A stretch of DNA of 64,000 nucleotides from NCBI GenBank assembly GCA_021846505.1, contig JAJZWV010000006.1, positions 14,448 to 78,447 on the forward strand, written 5' to 3'. Source of the stretch: Bacillota bacterium (GTDB lineage Bacteria > Bacillota > Sulfobacillia > Sulfobacillales > JAIMBI01). Shown piece by piece: positions 1-64,000 of this stretch (position 1 is the stretch's first letter; each line of letters starts with the position of its first letter). The translations under genes and the position numbers were made by a program. Under the pieces are notes generated by a model. The model was not told where the DNA came from, searched no databases, and saw only the letters and a list, made by a program, of their open reading frames with translations.

Positions 1-755
1 TGGGCCGCCAGCATGAAGCGCTGGTCGCCGTCGACCGCTTGGAGCAGCGCAGCCGCGCCTATGGGCCGCTGCCGGAGCCGGACGTGGCCGCAGCCGATGC
101 ACCGGAGGTTCCCCGCCACTCCGCTCGCGATACGATTCGCTTGTACGCTCGCGCCACTGTGGTCAGCGCGGTGGGCGCCACCGGCACGTTCTTCATGTTT
201 TACGTGGTGCTGACCTACATGCCCACCGTGTTCCGCCAGCTGGGCCTGCCGTTTGCGACGTCCCTCGCGTTTGCGGCCATGGTTACGGCGGCGGCCATTC
301 CCGGCAAACTGCTGAATGGCCACCTGTCGGAGCGCTGGGGCCGCAAGGCCGTGTTCGCGCTGTTCATGGGCTTCGCCGCGCTGTCGGCCATCCTGTTTGC
401 CACCGCGCCCTCGATTGGATGGCGCCTCGCGGATGGCATGGGCATGTCCTTCTTCGGCACTGGCGCCTTCCCGGGCCTCAAAATGTACTACGCCGAGCAG
501 TACCCCACCGGCTATCGAGTCACGGGCGCCTCCACCGTGGAAGCCGTGTCGCGAACCCTCGGAGGGATCGTGGGCGCCGCCCTGATGCCCATCGCCTGGC
601 ACTCGATGGGGCTCGGATCTTCGTTTCTCATCATTGCGGCCGTCGCGCTGGTGTCCCTCGCCGTGGTGGCGCTGTGGGGCCGGGAGACTCGCGGCATGAC
701 GCTGGAGCGCATCGAGCAGCAGTACCTGGCGCCTAAGGCCGCCGCCAACTCGTAG
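1..755 (+). CDS. MFS transporter, C-terminal part (5' end outside window)
   Basis: Six hydrophobic helices, GHLSERWGRK loop motif, AEQYPTGYRVTG and C-terminal RETRG motifs; frame is open back to the window start. Confidence 0.85.
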   Translation, partial: GRQHEALVAVDRLEQRSRAYGPLPEPDVAAADAPEVPRHSARDTIRLYARATVVSAVGATGTFFMFYVVLTYMPTVFRQLGLPFATSLAFAAMVTAAAIPGKLLNGHLSERWGRKAVFALFMGFAALSAILFATAPSIGWRLADGMGMSFFGTGAFPGLKMYYAEQYPTGYRVTGASTVEAVSRTLGGIVGAALMPIAWHSMGLGSSFLIIAAVALVSLAVVALWGRETRGMTLERIEQQYLAPKAAANS

Positions 756-803
756 CGCCCCCGATCCGGCGCCGCCACCGGGATGCGCCCGCTCGCGCCG
801 TGT

Positions 804-1241
804 TCAGGTGGCGGCGGCAGCCACCCGCCACTGGCCCACCCAGGTCGCTGTGACGGCCGGCGCGCCGCCGGCGCGGGGCGCCACCGCAGCCTCTACTACG
901 ACTTGCGCGCCCTCCACCGACACCACCCGGCCGGTGAGCACCATGGCGACCCCTGGCCGCACGGGGGCGCGGAAGCGCACTGCCAATGAGGCGGGCGCCT
1001 CGGCGCCCGCGGCCGCGGATACGTACGCCGCGAGGCGCCCCATAACGAGCATCCCGTGCGCGATGATTCCGTCCTTTAGGCCAAACTCCCGCGCCACGCG
1101 GTCATCCAGGTGTATCGGGTTGTGGTCCCCGGACGCGTCCGCGTAGCGGCGCAGGTCCTCCGCCGTCAGGACAAATTCCTGTGGCGGAAGCTCCTCGCCC
1201 GGTGCGGGCGCTCCGAACCAGGGACCCGCCGTGGGCGTCAT
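804..1241 (-). CDS. MaoC family hot-dog dehydratase (catalytic subunit)
   Basis: YADASGDHNPIHLD and IAHGML hydratase motifs; ATG at 1241 overlaps the upstream stop (ATGA). Confidence 0.9.
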   Translation of the reverse strand: MTPTAGPWFGAPAPGEELPPQEFVLTAEDLRRYADASGDHNPIHLDDRVAREFGLKDGIIAHGMLVMGRLAAYVSAAAGAEAPASLAVRFRAPVRPGVAMVLTGRVVSVEGAQVVVEAAVAPRAGGAPAVTATWVGQWRVAAAAT

Positions 1242-1711
1242 GCGTGCACCTCCTCTGGCAACGTCACCATCACGGTGGAGCGGCACTCCACCAAGAGCGG
1301 CGCCTCGTCCTGACGGCCTGCGCCACCTGCCGCGCTATCTTCCCGCCAGGCCCACATCTGGTTCACCACCACGACAATGGCCAGCCGACCGCGCCGCCGC
1401 ACACTCTCCAGCCATCCCACTACGCTCACCCGCTCGCCCACGGCCAGCAGCCGCCCCGCTGGATACGCCACCTCCTGCGCTGCATGAACCACCCCCGCCG
1501 AGGGCAGGCACAAGCCCGGCACATCCAGCGTTTGCAGCCGTGCCGGAAACGTGGTCGGGGCTGAGTCAGCCACGCCGCGAGCAGCCGCCGCCGGGTCCAC
1601 CACCGCACGAAAAGCTCGGACCTCGTCGGGTAACACCGCCCGCACTACTGCGGGCGACGGCTCCCGCAGGCGCGCCGGGTCCCAGCGAAATCCCCCGCCA
1701 GAGGCCGTCAT
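1238..1711 (-). CDS. MaoC/FAS1-like dehydratase partner subunit (HadA-like hot-dog fold)
   Basis: VRAFRAVV...APTTF...VVHAAQEVAY pattern; translationally coupled to both neighbours by ATGA overlaps. Confidence 0.7.
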   Translation of the reverse strand: MTASGGGFRWDPARLREPSPAVVRAVLPDEVRAFRAVVDPAAAARGVADSAPTTFPARLQTLDVPGLCLPSAGVVHAAQEVAYPAGRLLAVGERVSVVGWLESVRRRGRLAIVVVVNQMWAWREDSAAGGAGRQDEAPLLVECRSTVMVTLPEEVHA

Positions 1712-2547
1712 AGGGGCACCTCCCTCAGCACATACCGGCCGTCCGACAACTCGGTCACCACCCCTTCCCGCTCCAAAGCGGCCAAGTGGCCCAGCAGCAT
1801 GAGCTGGCCCGCCCGGTATAGGTGCACCTCGCGCTGGCCATAAATGGCCGCCGACAGCTCGGGCACCGACAGCGCACCCTCCGCCAGCAAATCCACCACC
1901 TGCCGGTCCCGCTCGGCCCGGTGCTCCCGATAGTAGGCAAGCCATCCGCGCGGATCGCGCACCACCGAGCCATGGCCCGGCCCGATGACGCTGGGGCTCA
2001 GCGCCAAGAGGCGCTCCAGCGTTTGGCGATACGCGTGCAGGTCGCCCGCAGGCGGGACCACGACCGAGGTGGTGTCCCCCAGCACGTTGTCGCCAGCCAG
2101 CAGCAGGTGCTCCTCGGGGAGCCATAGGTTCAGCTGGCCTGGGGTGTGTCCCGGCAGGTGCAACAGCTCCACCGGCACGCCACCAATGGCACAGCGACCG
2201 GGCGCCAGCTCCTCGGCGGCGGGGCAGTCGGCAAGCACGGCCGCCCGATCCGCAGCATGCACCCCCACCAGCGCCTGAAAAAATTCTCCAGCCCAGGACG
2301 CCCCGCCAAAGTGGTCGCGGTGGCCATGGGTGATGAGAATCTGGGACACGCGCGGCTCGCCCAGGGCAGCCCAAGCGGCTGCCAGCGCCTCCGTGGCCCG
2401 CGGGCCGCCGTCGCCGGTGTCCACCAGCCACACCTCCGCTGCGGTGCCCACGAAGTAGCACTGAGTGCCCTCGTACGGCTTGAGGGTCAAGCCAGGCGCA
2501 TGCACCCGCCACACTGCGGGCGACAGCTGCTCCACCGCCGCGCTCAA
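1708..2547 (-). CDS. MBL-fold metallo-hydrolase (LACTB2-like, C-terminal winged helix)
   Basis: THGHRDH, PGHTPG, AGDNVL and PGHG motifs; TTG at 2547 overlaps the PilZ gene stop. Confidence 0.85.
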   Translation of the reverse strand: MSAAVEQLSPAVWRVHAPGLTLKPYEGTQCYFVGTAAEVWLVDTGDGGPRATEALAAAWAALGEPRVSQILITHGHRDHFGGASWAGEFFQALVGVHAADRAAVLADCPAAEELAPGRCAIGGVPVELLHLPGHTPGQLNLWLPEEHLLLAGDNVLGDTTSVVVPPAGDLHAYRQTLERLLALSPSVIGPGHGSVVRDPRGWLAYYREHRAERDRQVVDLLAEGALSVPELSAAIYGQREVHLYRAGQLMLLGHLAALEREGVVTELSDGRYVLREVPL

Positions 2548-3314
2548 TAGTCCCACCGATGGCGGCGGCAAAACAGCACCCAGCGCGCCATGTCCGAACC
2601 CTCCAGCGGTGGATCCCACCGCAGGACCGCATCCCAGCCATCATAACCGCGGTAGCCGGTGGGCTCGCTCCCGCATCGGATGACCGACAGCGTGCCCGCC
2701 AGCGGCGGCTCCTCATCCAGCGCAAACTCCGCCTGCAGGACGTCGCCCTCGGCCAGCGCCTCGGGCGTGAACGCCCGGGCGCCACTGGGCGAAATGTCCC
2801 GCGTAATGCTGGCAAATCCCCGCCCCAGCAGCCCGCGGGCGTCCACACGCGTGAGGCGCACCCGCACATGCGCCGCCGCCCGCAGCTCATGGCGCCGGTT
2901 GCGGCGATGCGGCGGGCCCAAGTAGCGCACTTCCAGCGCGGGCAGCGGCTCCAACACCTCCCGCACCTCCACGGGGTAAGCATCCACCCACTCGTCGTGG
3001 CCCCACTGAAGTTCGACGCGCTCGCCCAGGAGCGCCCAACCCACCACCGTGCCGCCGCCCGCACTTCTGGGGGCATCCAGGTAATCCACCGGCGCCTCGC
3101 CGGAGCGCGGCTCTCGCCCCATGACGCGCGAGGACAGGACGCCGCCGTCCGGCAGGTGCAGCTCGATGCCCGCGTGCACCGGAGGCAGCATCTCGGGGTC
3201 CACGGCGGCGGGCCGCTCCTCCGGGCCGCGAGGGGAGCGCCCCCGGCCGCCCAGCCAAGAGCGCACCGGGCGCCCAGGACTTGGCGGATCGGCCGGCACC
3301 CCGGTTTTGGCCAT
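2544..3314 (-). CDS. PilZ domain protein (YcgR-like c-di-GMP receptor)
   Basis: RRNRRHELR (RxxxR) and DISPSG (DxSxxG) motifs; GGGGAGG RBS upstream. Confidence 0.8.
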   Translation of the reverse strand: MAKTGVPADPPSPGRPVRSWLGGRGRSPRGPEERPAAVDPEMLPPVHAGIELHLPDGGVLSSRVMGREPRSGEAPVDYLDAPRSAGGGTVVGWALLGERVELQWGHDEWVDAYPVEVREVLEPLPALEVRYLGPPHRRNRRHELRAAAHVRVRLTRVDARGLLGRGFASITRDISPSGARAFTPEALAEGDVLQAEFALDEEPPLAGTLSVIRCGSEPTGYRGYDGWDAVLRWDPPLEGSDMARWVLFCRRHRWDY

Positions 3315-3387
3315 CACGGATACCCCTCCCCCGTGACCTGCTTGCGAGTTCAGCATAGCGAACCCACCCATCCGCCCAAAGCTTTAG

Positions 3388-5304
3388 TCACATTTCCTCC
3401 GGCGCCGGCAGCCCCAGAACCGCCAGCACATCCTGCAGCACCTGCTGCACGCGCCCGGTCAGGCGAATCCGCCCCGGCTGACTGGCCGCATCGGCCCGCG
3501 CCACCGGATGTGTCTCGTAAAAGTGCGTGAACTCCTCTGCCAGCCGGTACGCGTAAGTGGCCAGCAGCGTCGGGTTGACGGCGGCGGCGGCTTCCGCCAA
3601 GACACTGGGCCACGCGGCCAAGTGGCGAGCCAGTGCCCGCTCGGCCGGGGACAGCGTCCGCGGCGGCCCGCTGGTCGCGAGGCCGGCCACGCGGCGCAGC
3701 ACCGATGCGGCCCGAGCATGCGCGTACATGAGGTAGGGCCCCGTGTTGCCGTGCACATCCCGGGCTGCATCCACATCAAACACAATCTCCGTCGACAAGT
3801 TGTGCCGCAGCAGATAGTACCGGATGGCTCCGACCGCCACTTCGGTGCTGCTGAGCCCGGTGGCCCGGCTCCGGCTGGCCTCCACGGCGGCCTCGACCGC
3901 ACTCAACAGCTCAGACACCTTGATGCCGATGCCCTGCCGCCCGGCCATAGGATACGAGGGGCGGCCTGCGGAGGTGTCGACGCCCAGCTGCGCCGCCGTG
4001 GCGGGCGATAGCGACACGACGCCGTAGCTCACGTGGGTCAAGGCCTCCGCCGCATCTTGGTGGCCCAGCGCGGCGAGCGCCAGGCGCACCATGTCCTGGG
4101 CGTAATCCTGACGGTGGTCTATGACATTTACCACCCGATCCGCGTGGCCAAACGCCACGGGCGGCTCCTGCCCGACGTGTGCGGTGGTCCAGGTGCCGCT
4201 GCCGCCCGCCGGCCGGTATTGGAAGTCGCGGTCCAGCCGCCCAAACTTCCACAGGTGGTAGGCGATGTCCTTGGCCACATAGGTGAGGGTGCCGTTGGAC
4301 CGCACCAGCACCTTATCGGGGTTGAAGCGCGGGTCTTCCCCTCCCGCCTCGGGTGGGCATGCGTCGTCATCGCCTGCCCGGAGCACCCAGCAGCCCGCCA
4401 GCCGCCCCGTGGATTCATGGACCAGCCGCGGCGAGCGCGACAGGTCCTCAAACGCCCGCGCCCAAAAGCCCTCACGCACAATGTCCGACTCGTGCACCAA
4501 AAGGTCGTACGCGATGTGAAAGCGGCGCATATCCTCCAGCTGCTCCTGCACCAGCCGGTCGGTCATCAGCTGGCCCACCCAGGCCGTGCTGTTGTCTTGG
4601 CGCTCCAGCGCCTCCAGCGTCGCGCGCTCCCGCGCCTGCCACTCCGGGTCCGCGGCCACGCGCCGGGCCACTTCGGCGTATAAGTCCCAGCAAAAGTCGT
4701 CAAAGCGGTGACTCGGCACGGGGTGGGGAAAATCCAAGTGCCTGAGCCCCATCAGGGTGTCCGCCACCTGCTTGCCCAGGTCATCCACGTAGTTGTGGAC
4801 TTCCACCGAAGCCCCCACGCGGCGCAGCAGGCGGGCCAGCACATCCCCCACGACCGCACTCCTCAGATGCCCCACGTGCATCGCCTTGTTGGGGTTGACC
4901 GACGTGTGCTCTACCACCACTTTGGTGGCCATGGGCGGAAAGGAGGGCACGCCCGGCCCCAACAGCCAGGGCCAAAAATCGACCGTGAGATTCAAGTGGC
5001 CGGGCGGCGCCGCCTCCACGCTGGTGGCGAGGGCGGATAGGGCCTCCACGCGCGGGGCCAGCGCCTCGGCAATAGCTAGCGGGGCGCGTCGGGCCACCTT
5101 GGCCAGGCCAAAGGCGGCATTGCTGGTGAAGTCCCCAAACTCCGGACGGGCGGAAGCCTCCACCGCCACGGCCGGCGGCTCGGGCAGCTCCACCCCTTCC
5201 TCGGCCGCCCATGCCAGAATAGCGCAGCGAATGTCGTCCGCCAGCTGCGCGGCCAGCGGCCGGCTCGCAGCCGGGCTGCTCTCGGTGCGATCGTCCTGCG
5301 TAAG
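3388..5304 (-). CDS. argS: Arginine--tRNA ligase (start uncertain, see findings)
   Basis: FGDFTSN, EHTSVNPNKAMHVGH (HIGH motif), GPYLMYAHAR and FYE in the DALR domain, C-terminal PEEM. Confidence 0.93.
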   Translation of the reverse strand, partial: LTQDDRTESSPAASRPLAAQLADDIRCAILAWAAEEGVELPEPPAVAVEASARPEFGDFTSNAAFGLAKVARRAPLAIAEALAPRVEALSALATSVEAAPPGHLNLTVDFWPWLLGPGVPSFPPMATKVVVEHTSVNPNKAMHVGHLRSAVVGDVLARLLRRVGASVEVHNYVDDLGKQVADTLMGLRHLDFPHPVPSHRFDDFCWDLYAEVARRVAADPEWQARERATLEALERQDNSTAWVGQLMTDRLVQEQLEDMRRFHIAYDLLVHESDIVREGFWARAFEDLSRSPRLVHESTGRLAGCWVLRAGDDDACPPEAGGEDPRFNPDKVLVRSNGTLTYVAKDIAYHLWKFGRLDRDFQYRPAGGSGTWTTAHVGQEPPVAFGHADRVVNVIDHRQDYAQDMVRLALAALGHQDAAEALTHVSYGVVSLSPATAAQLGVDTSAGRPSYPMAGRQGIGIKVSELLSAVEAAVEASRSRATGLSSTEVAVGAIRYYLLRHNLSTEIVFDVDAARDVHGNTGPYLMYAHARAASVLRRVAGLATSGPPRTLSPAERALARHLAAWPSVLAEAAAAVNPTLLATYAYRLAEEFTHFYETHPVARADAASQPGRIRLTGRVQQVLQDVLAVLGLPAPEEM

Positions 5305-5446
5305 CCCATCCCCTTGTCATCCTGCCCAAATTCGTGATAGACGGTGATCACAGACGTGATGCAGCGTGTTGGACACGATGTTAGCAGACTCGCGCGCCGG
5401 GGCCCCACCCGCCACCGGTGCGCCGGCGGCAGGAAGGGCGGTTTGC

Positions 5447-6313
5447 GTGGATTATTATCGGTACCATGGCCTGGGAAACGATTATCTGGTGATTGATCCG
5501 CGCGAAACCGCCACCCCCATCACCCCGGCCGCGGTGCGGCTTATCTGCGACCGCCACTTCGGGCTGGGCTCGGACGGCATTTTGCTGGGTCCGCTGTTTC
5601 TCGACCCCGATCAGCCCCATCGGGCCTCGGTCCGGATTTTCAACCCCGACGGCGGCGAGGCGGAAAAAAGCGGCAACGGCACGCGGATTTTTGCCCGCTA
5701 TCTGGTGGATGCCCACGACCAGTCCGTAGGCCAGCGCTTTGTCATCGGCACGGCGGGCGGGCCGGTCTCCGCACTGGTGTCCGACCCGCGGCACCGCATT
5801 GAGATGGGCATGGGGACGGTGAGCTTCCACAGTACGGCCGTGGGGATGGCGGGGCCAGACCGCGAAGTGGTGAGCGAGTCCCTGGCCGTCAAGGGGCGCC
5901 CTTTCGCCATTACCGCTGCCAGCATTGGCAACCCGCACTGCGTCGTGCCCGTGCCACGGGCTACGGCAGCACTGGCCCAGGAGCTGGGGCCCGCGATTGA
6001 AAGCCACCCCGCCTTTCGGCAGCGCACCAATGTGCAGCTGCTGGAGGTCATCGGCCGCGCGTCGATCCGCATTGAGATTTGGGAGCGGGGCGCGGGCTAC
6101 ACGCTGGCGTCCGGCAGCTCCGCCTCGGCGGCGGCGGCGGCGGCGGTGCGGCTCGGATTAGCTGACCGCCAGCTGAAAGTGCACATGCCGGGCGGGTCGC
6201 TGCAGGTGGCCGTGGCGCCGGACTGGTCAGTCACCTTGGTGGGCCCCGTCGAAGCGGTGGGCTCGGGCTATTGGGCGCCCGACTTTCTCGACCGCCTGGC
6301 CGCCGCCGGCTGA
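5447..6313 (+). CDS. dapF: Diaminopimelate epimerase family protein (Ser/Ser active-site variant)
   Basis: YHGLGNDY, CDRHFGLGSDG, FNPDG, GNPH and WERGAG motifs; both catalytic Cys positions read Ser (EKSGNG, TLASGSS). Confidence 0.8.
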   Translation: MDYYRYHGLGNDYLVIDPRETATPITPAAVRLICDRHFGLGSDGILLGPLFLDPDQPHRASVRIFNPDGGEAEKSGNGTRIFARYLVDAHDQSVGQRFVIGTAGGPVSALVSDPRHRIEMGMGTVSFHSTAVGMAGPDREVVSESLAVKGRPFAITAASIGNPHCVVPVPRATAALAQELGPAIESHPAFRQRTNVQLLEVIGRASIRIEIWERGAGYTLASGSSASAAAAAAVRLGLADRQLKVHMPGGSLQVAVAPDWSVTLVGPVEAVGSGYWAPDFLDRLAAAG

Positions 6314-8548
6314 GTCTTCGCGGGGCAGCCACTCGGGCCAGTCACCGCGGCACACCACGGCCAGGCGGTGGCGGGCGCGGCTGGCGGCCACGTACAGCGC
6401 GGAGCGGGCGGCGGGCGCCTCATAGGCAGACACATCGGCCACCACCACGGCGTCAAATTCCAGACCGCCCGCCAGGGCCAGCGGCACCACCATGGCGCCG
6501 CCCGGAAACCGGCCCGCAGGATTGTCCAGCAGCGCGCACGGCTGGCCCGCTTCGGCCAGCTGGGCCGCGACCGCTTGGGCCTCGGCGGCGGTCGCGCAAA
6601 TGACCGCAAGCGTGCCGTCCGGCGGTGCTTGGCGCACCACGCGTGCCAGCGCCAGCGGCCAGTCGGCCTCCGAGGCTTGCACCAGCCGCGGGGTGGCCGA
6701 TACCTCCCCAGCCGCCCATTCCATGACCGGCTCGGGGTGCGCGTCGCCCCGGGATGCCAGCCGGCGGCACCAAGCGGCAATGGCCGGAGCCGACCGGTAG
6801 GTTTTCGTGAGCGGCACGGTGCCGATGTCCTCCTCGGGCCACGGCAGCGCCAGAGGCTCGTCCGCCGGCCACCCCAGGCCGGGAACCAGCGCTTGCTCGG
6901 CATCCCCCACGATGGTCACGGGAGCCGCCGGCATGAGTCGGCGGAGGACCGCGAGCTGGCACACCGTCAGCTCATGCGCCTCCTCCACCATCACCAGGCG
7001 CACCGGCCAGGGCAGCTGGGGTCGGAGCAGGGACGCTTTGACGTAGGCCAGCGGCCCAACATCTTCAAACGGCAGCGGGCCCTGCGCCAAGCGCCGCTGG
7101 GCGTCCGCCAGGAACTCACGCACATCCATACCCCCCACGGCCCGTGCGGCGGCCTGCCACCGGGCGTGAGGGCGATACAGGGACTGATACAGCGCCCGCC
7201 AGTCCACCATACCCCCGTTCGCCACCAGCGCCCGGACGGCCTCGGCGCCCTGCTTCACGCGGCGCTGAACGGCCGCCGCCAGCCCGTCGTCGCCAAGCTC
7301 GCTCTGTTCTTCCACCAGTTCCGCCCGGACACGGGCGGCCACCCGCCGCCAAGCGCCCCGCAGCCGCTCCAGCAGCTGCTCCTGTATTAGTCCGAGGCGA
7401 TGGGCCACCGGCCGATCCGCCCATCGGCTCTGCCACCAGCACGCCATGTCGGCGCCCGTGGCCACGACGGTGCCTTCCCACGTCACATCGCGAAAGGGTG
7501 GCGGCTCCTCGGCCAGGGCCCCGAGCCACTCATCCAGCAGGGACACAAACGCCCGCCGCCCGCGCAGGCGGATGCCCGCCAGCCGCACCGGGCCCACCTG
7601 GCCGCTCATCCAGGCGTCAAGCAGGTGGGCGCGCGACTCCACCGACCCGGCCGGCAGCCAGGGAGCCACAAGGTCCTCCCAGGTTGCGTAGCGCGGGTTG
7701 TCCTCGCCCAGCTCTGGCAGCACTTCGGACACATAGTCCGCAAACACCCGATTCGGTACTAAAAACAGCATGTCGGCCGCCGACAGCTTGGGCCGGTGGT
7801 ACAGCAGGTACGCCAGACGCTGCAGGGCCACCGCCGTCTTGCCGCTGCCCGCCGGCCCGGTGACCAGCAGCACGCGGTGCGCGCCGTCGCGAATCGCTCG
7901 GTTCTGCTCGCGCTGGATGGTCGCCACGATGCTGGGCATGCGCGCGCCGCCGCGCTCGGCCATCGCGCGCGCCAGCAGATCGTCGCCGATGTGCAGCGCG
8001 GTATCGAAAAAGCCCACGAGTGCGCCGCGCTCAATTTGGTACTGCCGCTTGCCGGCCACAGTGCCGGCCACTCGGCCGTCTGGGCCTAAAAAGGCTGCCG
8101 GCCCGGGCTCGGCATCGTAGTACAAGCCCGCCATGGGCGTGCGCCAGTCAATGACCAGCGGCTCGCCCTCGTCATCCCAGATGCCCCCCAGGCCCACATA
8201 GAAGGCCTCGGTGTCGCCGCGGCGCTCGGGCTCGGTCTCCTGGAAGCACACCCGCCCAAAATACGGCCGGCGCGCCTCCAGGCTCAGCTGGCGCAGCCGG
8301 CGCGCGTGCGCCCCGGCTTCGGCCTCCAGGCCCTGCAGCAGCGGCATGTTCTGCGCGCGGTCCAGCAGCTGGATCGCCTCCCGCGCCTCATCGTCTGTCC
8401 ACCACCGCCGGAGCCGCGCCAGCTCGTCGCCCACCCGCGCAGCGCCGGCCCCCGCGCTCGCCTGCTCGCGCCGAATTCGCCCTAGGACCCGACTCAAGTA
8501 CGCGCGCTCCTCGGCATCCGTCTCAGGGCGGACCCTGCCCACCGACAC
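6227..8548 (-). CDS. helD: HelD-family RNA polymerase recycling helicase (UvrD-like)
   Basis: PYFGR, IDWRTP, IVATIQREQN, GPAGSGKT, ALQRLAYLLY, TYRS, GLEFD and LYVAASRA motifs. Confidence 0.85.
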   Translation of the reverse strand: MSVGRVRPETDAEERAYLSRVLGRIRREQASAGAGAARVGDELARLRRWWTDDEAREAIQLLDRAQNMPLLQGLEAEAGAHARRLRQLSLEARRPYFGRVCFQETEPERRGDTEAFYVGLGGIWDDEGEPLVIDWRTPMAGLYYDAEPGPAAFLGPDGRVAGTVAGKRQYQIERGALVGFFDTALHIGDDLLARAMAERGGARMPSIVATIQREQNRAIRDGAHRVLLVTGPAGSGKTAVALQRLAYLLYHRPKLSAADMLFLVPNRVFADYVSEVLPELGEDNPRYATWEDLVAPWLPAGSVESRAHLLDAWMSGQVGPVRLAGIRLRGRRAFVSLLDEWLGALAEEPPPFRDVTWEGTVVATGADMACWWQSRWADRPVAHRLGLIQEQLLERLRGAWRRVAARVRAELVEEQSELGDDGLAAAVQRRVKQGAEAVRALVANGGMVDWRALYQSLYRPHARWQAAARAVGGMDVREFLADAQRRLAQGPLPFEDVGPLAYVKASLLRPQLPWPVRLVMVEEAHELTVCQLAVLRRLMPAAPVTIVGDAEQALVPGLGWPADEPLALPWPEEDIGTVPLTKTYRSAPAIAAWCRRLASRGDAHPEPVMEWAAGEVSATPRLVQASEADWPLALARVVRQAPPDGTLAVICATAAEAQAVAAQLAEAGQPCALLDNPAGRFPGGAMVVPLALAGGLEFDAVVVADVSAYEAPAARSALYVAASRARHRLAVVCRGDWPEWLPREDSAGGGQAVEKVGRPIARAHRFDGAHQGD

Positions 8549-8723
8549 TCACCCTTCCCGCGCTTCCGGCCGCCCAAACTCGGATACTTATTGTACCCGC
8601 TGCCCTGCGCGGTGGCTCGCCGCCGCTCGCGAGCAAGCGCCCGCCGCCCTGCTGAGCGGCGTCCAGCCTGGTTCCGAAGGGGTTCGAGAATGATCGCGGC
8701 ACCGCTGCGGGCCGATGCCGCCG

Positions 8724-9914
8724 CTACAGCTCGATCCGGCGCGTGTGCCAGCCCACCAGCACGGCTGCGCCCACGATCCATGCCACGGCCACCAGCAGCC
8801 CCAGTGTGGGCGACGACCCCGGCATGCCGAACACCCAGCCGGCACTGTGGTGCATCCAGTGCCCAAACTGCAGATAGGTGCTGGGGAGCCAGGTGAGCCA
8901 GCGCTGCCCTGAGTACACCAGTGCCAAGTTGGGGATGGCCACCAACGCGGCCGCCAGCAGCGCCACCACGGCGGGCTGGTGCACTAGCCACCCCAGCGCC
9001 GCGGCCGCAGACAGGATGGCGGCGAGCGGCAGGATGCTCCCGAGCACTGCAGTCACCGCAAACGCCGGCAGGCTGGCCACGGCCACCTGGCTCGGCGAGA
9101 CAATCACGGCAAAGGACTCCGGCGCCACGGCGACCCCACCGAAGGTGTGCAGCACCATCGATTGATAGGCCACCTCCGGGACCGCCCACAGCAGCCCGGC
9201 GCCAAAGGCGGCGGTCCCAGCCACATACAGGGCCAGGGCCGCCCCCACCAGCACGCCAGCAGCCACCGCCCACACCAGCGCGCCTTTAGCGAGCAGCACC
9301 GCCGCCCGGCCGGGCGGGTCCAGCCACAGGCGGTTCCAGGTGCCGGACTGAAACTCCTGCCCCAGCACGTCCGCTGCCAGCACCAGCGCCAGCAGCGCAT
9401 ACAGCACCACCAGCGGCCCACTGAAGACACGGCTCACGAGCCACCAGCCGCTCCGCGGGTGAGGTCCGGCGCCAATGGGCAGATGGTGCGCCTGGCTGTA
9501 CCGCGCCTCTTTCCAGGCGGAGACGGCCTGAGCGTAGTGAGCCCACGCCAGGTTTCGGCCATGCACCGCCAGCATGACGCGGTGCGCCGCTTGCTCCAGG
9601 GCGCTCACTGGAGGTAGCTGTGCGCCGCTCTGGCGCGCCAGGGCGTACTGAGCCTGACGCAAGTCCAGCGCCGTCAGCAGCTTCGCCGTGCCGCGACTGG
9701 TGGCGAGGCCGGCCTCGTCATATTTCACCTCCTGGCGCAGGGCCGTGGCCGTTTGCGCCGGGGCCGCCGCCTGCGGCACGGCCATGGCGGCAGTCGCAGC
9801 CACGGTCAGGATGCCCAGCCCGATGAGCCCCAGGGCCACCCGGCGGCGCCGGCGAAACTTGACCCACTCGTTTTGGAAAGCGCCCCACCAGAGCGCCAGC
9901 CAGTTGGTCTGCAC
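8724..9914 (-). CDS. ABC-2 type exporter permease (paralog 2)
   Basis: NEWVKF start, EFQSGTWNRL...KG motif, multiple TM helices; GTG with GGAGG RBS. Confidence 0.8.
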   Translation of the reverse strand: MQTNWLALWWGAFQNEWVKFRRRRRVALGLIGLGILTVAATAAMAVPQAAAPAQTATALRQEVKYDEAGLATSRGTAKLLTALDLRQAQYALARQSGAQLPPVSALEQAAHRVMLAVHGRNLAWAHYAQAVSAWKEARYSQAHHLPIGAGPHPRSGWWLVSRVFSGPLVVLYALLALVLAADVLGQEFQSGTWNRLWLDPPGRAAVLLAKGALVWAVAAGVLVGAALALYVAGTAAFGAGLLWAVPEVAYQSMVLHTFGGVAVAPESFAVIVSPSQVAVASLPAFAVTAVLGSILPLAAILSAAAALGWLVHQPAVVALLAAALVAIPNLALVYSGQRWLTWLPSTYLQFGHWMHHSAGWVFGMPGSSPTLGLLVAVAWIVGAAVLVGWHTRRIEL

Positions 9915-9916
9915 CC

Positions 9917-11089
9917 CTACACCTCCACCCGCCGCTGATGCCACGCCACCACCACGCATGCCAACGCCACCCACGCCACACACATCCCGAGAGCCAGCGG
10001 CACCGACACGACGAGCGCGCTCTGCCCCAGGATCTGCCCCTCCAGCCAGCGGCCAAATTCTAGGTAGCTGCCGGGCAGCCAGGCAATCCACGGCGAGACG
10101 TTGCCGGCCAGCGACAGGACGGGCGCCGCGGCAAAGCCCGCCGCCAAGAGCGTCGCCAGCGTGCCCTGGTGAATGAAATATCCTAAGGCAGCCGCCACCG
10201 CCACCACCCCGGCGATCGGCAGGAGACTGCCCAGGACCGATAGGACGTCTAAGTTGGCCAGGCTGGTGGGCGTGACTTGGCGCGCATGCAAGATGGCCGG
10301 CATCTGGAACGCCCCGCTGGGGTAGTGGACCAGCACGCGCACGTAGCTCACTTCGTTCACCACCCAGCCCGCATGCGCCCCGAACGCCACGGTGCCCGCC
10401 GCGAACAGCAGCACTCCCGCCCCCACCATGACGCCCACGGCGGCCGCCAGGGCCAGAACGCCTTTGGCCAGCAGCAGCGGGCCGCGCGGAGGCGGGTCGA
10501 GCCACAGGCGATTCCAGGTGTGGGTGTGCGACTCCATTCCCAAGATGTCGGCCGTCAGCAGCACCGCCAGCAAGCCAAACAGCAGGACAAACGTTCCCGA
10601 AAACACGTCGCTCACGAGCCACCAGCCACTGCGCGGCGAGCTGGTGGGCTGGAGCTCCACGTGGTGCGCCGCCGCGTACTGGGCGTCCCGGTACGCGGTG
10701 ACCGCGGAGCCGTAGCCGTCCGCGGCGCGGTGCCCGCGCGCCTCCGCCACGGTCCAGCGCCGCGTGGCCCGGATGATGGGCGCCATCGGCGGGAGGGTGC
10801 GGCCGGTCACCGCCGCCAGGTCATAGCGTGCCAGCAGCAGATTGGCCTCATCGCCCAGCCGGGCGGCACCCTGGTTCTGCTTGGCCATGGCCTGATACTG
10901 GACAATCTGAGAGCGGTCTGACTTGGCCAGCGCCGCGGGAGTGTTGGCCGGGTTGAGTCCGCTCTGAGACTGAGTGACCAGCAGCGTCAGCACCACCAGG
11001 CCCCCGAGGCCGATCCACACCCGCCGCCTCCGCCGAAACTTCAGCCATTCGTTTTGCACTAAGCCCCACCACTGTACGATGCCTGACAT
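9917..11089 (-). CDS. ABC-2 type exporter permease (paralog 1)
   Basis: NEWLKF and ESHTHTWNRL...KG motifs, TM helices; GGAGG RBS before the ATG. Confidence 0.8.
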   Translation of the reverse strand: MSGIVQWWGLVQNEWLKFRRRRRVWIGLGGLVVLTLLVTQSQSGLNPANTPAALAKSDRSQIVQYQAMAKQNQGAARLGDEANLLLARYDLAAVTGRTLPPMAPIIRATRRWTVAEARGHRAADGYGSAVTAYRDAQYAAAHHVELQPTSSPRSGWWLVSDVFSGTFVLLFGLLAVLLTADILGMESHTHTWNRLWLDPPPRGPLLLAKGVLALAAAVGVMVGAGVLLFAAGTVAFGAHAGWVVNEVSYVRVLVHYPSGAFQMPAILHARQVTPTSLANLDVLSVLGSLLPIAGVVAVAAALGYFIHQGTLATLLAAGFAAAPVLSLAGNVSPWIAWLPGSYLEFGRWLEGQILGQSALVVSVPLALGMCVAWVALACVVVAWHQRRVEV

Positions 11090-11151
11090 GACCTGCCTCC
11101 TCGCGCGCCCCGGCGCCCTGGATCTATCGGATCGCAGATGCTGGTGCGTCA

Positions 11152-11883
11152 TCAGGCCAGCGGCGTGAGCACGCTGCCCATCACCGCCTGATAGCGCTCT
11201 TCCATCCACTCGGCTGACCGATCGCCCACCATCTCGTCTGCCACCACGGTGCCGCCCTTGAGAAAGAGCACCCGCGTGACCATCTTTACCAGGTCCCCCA
11301 GCACGTGGCTGGACACGCACACGGCGGTGCCGCGCTGGCTCAGGTTGGCGATGGTGTCGCGCAGCCAGCGCACCGCATCCGGGTCCAACCCGTTGGTGGC
11401 TTCGTCTAAAAGCAGGAACGGTGGGTCCGGCAGCAGCGCCGTGGCGAGCGCCACCCGCTGTCGCTGGCCCTGCGACAGCTTGTGGGTGGGCACGGTCCAA
11501 AACGCCTCGAGGTCCAAGGCCGATCGGACCACGCTGATGCGGTCGGCCCCCACGCCCGGGTGCACGCGCCGCTTCATCTCCAGGTGATCGCGGCACGACA
11601 GGTAGGGGTACAGCGGCGCCAGCTCGCCCACCACGCCGATGCCCGCGCGCCGCGCTCGTGCCGCCGCCCCATCCGCTGTGCCATCCCACCGCACATGGCC
11701 GCGGTCCGGCTGCCACAGTCCCACCGCCACCTTGAACAGCGTGGTTTTGCCCACGCCATTAGGCCCCACCAGCCCCACCGCCTCCCCGGGGCGAATGGCC
11801 AGCGAAACATCTTTCAAAATGGGCTGCCGCTTGGCCTTATCCACATGCTCCAGCTCCAGCCCCACCGACGACAGGGTGCTCAC
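11152..11883 (-). CDS. ABC transporter ATP-binding protein
   Basis: Walker A GPNGVGKT, signature LSQGQ, Walker B LLLDEATNGLD, SSH switch. Confidence 0.92.
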   Translation of the reverse strand: MSTLSSVGLELEHVDKAKRQPILKDVSLAIRPGEAVGLVGPNGVGKTTLFKVAVGLWQPDRGHVRWDGTADGAAARARRAGIGVVGELAPLYPYLSCRDHLEMKRRVHPGVGADRISVVRSALDLEAFWTVPTHKLSQGQRQRVALATALLPDPPFLLLDEATNGLDPDAVRWLRDTIANLSQRGTAVCVSSHVLGDLVKMVTRVLFLKGGTVVADEMVGDRSAEWMEERYQAVMGSVLTPLA

Positions 11884-12094
11884 TCTTGGTCCACTTCCTC
11901 TCGCGCTGCCTTGGGAGCGGGACGCACCAGGGCGGCACGCGGTTTCATGCTCGCTATCAACCGGGCCTAGGGCGGTGTCCGCCCCCCTCCTGCACCGGCC
12001 CCGGCCCCACGCTAGCTGCGGCCCCTCTGACATATCCGCACTCGCGGCAGCGACTGGAAAAAATAGTACGCCATGGTCATTGGAGGGGGTAAGC

Positions 12095-12277
12095 GTGGTC
12101 GTGCGGCGAGGCATCGGCGCCGTAATGGCGCTGATTGGCTTAGTGTGGCTGCAGCAGGGCATTGGGGTGCTGGGCGGCAGCTTCATGTCAGGCAGTACCG
12201 TGGGGGCCACGATTGGGCTGGGGCTGGTGTTGGCGGGAGCCTGGCTTGTTGTGGGCCAAAACCGCCGCCGGCGCTAA
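12095..12277 (+). CDS. Small two-TM membrane protein (60 aa)
   Basis: GGAGGGG RBS then GTG; GLVWLQQGIGVLGGSFMSG re-entrant motif; basic C-terminal tail. Confidence 0.7.
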   Translation: MVVRRGIGAVMALIGLVWLQQGIGVLGGSFMSGSTVGATIGLGLVLAGAWLVVGQNRRRR

Positions 12278-12376
12278 ATGCTCCAGCACTGGCGCCATAA
12301 TTTGGTGAGCGCCATCCGCTCGACCGCCTCAGAGCACTTCGGTGCGAAAAATGGCGGCTTTCTGGCTGGCGAAACC

Positions 12377-12405
12377 TTGACCGCACGCCGCCAAGTTGCT
12401 AGCAT
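12377..12405 (+). promoter_or_regulatory. sigmaA-type promoter for the tRNA-Asn/Ile pair
   Basis: TTGACC-N17-TAGCAT with extended -10 TG, 12 nt before the tRNA. Confidence 0.75.
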
Positions 12406-12416
12406 GAGGTTGATGC

Positions 12417-12492
12417 TCCTCGATAGCTCAATTGGTAGAGCACTCGGCTGTTAACCGAGTGGTTGCAGGTTCGAGTCCTGCTCGAGGAGCCA
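12417..12492 (+). tRNA. tRNA-Asn(GTT)
   Basis: TCCTCGA/TCGAGGA acceptor stem, CTGTTAA anticodon loop, GTTCGAG T-loop, encoded CCA. Confidence 0.97.
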
Positions 12493-12500
12493 TTCTTTTT

Positions 12501-12576
12501 GGGCCCATAGCTCAGTGGTTAGAGCTGCCGGCTCATAACCGGTTGGTCGGGGGTTCGAATCCTCCTGGGCCCACCA
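12501..12576 (+). tRNA. tRNA with CAT anticodon, most likely tRNA-Ile2 (lysidine)
   Basis: Fully paired GGGCCCA/TGGGCCC acceptor (not an initiator), C4:G69 and C5:G68 pairs typical of TilS substrates, CTCATAA loop, CCA. Confidence 0.9.
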
Positions 12577-12648
12577 CCTTGCCTGAGAGCCGCTTAATCG
12601 CCCTATTTGCACTTTCCGCTGGCGCCAGCTGTCATAGGAGGAGTGGCC

Positions 12649-13029
12649 GTGACCAACCACCACATCTCGGTCGTGTCCGTGCCCGTCACGGATGTCGACC
12701 GCAGCAAAGCGTTTTACATGGACGTGCTGGGCTTTGAACTGGTTATGGACAACACCATGGCCGACGGCACGCTGCGCTGGGTGATGCTGCGGCCGTCGGC
12801 GGGCGGCACTGCCATCACGCTGGTGACGTGGTTCGAGCGCATGCCCGCAGGCTCGCTGCAAGGCACCGTGCTGGCCGTGCCGGACCTGAATGCGGCCATC
12901 ACCGCGCTCACCGCGCACCAAGTGGAATTCACGCCGCCCGAGTCATCCCCGTGGGGCCGCTGGGTGACGATTCACGACCTCGACGGCAACAGCTGGGTGA
13001 TCCAGCAGAACGCCCCCGCGCCCGCTTAG
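12649..13029 (+). CDS. VOC/glyoxalase family protein
   Basis: VPVTDVDRSKAFYMDVLGF...PWGR...DLDGNSW; AGGAGG RBS with GTG start. Confidence 0.88.
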   Translation: MTNHHISVVSVPVTDVDRSKAFYMDVLGFELVMDNTMADGTLRWVMLRPSAGGTAITLVTWFERMPAGSLQGTVLAVPDLNAAITALTAHQVEFTPPESSPWGRWVTIHDLDGNSWVIQQNAPAPA

Positions 13030-13562
13030 TTGGTGGACGAGTGGCTCGACAGGGCCAGCGTGGACAGCAGCGCCGCCAGCAGTCCGAGCGCCAGCGACGA
13101 TGCGTCATCCGGCCGCTCGGCATGCACCCGATCCGCCAGCACTTTCATATCGCTCAGCGCGTCGGGGGGCAGGTCGGCACCCACAGTCAGGCGCTTCCGG
13201 TAATCTTGCAGCCGCCGCCCCTCCTCCGTGCTCAGCGGATTCTCCCACTCGTGCTCGTCGGCGATTCGCGGAGAGTGCATCCAGCAACTTCGCCCCCAGC
13301 GTGTCCGCCGTCTGCCGGTTGGCTTGGGCATCCTCACGCACAATCACGGCTGGCAGCAGCGTGCTCAGCGCTTGCGTATTGAGTCGCGTGACGGCATGGA
13401 GGTCATCCCGGCGCCGCTGCAGCACGGCGCCCACCTCATCCACCCGCCCGCCCAGCCCCTCGAGGGCATGAGTCAAGTCGGCCCGCCAATTGCGAAAGAC
13501 GCCGCCAGGCCCAGCAGCGCGGCGACGATAACCGCCCCATCGTCCCATGCCGCCATGCTCAT
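13026..13562 (-). pseudogene. Hypothetical membrane-anchored helical protein split by two apparent frameshifts
   Basis: GAGGAGG RBS and ATG, then a hydrophobic N-terminus; the coding-like helical sequence continues in two further frames. Confidence 0.5.
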
Positions 13563-14026
13563 CCTCCTGTCGCTGTCAGCCTATTCCTCGGGAGCGAACC
13601 GCGGACGCGATGCGAAGCCGTGGACCGTCCCTGCCTGGCGAAATCTTTCGAGGGCCTGAGAGACATCAAACCGCGGACGGCTTAGCGGCGAGCGGCCGGC
13701 AGCGGAACGAGGATGCTTGCCTGCTGCGGTGCCGCGACACCATTGGTCTGCCCATCGCCTAACCGTGACCTGGCTGTGCGCTCCGATGCTTTGCCTCGCG
13801 CCTGCCGCAAAACCCGCCTGCCACCACGCCTTCGGCCTGGCCGGATAGGGCGAGCGCCCGTCGTGTCTTCAGCACGCCGCAAGCAGGTCGTGCTGGCCGA
13901 CCCTTGGCGCGTTCGAGACAGGACGCCAGCCACACGGCACGGACAAGACACCTCGTGACCGCGGCGCATTGCTTCGCGAATGCCGGCACGCCGCTATCCC
14001 ATGCACCCCGAATTCCACTCAGACAC

Positions 14027-14058
14027 AAAAGCGCCCAGGGTGCGAATGCCCCGGGCGG
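14027..14058 (-). terminator. Probable terminator after tRNA-Val
   Basis: CGCCCGGGG...CCCTGGGCG hairpin followed by CTTTTG on the minus strand. Confidence 0.55.
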
Positions 14059-14070
14059 CCCTCAAACTTC

Positions 14071-14145
14071 TGGTGGGCACGGGAGGTATCGAACCTCCGA
14101 CCTCTTGAATGTGAGTCAAGCGCTCTACCACTGAGCTACGCGCCC
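14071..14145 (-). tRNA. tRNA-Val(CAC)
   Basis: Reverse complement folds as GGGCGCG...CTTGA-CTCACAT-TCAAG...GTTCGAT...CGTGCCC-ACCA. Confidence 0.95.
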
Positions 14146-14157
14146 GCCACCACGGCC

Positions 14158-14186
14158 AGTTTAGCGGCGCCGCGAGCTGCCGTCAA
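14158..14186 (-). promoter_or_regulatory. sigmaA-type promoter for tRNA-Val
   Basis: TTGACG-N17-TAAACT on the minus strand, 13 nt upstream of the tRNA. Confidence 0.75.
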
Positions 14187-14403
14187 CCGTCCGAGCCCGC
14201 GGATTGCACCGCGCCACCTTGTCCAGAACCTGTCGCGCCCTGCAGGTCGCCCGTGCCGCGCCGGCCTTCAGCGCCGCATCTGTCAAGCATCCAAGCGGGA
14301 TCGGCTTCACGGCGCGCCCCACGTCGTCTTCGTCCGTCACATATTTTCATGTCGCGACACTTATTGCGAATACACATCGGCAACTTTATGCGATGATGGG
14401 CAC

Positions 14404-15582
14404 ATGATGCACGAAGCGACGGAGGCCCCACGTATCGAAGCGATCTCCCTTGGGCCGCGGTGCGACAGTTCGGTGGAAGCGTCGCCGCTAGCCGCAGCCG
14501 CTGGATTGCTGCCCGCTGTCGATGCGGGCGTCATCAGCCCACCCGGGGCAGAGGCGCTGCGCGCCCTGCCCGGATGGCTGGGAGCCCGCGCGCTGTTGCT
14601 GCACGGCCGCGTATTTCGCGACGAGGTTGCGTTGCACCTCATGCGCGGCGCCACCCTGCCCACACGCCCCGAGGACATCCGTGTCTGGCTGGCGGAGCCG
14701 GACCAAAATTTTTTTGACCGACTGCTGGTACGCGCGGCGCTCGAGGGACTGGCACACTACGCCACCCGGCCACCCAACCCGCTGGTCGAGGCGGTCCGCG
14801 TGCGCTGGCCCAATCCCCTGCCGGCGGCGGATCGCCTGATGGAGCAGCCCGATCTCGCTCGCGAAATAATCATGACGCAAACCATTGCTTGGGCAGCCGC
14901 GACCCCCGCCGCGCTTCCCCTCGTGCATGACGGCGCACGCTTGGGCAGCGTGTTGGCGGACGCCTTGGCCCTGGTGCTCCAGCTCACGGGAGTGGCGGCG
15001 GCCCCATCCTCGCCCGCCAGCGCCTCGGGCGCCGCGGCAGTCCTGGAGCAATTTACGGGGCGGCCAGTGCCGGCCGGCTTCGCAGCGGACTTGGGACGTG
15101 TGGCCCGCCTCGTTCTGGTGCCGGCCGTGGGGCTGGGAGATCAGGTGCTGCCCTGGCGACTGGGCAACGGCATGGTCCTGTGGGCGGAGGCGAGCCCGCC
15201 GCGGGCACGACCAGCCGACCCGGCGCCGGGGCAGGTGCCGGTCTGGTCCCCGGAGGAGCGCGGCGCGCTAATGCGCCTGCTGGCAGATCCGGCCGCCGCA
15301 GGGCTCTTGGAGCGTCTCGCGGCCCAAGGGCCCGCCCCGGCCCACCGCCTGGCCGCCGCACTGGACATCCACCCCTCCACGGTGTCGCGCCAGCTGAAGC
15401 GGTTGGTGCAGGCGGGGCTCGTGGCACCGGTGGCTGACGGCACCCGGGTGGTTTACCATGCGGAGGGGGCGGCTTTGCTGCCTCTGCAGGACTGGCTGGG
15501 CCAGATGGCGGACCGGCTGCACGCCTCACGCGCCGCCGGGACGGAGCCACCCAGCCTTGACCCCTTGATCCGAAGGAGATGA
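14404..15582 (+). CDS. Transcriptional regulator with C-terminal ArsR-type HTH and long N-terminal domain
   Basis: LAAALDIHPSTVSRQLKRLVQAGLV winged HTH near the C-terminus; start approximate. Confidence 0.7.
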   Translation: MMHEATEAPRIEAISLGPRCDSSVEASPLAAAAGLLPAVDAGVISPPGAEALRALPGWLGARALLLHGRVFRDEVALHLMRGATLPTRPEDIRVWLAEPDQNFFDRLLVRAALEGLAHYATRPPNPLVEAVRVRWPNPLPAADRLMEQPDLAREIIMTQTIAWAAATPAALPLVHDGARLGSVLADALALVLQLTGVAAAPSSPASASGAAAVLEQFTGRPVPAGFAADLGRVARLVLVPAVGLGDQVLPWRLGNGMVLWAEASPPRARPADPAPGQVPVWSPEERGALMRLLADPAAAGLLERLAAQGPAPAHRLAAALDIHPSTVSRQLKRLVQAGLVAPVADGTRVVYHAEGAALLPLQDWLGQMADRLHASRAAGTEPPSLDPLIRRR

Positions 15583-16334
15583 CCTCGGAAGTGAAGGACC
15601 TCACCAAACGCGTCGTCCTGGTGACCGGAGGGGGCACGGGGATTGGGCGCGCCGCCTGCCTGCGCTTGGCCGATCTGGGTGCAGACGTCGCGGTCAACTA
15701 CTCACGCTCGCGCGCGGAGGCGCTGGACGTCGCCGCGCTGGTCGAACGGCAGGGCCGCCGCGCCCTCACCGTGGCGGCTGATGTGTCCAGCGACGCCGAG
15801 GTGCAGCAGATGGTGGCTGCTGTGGGCGAGCAGCTTGGCCGCCTCGACGGGGTGGTCAACAACGCCGGCATTACCGAGCACATTGCACTGCCCGACCTAG
15901 ACGGCATCACCGATGATGTGTGGGACCGCATTATGAGCGTCAACCTGCGGGGCATGTTTTACGTGGCCCGCGCGGCCGCTCCCTGGCTGCGTCAGGCCGG
16001 CGGAGGTGCGATCGTGAATGTGGGCAGCGTCTCTGGCCTCTCGGGATCCGGGTCGTCACTCCCGTATGCCGTATCCAAGGCTGCGGTGCATGGCCTCACG
16101 CGCTCGCTGGCTCGGGCGCTCGCCCCCCACATTCGCGTCAACGCTGTGGCGCCCGGTGCCGTCGCCACCCGCTGGTGGGATGGCCGGGAGGCCGCCATGG
16201 CGCGCATGGAGCCCAGCACTCTCCTGGAGCACACCGCGTCGCCCGCCGATGTGGCCGCCGCCATTGTCAACCTGCTGCAGCAGGACTCCACGACTGGCCA
16301 GGTGCTGACGGTGGACGGCGGCGCCCACCTGTAG
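15579..16334 (+). CDS. SDR family oxidoreductase
   Basis: TGGGTGIG, NNAG, YAVSK and IRVNAVAPG motifs. Confidence 0.93.
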   Translation: MTSEVKDLTKRVVLVTGGGTGIGRAACLRLADLGADVAVNYSRSRAEALDVAALVERQGRRALTVAADVSSDAEVQQMVAAVGEQLGRLDGVVNNAGITEHIALPDLDGITDDVWDRIMSVNLRGMFYVARAAAPWLRQAGGGAIVNVGSVSGLSGSGSSLPYAVSKAAVHGLTRSLARALAPHIRVNAVAPGAVATRWWDGREAAMARMEPSTLLEHTASPADVAAAIVNLLQQDSTTGQVLTVDGGAHL

Positions 16335-16483
16335 GCCTGCCCATGCCGGCGCACAGACCCGTCCGTGACCCGGGGAGCAGGCGCGGCTCGGCACGATGAA
16401 CAGCCTGGGATGGCCTAGACTCTCCGACTAAGGGCGCGGGGGCTTGCCGGCGAACCTTTGCCCACAGCCCCCCTTGTCATCAG

Positions 16484-16635
16484 ATGGGGCGTGAAACCCC
16501 GGCTTGAGCCTTGGGGATAGGTGACCCTCGGAAACACCCGAAGGCCCCCGCGGGCATAAGCCCTGTGGCCTGCTGGGGCCAGCAGGTTTCCTCCCGGCCT
16601 GGCGAATTCGTCGCTGCGATTTAGAAGCCCGCACC
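16484..16635. mobile_element. Possible IS200/IS605-derived non-autonomous remnant
   Basis: GGGCGTGAAACCCC-GGCTTGAGCC-TTGGGGATAG hairpin resembles IS605 subterminal palindromes; GAAGCCCGCAC further downstream; no transposase. Confidence 0.35.
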
Positions 16636-16685
16636 CCTGGCCTTAAGATAATCGGGAGGGTCGACCATGTGTAGGTCCAAAGAAG

Positions 16686-17390
16686 TTGAGCGCGCTGGCC
16701 GTTCGGCGCGGCTGCCGGTTTCGCCTGGATCCCTTGCCCACCGTGGACCCGGGGCTGGGGTGTCAGCCGGACTTCGTCGCGCTGCCGCCGGCGCGGCGGA
16801 TGTTTTTGAACTGCCCGCACAACCCGACCGGCGCACTGGCCCATGGGAGCACCCTAGCGGAGGCCGTCGCCTGGGCACGGCGCACCGGAGGCCTCCTGGC
16901 ACACGACGTCGCCCAAGGCGCCATTGTATTTGACGAGCGCCGCGCCCGGGCGCGCGTGACGTGAGCGTGGAGCTGCTGAGTCTCTCCAAAACGTTTCACA
17001 TGGCCGGGTGGCGCATCGGCCTCGTGGCCGGCAGCACAGACATCGTCCATGAGTTTGACCAGCTTCAAGATCATCTAGTCCGGGGCAGTCCAAGCCGCAG
17101 CCGCCGTTGGCCTGGACGAGAGGGCCCTTTCGCGGCGAGGCCGCCGTCTGCGAGCGGCGGCGCGATACCGTCATCGAGGCTCTAGCGGCCGCGGGATGGG
17201 TCGTGCCGAAGCCCGCTGGTGACGTCTTCGTCTGGGGGCCGGTCCCCCGGCGGCGGCGGCGGCAGCTGGTTTGCGCGCTTTCTGCTGGATCGCGCCGACT
17301 GACTAGTCGCGCCCGGGGCACGGACCACCCTGACCCCGTGCTGTCCGAGGACGCACGGCGGATAGTCGCGGCGATCGGCGGCGGGGATCG
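16686..17390 (+). pseudogene. Class I/II PLP aminotransferase (LL-DAP aminotransferase-like) remnant
   Basis: FLNCPHNPTG, HDVAQ, SLSKTFHMAGWRIG (PLP lysine) and RRRDTVIEAL...PAG.VFVW spread over three frames; 5' part missing. Confidence 0.8.
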
Positions 17391-17483
17391 AGCCCGGGCC
17401 CCTTCTGACTCGAAGAGCGCTGGCGGGCACGCAGGACCATCACCCCTCCAGGTCGAATGGAGTGTCAGGGGGAGGAGCGCTCA

Positions 17484-18101
17484 ATGGCCGGATACATCAA
17501 GGTGATCGCAGGCGAAATGTTTTCCGGGAAGTCGACGGAGCTGGCGCGGCTGGTAGAGCGCGCGCTGATTGCGGGCTTGCCGGTCCAGGTGCTGGTGCCC
17601 GCGTTCTCGCACCGGGGCAGCGTGCGCGACGTGGATGGGCGCCTGGCGGCCCTGCCGGGCCAGTGGAGCATTGTGCCGGTGCCGGACGGGGCAGCGGAGC
17701 GCCTCGACCAGCTGGTGGACCCCGGCGCCCTGGTGCTCGCGGTCGACGAGGCCCAGTTTTTCGACGCACACCTGGTGGATTACTGCCGGCGATGGCGCGC
17801 GGAGGGCCGGCAGGTGCTGGTGGCCGGCTTGGACATGGATTATCGCGAGCAGCCGTTCGGCGCCATGGGGGAGCTTATGTGCATTGCCAACGAGGTGGTC
17901 AAAGTCCACGCCGTTTGCACCCGCTGCCGCCAGGCCGATGCGTTTATCTCCCACCGCCTGTCGGACGAATCGGTGCAGGTGGTGGTGGGCGAGCACAACT
18001 ATACGGCGCTGTGCTGCGACTGCTATCAGGCGGAGACGGCGCGCGGTGCAAAACCCGGCCGCGACCCCTCCAGATGGGATACACTCGAGGCAACGCCCTG
18101 A
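17484..18101 (+). CDS. tdk: Thymidine kinase
   Basis: GEMFSGKSTEL, VDEAQFFD, AGLDMDY, CTRC and Y.ALCCDCY motifs. Confidence 0.93.
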   Translation: MAGYIKVIAGEMFSGKSTELARLVERALIAGLPVQVLVPAFSHRGSVRDVDGRLAALPGQWSIVPVPDGAAERLDQLVDPGALVLAVDEAQFFDAHLVDYCRRWRAEGRQVLVAGLDMDYREQPFGAMGELMCIANEVVKVHAVCTRCRQADAFISHRLSDESVQVVVGEHNYTALCCDCYQAETARGAKPGRDPSRWDTLEATP

Positions 18102-18121
18102 CAATAATGGGGAGGTGGCGC

Positions 18122-18925
18122 ATGTCGAAACACAGCTGGCAAGGGCACTTTGGCCCGGACGTCGTGTCCCGCACGTGGCCAGAATTTGGGGAAGTCACTG
18201 AGGTCGTGCCCGTCGCTGGCTCGGATGCGCGGGTCACGCTCGCCGGCTGGCCCAGCACGCGAGCGCTGGCCTCGAGCGGCGTGGTCGCGGGCGCATTTGC
18301 GCGCAGCAAAGCCGTGGCGCGCGTATTGGGCGGGCGCCCCGTAGGGCCCCTGCTTACCTTTCGCCCGTTTCTGAAGCTGGTGGTATTTGTGCCCCGCAAT
18401 GCGGTGGACCGCGTGCGCGACGCGCTGGTGGCCGCGGGAGCGGGCAGCGTCGGCCCCTATACGCATATGACCTTCGCCGCCGCCGGGGCGGGCACCTTCC
18501 GGGCCACCGGCGCGACCAACACGCGCGGGGGCCGGGAAGGCCGCATCGAGTACGTAGATGAATCGGCGCTGGCGGTCATTTTGCCCACCTGGATCGAGGA
18601 GGAGGTGCTGGCGGCCATGAAAGCCAGCCACCCTTATGAAGATGCTGCTTTTGACCTGATTCCGCTGGCTAATCGCCTCACCGTACCGCAGGCTTATCTA
18701 GGCGAGGATGGCACCGTGCGGACGGCGCTGGTCACGGAGGAGCTGGCATCCTGGGCCGTCAACACCGGGGTGGACCGCATTGAAGCGGAGCGCACCGACG
18801 GCGACAGCCGACTGGAAATGGCGGAGCGCGGCATCCGCGTAGGCTTGGTGCCGCTGGGCACGTGGACGGTGCCCGGCCTGTCCAGCATCTTGGCCGAAGT
18901 GTCCCCGCCCGGCGGCACCCCATGA
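18122..18925 (+). CDS. NIF3/YqfO-related protein retaining mainly the PII-like insert domain
   Basis: KLVVFVP..VRDALVAAGAG.VG.Y..GTFR..HPYEDAAFD motif; position directly upstream of rnhA. Confidence 0.65.
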   Translation: MSKHSWQGHFGPDVVSRTWPEFGEVTEVVPVAGSDARVTLAGWPSTRALASSGVVAGAFARSKAVARVLGGRPVGPLLTFRPFLKLVVFVPRNAVDRVRDALVAAGAGSVGPYTHMTFAAAGAGTFRATGATNTRGGREGRIEYVDESALAVILPTWIEEEVLAAMKASHPYEDAAFDLIPLANRLTVPQAYLGEDGTVRTALVTEELASWAVNTGVDRIEAERTDGDSRLEMAERGIRVGLVPLGTWTVPGLSSILAEVSPPGGTP

Positions 18926-19338
18926 CCTCGGACTGGATTCTCTACTCCGACGGGGCGTCGCGCGGCAACCCCGGGCCGGCTGGCTACGGCGCCTACCTGG
19001 TGGACCAGCGGTCCGGCGCCGCCGTAGAGCTGTCGGGCTACCTAGGACTCACCACCAACAACGTGGCCGAGTATCAGGGGCTGCTGGCGGGGCTGCGCCA
19101 CGTGCTGGCTCACGGCGGCGGGCGCGTCGCTGTGCGGGCGGACAGCCAGCTCATGATTCGGCAGCTGGAAGGGCGCTACCAAGTCAAACATCCTCGACTG
19201 GTGCCGCTCCATCGGGAGGCTATGGCGCTGCTGGCCCGCACTGCGGGCTGGACCGCCACCCATGTCCCGCGCGAGCAAAACAAAGAGGCAGACCGGCTGG
19301 CCAACCGCGGCATCGATGAGCATCACCGGGCGCCTTAG
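18922..19338 (+). CDS. rnhA: Ribonuclease HI
   Basis: SDGASRGNPG, TNNVAEY, ADSQL and HVPREQNKEADRLAN motifs. Confidence 0.92.
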   Translation: MTSDWILYSDGASRGNPGPAGYGAYLVDQRSGAAVELSGYLGLTTNNVAEYQGLLAGLRHVLAHGGGRVAVRADSQLMIRQLEGRYQVKHPRLVPLHREAMALLARTAGWTATHVPREQNKEADRLANRGIDEHHRAP

Positions 19339-19374
19339 GCGTCCTGACATATGGGCCGAAGGGAGATTCTGGGC

Positions 19375-20280
19375 ATGCGATGGCAGGCGCACACCTCACT
19401 CACTAGCATTTCCGATTTGGATCGCGAAGACATCGATCGGCTGATGGCCCTGGCGGGGCAGATGGCGGGGGCGCGAGCCCCCGCCATCAATACGCTCGCG
19501 GGCCGCATCGTGGCGACCCTGTTTTACGAAGTCAGCACACGCACCCGCCTGTCGTTTGAGTCCGCCGCGCTGCGCTTGGGCGGCCACGTCATTTCGGTAG
19601 CCGACGCCGCGACGTCCTCGGTAGCAAAGGGAGAAACGTTGGCAGACACTGTTCGCATGGTGTCCGGCTATGCCGACGCCATCGTGCTCCGGCATCCCGA
19701 AGCCGGCGCCGCCCGCGCCGCCGCCGACGCCCTTGACGGCCGCGTGCCGGTCATCAATGGGGGCGACGGTGCGGGAGAGCACCCCACCCAGGCAATGACC
19801 GATGCCTTCACGCTGCATCAGCACTTTGGCCGCTTAGATGGCCTCACCGTGACATTCGTGGGTGACTTGCGCTATGGGCGCACGGTGCATTCGCTGATGG
19901 CGCTGCTGGATCACTACGAGCTGAGGGCGGTGCAGCTGGTGGCGCCGGATGGCTTAGAGGCACCGGCCGGCGGCATCCTCGGCGGCGCACGGGTGGAGCG
20001 CATCGACTCGCTGGCCGACGCGGCCGCCAGCACCGACGTCCTGTACATGACGCGCATTCAGCACGAGCGCCTGCCGGCGGGCTCGTCGGCGCCCGCGGCG
20101 CTTCAGGTGGATCGGGCGGTGCTGGACGCACTGCCGGCAGAAAGCTTGATTTTGCATCCGCTGCCGCGCCGCGATGAACTGCCGCCGCTGGTGGACGAGG
20201 ATCCGCGTGCCATTTATTTTCGACAAGCCGCCAACGGCGTCCCGATGCGCATGGCGCTCTTGACTCATGCCATCGGCTGA
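19375..20280 (+). CDS. pyrB: Aspartate carbamoyltransferase catalytic subunit
   Basis: FYEVSTRTRLSFE, KGETLADT, HPTQ, GDLRYGRTVHS, TRIQ and HPLPR motifs. Confidence 0.95.
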   Translation: MRWQAHTSLTSISDLDREDIDRLMALAGQMAGARAPAINTLAGRIVATLFYEVSTRTRLSFESAALRLGGHVISVADAATSSVAKGETLADTVRMVSGYADAIVLRHPEAGAARAAADALDGRVPVINGGDGAGEHPTQAMTDAFTLHQHFGRLDGLTVTFVGDLRYGRTVHSLMALLDHYELRAVQLVAPDGLEAPAGGILGGARVERIDSLADAAASTDVLYMTRIQHERLPAGSSAPAALQVDRAVLDALPAESLILHPLPRRDELPPLVDEDPRAIYFRQAANGVPMRMALLTHAIG

Positions 20281-20307
20281 CGCGCCCAGCGGCGGAAACA
20301 TGTGGAC

Positions 20308-20336
20308 TTGAAGGGCAGCGCGCTGCCGGCTACACT
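20308..20336 (+). promoter_or_regulatory. sigmaA-type promoter for rnpB
   Basis: TTGAAG-N17-TACACT, 12 nt upstream of the RNA. Confidence 0.7.
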
Positions 20337-20347
20337 ATGTGATGCAC

Positions 20348-20722
20348 GCGAGTGGACACGACGGCCGCCGCGCCTCTGTGAGTCGCCTAGCGCCTCACTC
20401 AGCGAGGAGGAAAGTCCGAGCTGCACAGGGCAGGGTGCTGGATAACGTCCAGTGGGGGCAACCTTAAGGAAAGTGCCACAGAAAATAAACCGCCCGGCGG
20501 CAGCTGACGCGGTTGCCATCGGGTAAGGATGAAACGGTGCGGCAAGAGCGCACCAGAAGCTTGGCGACAGGCTTGCTTGGCAAACCCCACCCGCAGCAAG
20601 ACCAAATAGGGGGAGGATGACGCGGCCCGCCGACTTCCCGGGTTGGTCGCTCGAGGCGCCGGGCAACCGGCGCCCTAGATAGATGGTCGTCCACGACAGA
20701 ACTCGGCTTATGGTCGACTCGC
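20348..20722 (+). ncRNA. rnpB: RNase P RNA, bacterial type A
   Basis: GAGGAAAGTCCG, AGTGCCACAGAAA, GGCAAACCCC and ACAGAACTCGGCTTA conserved blocks; P1 helix GCGAGT/ACTCGC. Confidence 0.96.
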
Positions 20723-20770
20723 TTGTGCGTCAAGCCGACTTCTGGCTATCCAGAGGTCGGCTTTTGGCTA

Positions 20771-21493
20771 TCAGCCCCACGCTCGCTCAAAATACCCACC
20801 CGGCCCCAACACGGGCACCACGGCATACCTATCGCTCTGGGCGGCCCACGCCACGTCGTCGGCAAAGCCGCGGCCGATAAGTTCTTGACCAGAGGGGGTG
20901 CCAGCCAGCACCGCCGCCAGGGTCGGCTGCGCTGATTCAAACGCGGCGCGCGCCGCCCGCGCACTATCCCCCAGCTGACTCCAGGGCAGGTGGGCCGCGA
21001 TCGCCCCGACACCCAGCCAATCCTCCAGGGCCGGGCGCAAACTGCCGTCGGGCCACCGCTCGCCGGCGGCAACGAGCTGAACCGGCCCGCCAGCCGCGGC
21101 AGCCCAGCGGGCCACAGCCGCCGCATTCACCGGGGCGCCCAGCGCCACCTGAACCCCCGGGCCGCGCTGCTGCGCCGCCAGCGCGCACGTGGCTCCATTG
21201 GGCGAGGGCAGTACCACATGGCAGCCGGCCGCCAGGCGCGTGAGGGAGCGGGGCGACCCGCTTGGCTCAGATTCTCCGCGGCGCCCGGCCAGAACCGCGC
21301 CCACGGACCGCGCATAAGCCGCGGCCGCCGGTGCATCGCCCCAGCCATAGGGATGCACCAGCACCTCTTTGTCCAGCGCTGCCGCCACAGCCGTGGAAAA
21401 AATCAGCACGTCCGCCACCACGACGGCGGCCGGCGCTCCGCCGGCCCATATTCCCGCTGGACCCCACTCGCACTGTATCGGCCAGTCCGCCAC
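20771..21493 (-). CDS. 2-phosphosulfolactate phosphatase (ComB family)
   Basis: VVVADVLIFST, PSPNG and AAGERWPDGSLRPALEDWLGVG motifs. Confidence 0.85.
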   Translation of the reverse strand: MADWPIQCEWGPAGIWAGGAPAAVVVADVLIFSTAVAAALDKEVLVHPYGWGDAPAAAAYARSVGAVLAGRRGESEPSGSPRSLTRLAAGCHVVLPSPNGATCALAAQQRGPGVQVALGAPVNAAAVARWAAAAGGPVQLVAAGERWPDGSLRPALEDWLGVGAIAAHLPWSQLGDSARAARAAFESAQPTLAAVLAGTPSGQELIGRGFADDVAWAAQSDRYAVVPVLGPGGYFERAWG

Positions 21494-21559
21494 CGGAGCT
21501 CCCCCTTTGGAACGCCGATTGTAGCAAACGAAGTGGCGCGCCGCGATCAAGGGCGCCGG

Positions 21560-22033
21560 TCGGCTGTGCATTGGCATACTGCTGGATGTACCGGGACGGA
21601 AAACTGCGCGTTCTGAGAGAGAAGCTGCCGACGGGTACCATCATCGTCAAGCCACCGAAGGCGCTGCCCACGGGGCGTGTACGCCCGCGTGTCGTCGTCC
21701 GATCAGCGTTCGGATCTTGAAGGGCAGGTGGCGTCCGGCCTGAACGGCCATCGGCCTAAGCTGATGAAACTCCGCGCGGACCCATCGGGGGCCATCGTGG
21801 CGGTGGAGCACCGCGATCGGCTGATGCGAGTCGGCGCCGAGTACGTCGAGGCGGCCCTGGCCGCGCCACGACGTCGCCTGGTCGTGGTAGACCCGGGCGA
21901 AACCCCGGACGACCTCGTGCACGACATGATCGAAGTCCTGACGTCGTCTTGCGCCAGGCTGTCCGGCCGGCGCTCGGCTCGGCCCCGAGCGAACCGCGCG
22001 GTGAAGTGCGCCGCCGAGGCATCGGCGTCATGA
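21560..22033 (+). pseudogene. tnpA: IS607 TnpA serine recombinase, frameshifted
   Basis: MerR-like N-terminus (WMYRDGKL..LPTGTIIV) is in a different frame from YARVSSSDQRSDL..SGLN..VEHRDRLMR..DDLVHDMIEVLTS. Confidence 0.85.
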
Positions 22034-23018
22034 CCGTGAAGCAGGCGTGGCGGTGCGACCTGGCGCCAACGACGCGCCAGGCGAACCTGCTCGCGCGCGC
22101 CGCCGGCCCGGACCGGTTCGCGTGCCACTGGGCCTGGCCCTTTGCCGCGGCCTTCTTGGCACGAACCGTCCCGTCCCCAGCGAACCCGAACTTCACCGTC
22201 TGTGGCCCGGGTGCCAGCGGGAGAACGCGCCGCGGTGGTCCGAGGTGTCCCAGTGTCCCCCCAGGAAGCCCTGCGCGCCCTGCGGCGCGCGGTTGACCAC
22301 TTCTTCGCGTCCCGGCCAGGGCAAGCGCGAGCGCGCAAAGATTGGCTTCCCCGTGCCCTCCAGAAGGGCCGGGACGACCGCTTCCGCCTGACGGGCGCGA
22401 CCCGGGTCGGGCGTCCTGGCGTAAAGCTCCCCCGGATCGGCGGGGTGCGAACCGACCCGCCGACGGCGAAGTGCCGGGGGCGGTCCGCGGCGGGGCGGCG
22501 CGAGGCCGATCGCTGGCCCGCCGCGGACCCGGTGAAAGTTGAGCGCCCCGACGCCCAGCCCCACGCGGGCGGCCTCGGCGGCGGGGACCTCGGGCTCAAG
22601 GCGTTCGCCGTCCTCTCCGATGGCACCCTCGTCGTGCCCGAGCAGGCGCTCTCCCGGGCCCTCACGGCCTGGCGGCGTCGCCGCCAGGCCCACGCAAACA
22701 GCGTGGGGCCAAGAGACGGCGCCAGTCCGCGCTCTCCCGGGCTCGGCTCCATCGTCGTGTGCGCACCCGCCGCCTGGCGCGGGCGATCTCCGGGGGGCGT
22801 TTCGCCGCCTGCTCGCATACAAGGGCCCGTGGGACGGCCGGCGGATCGTGGAGGCCGACCGCTGCTACCCTTCCTCGCCGACGTGTTCCGACTGCGGCAC
22901 CGTGAAGGCGGAGCTGGCCTTGTCCGAGAGCCTCTTCCGGTGCGAGGCGCGTGAGCTTAAGACCGACCGCGATCTGAACGCGGCGATCAACCTGGCGCAT
23001 TTCACACAGGCGGTTTAG
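22030..23018 (+). pseudogene. tnpB: TnpB RNA-guided nuclease, multiply frameshifted and internally deleted
   Basis: AWRCDLAPT N-terminus, GDLGLK (RuvC-I), LAYK, PSSPTCSDCG zinc ribbon and DRDLNAAINL (RuvC-III) lie in different frames. Confidence 0.85.
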
Positions 23019-23175
23019 ACCGCCCGTCGCCCCGAGTTCCGGGGAGGCCTTAAACGCTCGCCGAGGCGACGCAAGACCCGTCGCGGGACCGATGCCGACG
23101 AAGCGATCATAGACCCTAGACATCAGAGACTGCGGGTTCAGGAACGGCGTAGTGCCATTACCCACCGGCGCAGCG

Positions 23176-23700
23176 ATGGGAAAAGCGGCCACGATGCTGA
23201 GTCGGCCTCAAACTCAGCGCCGGGCGAAACAATTTCTCCAGCGCGAACACCTGCGATGTGCGGTCCCGGTGCCGCTGTCTCCCCTCTGTGATCGCTTGGG
23301 GTTCGCGCTGCATCGAGCCGCACTGCCGGAGCCGCTGGCCGGACGGATCCTGCGCCAGGATCATCAGTGGTCCATCTATGTGGCGGGTGACCAGCCGCGA
23401 GGGTGCCAGTGCTTTACGGTCGCGCGCGAGTGAGGCCCCTGGGAGTTGGACTTGCCGGGCTCGACGCGGCCAACGTCGGTGGCTGCAAGGACAACGGCGC
23501 GGCTATGGCGTTCGCGCCGACCGGGCCGCCGATCTGCGGCAGCAAGCCGCCAATCACTTTTGGGCCAAGCTGCCGATGCCCCAGGCGCTGGTCAACGCGT
23601 GCGGGCGAGACTCCCCGGTGCCCGACGAGTTGGCAGAGCAGTTTGGCGTGACCCGGTCCGCCAAGGCCGTGCGGCTGAAGGAACCGGTGAGCACGGGCTC
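23176..23700 (+). pseudogene. ImmA/IrrE family metallopeptidase remnant
   Basis: FTVARE*G (degenerate RFTxAHExGH) followed in another frame by QAANHF..LPMP..LAEQFGVTRSA..VRL. Confidence 0.7.
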
Positions 23701-24140
23701 ACGGGCGGGCCAGGAATCCCGGCGCCCGATGAGCAGCCTGACTAGACCGCTCACGCAGTGAGGCTGGCGACTGCGTCGACCTGGACGCAGGAGCCCTAGG
23801 GAATGAGGCAGCGGTTGAACTCCCCAAGGAGCGCAGCGCCTCGAGCACGGCATCGCGGGCCAGCTCCTGTCACTCCTACAGCGCCGCGAGGCCACGGAAA
23901 CGCCGTTCCGCCTGTGGCCGGGGAACATTGCACTCTTTTCGTTCATTGGGGAGGTCGCTGTCGCGTTGCGCGCCCTCCTGACGTTTGGCCGTGGTCTCTT
24001 AAGATTCCCCGCGTGGGCAACCCGTGCTGGGCCAGGGAGAATACTCCGTCCACGCCGTCACGGCGCACATCGCTGCCGAGCACCACGAGCCGCTCGGCTC
24101 GCCTCTCGCGACCGACTCTGGCCGGGCCCCGCCAACACCG

Positions 24141-24172
24141 CAGCGGGGCACTTCTGTAGGAGTGCCCCGCTG
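24141..24172 (-). terminator. Hairpin closing the copZ-metallothionein unit
   Basis: Perfect 12-bp stem CAGCGGGGCACT/AGTGCCCCGCTG about 45 nt after the stop; weak U-tract. Confidence 0.5.
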
Positions 24173-24216
24173 GTCCGGGCCCACGGCCCCAAGCCCATAG
24201 CGCTGGAGCCCCGCGC

Positions 24217-24357
24217 CTACGGCGCCGAGCTGTTGTCCTTGCATTCGCAGTGCGCGCAGCTGCACATCGACCCGCAGTTGCAGTCGTGATCACATTGGTC
24301 GCCGCGGCAGTTGGTGCAGCAGCAGTGGCCCGCATCCTCCGTCCCGGTCGCATCCAT
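24217..24357 (-). CDS. Metallothionein-like Cys-rich peptide (46 aa; alternative ATG at 24384)
   Basis: MDATGTEDAGHCCCTNCRGDQCDHDCNCGSMCSCAHCECKDNSSAP: 11 Cys, 3 His, no aromatic residues; directly downstream of copZ. Confidence 0.7.
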   Translation of the reverse strand: MDATGTEDAGHCCCTNCRGDQCDHDCNCGSMCSCAHCECKDNSSAP

Positions 24358-24463
24358 CGCGGACACTGTTCGGAGCCTCGTCATCGTCGTCGCCGCCTTC
24401 CGCATCAATCTCGGGCACGCGGCTAGACTTTACCGCTTCACCAAAAACATGCGCCCGACTGCA

Positions 24464-24679
24464 CTAGGCGACGTGGTAGCCGGCCTCTTCAATGGCGTGG
24501 GCCAGCGCCTCCAGGCTGGTGGCGCTGGGGTCGTACGCCACGTGCGCCCGCTCCTCTTCCAGGGAAACCTTAACGGTTTCGACGCCCGGCACTCCTTCGA
24601 GCGCTTCGCTCACGTTCATCACGCAGTGGTGGCAGGTCATTCCCGTCACCTTGATGTCTGCTTCAGCCACGCTGGCCAT
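24464..24679 (-). CDS. copZ: Copper chaperone CopZ (HMA domain)
   Basis: GMTCHHC metal site, C-terminal AIEEAGY, AAAGGAGG RBS. Confidence 0.93.
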   Translation of the reverse strand: MASVAEADIKVTGMTCHHCVMNVSEALEGVPGVETVKVSLEEERAHVAYDPSATSLEALAHAIEEAGYHVA

Positions 24680-24768
24680 GTAGCGCCTCCTTTAACTTGC
24701 CTGCGAGCGGCGGGATCGCCGCCCTTACGCGCCAACCTCCTGCCGCTCGCGCCTCTTGGCTCACCGCG

Positions 24769-24797
24769 ATTATACCCCATGCGCGCCTGGAGTTCAC
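24769..24797 (-). promoter_or_regulatory. Probable copZ promoter with CsoR-like half-site
   Basis: GTGAAC-N17-TATAAT; GGGGTAT overlapping the -10 resembles half of a CsoR operator. Confidence 0.45.
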
Positions 24798-24907
24798 GCA
24801 CTGCCATTGCTATCTAGAGGGAACTGAGGCACGTTGTGCAATGGCCGGCGCAAAGTGCTATGATGGTCGGGGGGTTGGGGGCATGCGCCACCGAGGAGGA
24901 ATCAGCG

Positions 24908-25258
24908 ATGGCACTCGAACAGGACAAGCGTGACCGCGCGCCGGCAGGGGATAACGCCCACTGTCCCGTGGCGCTGACGGCCCGGCTGATTGGCGATCCC
25001 TATATCTTGATGATCTTGCGCGACTTGGCCAATGGCACGCTGCGGTTTGGGTCGCTGTCCGACTCGGTCAGCGTGAACCCGCGCACACTGACCGCCCGGC
25101 TCCGCCGCATGGAGCACGACGGGTTGGTGCAGCGCCACATGTTTGCCGAAATTCCGCCGCGGGTGGAATACACGCTCACCGAAAAGGGGCAGGCGCTCCT
25201 GCCGGTGGTGGCGGCGCTGCGCTCATACGGCGAGGCGTGGCTGGTCGACCCTGTTTGA
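24908..25258 (+). CDS. HxlR family winged-helix regulator
   Basis: CPV..TARLIG, LRF, L..RLR.ME.DGLV.R..FAEIPPRVEYTLTEKG. Confidence 0.92.
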   Translation: MALEQDKRDRAPAGDNAHCPVALTARLIGDPYILMILRDLANGTLRFGSLSDSVSVNPRTLTARLRRMEHDGLVQRHMFAEIPPRVEYTLTEKGQALLPVVAALRSYGEAWLVDPV

Positions 25259-25307
25259 CCACGGTCGCTGGGCCGCTGCTGCGCGCCGAAAGGACGGGAG
25301 CACCATC

Positions 25308-26126
25308 ATGACCTCAAGGGCGGTACCGCGGCGCCTTCAGCTGTCGATTATTCCCGTGGGCGCCTTTGATCTCGAAGTGGCCGCGCTGACGCCCGGCGAT
25401 CGGTCGGGCCGCCGGACAGCGGCACCAGTTTATGCCTACTTGGTGGACACCCCCCAAGGCTTGCTGCTGTTCGACACCGGATGCTCGCGCACGCTCATGG
25501 CCGATCCCCGCCGCATCTTGGGAGCCGGGATGGCAGCCCTCACGCCGATGATGGACGCGAGCCGAGACTACATCACGGAGCGCTTGCAGGCCATGGGGGT
25601 AGACCCCGCGGCCGTCGCCATGGTGGCCACCTCGCACCTGCACTTTGACCACGCGGGGGCCAACGCTGACCCCGCGTGGGCCGGCGCCACGTTTTTGGTC
25701 CAGCGTGCCGAGTGGGAAGCGGTTCGCAAGGCACCCCACCAGTATCCCGACCCGGGGCTGGCGCCGCCAGCGGGGGCCCGCCTCCAGCTGCTGGACGGAG
25801 ACACCGAGGTGGCCCCCAGCGTGACCCTGGTGTCCACCCCTGGACACACCCCCGGCCACCAGTCGCTCATGGTTCGGTTCGAACGTGGCGGCGGGGTGTT
25901 CATCACCAGCGACGCGGTCTACACGCGGGCTCACTACGACCCCGGGCATGTGGGAGCGGCTGTGGACCCCCAGCAGAGCGCACAGTCGGTGGCGCGCATC
26001 CAAGCCCTCTGCCAGGAGTACGGCCTGGTGCCGTTTTTCAGCCACGATCCCCATCAGGCGGCGGACGAAGGCTGGCAAATGGCGCCTTATGCCTATGCGG
26101 CCCATCCTTTCCCGACTAGCAGCTAG
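25308..26126 (+). CDS. N-acyl homoserine lactonase family MBL hydrolase
   Basis: LFDTG, SHLHFDHAG, TPGHTPGHQS, TSDA and FSHD motifs (AiiA-like). Confidence 0.8.
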   Translation: MTSRAVPRRLQLSIIPVGAFDLEVAALTPGDRSGRRTAAPVYAYLVDTPQGLLLFDTGCSRTLMADPRRILGAGMAALTPMMDASRDYITERLQAMGVDPAAVAMVATSHLHFDHAGANADPAWAGATFLVQRAEWEAVRKAPHQYPDPGLAPPAGARLQLLDGDTEVAPSVTLVSTPGHTPGHQSLMVRFERGGGVFITSDAVYTRAHYDPGHVGAAVDPQQSAQSVARIQALCQEYGLVPFFSHDPHQAADEGWQMAPYAYAAHPFPTSS

Positions 26127-26190
26127 ACTGCCAGGTTCGAACAGGACTTTCGGCGCGGAACGCGAATGCATCCCCTGAGGTGTGAGAGCC

Positions 26191-27963
26191 GTGACAAATT
26201 TCGCCTCCAACGTGCTCCGCTACGCGGCCGCCCACCCGGAGGCTCCGGCGCAGATGGTGCGGGAGGGCTCCGCTTGGGCGCCAGTGTCCCACGGAACCCT
26301 AATGGCACGCGTGTTCAGCTTGGCAGGCTGGCTGGCCCAGCAAGGCATTCAGGACGGCGATCGCGTCGCCCTGCAAGCTCACACGTCGGCCGAGTGGGTG
26401 TGGGCGGACTTGGCGCTCCTGTCGCTGGGGGCGGTGGTGGTGCCCATCTATCCGTCCCTGGCCGCCGCCCAGGTTGCCGAATTGCTGGAGGACTCCGGTG
26501 CACGCTTCGCCATCGTGGCGGACGCGGAGCAGGAGGCCAAGTTGCCGGTCAGCTTCCCGCGCCTGGTCATGACCTACCCGCGCTGGCAGCAGGCCATCAC
26601 CCGGGGCCGCGTGCCGGAAGGATCCCCGTGGCTGGACAACATCGATCGCGTGGCGGACGACCATCTGGCCACCTTGGTGTACACTTCGGGCACCACCGCC
26701 CACTCGCGGGGTGTGATGCTGACCCATGGCAACCTGCTGAGCAACGTTGCGGGACTGACCCTCCATGCCGAGCGGTATCCTGACGTGCAGTTGACGGCGC
26801 GGGACCGGGCGCTGGCGGTCCTGCCCCTGGCGCATATTTTTGAGCGCCTGGTGCACCACTTCATGCTGGGGCGCGGCGTCGCCATGTACTACACCCATCC
26901 CAGTCGGCTGGCCGAGGATATCACCACGGCCCGGCCCACCGCCATGGTGTCGGTGCCCCGCATCTACGAGCGGGTGTTTGCCGCCGTGCACGACCAAGCC
27001 GCCGGCCCACTGTCGCGGCCCATCCTGGCCGCCAGCATCCCCGTCGCGCGCCGCCGTGCCCTTCGCCTGACGGCGGGCGCCCGCCCCACCGCCCGCGAAT
27101 GGCTGGCGGAGTCCCTGTTCAGCCTGTTGGTGTACCGAAAGATTCGGCGGGCCCTGGGTGGGTCGCTGCGGTTCGCCTACTCCGGCGGAGCGCCTCTGCA
27201 TCCCGACCTGGCACGATTTTTTGTCGGCGCCGGCATTCCCGTGCTGGAAGGCTACGGGCTGACCGAAACCTCGCCGGTCGTGTCCGTCAACACCCTCTCC
27301 ACACTCCGCATTGGCTCTGTGGGGCTGCCGCTGCCCAACGTGGAGGTGCGCATTGAAGCAGATGGCGAAATTTGCTGCCGGGGGCCCAACATTATGCAGG
27401 GCTATTGGAACCGGCCCGAGGAGAGCGCCGCCGTTCTGGTGGACGGCTGGTTTTACACCGGCGACATCGGCGAGCGGCTGCCGTCTGGCCATCTGCGCAT
27501 TGTCGACCGCAAGCGCGCCATCATGGTGCTGTCCACCGGAAAAAATGTCGTGCCCCTGGCCATCTGCCAAGCGCTGGAGGCGTCGCCGTGGATTGAGCAG
27601 GCCATGCTGCTGGGCGACCGCAAGAAGTACGTTGCAGCCCTGCTGGCCCCTGACGAGGCTCAGCTGGCGGCGTGGGCCGCCAGCCAGGGATTGCCTGCCG
27701 ACAACCTAGAGGCGGCGCGGAAGCATCCCGCCTACCGCGCGCTGATTGACGCCGAAGTGAAGGCGCGCACCGCAAGCTTTGCCGACTTTGAGCAGCCCAA
27801 GCGCTGGGAGCTGGTGGATAGGCCGTTCACGGAGGAAAGTGGTGAGCTCACCCCCACCTTGAAAATCAAGACGCGGGTGGTCGAAGCCCACTACGGCGCC
27901 CTCATCGCCACCCTGTATCCAGACGAAGATCTGGCGTCGCTTAACACCCCCGCATCCTCGTAG
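26191..27963 (+). CDS. Long-chain fatty acid--CoA ligase
   Basis: YTSGTT, LPLAHIFER, EGYGLTET, TGDIG, GKNV and LTPTLK motifs. Confidence 0.92.
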   Translation: MTNFASNVLRYAAAHPEAPAQMVREGSAWAPVSHGTLMARVFSLAGWLAQQGIQDGDRVALQAHTSAEWVWADLALLSLGAVVVPIYPSLAAAQVAELLEDSGARFAIVADAEQEAKLPVSFPRLVMTYPRWQQAITRGRVPEGSPWLDNIDRVADDHLATLVYTSGTTAHSRGVMLTHGNLLSNVAGLTLHAERYPDVQLTARDRALAVLPLAHIFERLVHHFMLGRGVAMYYTHPSRLAEDITTARPTAMVSVPRIYERVFAAVHDQAAGPLSRPILAASIPVARRRALRLTAGARPTAREWLAESLFSLLVYRKIRRALGGSLRFAYSGGAPLHPDLARFFVGAGIPVLEGYGLTETSPVVSVNTLSTLRIGSVGLPLPNVEVRIEADGEICCRGPNIMQGYWNRPEESAAVLVDGWFYTGDIGERLPSGHLRIVDRKRAIMVLSTGKNVVPLAICQALEASPWIEQAMLLGDRKKYVAALLAPDEAQLAAWAASQGLPADNLEAARKHPAYRALIDAEVKARTASFADFEQPKRWELVDRPFTEESGELTPTLKIKTRVVEAHYGALIATLYPDEDLASLNTPASS

Positions 27964-28053
27964 CGCATCCGCCGGAAAATTTTTTCCCGCGGTCCGCATA
28001 CGCTACCGCCAGAACGGCCAATCGGCCGAATCGGCTGAGTGGGGGCATGCGGC

Positions 28054-28260
28054 ATGACCCTATTAGACGAGTATTACGCAGCGCTGGCCGAATGGCAGGA
28101 CGCTGTCTCGGCGTTTGACAACGCCGAGGGCGCGTTTGTCGACTACTACGCCATGCGGCTCACCGCCGCCGAGCGCAAGCTCGACGCGGTGCTCCGACTC
28201 ATCAAAGCAGAGCGTCCAGAGGGAACCGCCGGTGTCCGCGCTCCAGCCATCACGCGCTAA
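28054..28260 (+). CDS. YaaL/DUF2508-like small protein
   Basis: A..EW..A...FDNA...VDY..MRL.AAERK...L...K pattern. Confidence 0.65.
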   Translation: MTLLDEYYAALAEWQDAVSAFDNAEGAFVDYYAMRLTAAERKLDAVLRLIKAERPEGTAGVRAPAITR

Positions 28261-29232
28261 CCACCAGCAGCAGCTTGCCGGTGCTCGCGCGCTCCTCTAC
28301 CAGGCGATGAGCGTCGGCTGCACGCTCGAGCGGCAGGACCGCGCCGATTTTAATGCGGAACAAGCCATGGGCGAGGTACCCCAGCACCGCGGTGGCCGCG
28401 AGCGCAACTCCGCGGGCCGCTGGCGCCGGGCAGCGCCAAGGCTGAATCCCAGCACCGCGCGGCAGCTGCTGTGCAAGTCTGTCGTAGGCACCCAGCCGGC
28501 CTCACCACTGGCATCTCCGAAGGCGGCCAGCCGGCCAAACGGCGCTAGGCAGCGAAAGCTTTCAGCCGTCAGGCGCCCCGCGATGGAATCCAGCACCACG
28601 TCGGCGCCCCGCCCCCCGGTGGCCTCGCGCACCGCGTCCGGCCAATCATCCTGGCTGGAGTCCACGGCGATGTCGGCGCCCGCAGCCAGCGCCGCCGCCA
28701 TCTTCCCTGGGGTGCCCACCGCGCCAATGACCAGACCCGCACCTAGGATCCGCGCCAGCTGGAGGGCGGTGGTGCCCACGCCTCCAGCCGCCGCATGCAC
28801 CAACACCGCCTCGCCCGGCTGCACCCGCACAACGTCAACCAGCAACTTGTAGGCCGCAGCTCCCACCACTGGGCACGCTGCGGCCTGCTCATCCGACACT
28901 TCATCGGGCACACCAAACACCAGCTGCGCGTCCGCCAGAACATATTCCGCATACGAGCCCCCCGAGGGAAAGGCCACCACCCGCTGGCCCACCTGCCGCC
29001 CCTCGACCCCGGGCCCCAAGGCATCGACCGTGCCCATCGCATCAAGCCCGGGCACAAACGGCGGAGCACCCCCGCCGCGGTACTGCCCGTGCCGGGCCTT
29101 GATGTCGGCAAAGTTAACGCTGGTGCTGTGCACGCGAATGCACACCTGCCCGACTCCCGGCACCGGCACCTCCCGGTCTTGAAGCTCCATCGCCTCGGGT
29201 TCCCCGAAGCGCCTCACCACCATTGCCCGCAT
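28250..29232 (-). pseudogene. NADPH:quinone oxidoreductase (MDR family) with a frameshift near 28400
   Basis: SVNFADI, PFVPG and HAAAGGVG motifs; the conserved C-terminus (LPLERAADAHRLVEERASTGKLLL) is in a shifted frame. Confidence 0.8.
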
Positions 29233-30206
29233 GCGTCGCCCTCCTTCGCTGTGCCCAGAGCCCTTGGGGTGCCAGGTGCGCCCTCGCCGGTGCTGCCGAC
29301 CGGCGGCAGCCGAAGATGCCAGAGCAAGTAGCACACCCACGCGCGGCGCGGCCGATGCGGCGCGAGCCACTGCTCCAGCGCCCGCGCGGACAGCCGCTCC
29401 CCAGGACCCGTGAGCGCCGCCGCCGCCTTCGCCAGCACTAGGTCGCTGGCCATCACGGCGTCGTCCTCCCCCCACCCAAACAGTGCAGCGCCCGCCGCCG
29501 TCCAAGGCCCCACCCCCGGCAGGGCCTCCAGCTGCCGCTTCACCCCCTCCGGATCCCGGGACACGCCGCCCAGCCCGCCGGCCGCCGCCCATCGGGCGGC
29601 CACCTGCAGCGTGGCAGCAGGCCGCTGTGGAATCCCGCCGGCGGCCAGCGCCTCCACGGCCGCGCCCGCCAGCCGCTCCGGCGCCGGCCAGGCATACACA
29701 ACGGCCCCCGTGGGCGTTTTGAGGGGCGTGCCCCACTCGGTCAGCAGCCGGTTGACGAGCGTCCGATGGCTCGCCACCGACACCTGCTGGCCCAGGATGA
29801 GGCGGGCCAGCGCCACCCAGGGCGACGCGTCGCGCAGCGGCCGGATGCCCCACCACCGCGAGGCCAGGGGCTGGAGGACAGGATCGGCCGCGGCGCGCGG
29901 GAAAAATGCCGCGGCCGCGTGGTCTCCGCTACCGGTCGCGAACCGCCAGGCCGCAGCCTGGACCGCAGCCTCATGGGCGGCCGCTGGGGCGGCGGTCCGC
30001 ACCGCCATCCCGCCCGGGCCACCCTCCACCGATACCGGCACCGCCTGCCCCTCCACCATCACGGACGACTCCCACACCCAGCCCGTGGGTGCCTCGGCCA
30101 CGCGCACGTCCAGGCTCGCCTGGCTTCGCGGCCGGGCCAGCAGGCGCTCCCAGTGCCAAGGCCCACGGGCCGCCACCCAGGTGCGGTGCCTCACGCTTTC
30201 GGTCAT
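29214..30206 (-). CDS. alkA: DNA-3-methyladenine glycosylase II (AlkA, HhH-GPD)
   Basis: ILGQQVSV, LEALPGVGPWTA helix-hairpin-helix, Asp in ASDLVL, W..P.R...YLLW. Confidence 0.85.
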   Translation of the reverse strand: MTESVRHRTWVAARGPWHWERLLARPRSQASLDVRVAEAPTGWVWESSVMVEGQAVPVSVEGGPGGMAVRTAAPAAAHEAAVQAAAWRFATGSGDHAAAAFFPRAAADPVLQPLASRWWGIRPLRDASPWVALARLILGQQVSVASHRTLVNRLLTEWGTPLKTPTGAVVYAWPAPERLAGAAVEALAAGGIPQRPAATLQVAARWAAAGGLGGVSRDPEGVKRQLEALPGVGPWTAAGAALFGWGEDDAVMASDLVLAKAAAALTGPGERLSARALEQWLAPHRPRRAWVCYLLWHLRLPPVGSTGEGAPGTPRALGTAKEGDACGQWW

Positions 30207-30329
30207 GGGCTCAGTGTAGCGGAAGCGGCCCCAGCAGCGTGCCCCCCTCACGTCCTTTGGGGGCAGTACAATCACCAGAGATGGGGATCAGCCCGTGCGC
30301 ACGGCTTGAAGTGCGAGGAGGCTACTGTG

Positions 30330-30842
30330 ATGGGAACTCGTGCCACGGCGGCGGACCCGCTGGTGTGGTGCTGGCACGCCACTCGGCTGGGGCGGCTGTA
30401 CCTCGCTGCCACCCCGACCGGGCTTGCTTGCGTGGGGCTGCCGGGCGCTCCCAGTGTGTGGCCGGCCTGGGCACAGCCTGCGCGCACTGCGGCGCCGGCG
30501 GCCCTCCGGTGGGCCACCGCCCAGCTGGACGAATATTTGGCGGGCGAGCGGCGCGTTTTTCAGCTGCCCTTGGACCTCCGCGGCACTCCATTTCAGCGCC
30601 GCGCGTGGAGTGCGGTGGCTGGCATCCCCTATGGGCACACCATGACCTATGGCGAGGTGGCGGCATGGCTGGGCCAGCCCCACGCCGCCCGCGCGGTCGG
30701 CGCCGCCATGAGGAACAATCCACTCCCGATTGTCATCCCGTGCCACCGCGTGGTGGGTGCCCAGGGGCGGATGGTGGGATACGCTGGCGGCTTGGGTTTG
30801 AAAGAGGCGCTGCTGGTACAGGAAGGCGCGCGCCTCGTATAG
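30330..30842 (+). CDS. ogt: Methylated-DNA--protein-cysteine methyltransferase
   Basis: GTPFQ, IPYG, ARAVG and NPLPIVIPCHRV active site. Confidence 0.95.
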   Translation: MGTRATAADPLVWCWHATRLGRLYLAATPTGLACVGLPGAPSVWPAWAQPARTAAPAALRWATAQLDEYLAGERRVFQLPLDLRGTPFQRRAWSAVAGIPYGHTMTYGEVAAWLGQPHAARAVGAAMRNNPLPIVIPCHRVVGAQGRMVGYAGGLGLKEALLVQEGARLV

Positions 30843-30980
30843 AGCGCTGGGCTTTGGCGGCACTCTGACGGTGGGGCGCGCCGTGCCCGGTGGGCAGCTG
30901 GTCTACACGGTGGGGGTGCCCGCTCTTGCTGGTGCTGTTTGTCGCCGTGCTGGACGACGTCACGTGCAAGCAGCAGAACT

Positions 30981-31012
30981 GAGCGAGGGGCGGGTCTCCC
31001 CGCCCCTCGCTC
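30981..31012. terminator. Hairpin between convergent ogt and rpoD
   Basis: Perfect 14-bp stem GAGCGAGGGGCGGG-TCTC-CCCGCCCCTCGCTC, 12 nt after the rpoD stop; no U-tract. Confidence 0.6.
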
Positions 31013-31024
31013 CCGCAGCCGCCT

Positions 31025-32197
31025 TCAGTCCAGGTAGTCGCGCAGCTTCTTGCTGCGCGTGGGATGCCGGAGCTTCCGCAGTGCCTTGGCTTCAATCTGC
31101 CGAATGCGCTCGCGCGTCACCCCAAATACCTGGCCCACTTCTTCCAAGGTGCGGGCGCGCCCGTCCGACAGGCCAAAGCGCAGCCGCAGCACCTTTTCCT
31201 CGCGATTGGTCAGCGTATCCAGCACTTCCTCGAGCTGCTCCTTTAGGAGCTGGTAGCCCGCCGCCTCCGCCGGGGCGGGGGCTTCCTCGTCCTCGATGAA
31301 GTCCCCCAGATGCGAATCTTCTTCCTCGCCAATCGGCGTTTCCAGCGACACCGGCTCCTGCGCCACCTTTTGAATCTCCCGCACACGCTCCACGGTGATG
31401 CCCATCTCGGCGGCAATTTCCTCGGGAAGCGGATCGCGGCCCAATTCCTGCAGCAACTTCCGCTGGATCCGAATCAGCTTGTTGATGGTCTCCACCATGT
31501 GCACCGGAATCCGAATCGTGCGCGCCTGGTCAGCAATGGCCCGGGTAATGGCCTGCCGAATCCACCAGGTGGCGTAGGTGCTAAATTTGTACCCCTTGCG
31601 GTAGTCAAACTTCTCGACGGCTTTGATGAGACCCAAGTTGCCTTCCTGGATCAGGTCCAAAAACAGCATGCCGCGGCCCACGTAGCGCTTGGCGATGGAC
31701 ACCACCAGGCGCAAGTTGGCTTCCGCCAGCTTTTTCTTGGACTCTTCATCCCCCTGCTCAATCGCCTTGGCCAGCGACACCTCTTGGGCCGCCGTCAGCA
31801 GGGACACCCGTCCAATCTCTTTCAAGTACATGCGGACGGGGTCGTCAATGGCCACGCCCTCCGGCACGGCCAGCGCATTGCCCGCCTTGTGGGGCTCGTC
31901 TTCCTCGTCCTCGTCCTCGTCGTCCTCTGCCACCACCGCGTCCCCGGCCTCCGCCGCCGCGCGCTTGTCGTTGACCAAATCCACGTTCTCCTGGCCAATC
32001 AGCTCATACACGGCATCGATTTGGTCGGTGGGGATGTCCATGGCTTGGAGAGCGTCCAACAGCTCCCCGTAGGTCAACTTGTTGCCGCGATCCTTGGCTC
32101 GGCTGACCAAAGTCCGCACAATTTCCAGCACTGCCCGCTGCTCCTCGCGCGGCACCTCTTCCGACAACCCGTGGGCCAGTCCGCCTGCCTTTGCCAT
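31025..32197 (-). CDS. rpoD: Primary RNA polymerase sigma factor SigA/RpoD
   Basis: [36 protein letters not shown] and [14 protein letters not shown] motifs. Confidence 0.98.
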
Positions 32198-32200
32198 CCG

Positions 32201-33922
32201 TCATCCCTCCCTTCGTGGGGATCGCTTGCTTGCACTGATTTCCTGAAACAGCTGGCTAATTTCCGCCGCGACCACCGGGTCGCCGGAGTCGGCCACCGAC
32301 TTCAAATGCTGCCACTCGCGCCCTCGCCACTGGGCTTTCACCTGGCGCGCGAGCTCCATCACCAAGTCCCCCGACACCGGCCAGGGAACGGCCGCCGCTG
32401 CCGTCACCAGCTCCTGCGCCTCGGGCGGCAGGCGCACCAGCCACGAAGCCAGTGCATCGCCGCCGCTTTCTGCTAGCGCCGGCCACTCCAGCCGGATTGC
32501 CTCCCAGCGCGGGTCCCTACACAGTTCGGGAAGCGCGGCTAAAACCCCTTCCATGCGGTCGGGAAATTGTATCAAGGACGCCAGCAAATTGACCTCCACA
32601 TCTCGCGGGCCAAGATTTACCTCTGAACGGCGCATATTATGCCGGGATTTTTGCGAATTATTCTCCCGAGACCCTTGTTTTCCCGCCAGCCCTTGTGATA
32701 GAATTTTTCTCTCTACGCCCCACGCCCTCTCCAGCAAGGCCGCATACTCCGCGCGCTCCACCGGATCGGCCATGGAGTCCAAAAGCTCCACCATCTCCCG
32801 CACGGCCCGCGCCTTGGCCGCCGGCTGCACGTGCACCGCTGCCTGTCCGTCGCGAATGCGGCGCGCCAAGTACGGCATCTGCCCCGCCACAGCGGCGGAG
32901 AGCGCCTGGGCACCCCCGCGGGCCAACAGCTCATCCGCGTCCTTGGCGCCGCCGTAGTCCACGGACAGCACCGCCATTCCTTCCGCCGCGAGCACCACAA
33001 ACGCCCGGCGCATCGCCTCCTGGCCCGCCGCGTCACGGTCGTAGGCGCACACGACTTCATTAGTAAAACGTCTGAGGTACCGAACATGTTCCACCGTGAG
33101 CGCCGTGCCCAGTGCCCCCACCGCTTCGGTCAGGCCGGCCCGATGCATGGCTACCACATCCATGTAGCCCTCCACAATGATCGGCACCCGGCCTTGGGAC
33201 CAGGCGGGCCGCGCCCGGTCGGCGCCGTATAAAATGCGCCCCTTGTGATACACCGCCGTCTCGGGCGTGTTCAAGTACTTGGGCGTGCCGTCGTCGGCCA
33301 CCGCCCGCCCGCCGAAGGCCACCACCCTCCCGTCGGGGTCGCGGATGGGAAAAGTCACGCGGCCGCGCAGCCGATCATAGCCGCCGCGGTCCCGCTCCAC
33401 GGCCACCCCAGCTTCCACGGCGTCTGCCACGGAGTATCCCGCTCGGCGCAGATGAGACAGCAGGCCCTCCCAGGCGTCCGAGGCCCATCCGAGCCCAAAA
33501 TCATCGGCCACCGAGGCGGGGATGCCCCGGCGCTCCAAATACTCCCGGCCCGGCTGCCCTGATTCCCCGGCCAGCGCCTGCCGAAAGTACTGCTGGGCTG
33601 CGGCCAGCACCGCCAGCAGCTGGGTGCGGCGCCCGCTGGCGCCCGACGGCCGGTCTGGAAGCACAATGCCCGCCCGATCGGCCAGCTCGGCCAGCGCCTC
33701 GGGGAAGCTTTTCCCGTCCCGCCGCATCAGGAAGGTGAACACGTTGCCCCCCACCTGACACCCGAAGCAATAAAACAACTGGCGCGCCGGATCCACGCTG
33801 AACGACGGGGACTTTTCGGCATGAAACGGACACAGCCCCCAAAGCTTTTGGCCTCGCCGGCGGAGCGTCACGGTCTCTCCGATGATCGCGGCGATATCGG
33901 TGGCGTCGCGCACGCGATCCAC
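32201..33922 (-). CDS. dnaG: DNA primase (start probably GTG 33922; frame open to 33994)
   Basis: CPFH..K.PSF..CFGC zinc finger, KYLNTPET, VEGYMDV, toprim YDRDAAG and KDAD. Confidence 0.96.
   Translation of the reverse strand: MDRVRDATDIAAIIGETVTLRRRGQKLWGLCPFHAEKSPSFSVDPARQLFYCFGCQVGGNVFTFLMRRDGKSFPEALAELADRAGIVLPDRPSGASGRRTQLLAVLAAAQQYFRQALAGESGQPGREYLERRGIPASVADDFGLGWASDAWEGLLSHLRRAGYSVADAVEAGVAVERDRGGYDRLRGRVTFPIRDPDGRVVAFGGRAVADDGTPKYLNTPETAVYHKGRILYGADRARPAWSQGRVPIIVEGYMDVVAMHRAGLTEAVGALGTALTVEHVRYLRRFTNEVVCAYDRDAAGQEAMRRAFVVLAAEGMAVLSVDYGGAKDADELLARGGAQALSAAVAGQMPYLARRIRDGQAAVHVQPAAKARAVREMVELLDSMADPVERAEYAALLERAWGVERKILSQGLAGKQGSRENNSQKSRHNMRRSEVNLGPRDVEVNLLASLIQFPDRMEGVLAALPELCRDPRWEAIRLEWPALAESGGDALASWLVRLPPEAQELVTAAAAVPWPVSGDLVMELARQVKAQWRGREWQHLKSVADSGDPVVAAEISQLFQEISASKRSPRREG
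32634..32686 (-). promoter_or_regulatory. Probable internal promoters in the dnaG 3' end for rpoD (sigmaH-like, sigmaE-like)
   Basis: AT-rich patch containing GCGGGAAAA-N11-GGAGAAT and GAATAAT-N15-CATAATAT. Confidence 0.5.
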
Positions 33923-33974
33923 CGTGGCCGCCCCCGAGCCCGCACCTGTTCGCACACTATTCACCACGGTCTTC

Positions 33975-34002
33975 ATTCGCGCTCGTCCCCCCACATTCCT
34001 GC
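33975..34002 (-). promoter_or_regulatory. sigmaH-like promoter for dnaG-rpoD
   Basis: GCAGGAATG...CGCGAAT matches the RNAGGAWWW-N11/12-RnnGAAT consensus. Confidence 0.6.
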
Positions 34003-34076
34003 CGACGCAGGCGCCCGGGTAGGCTTCCGAAAAATTCTTGCGGATCGCCGCGGCGCCCGGGCAGCTAGATCACCCG

Positions 34077-34103
34077 GCAGGAATGTGTCTGCCCGCCCCG
34101 AAT
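34077..34103 (+). promoter_or_regulatory. sigmaH-like promoter for the epimerase gene
   Basis: GCAGGAATG-N11-CCCGAAT. Confidence 0.55.
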
Positions 34104-34164
34104 GACCGGGGGGGCAGCCATTTCGAACGTGTTGCCGCCAGGTGTCGAAAGGGGACACAACATC

Positions 34165-35151
34165 ATGCGCATTCTGATGCTGGGCGGCACCGCCTTTCTG
34201 GGCCGCCACTTCGTCGAGGCGGCCGTCGCCGCGGGCCACGACGTGACCCTGTTCAATCGCGGGCAGACCCATCCCGAGCTGTTTCCCCAGCTGGAGCGGC
34301 TGCGGGGAAATCGAGATGGCGGCTTAGGCATCCTGGCCGAGCGCCGCTGGGATGCGGTCGTCGACACCTCCGGGCGCCTGCCGCGCTTGGTGGGCGCCTC
34401 AGCCCAGGCTCTGCGCGACACCGGCCAGTACCTGTTCGTCTCCACCATTTCAGTGTACGCCGACGTCTCGGTTCCCGGCACCCGCGAAGACGCGCGCCCG
34501 GCCACCTTGTCGCGCCCGGATTCGGAGGATGAGCGCACCGACTATGGCGCCTTGAAGTTTCTGTGTGAGGAGGAGGTGCGCCGCGTCTTTGGCCCGCGCG
34601 CCGCAGTGGTGCGGCCCGGGCTCATCGTCGGCCCCTTTGACCCCACGGATCGGTTCACGTACTGGCCGGCTCGCTGCGCGCGCGGCGGCCGGATTTTGGC
34701 GCCCGGCCAGCCCGACCGGCGCATTCAGTTTGTGGACGTGCGCGACCTGGCTCAATTTCTGCTGCACCTGGTGCAGGCGCGCCAAGGCGGCACGTTCAAC
34801 GCCGCCCAGCCGCCGGGCGCCGTCACCATGGGCCAGCTGCTGAGCGCCTGCGCCGCCGGCCAGCCGGCCACCATCCAGTGGGTGGCCGATGACTGGCTCG
34901 CCGAGCAAGGCGTGGGCCAGTGGATGGAGCTGCCGCTCTGGATTCGCCCGACCCCAGAGCAGCGCGGATTTTATGAGGTGGACTGCACCGCCGCCATCGA
35001 GGCCGGCTTAGCCTTTCGCCCGCTGGCGGACACCGTGCGCGACACGCTGGCCTGGCACCAAACCCGGGAGCCCTACACCTGGTCCCACACCGGACTCTCG
35101 ACCGAGCGGGAGCAGCAGCTGCTGGACCTGGCGCCCGAGCTTGCCGACTGA
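34165..35151 (+). CDS. NAD-dependent epimerase/dehydratase (atypical SDR)
   Basis: LGGTAFLG, FNRG, STISVY, YGALK and RPGLIVGP motifs. Confidence 0.9.
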   Translation: MRILMLGGTAFLGRHFVEAAVAAGHDVTLFNRGQTHPELFPQLERLRGNRDGGLGILAERRWDAVVDTSGRLPRLVGASAQALRDTGQYLFVSTISVYADVSVPGTREDARPATLSRPDSEDERTDYGALKFLCEEEVRRVFGPRAAVVRPGLIVGPFDPTDRFTYWPARCARGGRILAPGQPDRRIQFVDVRDLAQFLLHLVQARQGGTFNAAQPPGAVTMGQLLSACAAGQPATIQWVADDWLAEQGVGQWMELPLWIRPTPEQRGFYEVDCTAAIEAGLAFRPLADTVRDTLAWHQTREPYTWSHTGLSTEREQQLLDLAPELAD

Positions 35152-35175
35152 GGCGCCTCCGGCGCCACAAAGTGC

Positions 35176-35203
35176 GGAAGGGCCGCCAGCCGGCGGCCCT
35201 TCC
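35176..35203. terminator. Hairpin between convergent epimerase and ppdK
   Basis: GGAAGGGCCGCC-AGCC-GGCGGCCCTTCC 12-bp stem. Confidence 0.55.
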
Positions 35204-35223
35204 TCGCAGCGCACCTGTGGCCG

Positions 35224-37857
35224 CTACCGGCCCAGGGCCGCCTGGGCTGCGGCCAGGCGCGCAATCGGCACGCGGTAGGGGCTGCAGCTCACGTAGTCCA
35301 GCCCTACCTGGTGGCAGAAGCGAATCGAGGACGCATCCCCGCCATGCTCGCCGCAGATGCCGACCCGCAGATCCGGGCGCGCGGCTTTCCCGGCCTCCAC
35401 ACCGATCCGCACCAGCTGCCCCACGCCCTCCTGATCCAGCACCACAAACGGATTCTCGGGCAAAATCTTGTCGGCCAGATAAGCCGGCAGGAACTTGGAC
35501 TCCGCGTCATCGCGGCTGTACCCAAACGTCGTCTGCGTAAGGTCATTGGTGCCAAACGAGAAAAACTGCGCCGTTTTCGCAATCTCCCCCGCCGTCAGCG
35601 CCGCGCGCGGCACCTCGATCATCGTGCCCACCTGGTAGGGCAGCGCTCCTCCGTGGCGGCGCTCCTCCTCGGTGTGCACGTCGGCCACCAGCTCTGCCAT
35701 GCGCTCCAACTCCGGCGCCACGCCCACCAAAGGAATCATGATTTCCACGTGCGGGTGGAGTCCGGCGGCCAGAAGGCGCGCCTCCGCGCGGAAAATCGCG
35801 CGCACCTGCATCGCGTAAATCTCGGGATACACAATGCCGAGCCGCACGCCGCGAAAGCCCAGCATCGGGTTGAACTCAAACAGCTGGCGCGCGCGGCTTA
35901 AGACGCGCGCCAGCCGCTCGGCGGCCGCATCGTCGCCCGCAGCTCGGCTTTGCTCCAACGCGGCGGCCACCTCGGCCTCATCGGGCAGAAACTCATGCAG
36001 GGGCGGGTCCAGCAGACGGATGGTGACGGGATGGCCGTCCATCGCCTGCAAAATCCCGTAGAAATCCTCCTCCTGCATGGGCAGCAGGCGCTCGAGCGCC
36101 TGCGCCCGCTCGCGCTCAGACTCCGCGAGGATCATTTCCTGAACCACCGGCAGCCGATTCTGCCCCATAAACATGTGCTCCGTGCGGCAGAGCCCGATGC
36201 CCTCCGCGCCGAAGTCCCGCGCACGCTGGGCGTCCTCGGGCGTGTCGGCGTTGGCTTCCACACCCAGGCGGCGCATCGCGTCCGCCCAGCCCAGCAGCGT
36301 CTCAAACTCCGCGAACAGCGTGGGTGCCACGGTGTCCACCGGCCCCAAAATCACGCGGCCGGTAGCGCCGTCAATCGTGATGACATCGCCCGCAGCCACC
36401 CGCACCTCCCCCACCGTGAACGACTGGTCGGCCAGATTGATGCGGAGCGCCTCACAGCCCGTCACCGCCGGCTTGCCCATCCCGCGCGCCACGATCGCGG
36501 CGTGGGACGTCATGCCGCCGCGGCTGGTGAGGACACCCTGCGCGGCCACCATGCCGTGGATGTCATCGGGGGTCGTTTCGGGCCGGACCAGAATGACTGC
36601 GTCGCCCCGGCTGCCGCGGCGCTCCGCCTCGTCTGCATCAAACACCACCTCGCCGGCCGCGGCGCCGGGCGATGCCGGCAGACCCTTGGCAAGTTCATGC
36701 AGATTCGCGTGGGGGTCAATTTGGCGGTACAGCAGCTGGGCAACCTGCGCCGGGTCCTGCCGCGCAATTGCGTCTTCCTTGGACACCACCCCTTCCTGGG
36801 CCAAGTCCACCGCGATTTTGACGGCTGCCCGGGCGGTTCGCTTGCCCGTCCGAGTTTGCAGCAGGTACAGCCGCTCGCGCTCGATGGTGAACTCGATGTC
36901 CTGCATGTCGCGGTAGTGGCGCTCCAGCAGCGCACACACCTCTTCCAGCTGCCGGTGCGCCGCCGGCAGCACCTCCGCGAGCTCCCCAATCGGCCGTGGG
37001 GTCCGAATGCCGGCCACCACGTCTTCTCCCTGAGCATTGGTCAGAAACTCCCCGTACATGCCGGGCTCGCCGGTGTTGGGATTGCGCGTGAACAGCACAC
37101 CCGTGCCGGAGGTGTCGCCCAGGTTGCCAAACGCCATGGCCTGGACGTTGACGGCGGTGCCCAGCTGGTCGCTAATTTTGTTGAGGCGCCGGTACACTTG
37201 CGCGCGCGGGTTGTTCCAGGAGTCAAACACCGCCTCGATCGCCATTTGCAGCTGCTGACGGGGATCGGTGGGAAACGGGTGGCCGGTCCGCTCCTCCACC
37301 AGCCTTAAGTAGCGCTGAATCACCTGCTGCAGCGCCTCCGGCGACAGCTGGGGGTCCTCTGTGACCCCGGCCGCTTCTTTAACCGCTGCCAGCTCTTCTT
37401 CAAACCGCGCGTGATCCATGTGCATGACAACGTTTCCAAACATCTGAATGAAGCGCCGATAGCTGTCCAGGGCAAAGCGCTGGCTTTCGGCCTCCCGGCC
37501 CAGTCCCTCGGCGGTTTCGGCGTTGAGTCCGAGGTTCAGCACCGTGTCCATCATGCCCGGCATGGAAATGGGGGCACCTGAGCGCACCGACACCAACAGC
37601 GGCGCCTCAGGGTCGCCCAGCCGGCGCCCTGCCTTTTGCTCCAGCTGGGCCAGATGCGCCCACACGGCATCCATGAGCCCGTCCGGCAGCCGCTTTTGGT
37701 CTTGGAACGCTAGGCACGCCTCCGTCGTGATGGTAAATCCCGGGGGAACCGGCAGTCCGATGCGGCTCATCTCCGCCAGTCCGGCCCCCTTCCCGCCCAG
37801 CCGGGCCCGGTCATTGGCTGAACCTTCTTCGAATGCGGCCACCCACGGCATACTCAT
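35224..37857 (-). CDS. ppdK: Pyruvate, phosphate dikinase
   Basis: LGGKGAGL, SMPGMMDTVLNLG, GGMTSHAA (phospho-His), GLCRTEHMF and GICGEHGG motifs. Confidence 0.98.
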   Translation of the reverse strand: MSMPWVAAFEEGSANDRARLGGKGAGLAEMSRIGLPVPPGFTITTEACLAFQDQKRLPDGLMDAVWAHLAQLEQKAGRRLGDPEAPLLVSVRSGAPISMPGMMDTVLNLGLNAETAEGLGREAESQRFALDSYRRFIQMFGNVVMHMDHARFEEELAAVKEAAGVTEDPQLSPEALQQVIQRYLRLVEERTGHPFPTDPRQQLQMAIEAVFDSWNNPRAQVYRRLNKISDQLGTAVNVQAMAFGNLGDTSGTGVLFTRNPNTGEPGMYGEFLTNAQGEDVVAGIRTPRPIGELAEVLPAAHRQLEEVCALLERHYRDMQDIEFTIERERLYLLQTRTGKRTARAAVKIAVDLAQEGVVSKEDAIARQDPAQVAQLLYRQIDPHANLHELAKGLPASPGAAAGEVVFDADEAERRGSRGDAVILVRPETTPDDIHGMVAAQGVLTSRGGMTSHAAIVARGMGKPAVTGCEALRINLADQSFTVGEVRVAAGDVITIDGATGRVILGPVDTVAPTLFAEFETLLGWADAMRRLGVEANADTPEDAQRARDFGAEGIGLCRTEHMFMGQNRLPVVQEMILAESERERAQALERLLPMQEEDFYGILQAMDGHPVTIRLLDPPLHEFLPDEAEVAAALEQSRAAGDDAAAERLARVLSRARQLFEFNPMLGFRGVRLGIVYPEIYAMQVRAIFRAEARLLAAGLHPHVEIMIPLVGVAPELERMAELVADVHTEEERRHGGALPYQVGTMIEVPRAALTAGEIAKTAQFFSFGTNDLTQTTFGYSRDDAESKFLPAYLADKILPENPFVVLDQEGVGQLVRIGVEAGKAARPDLRVGICGEHGGDASSIRFCHQVGLDYVSCSPYRVPIARLAAAQAALGR

Positions 37858-38672
37858 AAAACCGCCTCCCCTTGAAATAACTCCAGGATTTTGCTGGCCG
37901 TCTCTTCCACGGCATGGTTGCTCACGTCAATGACGGGGCACCCGACGTCTTGAAACACCTGCCACGCATAGTCCAGTTCCTCCAGGATCCGATCCCGCGT
38001 CGCGTACGGCGCACTGGACGACAAGCCCAGCGTGCGCAGCCGCTGCCGGCGAATGGGCATCAGGAGATCGGGGTCGATCACCAGGCCGACGCACTTGCGC
38101 TTGGCTGGGCCCATCACCTCACGGGGCGGGGGCACCTCGGGCACCAGCGGGATGTTCGCCACCTTCAGCCGGTGGTTGGCCAGGTACAGGCTCACAGGCG
38201 TTTTCGACGTGCGCGACACCCCCAGCAGGACAATGTCCGCAAGCGGCACGCCGCCGGGGTCCTTCCCATCGTCGTACTTCACCGCAAACTCGATGGCTTC
38301 CACCCGCGCAAAGTAGTCCCGGTCCAGCCGGTGCACCAGCCCCGGCACCCCTTGGGGCTCTCGGCCCAGCAGCAGGTGCAGCGCGTCCAGCACCGGGCCC
38401 AAGAGGTCCACATGCGGAACACCCAGTTCCCCCGCGATGCGCGCCAGATAGGCGCGCAGCTCGGGGCGCACCAAGGTGAACACCATCAGCGCGGGCGACC
38501 GCTGCGCCGCGGCATCCACGGCATGGCGAATGGCCGCCTCATCGGTTACATGCGGGACGCGCACCACCTCCAGCGCGCCCCCGCCGCCGTTGAACTGGAT
38601 GGCCGCGCCGCGCACCACCAGCTCGGCGGTTTCGCCCAGCGAGTCCGATACCACGTAAATGGTGAGCGCCAC
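37854..38672 (-). CDS. ppsR: PPDK regulatory kinase/pyrophosphorylase (YqfL/PpsR)
   Basis: VSDSLGETAE, AIEFAVKYDDGKD and GVSRTSKTP motifs. Confidence 0.93.
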   Translation of the reverse strand: MALTIYVVSDSLGETAELVVRGAAIQFNGGGGALEVVRVPHVTDEAAIRHAVDAAAQRSPALMVFTLVRPELRAYLARIAGELGVPHVDLLGPVLDALHLLLGREPQGVPGLVHRLDRDYFARVEAIEFAVKYDDGKDPGGVPLADIVLLGVSRTSKTPVSLYLANHRLKVANIPLVPEVPPPREVMGPAKRKCVGLVIDPDLLMPIRRQRLRTLGLSSSAPYATRDRILEELDYAWQVFQDVGCPVIDVSNHAVEETASKILELFQGEAVL

Positions 38673-40744
38673 TAGCCTCCTCCTCCTGCTCTGCCTCCTG
38701 CTGTATCTGGCGGCGCCGGCACCGAGGTGACACGCGACCATTCCAGCGGCCGCGAGAGCCAGGCGCTGACCGCCGCCACCAGCCCGAGCCGCCGCTGGCG
38801 AATCACGGGGTCGGGATCCATCACCATCACCTCGTCGAACAGCCGCGCCACTGGCTCGGCCAGGGAGGCCGCCGCCTGGGGCCACTCGGCCCAGCCGCCG
38901 GGCGCCACGGAGCCTTCCACCACGGCCAGCACCCGCGCCAGCTCCGCGGCGGCGGGCTCCGGGTGCGAAGCGCCCCCGAGGGGCGCTGGCGCCACGCCTT
39001 GGGACAGCCGGCCGACCCGCTTCGCCACCGTGGCCACCGGCCCCCAGGTGGGCGTCTCCATCAGCTGGGCGATCATCTGGACGCGGCTCGCGAGCGACGT
39101 CCAGTCCGCCGGCGCCGCGAGCACCGCATCCAGCACATCGGCGGGCAGCCGATCGCCCAGCCACGTGCGCAGCCGACTTTCCACCAGCGCCAGCATCGCC
39201 CCGACGGCCGGGGGATCGGCCGCGGCACCCACCCGGAGGAGCGCATCGGCCCCGAGGGCGCGCTGGTCCACCGGCCCGAGCCCCCCCTCCACCAAGAGCC
39301 GCCCCACGGCCAGCGCGGCGCGCCGAAGCCCAAACGGGTCGGTGGAGCCGGTCACGGTGACGCCCAGGGCCGCGCCGCTGGCCAAGTCGTCCAAGTGATC
39401 CAGCAGAGAGAGCGCGCGGCCCACCCGCGTCGCGGGCAGCGGGTCGGCGGCCGTGCGCGGCAGGTACTGGTCGCCAATGGCGCGGGCGACTGGCGGCGGC
39501 TCTCCCGCCTGTAGGGCATAGACCCCGCCCATGACGCCTTCCAGCTCGGGAAATTCGCCCACCACCTGGGTCACCAAATCCAGCTTGGCCAGCGTGGCCG
39601 CCCGAGCCAGGCAAGCCTGCTCGTCGCCATCCAGCCCGAGCCGCGGCCCCCACACCGCCGCAGCCGCCGCCAGCCGGCCGGCCTTGTCGTCATAGCTGCC
39701 GAGCCCCTCGCGGTAGGTCATGCGGGCCAGGCGCTTCCGGCGCTCGGCGTCGCTGGTGTGCCGGTCCTTGTCGTAAAAAAACGCCGCATCGGCCAGGCGC
39801 GCCCTCAGGACCCGCTCATTGCCGGCGACCACCTGGTCCAGCGCGTCGCCCACCCCGTTGCGCGCGCCAATAAAGTACGGCAGCAGCTGGTCGCCCGCCG
39901 TCACCGGCAGATACCGCTGGTGGTGCACCATGGCGGTGGTGAGAATCGGGGCCGGCACCGCCAGAAATTCCGAGTCAAACCGGCCGCGAAACACGGTGGG
40001 CCACTCCACCAAGTCCGCCACCTCGTCCACCACCTCCGGCTGGTCCGCCTCGCCCCCCACGGCCTCGGCCAGCTGGGCCGCCTGCTCCCGCACCACCTGC
40101 CGCCGCTCGGCACTGGACAGCATCACGCCCCAGTCCCGCAGCTGGTGCTCGTAGGTGGCCGCATCCGCCAGCGCGACTCCGGCCGGATGGTCGGTCCGGT
40201 TCCCGTAAGTGGTGCGGCCCGCCTTAAGCCCAAAGGCCGCTACCGGCAGCACCTCCTGGTCCAAAAGCGCCAAGAGCCACCGCACCGGCCGGACAAACCG
40301 CACGTCATCGGCGCGCCAGCGCATCGGGTGCGGACTGTCCAAACTGCCCAGCACCTCGCTCATGAGCGCGGCCAGCACCGGTGCCGCGTCCGCCACCGGC
40401 TCGTCCACGTCCGCCACCAGGCGCCCACTCGCCGATTGGCCCAGCGCGCTGACCGCCACGCCCGCCCGCCGCGCAAATCCCTCCGCCGCTGGCGTCGGCA
40501 CCCCGTCCCGAAACGCCACCCCCAGCGGCGGGCCCTCCAGTGTCTGCCGCCGCGGGGCTTGGCGCGCAGCCACCTCGCCCCAGACGGCGAGGCGCCGTGG
40601 TGTCCCATCCACGCGAATTCCGCCGGCGGACAGCCGCACCCGTGCCAGCCCGGCTGCGGTCTTTTGACTCAAGTCGGCCGTCAGGCTGGGCAAGTATCCA
40701 CTGGGAATTTCTTCTACACCTAGTTCTACCACAAACACGGGCAT
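38672..40744 (-). CDS. glyS: Glycine--tRNA ligase beta subunit
   Basis: ELGVEEIP, TPRRL, FVRPVRW, LVEWP, ARLADAAFF, EFPELEG and GSTDPFGLRR motifs. Confidence 0.96.
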   Translation of the reverse strand: MPVFVVELGVEEIPSGYLPSLTADLSQKTAAGLARVRLSAGGIRVDGTPRRLAVWGEVAARQAPRRQTLEGPPLGVAFRDGVPTPAAEGFARRAGVAVSALGQSASGRLVADVDEPVADAAPVLAALMSEVLGSLDSPHPMRWRADDVRFVRPVRWLLALLDQEVLPVAAFGLKAGRTTYGNRTDHPAGVALADAATYEHQLRDWGVMLSSAERRQVVREQAAQLAEAVGGEADQPEVVDEVADLVEWPTVFRGRFDSEFLAVPAPILTTAMVHHQRYLPVTAGDQLLPYFIGARNGVGDALDQVVAGNERVLRARLADAAFFYDKDRHTSDAERRKRLARMTYREGLGSYDDKAGRLAAAAAVWGPRLGLDGDEQACLARAATLAKLDLVTQVVGEFPELEGVMGGVYALQAGEPPPVARAIGDQYLPRTAADPLPATRVGRALSLLDHLDDLASGAALGVTVTGSTDPFGLRRAALAVGRLLVEGGLGPVDQRALGADALLRVGAAADPPAVGAMLALVESRLRTWLGDRLPADVLDAVLAAPADWTSLASRVQMIAQLMETPTWGPVATVAKRVGRLSQGVAPAPLGGASHPEPAAAELARVLAVVEGSVAPGGWAEWPQAAASLAEPVARLFDEVMVMDPDPVIRQRRLGLVAAVSAWLSRPLEWSRVTSVPAPPDTAGGRAGGGG

Positions 40745-41652
40745 TAGGGCGCCACCTCTTCCGGGGCCGCGCGCAGCGCCAGCCACTGGCGCGCCGCCAG
40801 GCGGGCCAGTGTGCGGAGCCGCCCGATATACGCCTGCCGCTCGCTGACGGAAATTGCCCTCCGCGCGTCCAGCTCGTTAAACAGATTCGAGGCCTTGAGC
40901 AAAAACTCGTAGCCCGGCATCACCAGCGCGGCCTCCAGCCAGCGGCGGGCCTGGTCCTCCGCGTCGCCAAACGCCCGCAGGAGATAATCGGGATCGGCTT
41001 CGTCCAGCACATACCGCCCATGCTCGTACTCGGGTCGCCCCCACAGATCGCGGTAGCTGACCCCCGGCGCCCACTCCAGCGACCACACATCGTCGACACC
41101 GGCCAGATAGCTGCCCAGGCGCTCCAGCCCGTAGGTGATTTCGGCCGACGGCGGGCGGCAGTCCAAGCCCGCCATTTGCTGAAAATAGGTGAACTGGGTG
41201 ATTTCCATGCCGTCCAGCCACACCTCCCATCCATTCCCCCAGGCTCCAAGGGTGGCCGCTTCCCAGTTGTCCTCCACGAAGCGGACGTCATGGCGCCGCC
41301 GGTCCAGTCCGAGGGCTTCCAGGCTGCCCAAGTACTGCTCGACCACATCGTCCGGCGTGGGCTTCAGCAGCACCTGGAACTGAAAATACCGATACAGGCG
41401 GTTGGGGTTGTCCCCATAGCGTGCGTCCACCGGGCGGCGGCAGGGCTCCACATACGCGGCGCGCCACGGCTCCGGCCCCAGCGACCGAAAAAACGTGAGG
41501 GGGTTCATGGTCCCCGCCCCTTTTTCCACGTCGTGGCCCACGCCAATCAGGCAGCCCCGCTCGGCCCAGTAGCCGGACAGGCGCTGAATCATCTCCTGCA
41601 TGGTCATGGCGCCGGGGCCGGTCCGCGCCGGCCGCTCCGATAATGGCCTCAT
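40744..41652 (-). CDS. glyQ: Glycine--tRNA ligase alpha subunit
   Basis: EKGAGTMNP, RYGDNPNRL, GWEVWLDGMEITQFTYFQQ and EITYGLER motifs. Confidence 0.97.
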   Translation of the reverse strand: MRPLSERPARTGPGAMTMQEMIQRLSGYWAERGCLIGVGHDVEKGAGTMNPLTFFRSLGPEPWRAAYVEPCRRPVDARYGDNPNRLYRYFQFQVLLKPTPDDVVEQYLGSLEALGLDRRRHDVRFVEDNWEAATLGAWGNGWEVWLDGMEITQFTYFQQMAGLDCRPPSAEITYGLERLGSYLAGVDDVWSLEWAPGVSYRDLWGRPEYEHGRYVLDEADPDYLLRAFGDAEDQARRWLEAALVMPGYEFLLKASNLFNELDARRAISVSERQAYIGRLRTLARLAARQWLALRAAPEEVAP

Positions 41653-42488
41653 GCTCTCACCCCTTTCACCCCGTCGCTCGCAGGCGCCCCCAGCGTACCG
41701 GGCCCACCGGGGGGCCTTGGCGGGCTCGCCGCCACCCCTGCCACCGCGTCCCAAAAACGAAACGCCCGCGGCACGCGACCCAGGTGGTAAATCAAAAAGT
41801 CGCGCGCCAGCTGGTCCAGGGCCGCATACACCGGCGCGCCCGCCTGCACACCTCCCAGCGCACTCGCGCCCGTGCCGGTGGCGTCCGCCGCGTCCATCCG
41901 GCTGAGCCACTGCAGCGCGCCCGGGAGCAAGGAGGCATCGCCGGCGGCGCGGCACGCCCGGTCGACGGGGCCGAAGCCGCCGCGCCAAAACCAGGGGGGA
42001 TTTCCCCACGCCGCCCCGCACTGCTGGCAGCGGCCAAACTCCGGCTTCAGCCCCGCCGCGGCCAAAAGCCGCCACAGCGCGTGCAGGAAGATGGGATGCG
42101 GGTCGCGGTCGGCCGCCAGCGCCTCCAGCGCCGCCACCAGCGCCTCGTACATGGCGGGGGCGGCGTCTAAATCCGAGGTCAATTCGTCCACCACATCCGC
42201 CAGCATGGCGGCGCGGCCGGTGCGCATCAAATCGCGCCGCACACCCGCATTGAGCGACACCAACTCGGCCTCCGTCACCGTGAACAGCGTCGACCGCCCC
42301 TGGTACAGCTCCATCCGGCTCACCGCCAGCGGCTCGGTCGCCGCGGTCAGCCGGCCGCGAGGAGAGCGAGCCCCACGCGCCACGGCCGACAGCTTGCCGC
42401 GGGCTTGCGAAAACAGCAGCAGCAGCGCATCTTGCTCCCGGTAGGCCCGCTTGCGCAGCACGACCACCGTGTCGCTGACGCGGCTCAC
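41649..42488 (-). CDS. recO: DNA repair protein RecO
   Basis: N-terminal OB fold (YREQD..GKLSAVARGAR), CQQCG; era-recO-glyQ synteny. Confidence 0.92.
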   Translation of the reverse strand: MSRVSDTVVVLRKRAYREQDALLLLFSQARGKLSAVARGARSPRGRLTAATEPLAVSRMELYQGRSTLFTVTEAELVSLNAGVRRDLMRTGRAAMLADVVDELTSDLDAAPAMYEALVAALEALAADRDPHPIFLHALWRLLAAAGLKPEFGRCQQCGAAWGNPPWFWRGGFGPVDRACRAAGDASLLPGALQWLSRMDAADATGTGASALGGVQAGAPVYAALDQLARDFLIYHLGRVPRAFRFWDAVAGVAASPPRPPGGPGTLGAPASDGVKGVRA

Positions 42489-43375
42489 CGCTTGGGCTCC
42501 TGATAGCCCAAGCGGCTGAGCCAGTCCGCCCGGTCCGTCCAGTCAGCGGCCGCCTTGACCCACAGGTCCAAAAAGACACGGTGGCCAAAGTAGTGCTCCA
42601 GCTCCGCCCGCGCCTGCGACCCGATCGTGCGCAGCATGCGGCCGCCTTCTCCCACCAGAATGCCGCGCTGGCTGTCGCGCTCCACCAGCACGGTGGCGCG
42701 AATATATGTCAGATCACCCCGCCGCCGCACTTTCTCGTCCACCTGCACGGCCACCTGGTAGGGCACCTCCTGCCGCGTCGCCTGCATCACCTGCTCTCGG
42801 ACCACTTCGCCGACATAAAAATCTTCGGCCTGATCGGTCACCATGTCATCCGGAAAAAACTGCGGCCCGGCCGGCAGGCGCGCGATCGCGGCGGCCACCA
42901 GCTCCGGCACTCCCGCCCCGGTCTGGGCCGACACCGGATAAATCGCCTGGTAGGGCGCCAGCGCCCGATAGCCCGCCACGGCGGTTCGCCAGTCCGCCAC
43001 CGCGTCCTGCTTGTTGGCCACCAGCCAGGTGGGCGCCGCGGTGCGGCGCGCCAAGTCGGCACACCACCCGTCCTCTTCGTTGGGGGCGCGGCTCAAGTCC
43101 ACCACATGGCACACCAGCTCCACGTCCGACACGGCCCTCTGGGCTGTGTGCACCATGGTGCGGCCCAGGCGCGTGCGCGGCCGGTGCATGCCCGGCGTAT
43201 CCACCAGCACCAGCTCGGCGTCGGGCGTGTGCAGGATGCCCCGAATCCCATTGCGAGTGGTTTGCGGCTTCTCCGTCACCATCGCCACTTTGCTGCCCAC
43301 CACTTCGTTCAGCAGGGTGGACTTGCCGACGTTGGGCCGGCCCACCAGGGCCACAAAGCCACTCTTATACTCCAT
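42485..43375 (-). CDS. era: GTPase Era
   Basis: GRPNVGKST, KPQTTR, DTPG, NKQD and KH domain. Confidence 0.97.
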   Translation of the reverse strand: MEYKSGFVALVGRPNVGKSTLLNEVVGSKVAMVTEKPQTTRNGIRGILHTPDAELVLVDTPGMHRPRTRLGRTMVHTAQRAVSDVELVCHVVDLSRAPNEEDGWCADLARRTAAPTWLVANKQDAVADWRTAVAGYRALAPYQAIYPVSAQTGAGVPELVAAAIARLPAGPQFFPDDMVTDQAEDFYVGEVVREQVMQATRQEVPYQVAVQVDEKVRRRGDLTYIRATVLVERDSQRGILVGEGGRMLRTIGSQARAELEHYFGHRVFLDLWVKAAADWTDRADWLSRLGYQEPKR

Positions 43376-43829
43376 GCGCGCTCCCTCCCTGCAGAAACGG
43401 ATGGGGAAGCAGTTCGCCCAGCGTGTAGCGCGCCCAAGGGCCCTCGGGACCGCCCACCAGCACCAGCATCCCCGGGTTGAACTCCGCCAGCACCTGGCGG
43501 CAGGCGCCGCAAGGCGTCGCCGGTGGCTCGCCCCGGGAGGCCACGGCGACCGCAGTCAAGCGCCGCGCCCCCGCGGCCACCGCCGCGCCTACTGCCGTGC
43601 GCTCCGCGCAGATGGCGAGCGGGTAGCTGGCATTTTCCACATTCACCCCGGCATAGAGGGAGCGCGCGCCGCCTCCGCCACCTCCTTCGGCCTCGACCGC
43701 CGCGCCAACCGGAAAGCCCGAGTATGGCGCATACGCGTGGATCATCGCGGCGCGCGCGGCCGCCATTAAGCGAGCCTCGTCCACGGCACCGCCAGCTGCT
43801 GCCCGGCTTGCGGGGATATTGGTGCTCAA
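43365..43829 (-). CDS. cdd: Cytidine deaminase
   Basis: AYAPYSGF, NVENASY, CAER and PCGACRQ motifs. Confidence 0.95.
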   Translation of the reverse strand: MSTNIPASRAAAGGAVDEARLMAAARAAMIHAYAPYSGFPVGAAVEAEGGGGGGARSLYAGVNVENASYPLAICAERTAVGAAVAAGARRLTAVAVASRGEPPATPCGACRQVLAEFNPGMLVLVGGPEGPWARYTLGELLPHPFLQGGSAHGV

Positions 43830-43833
43830 ATCC

Positions 43834-45189
43834 TCACTCCGTCTCCTGGTCGGCGTGGGCGTCCAGCGGCGAAGGCCCCTCCGTCTCCGGGGCCACCACC
43901 CGAATCCGCACTCGGTTGACGCGCCGCCCGGTCACCTGTGCGGCCGTCAGCTCGAGGCTGCCCGCGTGGACGGTTTCGCCCTGCACGGGTGCTCGTCCCA
44001 GCAAGTGTAAGATAAATCCGCCCAGGGTATCGACATCGGCATCGGTCTCCGGCACCTGAAAGCGCTCCGGCAGATCTTCGAGGGCCAATCGCCCGTCCGC
44101 CTCCATCTCGTCCGCCCCCACTTCGCGAAATGGCGGCTCGTCCGCGTCATACTCGTCCTGAATCTCACCCACAATCTCCTCCAGCAAATCTTCGATGGTG
44201 ACCAGCCCGGCTGTGCCCCCAAACTCATCCAAGACGATGGCGATGTGCGTGCGCTCCCGGCGAAAGTCCGCCAGCAGTTCGTCAATCTTCTTGCTTTCGG
44301 GCACGTAGTACGCCGGCCGCAGCAGCGACGCCACCGGGGTGTCCAGCGAGCGCTCGCGGGCGTAGGCCAAAATGTCCCGGGCATACAGCACGCCAATCAC
44401 GTCGTCAATCGACTCCCGCCACACGGGAATCCGCGAGTGCCCCGCTTGGATGACGGCTTCCCAGGCCGACGCCAGCGTGGTGTCGGCCGAAATCGTGTGC
44501 ATGTCCATCCGCGGCACCATCACCTGATGCACCGCCGTGTCCGACAGCTCAAAGATGCCCTGAATCATCTCCCGCTCCTCTTGCTCCAAGAGGCCCTCCT
44601 CCTGCCCCACATCCACCAAGTTGCGAATTTCTTCCTCGGTCAACAGCCGACGCCCGTCCGCTTGGCCTCCCAAGGCGCGAATGGCGCGGAGCCCTATCCA
44701 GCCCAGCACGTTGACCACCGGGGTAAAGACGGCGGCGGATACGGCCAGCAGGCGGTGGAGCGTCAGCGCCACGCGGTCGGGGTGGTGGGCGGCATAAGTT
44801 TTGGGGGTAATTTCAGCCACCAGCAGCACCACCACGGTCATCACCACGGTGGCCACCGTGATGCCCGCGGGCCCCAGCGCGCTGACAAATAAGGCGGTGG
44901 CGATGGCGGACGCCGCAATGTTGGTCAGATTGTTCCCCACCAGCACGGTGCCCAGCACGCGATTGGGCTCCCGCGCCATGCGCTCAATCTCGGCGCCCCC
45001 GCGAGCGCCTTCATCGGCCAGCCGGCGAGCGCCCCCACGCGACAGAGCCATCATGGCCGTCTCGGACATCGAATACAGCGCGGATAGCGCCAGCAGCAGG
45101 GCAATGAGCACCAAATCCGGCCACGGCAGGCGACTGGCCGTTTGCCCCAAGTGCGTCCACAGGTGACTTAAGTGGCTAGTGATCGCCAT
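43834..45189 (-). CDS. CNNM/hemolysin family CBS-domain membrane protein (DUF21-CBS-CorC)
   Basis: SETA, LVGNN, AEITPK, VMVPR, HSRIPV and DEFGGTAGLVTIEDLLEEIVGEI motifs. Confidence 0.92.
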   Translation of the reverse strand: MAITSHLSHLWTHLGQTASRLPWPDLVLIALLLALSALYSMSETAMMALSRGGARRLADEGARGGAEIERMAREPNRVLGTVLVGNNLTNIAASAIATALFVSALGPAGITVATVVMTVVVLLVAEITPKTYAAHHPDRVALTLHRLLAVSAAVFTPVVNVLGWIGLRAIRALGGQADGRRLLTEEEIRNLVDVGQEEGLLEQEEREMIQGIFELSDTAVHQVMVPRMDMHTISADTTLASAWEAVIQAGHSRIPVWRESIDDVIGVLYARDILAYARERSLDTPVASLLRPAYYVPESKKIDELLADFRRERTHIAIVLDEFGGTAGLVTIEDLLEEIVGEIQDEYDADEPPFREVGADEMEADGRLALEDLPERFQVPETDADVDTLGGFILHLLGRAPVQGETVHAGSLELTAAQVTGRRVNRVRIRVVAPETEGPSPLDAHADQETE

Positions 45190-45682
45190 CGGCCTCCTCG
45201 GGCGGGTGGCGGGGCCGCACGAAGGCGGCCACCGTCACTAAGGTCAGGCCGGCCGCCAGCGCGGCCAGTCCCTGAGGCGTCACGTCCGCCCACGCCGTGA
45301 TGCGAGCCGGCAGCAGCGGAAGCCGGCCCGCGAGCACCCACACCCCCACGGCCGCTGCCCCGAAGGCGGCCCACAGGACGGCCGCCGCTGCCAAATCCTT
45401 TGCCAGGCCAGCCAGGGGATGAATGTCGGGGTGCGCCAGATTGGTCACCGCCTCCACGGCCGTGTTCACAATCTCCAGGCTAATGACCAGCACCAGCATG
45501 ACAATCAGGAGCAGGAAGTGATCGGCAGAAATGTGCTCGAGGAGGCCGGCGGCCAGGGCGAAGGCACCCACCACCGTGTGCACGCGGAGATTGCGCTCGT
45601 TTTGATACGACCACCAAAGCCCATGGGCTGCATAGCCAAACGACGCCCAAAACGAGCCGACGGTATGTCGATCGTAGCCCAC
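45176..45682 (-). CDS. dgkA: Diacylglycerol/undecaprenol kinase
   Basis: SFGYA..G...ERNLRVH, EIVNTAVE and AKDLAAAAVL motifs. Confidence 0.9.
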   Translation of the reverse strand: MGYDRHTVGSFWASFGYAAHGLWWSYQNERNLRVHTVVGAFALAAGLLEHISADHFLLLIVMLVLVISLEIVNTAVEAVTNLAHPDIHPLAGLAKDLAAAAVLWAAFGAAAVGVWVLAGRLPLLPARITAWADVTPQGLAALAAGLTLVTVAAFVRPRHPPEEADGDH

Positions 45683-45684
45683 GC

Positions 45685-46128
45685 CTAGACGCGCTCCAAT
45701 CCCACCGCGGATAAGATGCGCTCGGTCGTGCCCATCATCAGCGCCTCGTCCGCCGGCTCTTCGTGGTCGTAGCCCAACAGGTGCAGCAAGCCATGAACCG
45801 CCAGGAAGCCCACTTCGCGCTCGGGCCCGTGGCCGTATTCTTCGGCCTGCGCCAGTGCACGCTCGATGGAAATGACCACATCGCCCAGCACGGGGTCACT
45901 CGGGTCCGCCTGCTCGCCTTCCCGCTGGCTGAAGGACAGCACATCCGTCGGCCCCTCCCGGCCGCGCCACTCAGCGTTCAGCGCAGCAATGGTGGCGTTG
46001 TCCGTCAGCAGCACCGACACCGCCGCGTCCTCCAGCTGCAGCTCAGCGAGGCCGCGAGTTAGGGCCCGACGAACCGTCTCCTCCCACGCGGCGCAGTCGC
46101 CGGGCTGACTCGTGACCCATATCTCCAC
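45685..46128 (-). CDS. ybeY: rRNA maturation RNase YbeY
   Basis: PTDVLSF, LGDVVIS and HGLLHLLGYDH motifs. Confidence 0.96.
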   Translation of the reverse strand: MEIWVTSQPGDCAAWEETVRRALTRGLAELQLEDAAVSVLLTDNATIAALNAEWRGREGPTDVLSFSQREGEQADPSDPVLGDVVISIERALAQAEEYGHGPEREVGFLAVHGLLHLLGYDHEEPADEALMMGTTERILSAVGLERV

Positions 46129-48286
46129 GCTTCTGGCTCCTCTCCATCTCTTTCAGGACGGGGTCGGGGTACTCGATCCGGGTGTGAAACACCCCCGTCA
46201 GCACCCGGGTGAAGGTGCGCGCCACCGTGTCCAAGTCGCGCAGCGTGAGGTTGGCCTCGTCCAGCTGCCCGTCCTGCAGGCGCTCGCGAATCAGCCGCCG
46301 CACCACTTGCTCGATCGACGCCGCGTTGGGGTTTTTGAGCGTCCGGGTGGTCGCCTCGCTGGCGTCGGCCAGCATCACGATGGCGGCTTCTTTCGTTTGG
46401 GGCTTGGGCCCCTCGTAGCGGTAGTCCACCTCGGCCACGCCATCCCCGGTGTCCAGGTCCCGCGCCTTCTCGTAGAAGTAGCGCATCACCGTGGTGCCGT
46501 GGTGCTGGCGGATAAACTGCTGGATGACATCCGGCAGCCGATGCTGGCGCGCAAGCTCGACACCGTCCTTCACATGGGACCCAATAATCAGGGCGGACAA
46601 GCTGGGCGCCAGCTTGTCGTGGGGGTTTTCCTCCCCATATTGGTTGTCAATGAAAAAGTACGGCCGCTTCAGCTTGCCCACGTCATGATAAATGGCGCCC
46701 ACGCGCGCCAACAGCGCGTCGCCCCCCACCGCCTCGGTGGCAGCCTCGGCCAGGTTGCCCACCATGATGCTGTGCAGGTACGTGCCAGGCGCCTCCACCA
46801 AGAGCTTCCGCAGCAGAGGCTGGTTGGGGCTCGACAGCTCAATCAGGCGCACCGCCGTCACGATGCCAAACGGTGCCTCTAAGAAGGGTGTCGAGCCCAC
46901 GACTAGCACCGCCGCCACGCCGCCATCGACAAACGCCCACACCAGCTGGTGCCACACCGGCGCTTGGCCAAGCGCCGCCCCGGACATGAAGTCGAGGGAC
47001 AGCAGAGTCACGATGTTCACCGCCCCCACCAAGAGGCCCACGCGAATCACGTCGTGGCGATTGGACAGCCGCGACACACCCACCACCCCGGCCAGCGCTC
47101 CAAACCAAGCCACCACCGCGGTGAACAAATCCGTGCCGGACAAAATGCCGGTGGCGATGGCGAGAATGGCCGCTGTCACCATGCCCACGGCGGGATCCAC
47201 CAGCGACGCCAGCAAAATCGCCGCCGTGGGCACGATGACGAAGTTGGCTTCTGGCACCTGCGCCAGCAACTGGGCCGCGAGGAGGCCCAGCACGGTGACG
47301 ACGCCCCAGATCACCAGGCGAGGCCAGTCGGCTGCCAGGCGGCGGCGGAACCCCCATAGGAATCCCGCCTGCAGCGCGGCCAGCACCAGCCCAAACAGGA
47401 AGCCGCCCGCCAGCGGCGCGGGATCGAAGCCCGTGTTCAGGAGGCCCAGCGCGGACAGCTCCCGCACACTCTGGGCGGTCACCACGGACCCCGCCGTGAT
47501 AATGCGCTCGCCCTTCACGATGCGCACATCCGGCACCGCCAGCGCGGCCTGCTCTCGGCGAGCGGCGGTTTCACTTTGGTTCACAAACGTGTTAGGCCTG
47601 AGCAGGCTGGTGGACAGCGACGTCAGAAACAGGCGCAGGCCCGGGTCGGGCTCCTCGGTGCCGGCCAAGTCCGCCACAAAGCTTTTGGCTTCGGCCAGGG
47701 ACGCCGAGGAGTCGCGCACGCCGGTGCCGTTTCCCAGCACCGACGCCAAGATGACGGTGGTGTTCTGCGAGAGGCCAGCCAGGGTCGAGGGTGGCAGCGT
47801 CAGCACCTCGCCCCACACACTGAGCGGCAGGCCAATGGGAATGGCGGATGCCGCCGCAGCCTCGCGCGCCGCCAGCGGCACCGCTGTATCCGCCGATAGG
47901 TTGGCAATCGTTTGAAAGTCATTGGTCGCTTCCTGCTTCACCGCCGTGAGCACCTTCGGATCCGTGGAGTACACGGGCTGCACCGCCCGGCGCGCCGCTG
48001 CCCGGGCCACCGCCGTGGAGGCAAAGTCAATGGTCCCAAAGGGCGCCACCACTGTCTTGGGCGCAATCTCACCCACTTGCACGCTGACGCGCTGGCCGTA
48101 TAGGTTGGCGGAAAAAATCGTGCCCACCAGCACCCACACCATTACGCCCAGCAGCACCAGCCGGGCAGTGCCCACGGGCCAGCCGCCGCCAGTGCCCAGC
48201 CACTGGCGCCAGCCGCCGAGGCCCGGTGGCCGCGGCGGGCCGGTGGGTCGATCGGCCGGCCGCTCCCGCTCGCTGTCCTTACCCAT
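46043..48286 (-). CDS. pgpH: Membrane HD-domain c-di-AMP phosphodiesterase (PgpH/YqfF, 7TM-HD)
   Basis: Extracellular domain plus 7TM, then APGTYLHS, YHDVGK, QHHGT and MLAD motifs; phoH-ybeY synteny. Confidence 0.9.
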   Translation of the reverse strand: MGKDSERERPADRPTGPPRPPGLGGWRQWLGTGGGWPVGTARLVLLGVMVWVLVGTIFSANLYGQRVSVQVGEIAPKTVVAPFGTIDFASTAVARAAARRAVQPVYSTDPKVLTAVKQEATNDFQTIANLSADTAVPLAAREAAAASAIPIGLPLSVWGEVLTLPPSTLAGLSQNTTVILASVLGNGTGVRDSSASLAEAKSFVADLAGTEEPDPGLRLFLTSLSTSLLRPNTFVNQSETAARREQAALAVPDVRIVKGERIITAGSVVTAQSVRELSALGLLNTGFDPAPLAGGFLFGLVLAALQAGFLWGFRRRLAADWPRLVIWGVVTVLGLLAAQLLAQVPEANFVIVPTAAILLASLVDPAVGMVTAAILAIATGILSGTDLFTAVVAWFGALAGVVGVSRLSNRHDVIRVGLLVGAVNIVTLLSLDFMSGAALGQAPVWHQLVWAFVDGGVAAVLVVGSTPFLEAPFGIVTAVRLIELSSPNQPLLRKLLVEAPGTYLHSIMVGNLAEAATEAVGGDALLARVGAIYHDVGKLKRPYFFIDNQYGEENPHDKLAPSLSALIIGSHVKDGVELARQHRLPDVIQQFIRQHHGTTVMRYFYEKARDLDTGDGVAEVDYRYEGPKPQTKEAAIVMLADASEATTRTLKNPNAASIEQVVRRLIRERLQDGQLDEANLTLRDLDTVARTFTRVLTGVFHTRIEYPDPVLKEMERSQKRGDMGHESARRLRRVGGDGSSGPNSRPR

Positions 48287-49247
48287 CGCCCTCCCGCTGC
48301 TCCTTCGCTTCGTAGGCCTGCACAATGGCCTGCACCAGCGGGTGCCGCACCACATCCCGCTGTGAAAATCTTACCACCGCGATATCGGCCACTCCTTGAA
48401 GAATCCCGGCCGCTTCGCTGAGCCCCGACGGGGTGCCCGCCGGCAAGTCGACTTGGGTGACGTCGCCGGTCACCACCACCTGCGACCCAAACCCGATGCG
48501 CGTGAGAAACATCTTCATCTGCTCGGGCGTCGTGTTCTGGGCCTCATCTAAAATCATAAAGCTATTGTCGAGCGTCCGGCCTCTCATATAGGCCAGCGGC
48601 GCCACTTCGATCTGGCCGCGCTCGCGATATCGCTCCACCGCCTCAATGCCCAGCATCTCAAACAGTGCATCGTACAGCGGCCGAAGATAAGGGTGCACCT
48701 TATCCTCGAGGTCCCCGGGCAGAAATCCGAGGCGCTCCCCCGCTTCCACCGCCGGCCGCGTCAGCACCAGCCGCTCCACGCTGCGGGCCTTCAGCTCTGC
48801 CACCGCCCGCGCCATCGCCAGAAACGTCTTGCCCGTGCCGGCCGGGCCAATGCCCAGCACCAGCGAATGGTGCCGCATCGCCGTAACGTAGCGCGCCTGC
48901 CCGAACGTCTTGGGCCGAAGCGGCCGACCGCGCACGGTGGTGGCCACGATGTCGGTCAGCAAGCTGCGAAACGCGTCCGCGCGGTCGCCGCGCACCGCGT
49001 CGAGCGCCGCTTCCACCGTTTCCACCCCCACGGCCTCGCCCGCCGACACCCACTCTGCCAGCAAGTCCAGCGTCTGCTGCACTTGGTCCTGAGCCTCGGG
49101 CGCTCCCGCGATGCTGACCACATTGCCGCGCGCCGTGAGCTTGACGCCCAGCGCGCCCTCCAGGCGCTTCAGATGGACATCACCGCGCCCCCACAGCCGC
49201 GCGGCCGACCGGTTGTCCCCAATCACCCATTCCACGGCTTGGGCCAC
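48279..49247 (-). CDS. phoH: PhoH family ATPase
   Basis: [31 protein letters not shown] and DEAQN motifs. Confidence 0.95.
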
Positions 49248-49281
49248 CGGGTTCCCCCTTTTACCCTGCCAGCGGCGGCGG

Positions 49282-50454
49282 TCAGGGCGATTTTGTTGGC
49301 AGACGAAAGGCCGGCACCGCAATATCCTGTTCAACCTCGGCCCGAACGGTGCACAGCACCCCGCTCGCCTCGCGCTGGCATGTCATGCGGCGCGCGCCCA
49401 CTCGCGCTCCGGGCTGAATCTGGCGCCAAAACGCCCGAGCCGCCTGCTCTCTTGCACGGGCGAGCGCCGCATGGGGGCTCAGGCGCACCGGCACTACGGC
49501 TTCTTCAGTATATACCACCCGCACCCACGCGCCCGGCAGGTGGATGCCAAACCACACCAGCGGCGCCGACTGCACGGTGGCTTGCCAGGATGGCGGCACC
49601 TGGCCAAACCCGCTCCACTGCACCACGTCGCCAGACAGCGCCACGTAGGACCGCACCATGCGCCGCCCGGTCTGGCGGCGGCGATCCAGCGTCAGTGACT
49701 GAAAGCCCGTGCCGGCCAGCCCGAACTGTCCGATGACTTCGCCCCCCACGCCCCCCTGCTGCCCCGTGGCCAGGGTCCAGCTGCGGATGAGGGGCGCCCC
49801 CCGCCCCACAGCTTCCCCATCGGCCACCAGCACTTCCCCCAGGTAGGCATGAATGCGGACAATGCGGGCCGCGCGGGCGGCCACCAGCAGCCGAACCGGC
49901 CCTGCGTGCGGGGCGCGTCCGTAAAAGCGATGCAGCGAGACGACCGCCAGCGCGCCCTCCACGCGGATGCCCACCCAGGCTACCCCCGGCACGTGCTGGG
50001 CGATGCGCGACTCCAGGCGAGCCAGCGGAAGGGTGTCTCGAGGGACTCCCGCCGACAGGCCTGCGGCATCGGCGGCCGACAGCACGCGGGCCGCCATCAC
50101 CGGCGTGGTGCCCACCACCGCCACCACCCACACGCGCGGGGCCGCATACCCCACGAGGCTTAAGGCCATAGCCACGCCCAGCCAGAGCCCCGGCCGGGTG
50201 CGCATGCGGTGCCATACGGCCGGCCAGCCGCCCCGGCGCCCAAAGTGCACGCGCACCCGAAGTCCCCGCGCAACGGAGTGCAGCTGGCGGGCGGCCGGCA
50301 CGGTCATGCGCCACTCCGCCCCCTCGGGGCGCCAGCGCACGCCGGCGGCGCTCAGCCCGGCGGCGGCCAGGCGGGACAGCAGCTGCGGCACATCGGCGGA
50401 GCGAACTTCCACCAGCACCCACCCCCGCAGAAAAGCGAGCAGGCCGCGAATCAC
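49282..50454 (-). CDS. yqfD: Sporulation protein YqfD
   Basis: yqfC-yqfD-phoH synteny; N-terminal FLRGWV, TM segment, WVGI and POTRA-like region. Confidence 0.8.
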   Translation of the reverse strand: MIRGLLAFLRGWVLVEVRSADVPQLLSRLAAAGLSAAGVRWRPEGAEWRMTVPAARQLHSVARGLRVRVHFGRRGGWPAVWHRMRTRPGLWLGVAMALSLVGYAAPRVWVVAVVGTTPVMAARVLSAADAAGLSAGVPRDTLPLARLESRIAQHVPGVAWVGIRVEGALAVVSLHRFYGRAPHAGPVRLLVAARAARIVRIHAYLGEVLVADGEAVGRGAPLIRSWTLATGQQGGVGGEVIGQFGLAGTGFQSLTLDRRRQTGRRMVRSYVALSGDVVQWSGFGQVPPSWQATVQSAPLVWFGIHLPGAWVRVVYTEEAVVPVRLSPHAALARAREQAARAFWRQIQPGARVGARRMTCQREASGVLCTVRAEVEQDIAVPAFRLPTKSP

Positions 50455-50747
50455 CGGCTCCCCTCCTCGAACCGGAGATGGCGAATCACGCCGGTCACCA
50501 AAAGCTCTTCCCGACTGATCCACCCGATCACGAGGTTGGCGCCTTCCACCGCCACCGCCGCCCCGGGCGCCGGCAGGCGCACCACCACTAGGTGAGGGCC
50601 GAACCGGCTAATCCCTCGGTGATTGGTGATGCGCACCTGCAGATGCCCCACCACTTCCACGCGCGGCACATTCATCAGCACGTCGGGCGGCAGGTCAAGC
50701 CACTCCGCAGCGCGCTGGCGCATCCCGGTTCCCCGCTCCATCGCCAT
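50451..50747 (-). CDS. yqfC: Sporulation protein YqfC (YabP family)
   Basis: LDLPPDVLMNVPR..G...ITNHRGI...G.NLVI...EELLVTG.I pattern. Confidence 0.88.
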   Translation of the reverse strand: MAMERGTGMRQRAAEWLDLPPDVLMNVPRVEVVGHLQVRITNHRGISRFGPHLVVVRLPAPGAAVAVEGANLVIGWISREELLVTGVIRHLRFEEGSR

Positions 50748-50877
50748 CGCCTCCCAGCGGCTCGTTGGGTCAAGCTATGCGCGGGCCGCAGGATCCTTGC
50801 CGAGTCGAGGCTTGCGTGAGCAGGAATCCCGCGCCGCAGCGCGAACTTCCCGGTAGCCAAACTGTGGGGGGACTTCC

Positions 50878-51486
50878 ATGTTCATTGGAGCCGTGCGGAT
50901 TGTGACGGCGGAAGACTACCGGCGCTTGGTGGCCGACGGCGGCGTGGTCATGGATCTGCGGTGGCCCATCGACTATCTGGACGGCCACCTGGATGGCGCG
51001 CTGTCGTGCCCGGGTGGTCGCTACCTGTGGCGCCCGCGCCTGGCTCCGCTCCTGCAGGGCCGCCCTGCCGTCCTGATTGGCCGCGGGCCGGTGGATGTGG
51101 GCGATATTGCCGACGAGTTGGAGAAGCAAGGCATGGACGTCAGCGGCATGCTGACCGGCACCCCGGCCGCCTGGAAGGCGCGCGGCCTCCCGGTGCGCAG
51201 CTGGCGCCGCCTCCTGCGCACGGATTGGGAGCTTTTGAATCCCCGGCCCCCCGTGCTGGATGTGCGCGAGCCCTGGGAGGCTCACGGCGATTGGCCAGAG
51301 GGACTGGCGGCTCCGCTGTCTGCTTGGGCGGGGGTGCCCGAGGCGGCTCGACTTGCCCAGCAGGCTATGGTGGTGGGACCACGGCCGCGAGTGGCCTGGG
51401 CTGCAACGCGCCTGTTTGAGGGGGGGCTCACGAAAGTGTTTTGTGAGACCGATGCGACGGAAATCGATCCGCGGGAGTTTCTCTAG
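50878..51486 (+). CDS. Tandem rhodanese-like protein
   Basis: DLRWPIDYLDGHLDGA and LDVREPWE motifs; no active-site Cys evident. Confidence 0.65.
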   Translation: MFIGAVRIVTAEDYRRLVADGGVVMDLRWPIDYLDGHLDGALSCPGGRYLWRPRLAPLLQGRPAVLIGRGPVDVGDIADELEKQGMDVSGMLTGTPAAWKARGLPVRSWRRLLRTDWELLNPRPPVLDVREPWEAHGDWPEGLAAPLSAWAGVPEAARLAQQAMVVGPRPRVAWAATRLFEGGLTKVFCETDATEIDPREFL

Positions 51487-51510
51487 CCGCCCGGTGCTCG
51501 CCGCGGAACG

Positions 51511-51966
51511 CTACTGGCTCAATTGGGCCAGCCGCTCGCGCACTAGCTCGGACACCGTCCGGCCGTCGGCACGCCCCCGGGTTTCCGGCAGCACCTTTGC
51601 CATCACGGCGCCCAAGTCTCGAACACTCGCCGCGCCCGTGTCTTGAATGGCGCGCTCCACCAGCGCCGCCAGCGCCGCCGGGGACAGCGCCTCTGGGAGG
51701 TAATGCGACAGCTCTTCGATTTCCTCGCGGGCTTTGGCCGCCAGGTCCTCGCGGCGGACCCGCTCGAACTCCGCCAGGGAGTCCCGGCGCTCCTTAATTT
51801 CCTTCACAATCACCGCTTGAATGGCCTGATCGTCCAAGGTCATGCGGGCATGGCGCGTCTCCTGCGCCAGCACCGCCGCCTTCACCTGGCGAATGACTGA
51901 GAGGCGCACCGCATGCCGCTCGCGCAGAGCCAGCTTCAAGTCTGCATCCAGTTGTTCTCGCAGCAT
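51511..51966 (-). CDS. yqeY: GatB/YqeY domain protein
   Basis: KE.KERRDS..EF...R.DL...E..YLP, DLGAVM and GRADG; lies after rpsU. Confidence 0.92.
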   Translation of the reverse strand: MLREQLDADLKLALRERHAVRLSVIRQVKAAVLAQETRHARMTLDDQAIQAVIVKEIKERRDSLAEFERVRREDLAAKAREEIEELSHYLPEALSPAALAALVERAIQDTGAASVRDLGAVMAKVLPETRGRADGRTVSELVRERLAQLSQ

Positions 51967-52001
51967 GCCGCGCCTCCCCCTTCGCCTGCGCGTCCTCTCG
52001 G

Positions 52002-52175
52002 CTAGCGCTTCTTCTTGCGGGCCGCTTCCGCCTTCTTCTTCTTGCGCACGCTGGGTTTCTCATACCGCTCGTGGCGCCGCGCCTCTGCCAGCACCCCGGC
52101 CTTTTGAATTTGACGCTTGAAGCGGCGGAGGGCGGCTTCCAAGGACTCGTTCTTGCCAACCTTAATCTCGGACAA
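52002..52175 (-). CDS. rpsU: 30S ribosomal protein S21 (absent from the ORF track)
   Basis: TTG start; [57 protein letters not shown]. Confidence 0.97.
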
Positions 52176-52414
52176 AATCGCTCCCTCCCCTCCACCCGAA
52201 CAGGGTCGGGATCAAAGAATGTGCTCGCTCGATTATACGAAAGGGCAGGATGGGGCGTCAAACGGCCGCAGGTCTGCGCGGCCCGTCACCAGCGGTCGAG
52301 CGCCACGGCTCATCGCTGCGCAACGCACGGCGGCCCTCCCCACTGACGAAGAGGGACGAGAGGCAGACGAGGAAGAAGAGGTCTTCCAAAGGTGCGGCGC
52401 CTCGCCGTGAGCCG

Positions 52415-52756
52415 CTAGCCAGGCGGCCACGTCATCAAGCGGCCGCCCAGCACATGCCAGTGCAAGTGGTTGACCGTCTGGCCGCCGTCGACCCCCACGT
52501 TGGCCACGACGCGGTAGCCGGCTTGGTCCATGCCACGGGTGCGGGCGACATGGGCGACGGTTCGCAGGCACGCCGCAACGGCGGGCCAGTCCTCGTCGCG
52601 CGCGCCCGCCAAGCTGTCGAGATGGCGCTTGGGAATCACCAGCAGGTGATGGGGTGCCCGCGGACGGAGGTCGGGAAACGCCAAGGTGTCCTCGTCCTCA
52701 TAGACGCGCTCGGCCGGCAGCTCCCCAGCAGCAATTTGGCAAAAGATGCAGTCCAC
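52415..52756 (-). CDS. HIT family nucleotide-binding protein
   Basis: DCIFC and GQTVNHLHWHVLGGR..WPPG motifs. Confidence 0.95.
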   Translation of the reverse strand: MDCIFCQIAAGELPAERVYEDEDTLAFPDLRPRAPHHLLVIPKRHLDSLAGARDEDWPAVAACLRTVAHVARTRGMDQAGYRVVANVGVDGGQTVNHLHWHVLGGRLMTWPPG

Positions 52757-52816
52757 CTGTCACGCTCCTCGGGCGGTGGTTCGCCATCGCCGGAGCAAAT
52801 CCTGCTGGCCCGGCGG

Positions 52817-52966
52817 CTACCACGGGCGGTACAGGTGGCCATATTTAGTGAGGCATTCTTTGCATAGGGTGCTTTCCAAGAAGCCGCCGGCCGCTTGCGC
52901 CAGCTCCCGCTTTACCACGGGCTTGCGGCAGATGTCGCAAAACTTCAGCTCGATCAGCTTGCCCAC
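52817..52966 (-). CDS. Small CxxC..CxxC zinc-finger protein (49 aa, absent from the ORF track)
   Basis: GAGGGGG RBS then GTG; MGKLIELKFCDICRKPVVKRELAQAAGGFLESTLCKECLTKYGHLYRPW. Confidence 0.7.
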   Translation of the reverse strand: MGKLIELKFCDICRKPVVKRELAQAAGGFLESTLCKECLTKYGHLYRPW

Positions 52967-52987
52967 GGCCAACCCCCTCATGGGGAT

Positions 52988-53017
52988 TAGCATGACTGCG
53001 TGCTTGGCGCCCTATCC
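52988..53017 (-). promoter_or_regulatory. sigmaG/F-type sporulation promoter
   Basis: GGATA-N18-CATGCTA matches the GNATR-N18-CATNNTA consensus, just upstream of the zinc-finger ORF. Confidence 0.55.
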
Positions 53018-53724
53018 TAGCAGGATTTCACGCCGCCAGGATTGGCTTGCCAAGCGTCCGCGAGCAGCCAAAACACCGCAAACGCCCCGGCATTTTCGGC
53101 GCGCAGCACGCGGGGCCCCAGGCCGGCGGCCGCGTCGCAGCGCTCAATTTCTGATGCCGTGAGGCCGCCTTCGGGCCCCACCACCAAGTGCACGCGGGCG
53201 GGGTGCCCCAGCCGCCGCCACACCGCGGGCAGCGGCTCCTGTTCGGGCACCAGCGCAATCGCCGGGGCGCTGGGCACCCAGGCGGCGAGCGCGGTGGGCT
53301 CCCCGATGGTTGGCACGTGGGCGCGCCCCGACTGCTCGGTCGCTTTCTGCGCCACCTTGCGCCATCGGCTGACCCGGTCAGCGCTGGCCGAGCGCGCAAT
53401 GCTGCGCGCCGCCACGACCGGCAACACCGCGTCCGCGCCAGCTTCGGTGGCCCGCTCCACCACGCCCGCCATCTGGTCGCCCTTCAGCAGCGCCTGCACG
53501 AGCGAGATGGCAACCAGCGGCGCCGGAGCCAGGGCCACCGCCCCCGCCAGCTCCAGCGTGTTGCGATCTACCACCACCGCGCACCGGGCCTGCCCGGACA
53601 CGAGAGCCACGACGCCGTCACCCGGACGCCGGCGCATAACTTGGGTCAAGTAGCGCGCCTGCGCCACGGTCAGGTGCACCAGCTCGCCCGCGCATTGGCG
53701 TGGCTCCACCACCAGCCGAATCAT
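53017..53724 (-). CDS. rsmE: 16S rRNA m3U1498 methyltransferase
   Basis: VMRRRPGD, KGD..VERATE, EQSGR, VGPEGG and LGPRVLRAE motifs. Confidence 0.93.
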   Translation of the reverse strand: MIRLVVEPRQCAGELVHLTVAQARYLTQVMRRRPGDGVVALVSGQARCAVVVDRNTLELAGAVALAPAPLVAISLVQALLKGDQMAGVVERATEAGADAVLPVVAARSIARSASADRVSRWRKVAQKATEQSGRAHVPTIGEPTALAAWVPSAPAIALVPEQEPLPAVWRRLGHPARVHLVVGPEGGLTASEIERCDAAAGLGPRVLRAENAGAFAVFWLLADAWQANPGGVKSC

Positions 53725-54653
53725 GGCACCGACAGCGACGCGGCCACCCACCCGCTATCACACAGCCGGCCCGCGGCGGAAAGCCTCTGCGTCGCCAGCA
53801 CAGCCTCCAGCTCTCCCCAGCGCTCCTCAATGATGCCGGACAGGAGCAGGGTGCCACCGGGAGCCAGCCGCGCCCGCAGCACTGGCAGCTCTGCCCGAAT
53901 GATGTCCGCCGTGAGATTCGCCGCGAGGCCGTCCCAGAGGGGCCGGGAGGCCGGCACATCGGCCACCGTGCCCAGCCACACCGGGATGTCGGCACCGTGG
54001 GCCGCGATATTCTGGCGGGCTGCGTCCACCGCCACCGGATCCACGTCCACGGCACCCACCTGCGCGCCCAGCCGCCAGGCGGCCAGCGCCAAAATGCCCG
54101 ATCCCGTCCCAACATCGAGCCACCGGCGCCCTGGGCGCACATGGTGCTCCAGCAGTCGAATCATCAGCCCGGTCGTGGGGTGTGTGCCCGTGCCGAACGC
54201 CATGCCGGGGTCAATCCGGACAATGAGCCCGCCAGGCTCCGGCGGATCTTCCCACGCCGGCACCACCCATATGCGCTCGCCCGGCCGCACCGCGTGAAAA
54301 AATTTTTTCCAGGCATGGGCCCAGTCCGCCTCCTGCACAGCCGCCACCTGGAGCACGCCCGCGCCGGCCAGCGCCTCCTCCAGGCGCCGCCGGCGCACGG
54401 GCCAGTCGGCTCCGTCGCGAAAGTAGGCGGACACGAACGGCAGTGCCGGCTGCGGCATGTCGTCCGCCCATTCGGCCTCGGTGGGCGCCCCGTCCTCGTA
54501 CTGAACGCCGGGCGCGCCTTCGGCATAAAGAATGCCGCTCACGCGCTCCATGGCCTCGCTCAGGTCCGCCGGCCCCGGCGCCTCGGGCCAGCGGACGGTC
54601 ACCGCCCACCAAATGGCGGGGGCCGGGCCGACCCCCTTAGGACCCAAGGGCAT
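53721..54653 (-). CDS. prmA: Ribosomal protein L11 methyltransferase
   Basis: [37 protein letters not shown] and LSGI motifs. Confidence 0.95.
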
Positions 54654-55785
54654 CCCGCACGCGGTGGAACAAGCCGCGGCCGCCTGATGCCACTGACTCG
54701 CCCCTCAGCTCCGCCCACCGCCGGAGAAGCTCCTGCTCTTCGTGCGACAGCTTTTTCGGCACATCCAGCGCCACCTGCACCTTCAAAGCCCCGCGCCCCT
54801 GGCGGCCCAGGCGCGGCAAGCCGCGCTCGAGCAGCGTCAGCACGTCTCCTGGCTGCGTGCCGGCCGGCACTTTGACGGTGATGGGGCCGTCCAGCCCCTG
54901 AAACTCCACTTCTGCGCCGAGGCTGGCCTGGGCAAAGCCCAGCTTGAGCGTGCCCAGCAAGTCCGCATGATCGCGGCCGAAGCGCGGGTGCTCTTTGACG
55001 TGGATAAACACGAACAAATCCCCCGCCGGCCCCCCCATCGCGCCAGCGGCCCCTTCCCGCTGCACCCGGATCCGCGTGCCTTGCTCTACGCCCGGAGGGA
55101 TGCGCACAGGCACGTCGCGCACCGCCCGCACCATTCCCCGCCCATGGCAGGTGTGGCAGGGCCGCAAAATCACGCGCCCCCTCCCATGGCACTGGGGGCA
55201 GGGCCCCGTGCGCACCACCTGGCCGAGAAAGCTGTCGCGCACCTGGCGCACCTGCCCGGTGCCGCGGCACTGCCGACACGTTTCGGTGGAGCCCTTGCCT
55301 TCGCCGCCCTCACCTTGGCAGCTGGCGCACACCTCCGTGCGCTCCACCTTCAGCGTGCGCGTCGTGCCGCTCATGACGTCGTCCAAGTCCAGCACCACGT
55401 CGGCGCGCAAGTCGTCGCCGCGCTGTGGGCCCTGGCGCGCCTGGCCCGCGCCTCCGAAGCCAAACATCTCGAAAAGGTCTTCGATGCCCCCCACGCCGCC
55501 AGCGCCACCCGGCCCAGCGCCGCCCATGTTGCCGAAATTGAATCCGCCAAACCCGCCGGGACTCGGCTCGGCTTGGCCAAAGCGATCGAAGCGGGCCCGC
55601 TTTTCCGGATCGCTCAGCACCTCGTACGCCGCATTGATTTCCTTGAACTTTTCCTCTGCCTCGGGCTTGCCGCGGTTGGCGTCCGGGTGGTGCTGGCGCG
55701 CCAGCCGCCGGTACGCCTGCTTGATGGCATCCGGCGACGCATCGCGGGGCACCCCCAGCACTTGATACGGATCGCGGGCCGCCAT
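54637..55785 (-). CDS. dnaJ: Chaperone DnaJ
   Basis: J-domain HPD, G/F-rich region and four CxxCxGxG repeats. Confidence 0.97.
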
Positions 55786-55857
55786 CGCTTCCCCTCCTCC
55801 ACATGAATCTGCAAAAGCCCGGCCGCTCCGCTCACCGCCAAGCTTTAGCGTGCGCGC

Positions 55858-56493
55858 CTACTCGCCTGCCGGCGATCCAACATCGCCGCTCGGCTCCTCG
55901 CCCCCGCCCGCCGACACTTTGACCAAGGCGGCTCGCAGCACCCGGTCCCGCCACCGAAAGCCCGCCTGAAATTCTTCCAGCACCGTGCCCTCGGGCTCCC
56001 GGTCGGGGACGCTCTGAACCGCCTCGTGAATCGCGGGGTCAAACGGGTGCCCAGTCGTGGCCACGCGCTCCACGCCCTGCGAGGCCAAGCCGTCCAAAAA
56101 ACTTTGCCGCGTCATTTCCAGGCCCCTTTTGAGCCCGGATTCCAAATCGCCCGGCATGGCGGCGAGGGCCCGCTCCAGATTGTCGTACGCGGGCAGGAGG
56201 GCCGCCAGCAGCGCGCGCGCCACCGCCGCGCGCTGCTCGTCCCGCTCGCGGTCCGCGCGCCGCCGAAAATTGTCAAAGTCCGCCGACAGCCGCAAGAACT
56301 GCTGGTGCCGCTCCTCCGCTAGAGCTTCCGCCCGCTGGAGCCGGAGGCCAGGCTCCTCTGACTCCTCGCTCTCGGTGACGTCTTCCTCGGCCACCGTCGC
56401 CTCGCCGCCGCGCTGGGCCTCTTCGGGGGCCGTGGCGCTGGATTCCCCAGACTCCTCGGGGGCTTCAGCGTCGTGATGCGTATCTCTTGCCAT
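55858..56493 (-). CDS. grpE: Nucleotide exchange factor GrpE
   Basis: ADFDNFRRR, LLPAYDNLERA, FDPAIHEAV and G..RVLRAALVKV motifs. Confidence 0.95.
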   Translation of the reverse strand: MARDTHHDAEAPEESGESSATAPEEAQRGGEATVAEEDVTESEESEEPGLRLQRAEALAEERHQQFLRLSADFDNFRRRADRERDEQRAAVARALLAALLPAYDNLERALAAMPGDLESGLKRGLEMTRQSFLDGLASQGVERVATTGHPFDPAIHEAVQSVPDREPEGTVLEEFQAGFRWRDRVLRAALVKVSAGGGEEPSGDVGSPAGE

Positions 56494-56522
56494 CCGTCCG
56501 ATCACTCCTCATGAGTCCGGTC

Positions 56523-57536
56523 TCACCCCAGGGCCCGATTCCATTCCGTCGCCACCTGCTCCACCGCCGCCAGCACATGGCCGTAGTCCATGCGTCGTGG
56601 GCCCACGACCGCCACGTGGCCCAGCACCTGGCCGCCCGAGCGGAGGGTGGCACTGACCAGCGACAGGTCATGGTCCGCCATGTCGGCAAGCTCCCGGCCG
56701 ATGCGCACCGCCATCGGCTCATCGCCGAGACCGGCCAGGAGGCGCCCCACGAAGGTGTCGCGCGTCAACAGCTCCCACACCGCGCGGATGCGCGCCACCT
56801 CATGAAACTCCGGCAAACCAAACAGCGTGTCAAATCCCTCGACGGTCGCCAGCGGCTCTCGGTCAGTATCTCCTCCCGGCAGCAGGGACAGCAGCTCCTC
56901 TACCAAGGCGGCATGTCGCCCCAGCGCGCGCTCCAGATACGCCAAGTGCACGTCGGCCACCTCGGCCAGGGGCCGGCCCGCCAGCTCCCGCGACAGCACA
57001 CTCGTCATATGCGCCAAATCCGCCGGCGCCAAGTCGGCCGGAATGGACAAAATGCGGTGCGCCACTAAACCCGTGTCGGTTTCGGCCAGGAGGGCCGCTC
57101 CGCCTTCGCCCAGCGGCAGCAGCTGCAGGCTCAGAAGCCTAGGCATGCGCGGCGCGGGCATCACGACCACGGCAGGATATCCCGTGAGGCTGGACAGCAG
57201 CCGCGCCGTCTGCTGCAGAAACCACGTGGCTTCCCGCACCTGCGCCCGATAGGCGGCCCGAATGCGGACGCCTTCCTGCGCGGGCAGTGTGCGCCGCACC
57301 AGCAGGCGGTCGACATAATAGCGATAGCCTTTGTCCGACGGCACGCGCCCCGCCGACGTGTGCGGCTTGTCCAGGTATCCCCACTCTTCCAGGTCCGCCA
57401 GCTCGTTGCGCAGCGTGGCGGCTGACAGCCCAAAGCCATTGCGCCGCGCCAAGGTGCGCGAGCCCACTGGCTCCGCCGACTCCAAGTACTGGTTGATGAC
57501 CGCGGCCAGCACGCGGGACTTTCTGTCGTCCACCAC
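56523..57536 (-). CDS. hrcA: Heat-inducible transcription repressor HrcA
   Basis: EPVGSRTL, SAATLRNELADLE, PHTSAGRVPSDKGYRYYVD and GPRRMDY motifs. Confidence 0.96.
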   Translation of the reverse strand: MVDDRKSRVLAAVINQYLESAEPVGSRTLARRNGFGLSAATLRNELADLEEWGYLDKPHTSAGRVPSDKGYRYYVDRLLVRRTLPAQEGVRIRAAYRAQVREATWFLQQTARLLSSLTGYPAVVVMPAPRMPRLLSLQLLPLGEGGAALLAETDTGLVAHRILSIPADLAPADLAHMTSVLSRELAGRPLAEVADVHLAYLERALGRHAALVEELLSLLPGGDTDREPLATVEGFDTLFGLPEFHEVARIRAVWELLTRDTFVGRLLAGLGDEPMAVRIGRELADMADHDLSLVSATLRSGGQVLGHVAVVGPRRMDYGHVLAAVEQVATEWNRALG

Positions 57537-57562
57537 GCCACCCCCGCCATGGGATATGCCCG

Positions 57563-57589
57563 TTAGCACTCTCCATACGAGAGTGCTAA
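57563..57589. promoter_or_regulatory. CIRCE operator (HrcA binding site)
   Basis: Perfect TTAGCACTC-N9-GAGTGCTAA. Confidence 0.97.
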
Positions 57590-57598
57590 GTCGGTTAG

Positions 57599-57627
57599 AA
57601 GGTACCTGGGCAGGGCGCGGCTGTCAA
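57599..57627 (-). promoter_or_regulatory. sigmaA promoter of the hrcA operon
   Basis: TTGACA-N17-TACCTT immediately upstream of CIRCE. Confidence 0.75.
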
Positions 57628-57859
57628 GAGTTCCTGGCAGGCGCCCGTGCCCATATCGGCCGCACTGGCGCGGGGCGCCCCCCCTTCTCTCAACACCCTG
57701 CCCACCGTTCTCTAAGCCGGCACTGTGTTCCAGAACGGCTGCCTTGCCCCGATGGGTGCCCGAGCGGTCTCCCAACGCCCTCGAGACCCTCTGGCGGGCG
57801 GCCGCTTCCCGCCCCCCGCGGGAGCCCGGCGCTCCAGCGGCATAGTGCCTCGACCGGCA

Positions 57860-60278
57860 TCAGGTCCGCGCCGCCAGCAGCTCGGTGATGGCACTGAGGA
57901 GGGCGGGGGGCAGGCCCGGACTGCAGTCGGGCTAAGGTCACCACCCCATCGGCGCCATCGCGCAAGGTGTCCCACGCCGCCCTTTTCGCCTCATGCCCGC
58001 AGTGGGCCTGGCTCAGGACCTGGTAGAGGCGCTCGCGGACGTCGGCCGTCCTGGGTGTCAGCCCAGGGCCAAATGCCACGCCCAACGCGCGGTCCGTCGG
58101 CACGGCCGCCGCCGTGACGCTGACCCGCCCGGAGGCCGCCGACACCGGGCGGCGCTGGCCGTCCACCCACACCTCGCCGGCGGCCGCCAGCAGGGTGATC
58201 GTCCAGGTGCGGGTTCGGGGAACGACATCCCCTCTGCCCGTGGGCGGCCCAATGGTGAGGGTGCCACTGGCTTGGTCCCACGTGATCGGGGTGGCGGCGG
58301 CCGGCACCGGCGCGAGGCCGCCGCCGGTGCCGTTATCCTCCACCAGCACGAACGACCCATCGGCCCCTGGCGCGACGATCAGTTCCAGGTGGGCGGGGTT
58401 CTTGTCGGCCTCGAGATCGGCCGCCCCGGCCAGGGGCACTATCGCTCCCGCCGCCAGCAGCACCGGAATCGAGCCGCGGCCGCGGTGCAGGGTCATCTCG
58501 CCGCCGCCATCATAGCTCACGCCGGTAAAAAAGTCGGTCCACGTGCCCGCCGGCAGCCAGGCGCGCACCGCGCCCATGAGGGTCACCGCATCATGCGGCG
58601 CCGTGATGGGTGCCACGATCATCGCGGTGCCAAAGGCGAATTGGTTGGGAACCGCGTAAGCGCGGTCGTCGTTCGGATAGAGATGATGCATGGGCCGCAC
58701 CAGCGGCAGTCCTTCGGCGGACGCCCGGTGGTTCATGGTGTGCAGATAGGGCACCAGCCGGTGCCGCAGCCTCAGCGCGTCCTGCAGGGCCGCCCGCACG
58801 TCCGGCCCAAACACCCACGGCTCTTTGGCCAAAAACGGGTTCTCCGAGGAGTGGAGGCGCAGGATCGGGGAAAACACCCCCAGCTGGACCCAGCGCAGCG
58901 TGAGCTCATCGTCGCGGGCGCCGCCAAAGTGGCCGCCGACATCGTGGCTCCACCACCCGTAGCCAACGTTGGCCGCAGTCGCCGTCACTTCCGGCTGGAA
59001 GTCCAGCGATGCCCACGATATGACGGTGTCTCCGGAGAAGCCCACCGGGTAGCGATGGCTGCCGGACCCCGCGTAGCGGGACAGAATCAAGGGGCGCCGG
59101 CCGCCTTTCCCCGCGTCGAGAAAGTGGTAGTGGTTCAGGAGCCACAAGGGGTCCACACCGGCCAGCCGGGAGTAGTGCCCCTGCTGCCAGTCGATCCACC
59201 AAAAGTCCACGCCCTGCTGCTCAAGCGGCCGCAGCAGCACCTCAAAGTACGCCTCCCGGAACGCAGGGTCCGTCAGGTCAAACTCGATCGGCTCTCCCGT
59301 GCCGGGGCGGCCCAGCGCCTGCGCCATCTCGGGGTAGCGCTCCTCGAACGACCGCACGCCATCCGCCGGGTGGAGGTTGAGTGTGGCGCGGAGCCCCTTC
59401 CCGTGCAGGTCCTCCAGAAACGCTGCCGGATCCGAAAACAGCTCGGAGTCCCAGGTATAGCCGGTCCAGCCGCTGCCGTGGGCCGGGTCCACCGCGTGCA
59501 CCAAGTGCCAGTCCATGTCCAGCACCGCGATGGATAGGGGAATGCCCTCGGCCTGGAAGCGGGTGACCAGCTCCAGGTACTCTCGGGCACTGTAGGGGTG
59601 GTACCGGCTCCACCAGTTGCCCAGCGCCCACCGCGGCAGCACCGGGGGCGGGCCGGACACTTGGTACAATGCTCGCACGGCCTCGGCATAGTCGCGCCCG
59701 TACGCGAACAGATAGAGATCCTGCCCGCCCGGCCGCCGCGTGGCGGGGTGCCCGCCCCCATCAAACAGCAGCGACGCCGAGTCGTCCAGAACGGCAAGGC
59801 CGCGGCGCGACACGACACCTGGCCCCAGTGCGGCTCGGCCGTCCACTTCGTCCAGGGTCCGGAGCGTCCCGCCCAGATTCGGCACGGGAACGCCAAAGCG
59901 CCACACGGCATGGGAGCTTTCGGGCCCGTGCCGGAGGCTCGCCGTGAGGCCATGCGGGGTAAACGGCCCCCCGTCATAGTCCAGGCGAACGCGCGCTGTG
60001 GCCAGCGACAGGCCACGCGTTGACCGCCGCACCTCGAACGCGGGCACAGGCAGCCGGCGGTTCACGGCGAACGACGACGCCCGATCTTCGAACCCTCCAT
60101 CCCCCGACCACTCGATCCGTATGAGGCCCTCGGCAAGCACGGTGAACCGCCACTGTTCCCCCTGCACGACCGCCGCCGCGTCTGCGCCGGGCTCCCCGGC
60201 CAACCGATCCGATCCCAGTGCGCCACCTTCTCTCTGCCGGACAGCCGGCTTGGCTTGGCTCCCATGGGCCGCCCACAA
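57860..60278 (-). CDS. Glycoside hydrolase family 31 (alpha-glucosidase/xylosidase); apparent frameshift near the 3' end, start uncertain
   Basis: LGNWWSRY, DMDWH, FWWIDWQQG (nucleophile), SGDT and WWSHDVGGH motifs; the natural C-terminus LLSAITELLAART* is in a shifted frame, and the frame as written runs to 57690. Confidence 0.88.
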
Positions 60279-60496
60279 AAGCGCGCCCGCCAGACGTATA
60301 GCACCCCTGCCCGCCTGTCAAGCCGGACGCGCTCGGCCGTGCGTGTCCTCGGACGCGCTCGGACAGCATCGCTGAGCCACTGCCTTCACGCTATGGCCGA
60401 TTTTGGCATAAGTGCAGCCCGGTGGCCGCTCTCGAGCCCGCACAGGGGCGAGCGTGCGGCGCCCGCCCCTGTGCGGGGCTCGGGCAAAGCCAGGCA

Positions 60497-61765
60497 TTAC
60501 CCGCCCGCAGCGGCGGGCGGCCGCGAGTCGCTCAGCCGAAAGTTGCGAATGCCCCGCACGGCCAGCGCCGCCACCACGCACCCGGCCATCAGCAGTGCGG
60601 CCAGCCCGTAGCTGCCATGGGCCCCAATGGCATCGCCCACGAGCCCCACCCCCCCGTAGGTGATGGGAATGGCAAATCCGCTCATCATGGTGCTGAGTGA
60701 GCTGACGCGCCCGCGGAGGGGACTGGGGACGATGGTTTGAATCATGGTGGCGCCCGGGGCGTTAGCCGACACCAGGCCGATGCCCAACAGCACGTTGCCG
60801 AGATCCGCGGCCCCTAGCGCAGCCGAGACGGCCACCAGCGTGAGTCCCAGCCCCTCCAGCGCCAGCGCCAGCGCAAATGACCAGCCCACGCGGTCCAGCG
60901 CCAGCATGCCAATGAGAAGGCCGCCCGCGATGATCCCGGCCCCAATCGCCGCATCGAACAGCCCGAGCGCACTGGCCGGCGCGTGGAAGTCTTGGCGGAT
61001 GAGCATCGGGGCCAACACATTGGTGGGGCCCAGGGCTACGTTGCTGACCATCCCAATGCCACTGATCGCCAGCAGCACCGGGCGCTGGCGCATCCACCGC
61101 CAGGCCTCACCCAGTTCCTGCTTCGCACTCGAGCGCCGCGCCCCGACCGCCAATCCCGCTGCGGGCGGCGGCGTGTGCACATAGTGAACCCCCGCGACCA
61201 GAGCGGCCGCTAAGCTCAAGGCCAGCACATCAGCGCTCATGGCGGCGGCCGCGCCGGCTGCCACCATGACAATCCCGCCCAGGGCGGACCCTGCCACTCG
61301 AGCCGCCTGCCGAGAGGTGTGGAACAGCGCGTTGGCCGCCATCAGGTCCTCCCGGCGGACAATCTCCGGGAAGATGCCGGCGCGCGCGGGATTGTAGAGG
61401 GCGCCGGCGGCGCCCATCACCGCCGTGATGGCGTACACCGGCCACAGGGCGCGCCCGCCGCGCCACACCGTAGCGGCGAGCCCGCCTGCCAGAGCGGCCG
61501 CTGCCACGTTGGCGAGCACCATCAGCTGCCGGCGGTGCCGCCGGTCGGCCAGCGCCCCGAACCAGGGACCCAATACCACCATCGGCACAAAGGCCGCTGC
61601 CGCGACGAGGCCCGTATCGAGGCCGGATCCGCTTTCGGCAAACACATACCACATCACCGCGACGTCAAAGAAATATGTTCCGAAGGCGGCAAGCGTCTCC
61701 GCCAGCCACATCCGTCGGACGCCGTGATTTGACCTCAGCAGCGAGCCAAACACACCCAGATTCAC
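60497..61765 (-). CDS. MFS transporter (DHA3/MefA-like efflux)
   Basis: About 12 TM helices, GALADRRHRRQLM, YNPARAG..PEIV and PSPLRGRV motifs. Confidence 0.88.
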   Translation of the reverse strand: MNLGVFGSLLRSNHGVRRMWLAETLAAFGTYFFDVAVMWYVFAESGSGLDTGLVAAAAFVPMVVLGPWFGALADRRHRRQLMVLANVAAAALAGGLAATVWRGGRALWPVYAITAVMGAAGALYNPARAGIFPEIVRREDLMAANALFHTSRQAARVAGSALGGIVMVAAGAAAAMSADVLALSLAAALVAGVHYVHTPPPAAGLAVGARRSSAKQELGEAWRWMRQRPVLLAISGIGMVSNVALGPTNVLAPMLIRQDFHAPASALGLFDAAIGAGIIAGGLLIGMLALDRVGWSFALALALEGLGLTLVAVSAALGAADLGNVLLGIGLVSANAPGATMIQTIVPSPLRGRVSSLSTMMSGFAIPITYGGVGLVGDAIGAHGSYGLAALLMAGCVVAALAVRGIRNFRLSDSRPPAAAGG

Positions 61766-62171
61766 CGCACACCTCCGTCATGGCCCATGCTCCCGCCGGC
61801 GCAGGCGGCAATCCATCGGCCGGAAGTACAGTTTCGACTCGTCCTCCTCGACTCGCGTCCCCCTCGATTCACAGCGCGACTCGCCGCGCCGGCGCTCATC
61901 AGACATCAGGGCCCTTGTGGACCGAAAACGCGTTCATGCAGGGGTGTGTCGCATTCGCAGCCCACCCCGTGCGCTGCGGCGGGGCGCCACCGGGCCTATT
62001 GACCCTGCTGGCCCGGTGCCAACGGCCCGGGATTGCCGGACCGGACAGCGGTTATCCCTCGGCACAGGCTCTGCCAGCGTGAGGCGAAAGGCGGCGGATG
62101 CCCCGGTGGCGTATGATGCAAATTGGTGCGGCAGGGCCGGCACTGGAATTTTGCATGAGGAGTGAGCGCTG

Positions 62172-63038
62172 ATGGCCGTGGGTGGCATGTTTCTGGACCG
62201 CCCCGGGGCCCCCCCGCTGTTTGTGCGCCGGGTGGGGCCGGCCGCGGGGCATCCTCCGCGCGCGCACCTTCTGCTGGTGCACGCTTCGATGGTCCACTCC
62301 GAGTATTATCTGCCGCTGGCCAGCGAGCTAGCCTCCGCGGACATTGACGTATGGATCCCGGATCTGCGCGGCCACGGCCGGTCGGGGGGGATTCCCGGCC
62401 ATTTGGGTCACTGGCGCCAGCACGTGGCAGATGTGGCCGACGCCTTTGCGGCGATGTGCCGCGGGAGCACCGTCGGCGCCCCGCTGCTGCTGGCAGGCGA
62501 AAGCTACGGCGGCCTGATGGTGTATCTGGCGTGCCAGAGTCGGTTGGTCGACCCGGCCGCCACGCTCTTGCTGTCGCCAGCGCTGGGGCTGACCCTTCAG
62601 GTCAGCGCCCGCCAGCGCTGGTGGCTCCGGCACGTGGGGCGCCCGCTTCTGTCCCGGATGCGGCCAGTGCGCCCCCTGGGCCATGCCGGGATTGCCGCCG
62701 ATCCCTACATCGGCCGCCTCATTGACGCCGACCGCCAGACGTCGAGGCACTACACCCTCGGGTTTCTCGCCGCCCTGCTGGAGGCCGTTGAGGCGGCGCA
62801 CACGGCACCGCCTCGCGCTGCGCCTCCCATTCTGGCGCTGTTGAGCGCGGGCGACCCCGTGTGTGACAACGCTGCCGCCGAGCGCCTGCTCCGGAGGCAC
62901 CCGGCAGCCATCGTAAAGGTGCTGTCCGGCCCGCAGCACAGCCTGGTAGCCGACCTGCCGGAAGCCGTGGCAACCGAGATGCTGGCATGGGTCAGGCGGT
63001 GGGCGCCCGGACCCGTGTGCGCGCAGGTGCGCTCGTGA
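62172..63038 (+). CDS. Alpha/beta hydrolase (lysophospholipase-like)
   Basis: DLRGHGRS, GESYGG nucleophile elbow, DPVC and QHSL. Confidence 0.88.
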   Translation: MAVGGMFLDRPGAPPLFVRRVGPAAGHPPRAHLLLVHASMVHSEYYLPLASELASADIDVWIPDLRGHGRSGGIPGHLGHWRQHVADVADAFAAMCRGSTVGAPLLLAGESYGGLMVYLACQSRLVDPAATLLLSPALGLTLQVSARQRWWLRHVGRPLLSRMRPVRPLGHAGIAADPYIGRLIDADRQTSRHYTLGFLAALLEAVEAAHTAPPRAAPPILALLSAGDPVCDNAAAERLLRRHPAAIVKVLSGPQHSLVADLPEAVATEMLAWVRRWAPGPVCAQVRS

Positions 63039-64000
63039 TGGTCACAGCCTCTTCGCCCCAGCCGTACCAAGGCGTCCGCTACCACCTGCAGCCGGCCCGG
63101 GTCGCGGCCCAGCGTCTGTGGCCCGCGCGCGCCCAGGCGCTCGGGCTGGGGGCGCTGAAATTGGAGTCGCTGGCGCCGCCCCTCCTGCCGGCGGGCGGAA
63201 ACTGGGTGGAGTTGCTGCCCGTGTGGAGCGGCATCTGTGGCTCGGACGTCGGGATCATCACCGGGACCGCGTCGGCCTACCTGGCTCCGGTGACAGCCTT
63301 TCCCGCCGTGCTGGGCCACGAGATCGCGGCCCGCCGTGCAGATACCCAGGAGGCGGTGGTAGTGGACCCCTCGCTGGGCTGCCACGCCCGTGGCCTCCCA
63401 CCCTGCCGCGCCTGCGAGGCCGGCGTGTTCGACGGGTGTGAGCGCCACGCCGACGCCGCCCTGGGCCGCGGCCTGCTGCTGGGCTACCACGGTCGGCTGC
63501 CCGGGGGCTGGGCCACCCGGATGTGGGCCCCCGCTGCGCAGCTCCACTCCATCCCAGCGGCCTTGCCCCTGCGCCGGGCGGTGCTGGCCGAGCCGCTGGC
63601 GATCGTGCTGGCAGGGCTGGCCCGCGCAGAAGCATCGCTCGGGGGCACGGTGCTGGTGCTGGGCGCAGGGACCCTGGGCCTCCTCGCCACATGGGCGCTT
63701 GCGTCCGGCGGCGCTCGTGAGGTGATCGTGCAGGCGCGCCACCCCCATCAAGGCGATCTGGCGCTTTTGGTGGGCGCGCACCGCGTCGTGCACGGATCGC
63801 ACGAGGAGCGTGCGGCCATGGCGGGCGCTCCCTTGGGGCGGCCCCTCCTGGGGGCCCCACCTCTCCACCCCTGGGGCGTTGACGCGGTGGTTGACACCGT
63901 CGGCAGTCGCCACACCCTGGCCGAAGCCCTGGCGATCACACGTCCGGGCGGCTCGGTGCTGGTGCTGGGGGCCGCGAGCCGACCGCCGGCCGACCTGGCC
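63038..64000 (+). CDS. Zinc-dependent alcohol dehydrogenase (MDR), truncated by the window end
   Basis: ATG at 63038; SGICGSD, LGHE, C..C..C..C structural zinc site, AEPLA and GAGTLG. Confidence 0.88.
   Translation, partial: MVTASSPQPYQGVRYHLQPARVAAQRLWPARAQALGLGALKLESLAPPLLPAGGNWVELLPVWSGICGSDVGIITGTASAYLAPVTAFPAVLGHEIAARRADTQEAVVVDPSLGCHARGLPPCRACEAGVFDGCERHADAALGRGLLLGYHGRLPGGWATRMWAPAAQLHSIPAALPLRRAVLAEPLAIVLAGLARAEASLGGTVLVLGAGTLGLLATWALASGGAREVIVQARHPHQGDLALLVGAHRVVHGSHEERAAMAGAPLGRPLLGAPPLHPWGVDAVVDTVGSRHTLAEALAITRPGGSVLVLGAASRPPADLA

What the first reader, a model, noticed from the sequence alone, without database searches (positions are those of the whole stretch)
24141..24800. Candidate new bacterial copper metallothionein of eukaryote-like type, in a unit with copZ
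Seen: a 46-aa ORF with 11 Cys within 28 residues (CCC, CxC, CxxC), 3 His and no aromatics. It lies about 100 nt downstream of copZ on the same strand and is followed by a 12-bp hairpin; a TATAAT promoter with a GGGGTAT CsoR-like half-site lies upstream of copZ. Known: described bacterial metallothioneins are SmtA/BmtA (with a YCxxxC zinc finger, absent here) and MymT. The core CNCGSMCSCAHC resembles the CxCGSxCxC motif of fungal and plant metallothioneins (from memory, Neurospora CuMT CNCGSGCSCSNC). No copA or csoR is adjacent. Inference: a minimal chaperone-to-sink copper sequestration module rather than the usual chaperone-to-pump system.
Basis: partly seen in the sequence, partly recalled or inferred. 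Interest (0 to 1): 0.8.

Follow-up and report, generated by a model that had tools for sequence, protein, structure and literature searches.

The report
Spore-linked bacterial metallothionein-like protein family
A tiny, almost never annotated gene next to the copper chaperone gene copZ encodes a protein with eleven invariant cysteines that looks like a new bacterial metallothionein family, found only in one order of spore-forming bacteria and apparently switched on inside the developing spore.

Summary
The ORF is real and is a gene. It is conserved in 26 of 45 genomes of the same order of spore-forming, high-GC Bacillota. Its 11 Cys are invariant in 30 aligned members (CCC-x2-C-x4-C-x3-C-x-C-x3-C-x-C-x2-C-x-C). 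Synonymous TGC/TGT variation occurs at every Cys column and median dN/dS is 0.03.

No Pfam or NCBIfam family matches, including the SmtA/BmtA model. The only faint resemblances are to eukaryotic metallothioneins, and none is significant. Only three members are called as proteins in the two protein libraries searched.

The copZ linkage holds only in this genus (5 of 5 loci). In three loci of three other genomes (two genera), the gene ends a csoR-copA-copZ-DsbD_TM-like-sco-DUF4396 cluster.

New here: 24 of 31 relatives' loci have a motif, GCATA-N17/18-CAnnCTA, 20-40 nt before the start. The window has a weak copy of it. The same motif precedes spoVT in 29 of 30 loci across the order, so it is a forespore-type promoter.

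Best reading: a new metallothionein-like family, probably binding Cu(I), made in the forespore. It is not simply the last gene of a copZ operon. Metal binding and expression are untested.

The parts
24217..24384 (-). Gene for the 55-aa Cys-cluster (metallothionein-like) protein, stop codon included.
Evidence: ORF and translation. 11 Cys are invariant in 30 members. dN/dS median is 0.03.
24393..24401 (-). Shine-Dalgarno-like GGAAGGCGG, 8 nt before the ATG at 24384.
   Evidence: Invariant in 5 of 5 loci of the genus. Members in other genera have GGAGG-type sites at the same place.
24424..24452 (-). Forespore-type promoter-like motif GCATG-N17-AAGTCTA in the copZ-MT gap. The -35-like GCATG is at 24448..24452 and the -10-like AAGTCTA at 24424..24430.
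   Evidence: It is the most conserved block of the gap in 5 of 5 loci of the genus. It lies at the same place as the motif of 24 of 31 relatives' loci. The match to the family matrix is weak, 6.0 bits.
24141..24172 (-). Hairpin after the stop codon: 12-bp perfect stem, 8-nt loop, no U-tract. Probable end of the transcript.
   Evidence: Other loci of the genus have a different GC hairpin at the same place. The simple terminator scan does not call it.
24464..24679 (-). copZ, a 71-aa HMA-domain copper chaperone with MTCHHC. It is the only stand-alone copZ in the genome.
   Evidence: Pfam HMA 1.2e-18. NCBIfam TIGR00003 scores 62.9 bits against a cut-off of 62, and the CopZ models score high but below their cut-offs. 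tblastn finds only this gene and the two N-terminal domains of CopA.
24769..24778 (-). GGGGTATAAT, a -10-like element upstream of copZ.
   Evidence: Invariant in 5 of 5 loci of the genus while the flanks diverge. It occurs only 3 times in the genome. No -35 is found by the simple scan, and no conserved palindromic partner for a CsoR site is seen.
24908..25258 (+). HxlR-family regulator gene, divergent from copZ. It is context; its membership in the system is uncertain.
   Evidence: Pfam HxlR 2.9e-22. In the alignment, the reverse complement of its start appears conserved upstream of copZ in four of the five loci of the genus (all but L057). This is my reading of the alignment and was not tested separately.

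Best explanation
The ORF encodes a member of a previously unannotated family of 35-58-aa proteins. Their only invariant residues are 11 cysteines, spaced CCC-x2-C-x4-C-x3-C-x-C-x3-C-x-C-x2-C-x-C. The family is confined, as far as searched, to one order of endospore-forming, high-GC Bacillota; this genome's DNA is held in mine-drainage metagenome runs.

It most likely works as a metallothionein. The thiolates would fold around a polynuclear metal cluster. Cu(I) is favoured by the gene neighbourhoods.

The gene has its own promoter of the forespore (sigma-F/sigma-G) type, the same kind that precedes spoVT throughout the order. So the protein would be made mainly in the developing spore. There it would sequester copper and/or keep a protected copper store for outgrowth, for example for haem-copper oxidases.

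In this genus the gene has come to lie just behind the single copZ gene. In another lineage it lies behind a csoR-copA-copZ-sco-DUF4396 cluster. Read-through from copper-handling genes, and metal hand-over from CopZ, are therefore possible second inputs.

Shown: the gene is real, conserved and under purifying selection; it fits no known family; the contexts; the motif and its identity with the spoVT motif.

Inferred: metal binding, the choice of copper, forespore expression, and any CopZ transfer.
For: The gene is real.
- The order search finds it in 26 of 45 genomes.
- 32 of 32 fetched loci hold an intact member.
- 11 Cys are invariant in 30 aligned members and nothing else is.
- TGC and TGT are both used at all 11 Cys columns, and the median dN/dS of 10 pairs is 0.03.
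- GGAGG-type ribosome sites precede the starts.

Metallothionein-like character.
- The window protein is 20% Cys, and the 28-residue core is 39% Cys. It has no F, W or Y.
- The AlphaFold2 model shows no strands of 3 or more residues in the Cys core, and only a 5-residue helix at residues 48-52 at its C-terminal edge. Mean pLDDT is 62.
- The only PDB sequences the family profile touches are metallothioneins: wheat Ec-1 at E=0.012 and MT-2 at E=2-3.7.
- The only Pfam families that more than one member touches are Metallothio_Euk (5 of 30) and Metallothio_11 (4 of 30). One member also gives a chance-level hit to Cry1Ac_D5 at E=3.3.
- ESM Atlas feature neighbours include three metallothionein clusters at 0.77-0.81, which are leads only.

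Copper link.
- copZ lies directly upstream on the same strand in 5 of 5 loci of the genus.
- In G040 the same-strand order is csoR, copA (with HMA), copZ, a 231-aa ORF, Sco1/thioredoxin-like, DUF4396, MT. The 231-aa ORF has no Pfam hit there; its counterpart in G038 weakly hits DsbD_TM. G038 and G021 have the same core.
- 9 further loci lie beside ctaB, and 5 of them also beside coxI.
- No zinc- or cadmium-specific neighbour was seen among the neighbours scanned.

Forespore promoter.
- The motif G[CT]AT[AG]-N17/18-nAnnCTA is present in 24 of 31 relatives' loci, always 20-40 nt before the start. It occurs at that place in 26 of 3100 random windows.
- A matrix built from these sites scores at least 10 bits upstream of spoVT in 29 of 30 loci across the order (median 17.9), against 14 of 600 control windows.
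- In the own genome its 23 best sites include genes for two ClpP-like proteins, DUF421/YetF, YIEGIA_cap, Spore_YtfJ and a SASP. spoVT scores 14.4 bits.
- 44 of 45 genomes of the order have SASP genes, so the order forms spores.
- Passages of PMC3789822 say that spoVT is probably a direct sigma-F and sigma-G target, and that the two consensus sequences are alike.
Against: - No metal-binding or expression data exist. No RNA run is listed for this DNA.
- The window's own copy of the motif is weak: 6.0 bits, with 1485 sites in the genome scoring as well. For this genus the promoter reading rests on position and on conservation in 5 of 5 loci.
- 7 of 31 relatives' loci lack a recognisable motif.
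- The main SASP genes of the order carry a related but different motif, and 0 of 32 reach 12 bits with the MT matrix. The sigma factor therefore cannot be named.
- The loose pattern is not enriched genome-wide: 35 sites against about 45 in shuffles.
- Most loci have no copper gene next to them. Neighbours there include EPSP synthase-family genes, polysaccharide deacetylase, LysR, Crp, GH31 and a form-II CoxL/M without the copper motif.
- Kin share neighbourhoods, so the contexts are few independent events: about three.
- 11 Cys would equally fit a four-metal divalent cluster (general knowledge of metallothionein alpha domains, recalled).
Confidence: 0.55

Rival explanations
1. One reading: copZ and the Cys-rich gene form one copper-stress operon. 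It would be transcribed from the TATAAT promoter in vegetative cells. CopZ would pass Cu(I) to the peptide as a cytosolic sink in place of a pump.
For: Same strand, with a gap of 79-106 nt, in 5 of 5 loci of the genus. The hairpin comes only after the second gene. This is the only stand-alone copZ of the genome. A second lineage puts the gene at the end of a csoR-copA-copZ cluster. CopZ-to-storage-protein transfer has a precedent in Streptomyces Csp, per a passage of PMC7558416.
Against: The adjacency is confined to one genus, and most members have no copZ nearby. The gap holds a conserved promoter-like block of the spoVT type. The genome does have a pump, csoR-copA on C44, so this is not a pump-less system. 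No full CsoR palindrome is conserved at the copZ promoter.
Confidence: 0.2
2. It is a spore metallothionein for divalent metals (Zn, Cd, perhaps Ni or Co) rather than copper, forming a four-metal, eleven-thiolate cluster. The copper-gene neighbourhoods would be incidental.
For: Eleven Cys is the ligand count of the M4S11 alpha-domain cluster (recalled). His residues flank the Cys in many members. The best PDB match is a zinc protein, wheat Ec-1. The DNA is held in runs labelled as mine-drainage metagenome; that such waters are rich in several metals is general knowledge.
Against: The only metal-handling neighbours found are copper ones: copZ, copA, csoR, sco and cox/ctaB. No Zur, ZnuABC, CzcD or CadA-type neighbour was seen among those scanned.
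Confidence: 0.15
3. It does not act through metals. It is a forespore cysteine or sulfur reserve, a thiol redox buffer, or a disulfide-cross-linked structural peptide of the spore.
For: The promoter type is shared with spoVT and with small spore proteins. Its size is in the range of small acid-soluble spore proteins. Most loci have no metal gene nearby.
Against: A reserve or buffer would not need exact spacing of all 11 Cys over many genera. The spacing is that of cluster-forming metallothioneins. The gene has been recruited repeatedly behind copper genes. Coat proteins are made in the mother cell (recalled).
Confidence: 0.12
4. It is the precursor of a ribosomally made, modified peptide, or a small iron-sulfur protein.
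For: It is short and Cys-rich, with a variable N-terminal stretch that could be a leader.
Against: No radical-SAM, cyclase, protease or exporter gene recurs beside it. There is no CxxCxxCxxxCP ferredoxin pattern and no Pfam hit. The N-terminal stretch is only 3-8 residues in many members.
Confidence: 0.03

Closest known systems
MymT, the copper metallothionein of pathogenic mycobacteria (Gold et al. 2008; seen here only as passages of the review PMC7558416)
   Same: Both are small, non-annotated, Cys-rich bacterial proteins tied to copper. Both are outside the SmtA family and both were missed by gene callers. MymT is a 4.9-kDa protein predicted to bind up to six Cu(I).
   Different: No sequence relation could be tested, because no MymT sequence or model was at hand. 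From memory, MymT has fewer Cys, no CCC triplet and Cys-His motifs. MymT is copper-induced in vegetative cells, whereas this family carries a forespore-type motif. The phylum also differs.
SmtA/BmtA bacterial metallothioneins (Pfam PF02069)
   Same: Both are bacterial, small, Cys-rich proteins of the metal-thiolate cluster kind.
   Different: The family model matches 0 of 30 members and no SmtA chain appears at E up to 10. By recalled knowledge, SmtA has a zinc-finger-like fold with aromatic residues and His ligands and binds Zn4. This family has no aromatic core and no predicted secondary structure in its Cys core apart from a 5-residue helix at residues 48-52.
Eukaryotic metallothioneins: vertebrate MT beta domain, wheat Ec-1, fungal families (Pfam PF12749, PF02066)
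   Same: The C-terminal half has the same spacing, CxCxxxCxCxxCxC, as CTCAGSCKCKECKC of MT-2 and two segments of Ec-1 (alignments).
   Different: The scores are not significant: E=0.012 at best in PDB, and 0.03-0.05 in Pfam for 4-5 of 30 members. The N-terminal CCC-x2-C-x4-C-x3-C half has no counterpart. The likeness is most simply convergence of short Cys motifs.
Csp3 copper storage protein of Bacillus subtilis (passages of PMC9484137)
   Same: A cytosolic Cu(I) store wired to sporulation is a precedent for copper storage during spore formation.
   Different: Csp3 is a Cys-lined four-helix bundle made in the mother cell under sigma-K for the coat laccase CotA. This family is a 35-58-aa peptide without helices and has a forespore-type motif. 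Csp3 (DUF326) was found in only 1 of 45 genomes of this order.

Membership tests
Metallothionein superfamily (operational definition) | Low molecular weight | tested here: met
   55 aa in the window. Family members are 35-58 aa.
Metallothionein superfamily (operational definition) | High Cys content in conserved CC, CxC and CxxC motifs | tested here: met
   11 of 55 residues are Cys, and 11 of 28 in the core. All 11 are invariant in 30 members.
Metallothionein superfamily (operational definition) | Few or no aromatic residues | tested here: met
   The window protein has no F, W or Y. Among the 30 members, one has a Tyr in the core, and a few have aromatics in the N-terminal tail.
Metallothionein superfamily (operational definition) | Binds several metal ions in thiolate clusters | not testable with these tools
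   This needs purified protein. The AlphaFold2 model without metal shows no strands of 3 or more residues and only a 5-residue helix at residues 48-52. Mean pLDDT is 62.
SmtA/BmtA (Pfam PF02069 Metallothio_Pro) | Match to the family model or to the SmtA sequence | tested here: not met
   0 of 30 members match at E up to 10. The window protein has no Pfam or NCBIfam hit at E up to 1. No SmtA chain was found with the family profile at E up to 10.
MymT | Sequence relation to the mycobacterial protein | not testable with these tools
No NCBIfam model matched the window protein. In the evenly drawn 401-genome phylum sample only the own genome matched at E<=0.001; the sample held just one other genome of the order, so outside the order none matched.
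Eukaryotic metallothionein families (Pfam PF00131, PF12749, PF02066 and others) | Score above the curated family threshold | tested here: not met
   Best E-values are 0.047 (5 of 30 members, Metallothio_Euk) and 0.032 (4 of 30, Metallothio_11). The window protein has none.
Csp copper storage proteins (DUF326) | Cys-lined four-helix bundle and DUF326 repeats | tested here: not met
   No Pfam hit. The model has only one 5-residue helix.
Forespore (sigma-F/sigma-G type) regulon | Promoter of the type found before hallmark forespore genes, at promoter distance from the start | tested here: met
   For the family: 24 of 31 relatives' loci have it. The same matrix hits spoVT in 29 of 30 loci at 10 bits or more, against 14 of 600 controls. 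For the window itself the match is weak, 6.0 bits, but the block is conserved in 5 of 5 loci of the genus.
Forespore (sigma-F/sigma-G type) regulon | Transcription in the forespore, dependent on sigF or sigG | not testable with these tools
   No RNA run is listed for this DNA.
CsoR-repressed copper operon | GC-rich palindromic operator at the promoter | tested here: inconclusive
   GGGGTAT is conserved in 5 of 5 loci, but no conserved left half is present. The genome's own csoR genes on C44 and C97 have full ATACCCC...GGGG palindromes upstream.
CopZ (HMA-domain copper chaperone), for the neighbouring gene | HMA fold with an MxCxxC metal site, about 70 aa, stand-alone | tested here: met
   Pfam HMA 1.2e-18 over residues 9-69, with MTCHHC. 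TIGR00003 scores 62.9 against a cut-off of 62. The specific CopZ equivalog models score 69-79 bits, below their cut-offs.

The most novel reading that the evidence does not exclude
This is the first metallothionein family of Bacillota and the first metallothionein under sporulation control. The forespore would make a Cu(I)-thiolate mini-protein, loaded via CopZ, that both disarms copper in metal-rich acid waters and banks it in the dormant spore. Haem-copper oxidases could then be re-metallated at germination. In this order it would be the forespore counterpart of the mother-cell Csp3 system of Bacillus, which the order largely lacks.
Probability: 0.3. Interest if true: 0.85.

Novelty: new variant of a known kind. 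Interest (0 to 1): 0.72.

Why it matters
Reviews read here name only the SmtA/BmtA family (which includes the Pseudomonas proteins) and MymT as bacterial metallothioneins (passages). A third, unrelated family would widen that short list.

It would also put a metal-thiolate protein inside the bacterial spore, a compartment where metal handling is little understood. The only precedent found is the mother-cell Csp3-to-CotA route (passages).

The hosts are relatives of biomining acidophiles from mine drainage, so the family may bear on metal tolerance and on spore survival in such sites.

It also shows how much is missed by gene callers. At least 32 intact genes were found in 26 genomes. Yet only three proteins of the family are called in the two protein libraries searched (5.8 billion clusters and 1.84 billion representatives), and one of them is named 'hypothetical protein'.

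Tried and rejected
- Single-protein searches were nearly blind. The search for homologous proteins with the 46-aa peptide found nothing. The 1.84-billion-representative phmmer search found one protein. Profile searches found P0003, P0004 and P0005 only.
- The search for related loci with alignment A1 failed for lack of a conserved stretch. The narrower alignment A2 gave 5 loci, all titled 'MAG: Bacillota bacterium'.
Nothing was run and the step was dropped. The family's range outside the order therefore rests on a 401-genome sample of the phylum, in which only the own genome matched.
- Structure gave nothing usable. AlphaFold2 mean pLDDT was 62, and Foldseek against the PDB gave no match at E up to 10.
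- Complex prediction of CopZ with the Cys core gave no verdict: score 0.02 against a mark of 0.32. This is not evidence either way.
- The look-up of sequencing runs listed no RNA holder. It listed four DNA runs of one study, labelled mine drainage metagenome, two of which may be the source.
- The simple promoter and terminator scan of 24050-24900 found nothing.
- The idea that the g11 neighbour is a copper-containing CO dehydrogenase was rejected, because its large subunit has the form-II AYRGAGR motif.
- The idea that the MT motif is simply the SASP promoter was rejected, because 0 of 32 SASP upstream regions reach 12 bits.
- The gpr upstream region has a related GTATA...GAATGCTG, but it scores only 4.7 bits.
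- spoIIR was not found with PF09551.
- Paper searches found no description of such a family or of a sporulation-linked bacterial metallothionein. These searches are by word, not by sequence. Subscription journals are mostly missing, and supplements were closed.
Full report
**What is there.** On the minus strand the window holds copZ at 24464..24679. It encodes 71 aa with an MTCHHC site, and Pfam HMA scores 1.2e-18. Next comes a gap, then a small ORF ending at 24217, then a perfect 12-bp hairpin at 24141..24172. GGGGTATAAT lies upstream of copZ at 24769..24778. No copA or csoR lies near. The genome's csoR-copA pair is on contig C44, and two further CsoR-family genes are on C97 and C65. tblastn with CopZ finds only this gene and the two N-terminal domains of CopA, so this is the only stand-alone copZ in a genome that is 96% complete.

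**It is a real gene.** The peptide has no Pfam or NCBIfam match, and protein-database searches are almost empty. Six-frame searches of genomes tell another story.
- The three other genomes of the genus have it at 82-89% identity.
- A profile of 13 members finds it in 26 of 45 genomes of the order, which is 17 of the 31 that are at least 90% complete and at most 5% contaminated, and 11 of 15 genera.
- It is found in only 1 of 401 genomes, the own one, in an evenly drawn sample of the phylum.
- All 32 fetched loci hold an intact ORF.
- In an alignment of 30 distinct members, the only invariant residues after the start are the 11 Cys, spaced CCC-x2-C-x4-C-x3-C-x-C-x3-C-x-C-x2-C-x-C. Two members have a three-residue insertion.
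- Both Cys codons are used at every one of the 11 columns. Ten pairs with usable divergence give a median dN/dS of 0.03.
- GGAGG-type ribosome sites precede the starts.

In this genus the conserved start is the ATG at 24384, preceded by GGAAGGCGG. The protein therefore has 55 aa.

**What kind of protein.** The composition and the exactly kept Cys spacing are those of a metallothionein.
- The AlphaFold2 model with the 30-row alignment shows no strands of 3 or more residues, and only a 5-residue helix at residues 48-52. Mean pLDDT is 62, about 70-74 in the core. This is what a metal-dependent fold would give. Foldseek finds nothing.
- The family profile touches only metallothioneins among 177,635 PDB sequences: wheat Ec-1 at E=0.012 and vertebrate MT-2 beta domains at E=2-3.7. 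The printed alignments show the shared CxCxxxCxCxxCxC spacing.
- Scanning all 30 members against Pfam at E up to 10 gives Metallothio_Euk for 5 members (best 0.047), fungal Metallothio_11 for 4 (best 0.032), a single chance-level hit to Cry1Ac_D5 (E=3.3), and nothing for the bacterial SmtA model.
- ESM Atlas neighbours are unnamed clusters at 0.84-0.86 and three metallothionein clusters at 0.77-0.81. All are below the level at which such hits count.

So the family is metallothionein-like by the operational definition. It is not a member of any described family. Its 'eukaryote-like' look is a short-motif resemblance without statistical weight. MymT could not be compared, because no sequence or model was at hand.

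**Neighbourhoods.**
- copZ is directly upstream on the same strand in 5 of 5 loci of the genus. These come from four genomes; one genome has two copies on small low-coverage contigs.
- Elsewhere copZ is not the neighbour, with one exception that matters. In G040 the same-strand order is csoR (Trns_repr_metal 8.4e-28), copA (810 aa, with HMA), copZ, a 231-aa ORF, a Sco1/thioredoxin-like fusion, a DUF4396 protein, and then the Cys-rich gene. The 231-aa ORF has no Pfam hit there; its counterpart in G038 weakly hits DsbD_TM. G038 and G021 share the core.
- Nine loci of two genera lie beside ctaB, and five of these also beside coxI, together with a DUF2231-cytochrome c gene and an unrelated GH31 gene.
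- The rest lie among unrelated genes. These include EPSP synthase-family genes and polysaccharide deacetylase, LysR, Crp, and a form-II CoxL/M with AYRGAGR, hence without the copper site.

The only metal-handling neighbours seen are copper ones. They amount to about three independent arrangements, because kin share synteny.

**The unexpected part: its own promoter.** Lining up the 90 nt before each start shows a two-part motif, G[CT]AT[A/G]-N17/18-(GG)CAnnCTA. It appears in genus after genus, whatever the upstream gene.
- By a simple score it is present in 24 of 31 relatives' loci, always 20-40 nt before the start. Of 3100 random windows from the same loci, 101 reach the score and 26 do so at that position.
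- In the window it lies in the copZ-MT gap at 24424..24452 (GCATG-N17-AAGTCTA). It is the best-conserved block of that gap in 5 of 5 loci of the genus.
- In the cop-cluster loci it lies between DUF4396 and the Cys-rich gene.

**What the motif is.** The genome has alpha/beta-type SASP genes, gpr, spoIVB, spoVAC and spoVT. In the order, 44 of 45 genomes have SASP genes and 43 of 45 have spoVT, so the order forms endospores.
- A weight matrix was built only from the motif sites of other genera (18 non-redundant sites) and run over the own genome. It gives 23 sites of 16 bits or more.
- Downstream genes identified by Pfam include two ClpP-like proteins, a DUF421/YetF protein, a YIEGIA_cap protein, a Spore_YtfJ protein, a SASP, PrkA, a GH18 enzyme and an amino-acid permease.
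- spoVT scores 14.4 bits, a second SASP 12.6, and a second Cys-rich small ORF outside the window 15.4.
- The decisive test is spoVT across the order. With the matrix built from all 20 non-redundant MT-gene sites, 29 of 30 spoVT upstream regions score 10 bits or more and 27 of 30 score 12 or more (median 17.9). Control windows reach these scores in 14 and 11 of 600. The spoVT sites read GCATAA-N17/18-GATATACTAC, 26-42 nt before the start (29-33 nt in 28 of 30).
[quoted passage not shown] A passage of PMC4383634 quotes GTATA and GGGGAGGCTA as a sigma-F-type promoter.
- That TepA-like ClpP, YetF-family and YtfJ genes belong to forespore regulons in B. subtilis is my recollection and was not checked.

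**Caveats on the promoter.**
- The window's own site is a weak match: 6.0 bits, with 1485 sites in the genome scoring as well.
- The loose pattern is not enriched genome-wide: 35 sites against about 45 in shuffles.
- The main SASP genes of the order use a related but distinct motif, GGGTAA-N17-GATA[CA]TA, and 0 of 32 reach 12 bits.
- gpr scores only 4.7 bits.

I therefore call the motif 'forespore-type' and do not name the sigma factor.

**The copZ promoter.** GGGGTATAAT is invariant in 5 of 5 loci of the genus, and it is one of only 3 such decamers in the genome. The simple scan finds no -35. The palindromic partner that a CsoR operator needs is not conserved, whereas full ATACCCC...GGGG palindromes stand before the genome's own csoR genes. 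An HxlR-family regulator gene is divergent from copZ. Control of copZ stays open.

**Most likely mechanism.** The protein folds around a metal-thiolate cluster. Copper(I) is the best guess from context. The gene is transcribed from its own forespore-type promoter, so the protein would accumulate in the developing spore. There it could neutralise copper and keep a store for outgrowth. In two lineages the gene sits behind copper-handling genes, which allows read-through and suggests CopZ as a donor.
- A passage of PMC9484137 gives the nearest precedent. B. subtilis Csp3 is a sigma-K, mother-cell copper store for CotA. The same paper says cytochrome oxidases are the other known copper enzymes of spores.
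- Csp3 (DUF326) was found in only 1 of 45 genomes of this order, with a short model that did ring in the B. subtilis control.
- All of this beyond the sequence facts is inference. No RNA run is listed, and the complex prediction gave no verdict.

**Novelty.** Word searches of the paper library found no such family and no sporulation-linked bacterial metallothionein. Reviews read in passages list SmtA/BmtA and MymT only. The protein libraries hold three called members, one of them named 'hypothetical protein'. I rate it a new variant of a known kind: a new, unrelated metallothionein-like family with a new regulatory setting.

Noticed in passing
G000:C7:9397-9585 (+), about 5 kb before the window's first base, so outside the window: A second small Cys-rich ORF of 62 aa with many Cys in CxxC and CxC motifs and no Pfam hit. 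It is preceded by a strong copy of the same forespore-type motif, GCATAGTG...ACATCCTA, scoring 15.4 bits.
   Followed up: partly
window 21677-23018 (+): A decayed IS607-like element just downstream of the Cys-rich gene. It has a truncated resolvase-type gene (Pfam Resolvase 4e-07) and a TnpB C-terminal piece (Cas12f1-like TNB domain 6.1e-16) in broken frames.
   Followed up: partly
window 24908-25258 (+): An HxlR-family regulator gene divergent from copZ, with a Cys near its N-terminus (NAHCP). It could be a thiol-based sensor controlling copZ or the metallo-beta-lactamase-fold gene downstream.
   Followed up: no
window about 24700-24753 (-), the 5' leader of copZ: The window's copZ leader carries about 30-37 extra bases that the other four loci of the genus lack. 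They include a 9-bp inverted repeat, GCGAGCGGC...GCCGCTCGC.
   Followed up: no
L113-L142 (SASP loci of the order): The main alpha/beta-type SASP genes of the order carry GGGTAA-N17/18-GATA[CA]TA about 27-28 nt before the start. This differs from the GCATAA...CTAC motif of spoVT and the Cys-rich genes, so the order may have two forespore promoter classes.
   Followed up: partly
L069 with L090 (G040:C397), L068 (G021:C77), L070 (G038:C236): A long same-strand copper cluster: csoR, copA, copZ, a DsbD_TM-like membrane protein, a Sco1/thioredoxin-like fusion, and DUF4396. This ties the uncharacterised DUF4396 to copper handling. The one paper that names DUF4396 places it at the flanks of a metal-resistance island (passage of PMC7760498).
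   Followed up: partly
L058 and L059 (G002:C37 and G002:C52): One genome of the genus holds two copies of the whole copZ-MT unit on two short contigs, whose titles give a coverage of about 1.7-1.8. This may be a mixture of strains in the bin rather than a duplication.
   Followed up: no
the order as a whole (45 genomes): The copper storage protein Csp3 (DUF326) was found in only 1 of 45 genomes, although the control in B. subtilis rang.
   Followed up: partly
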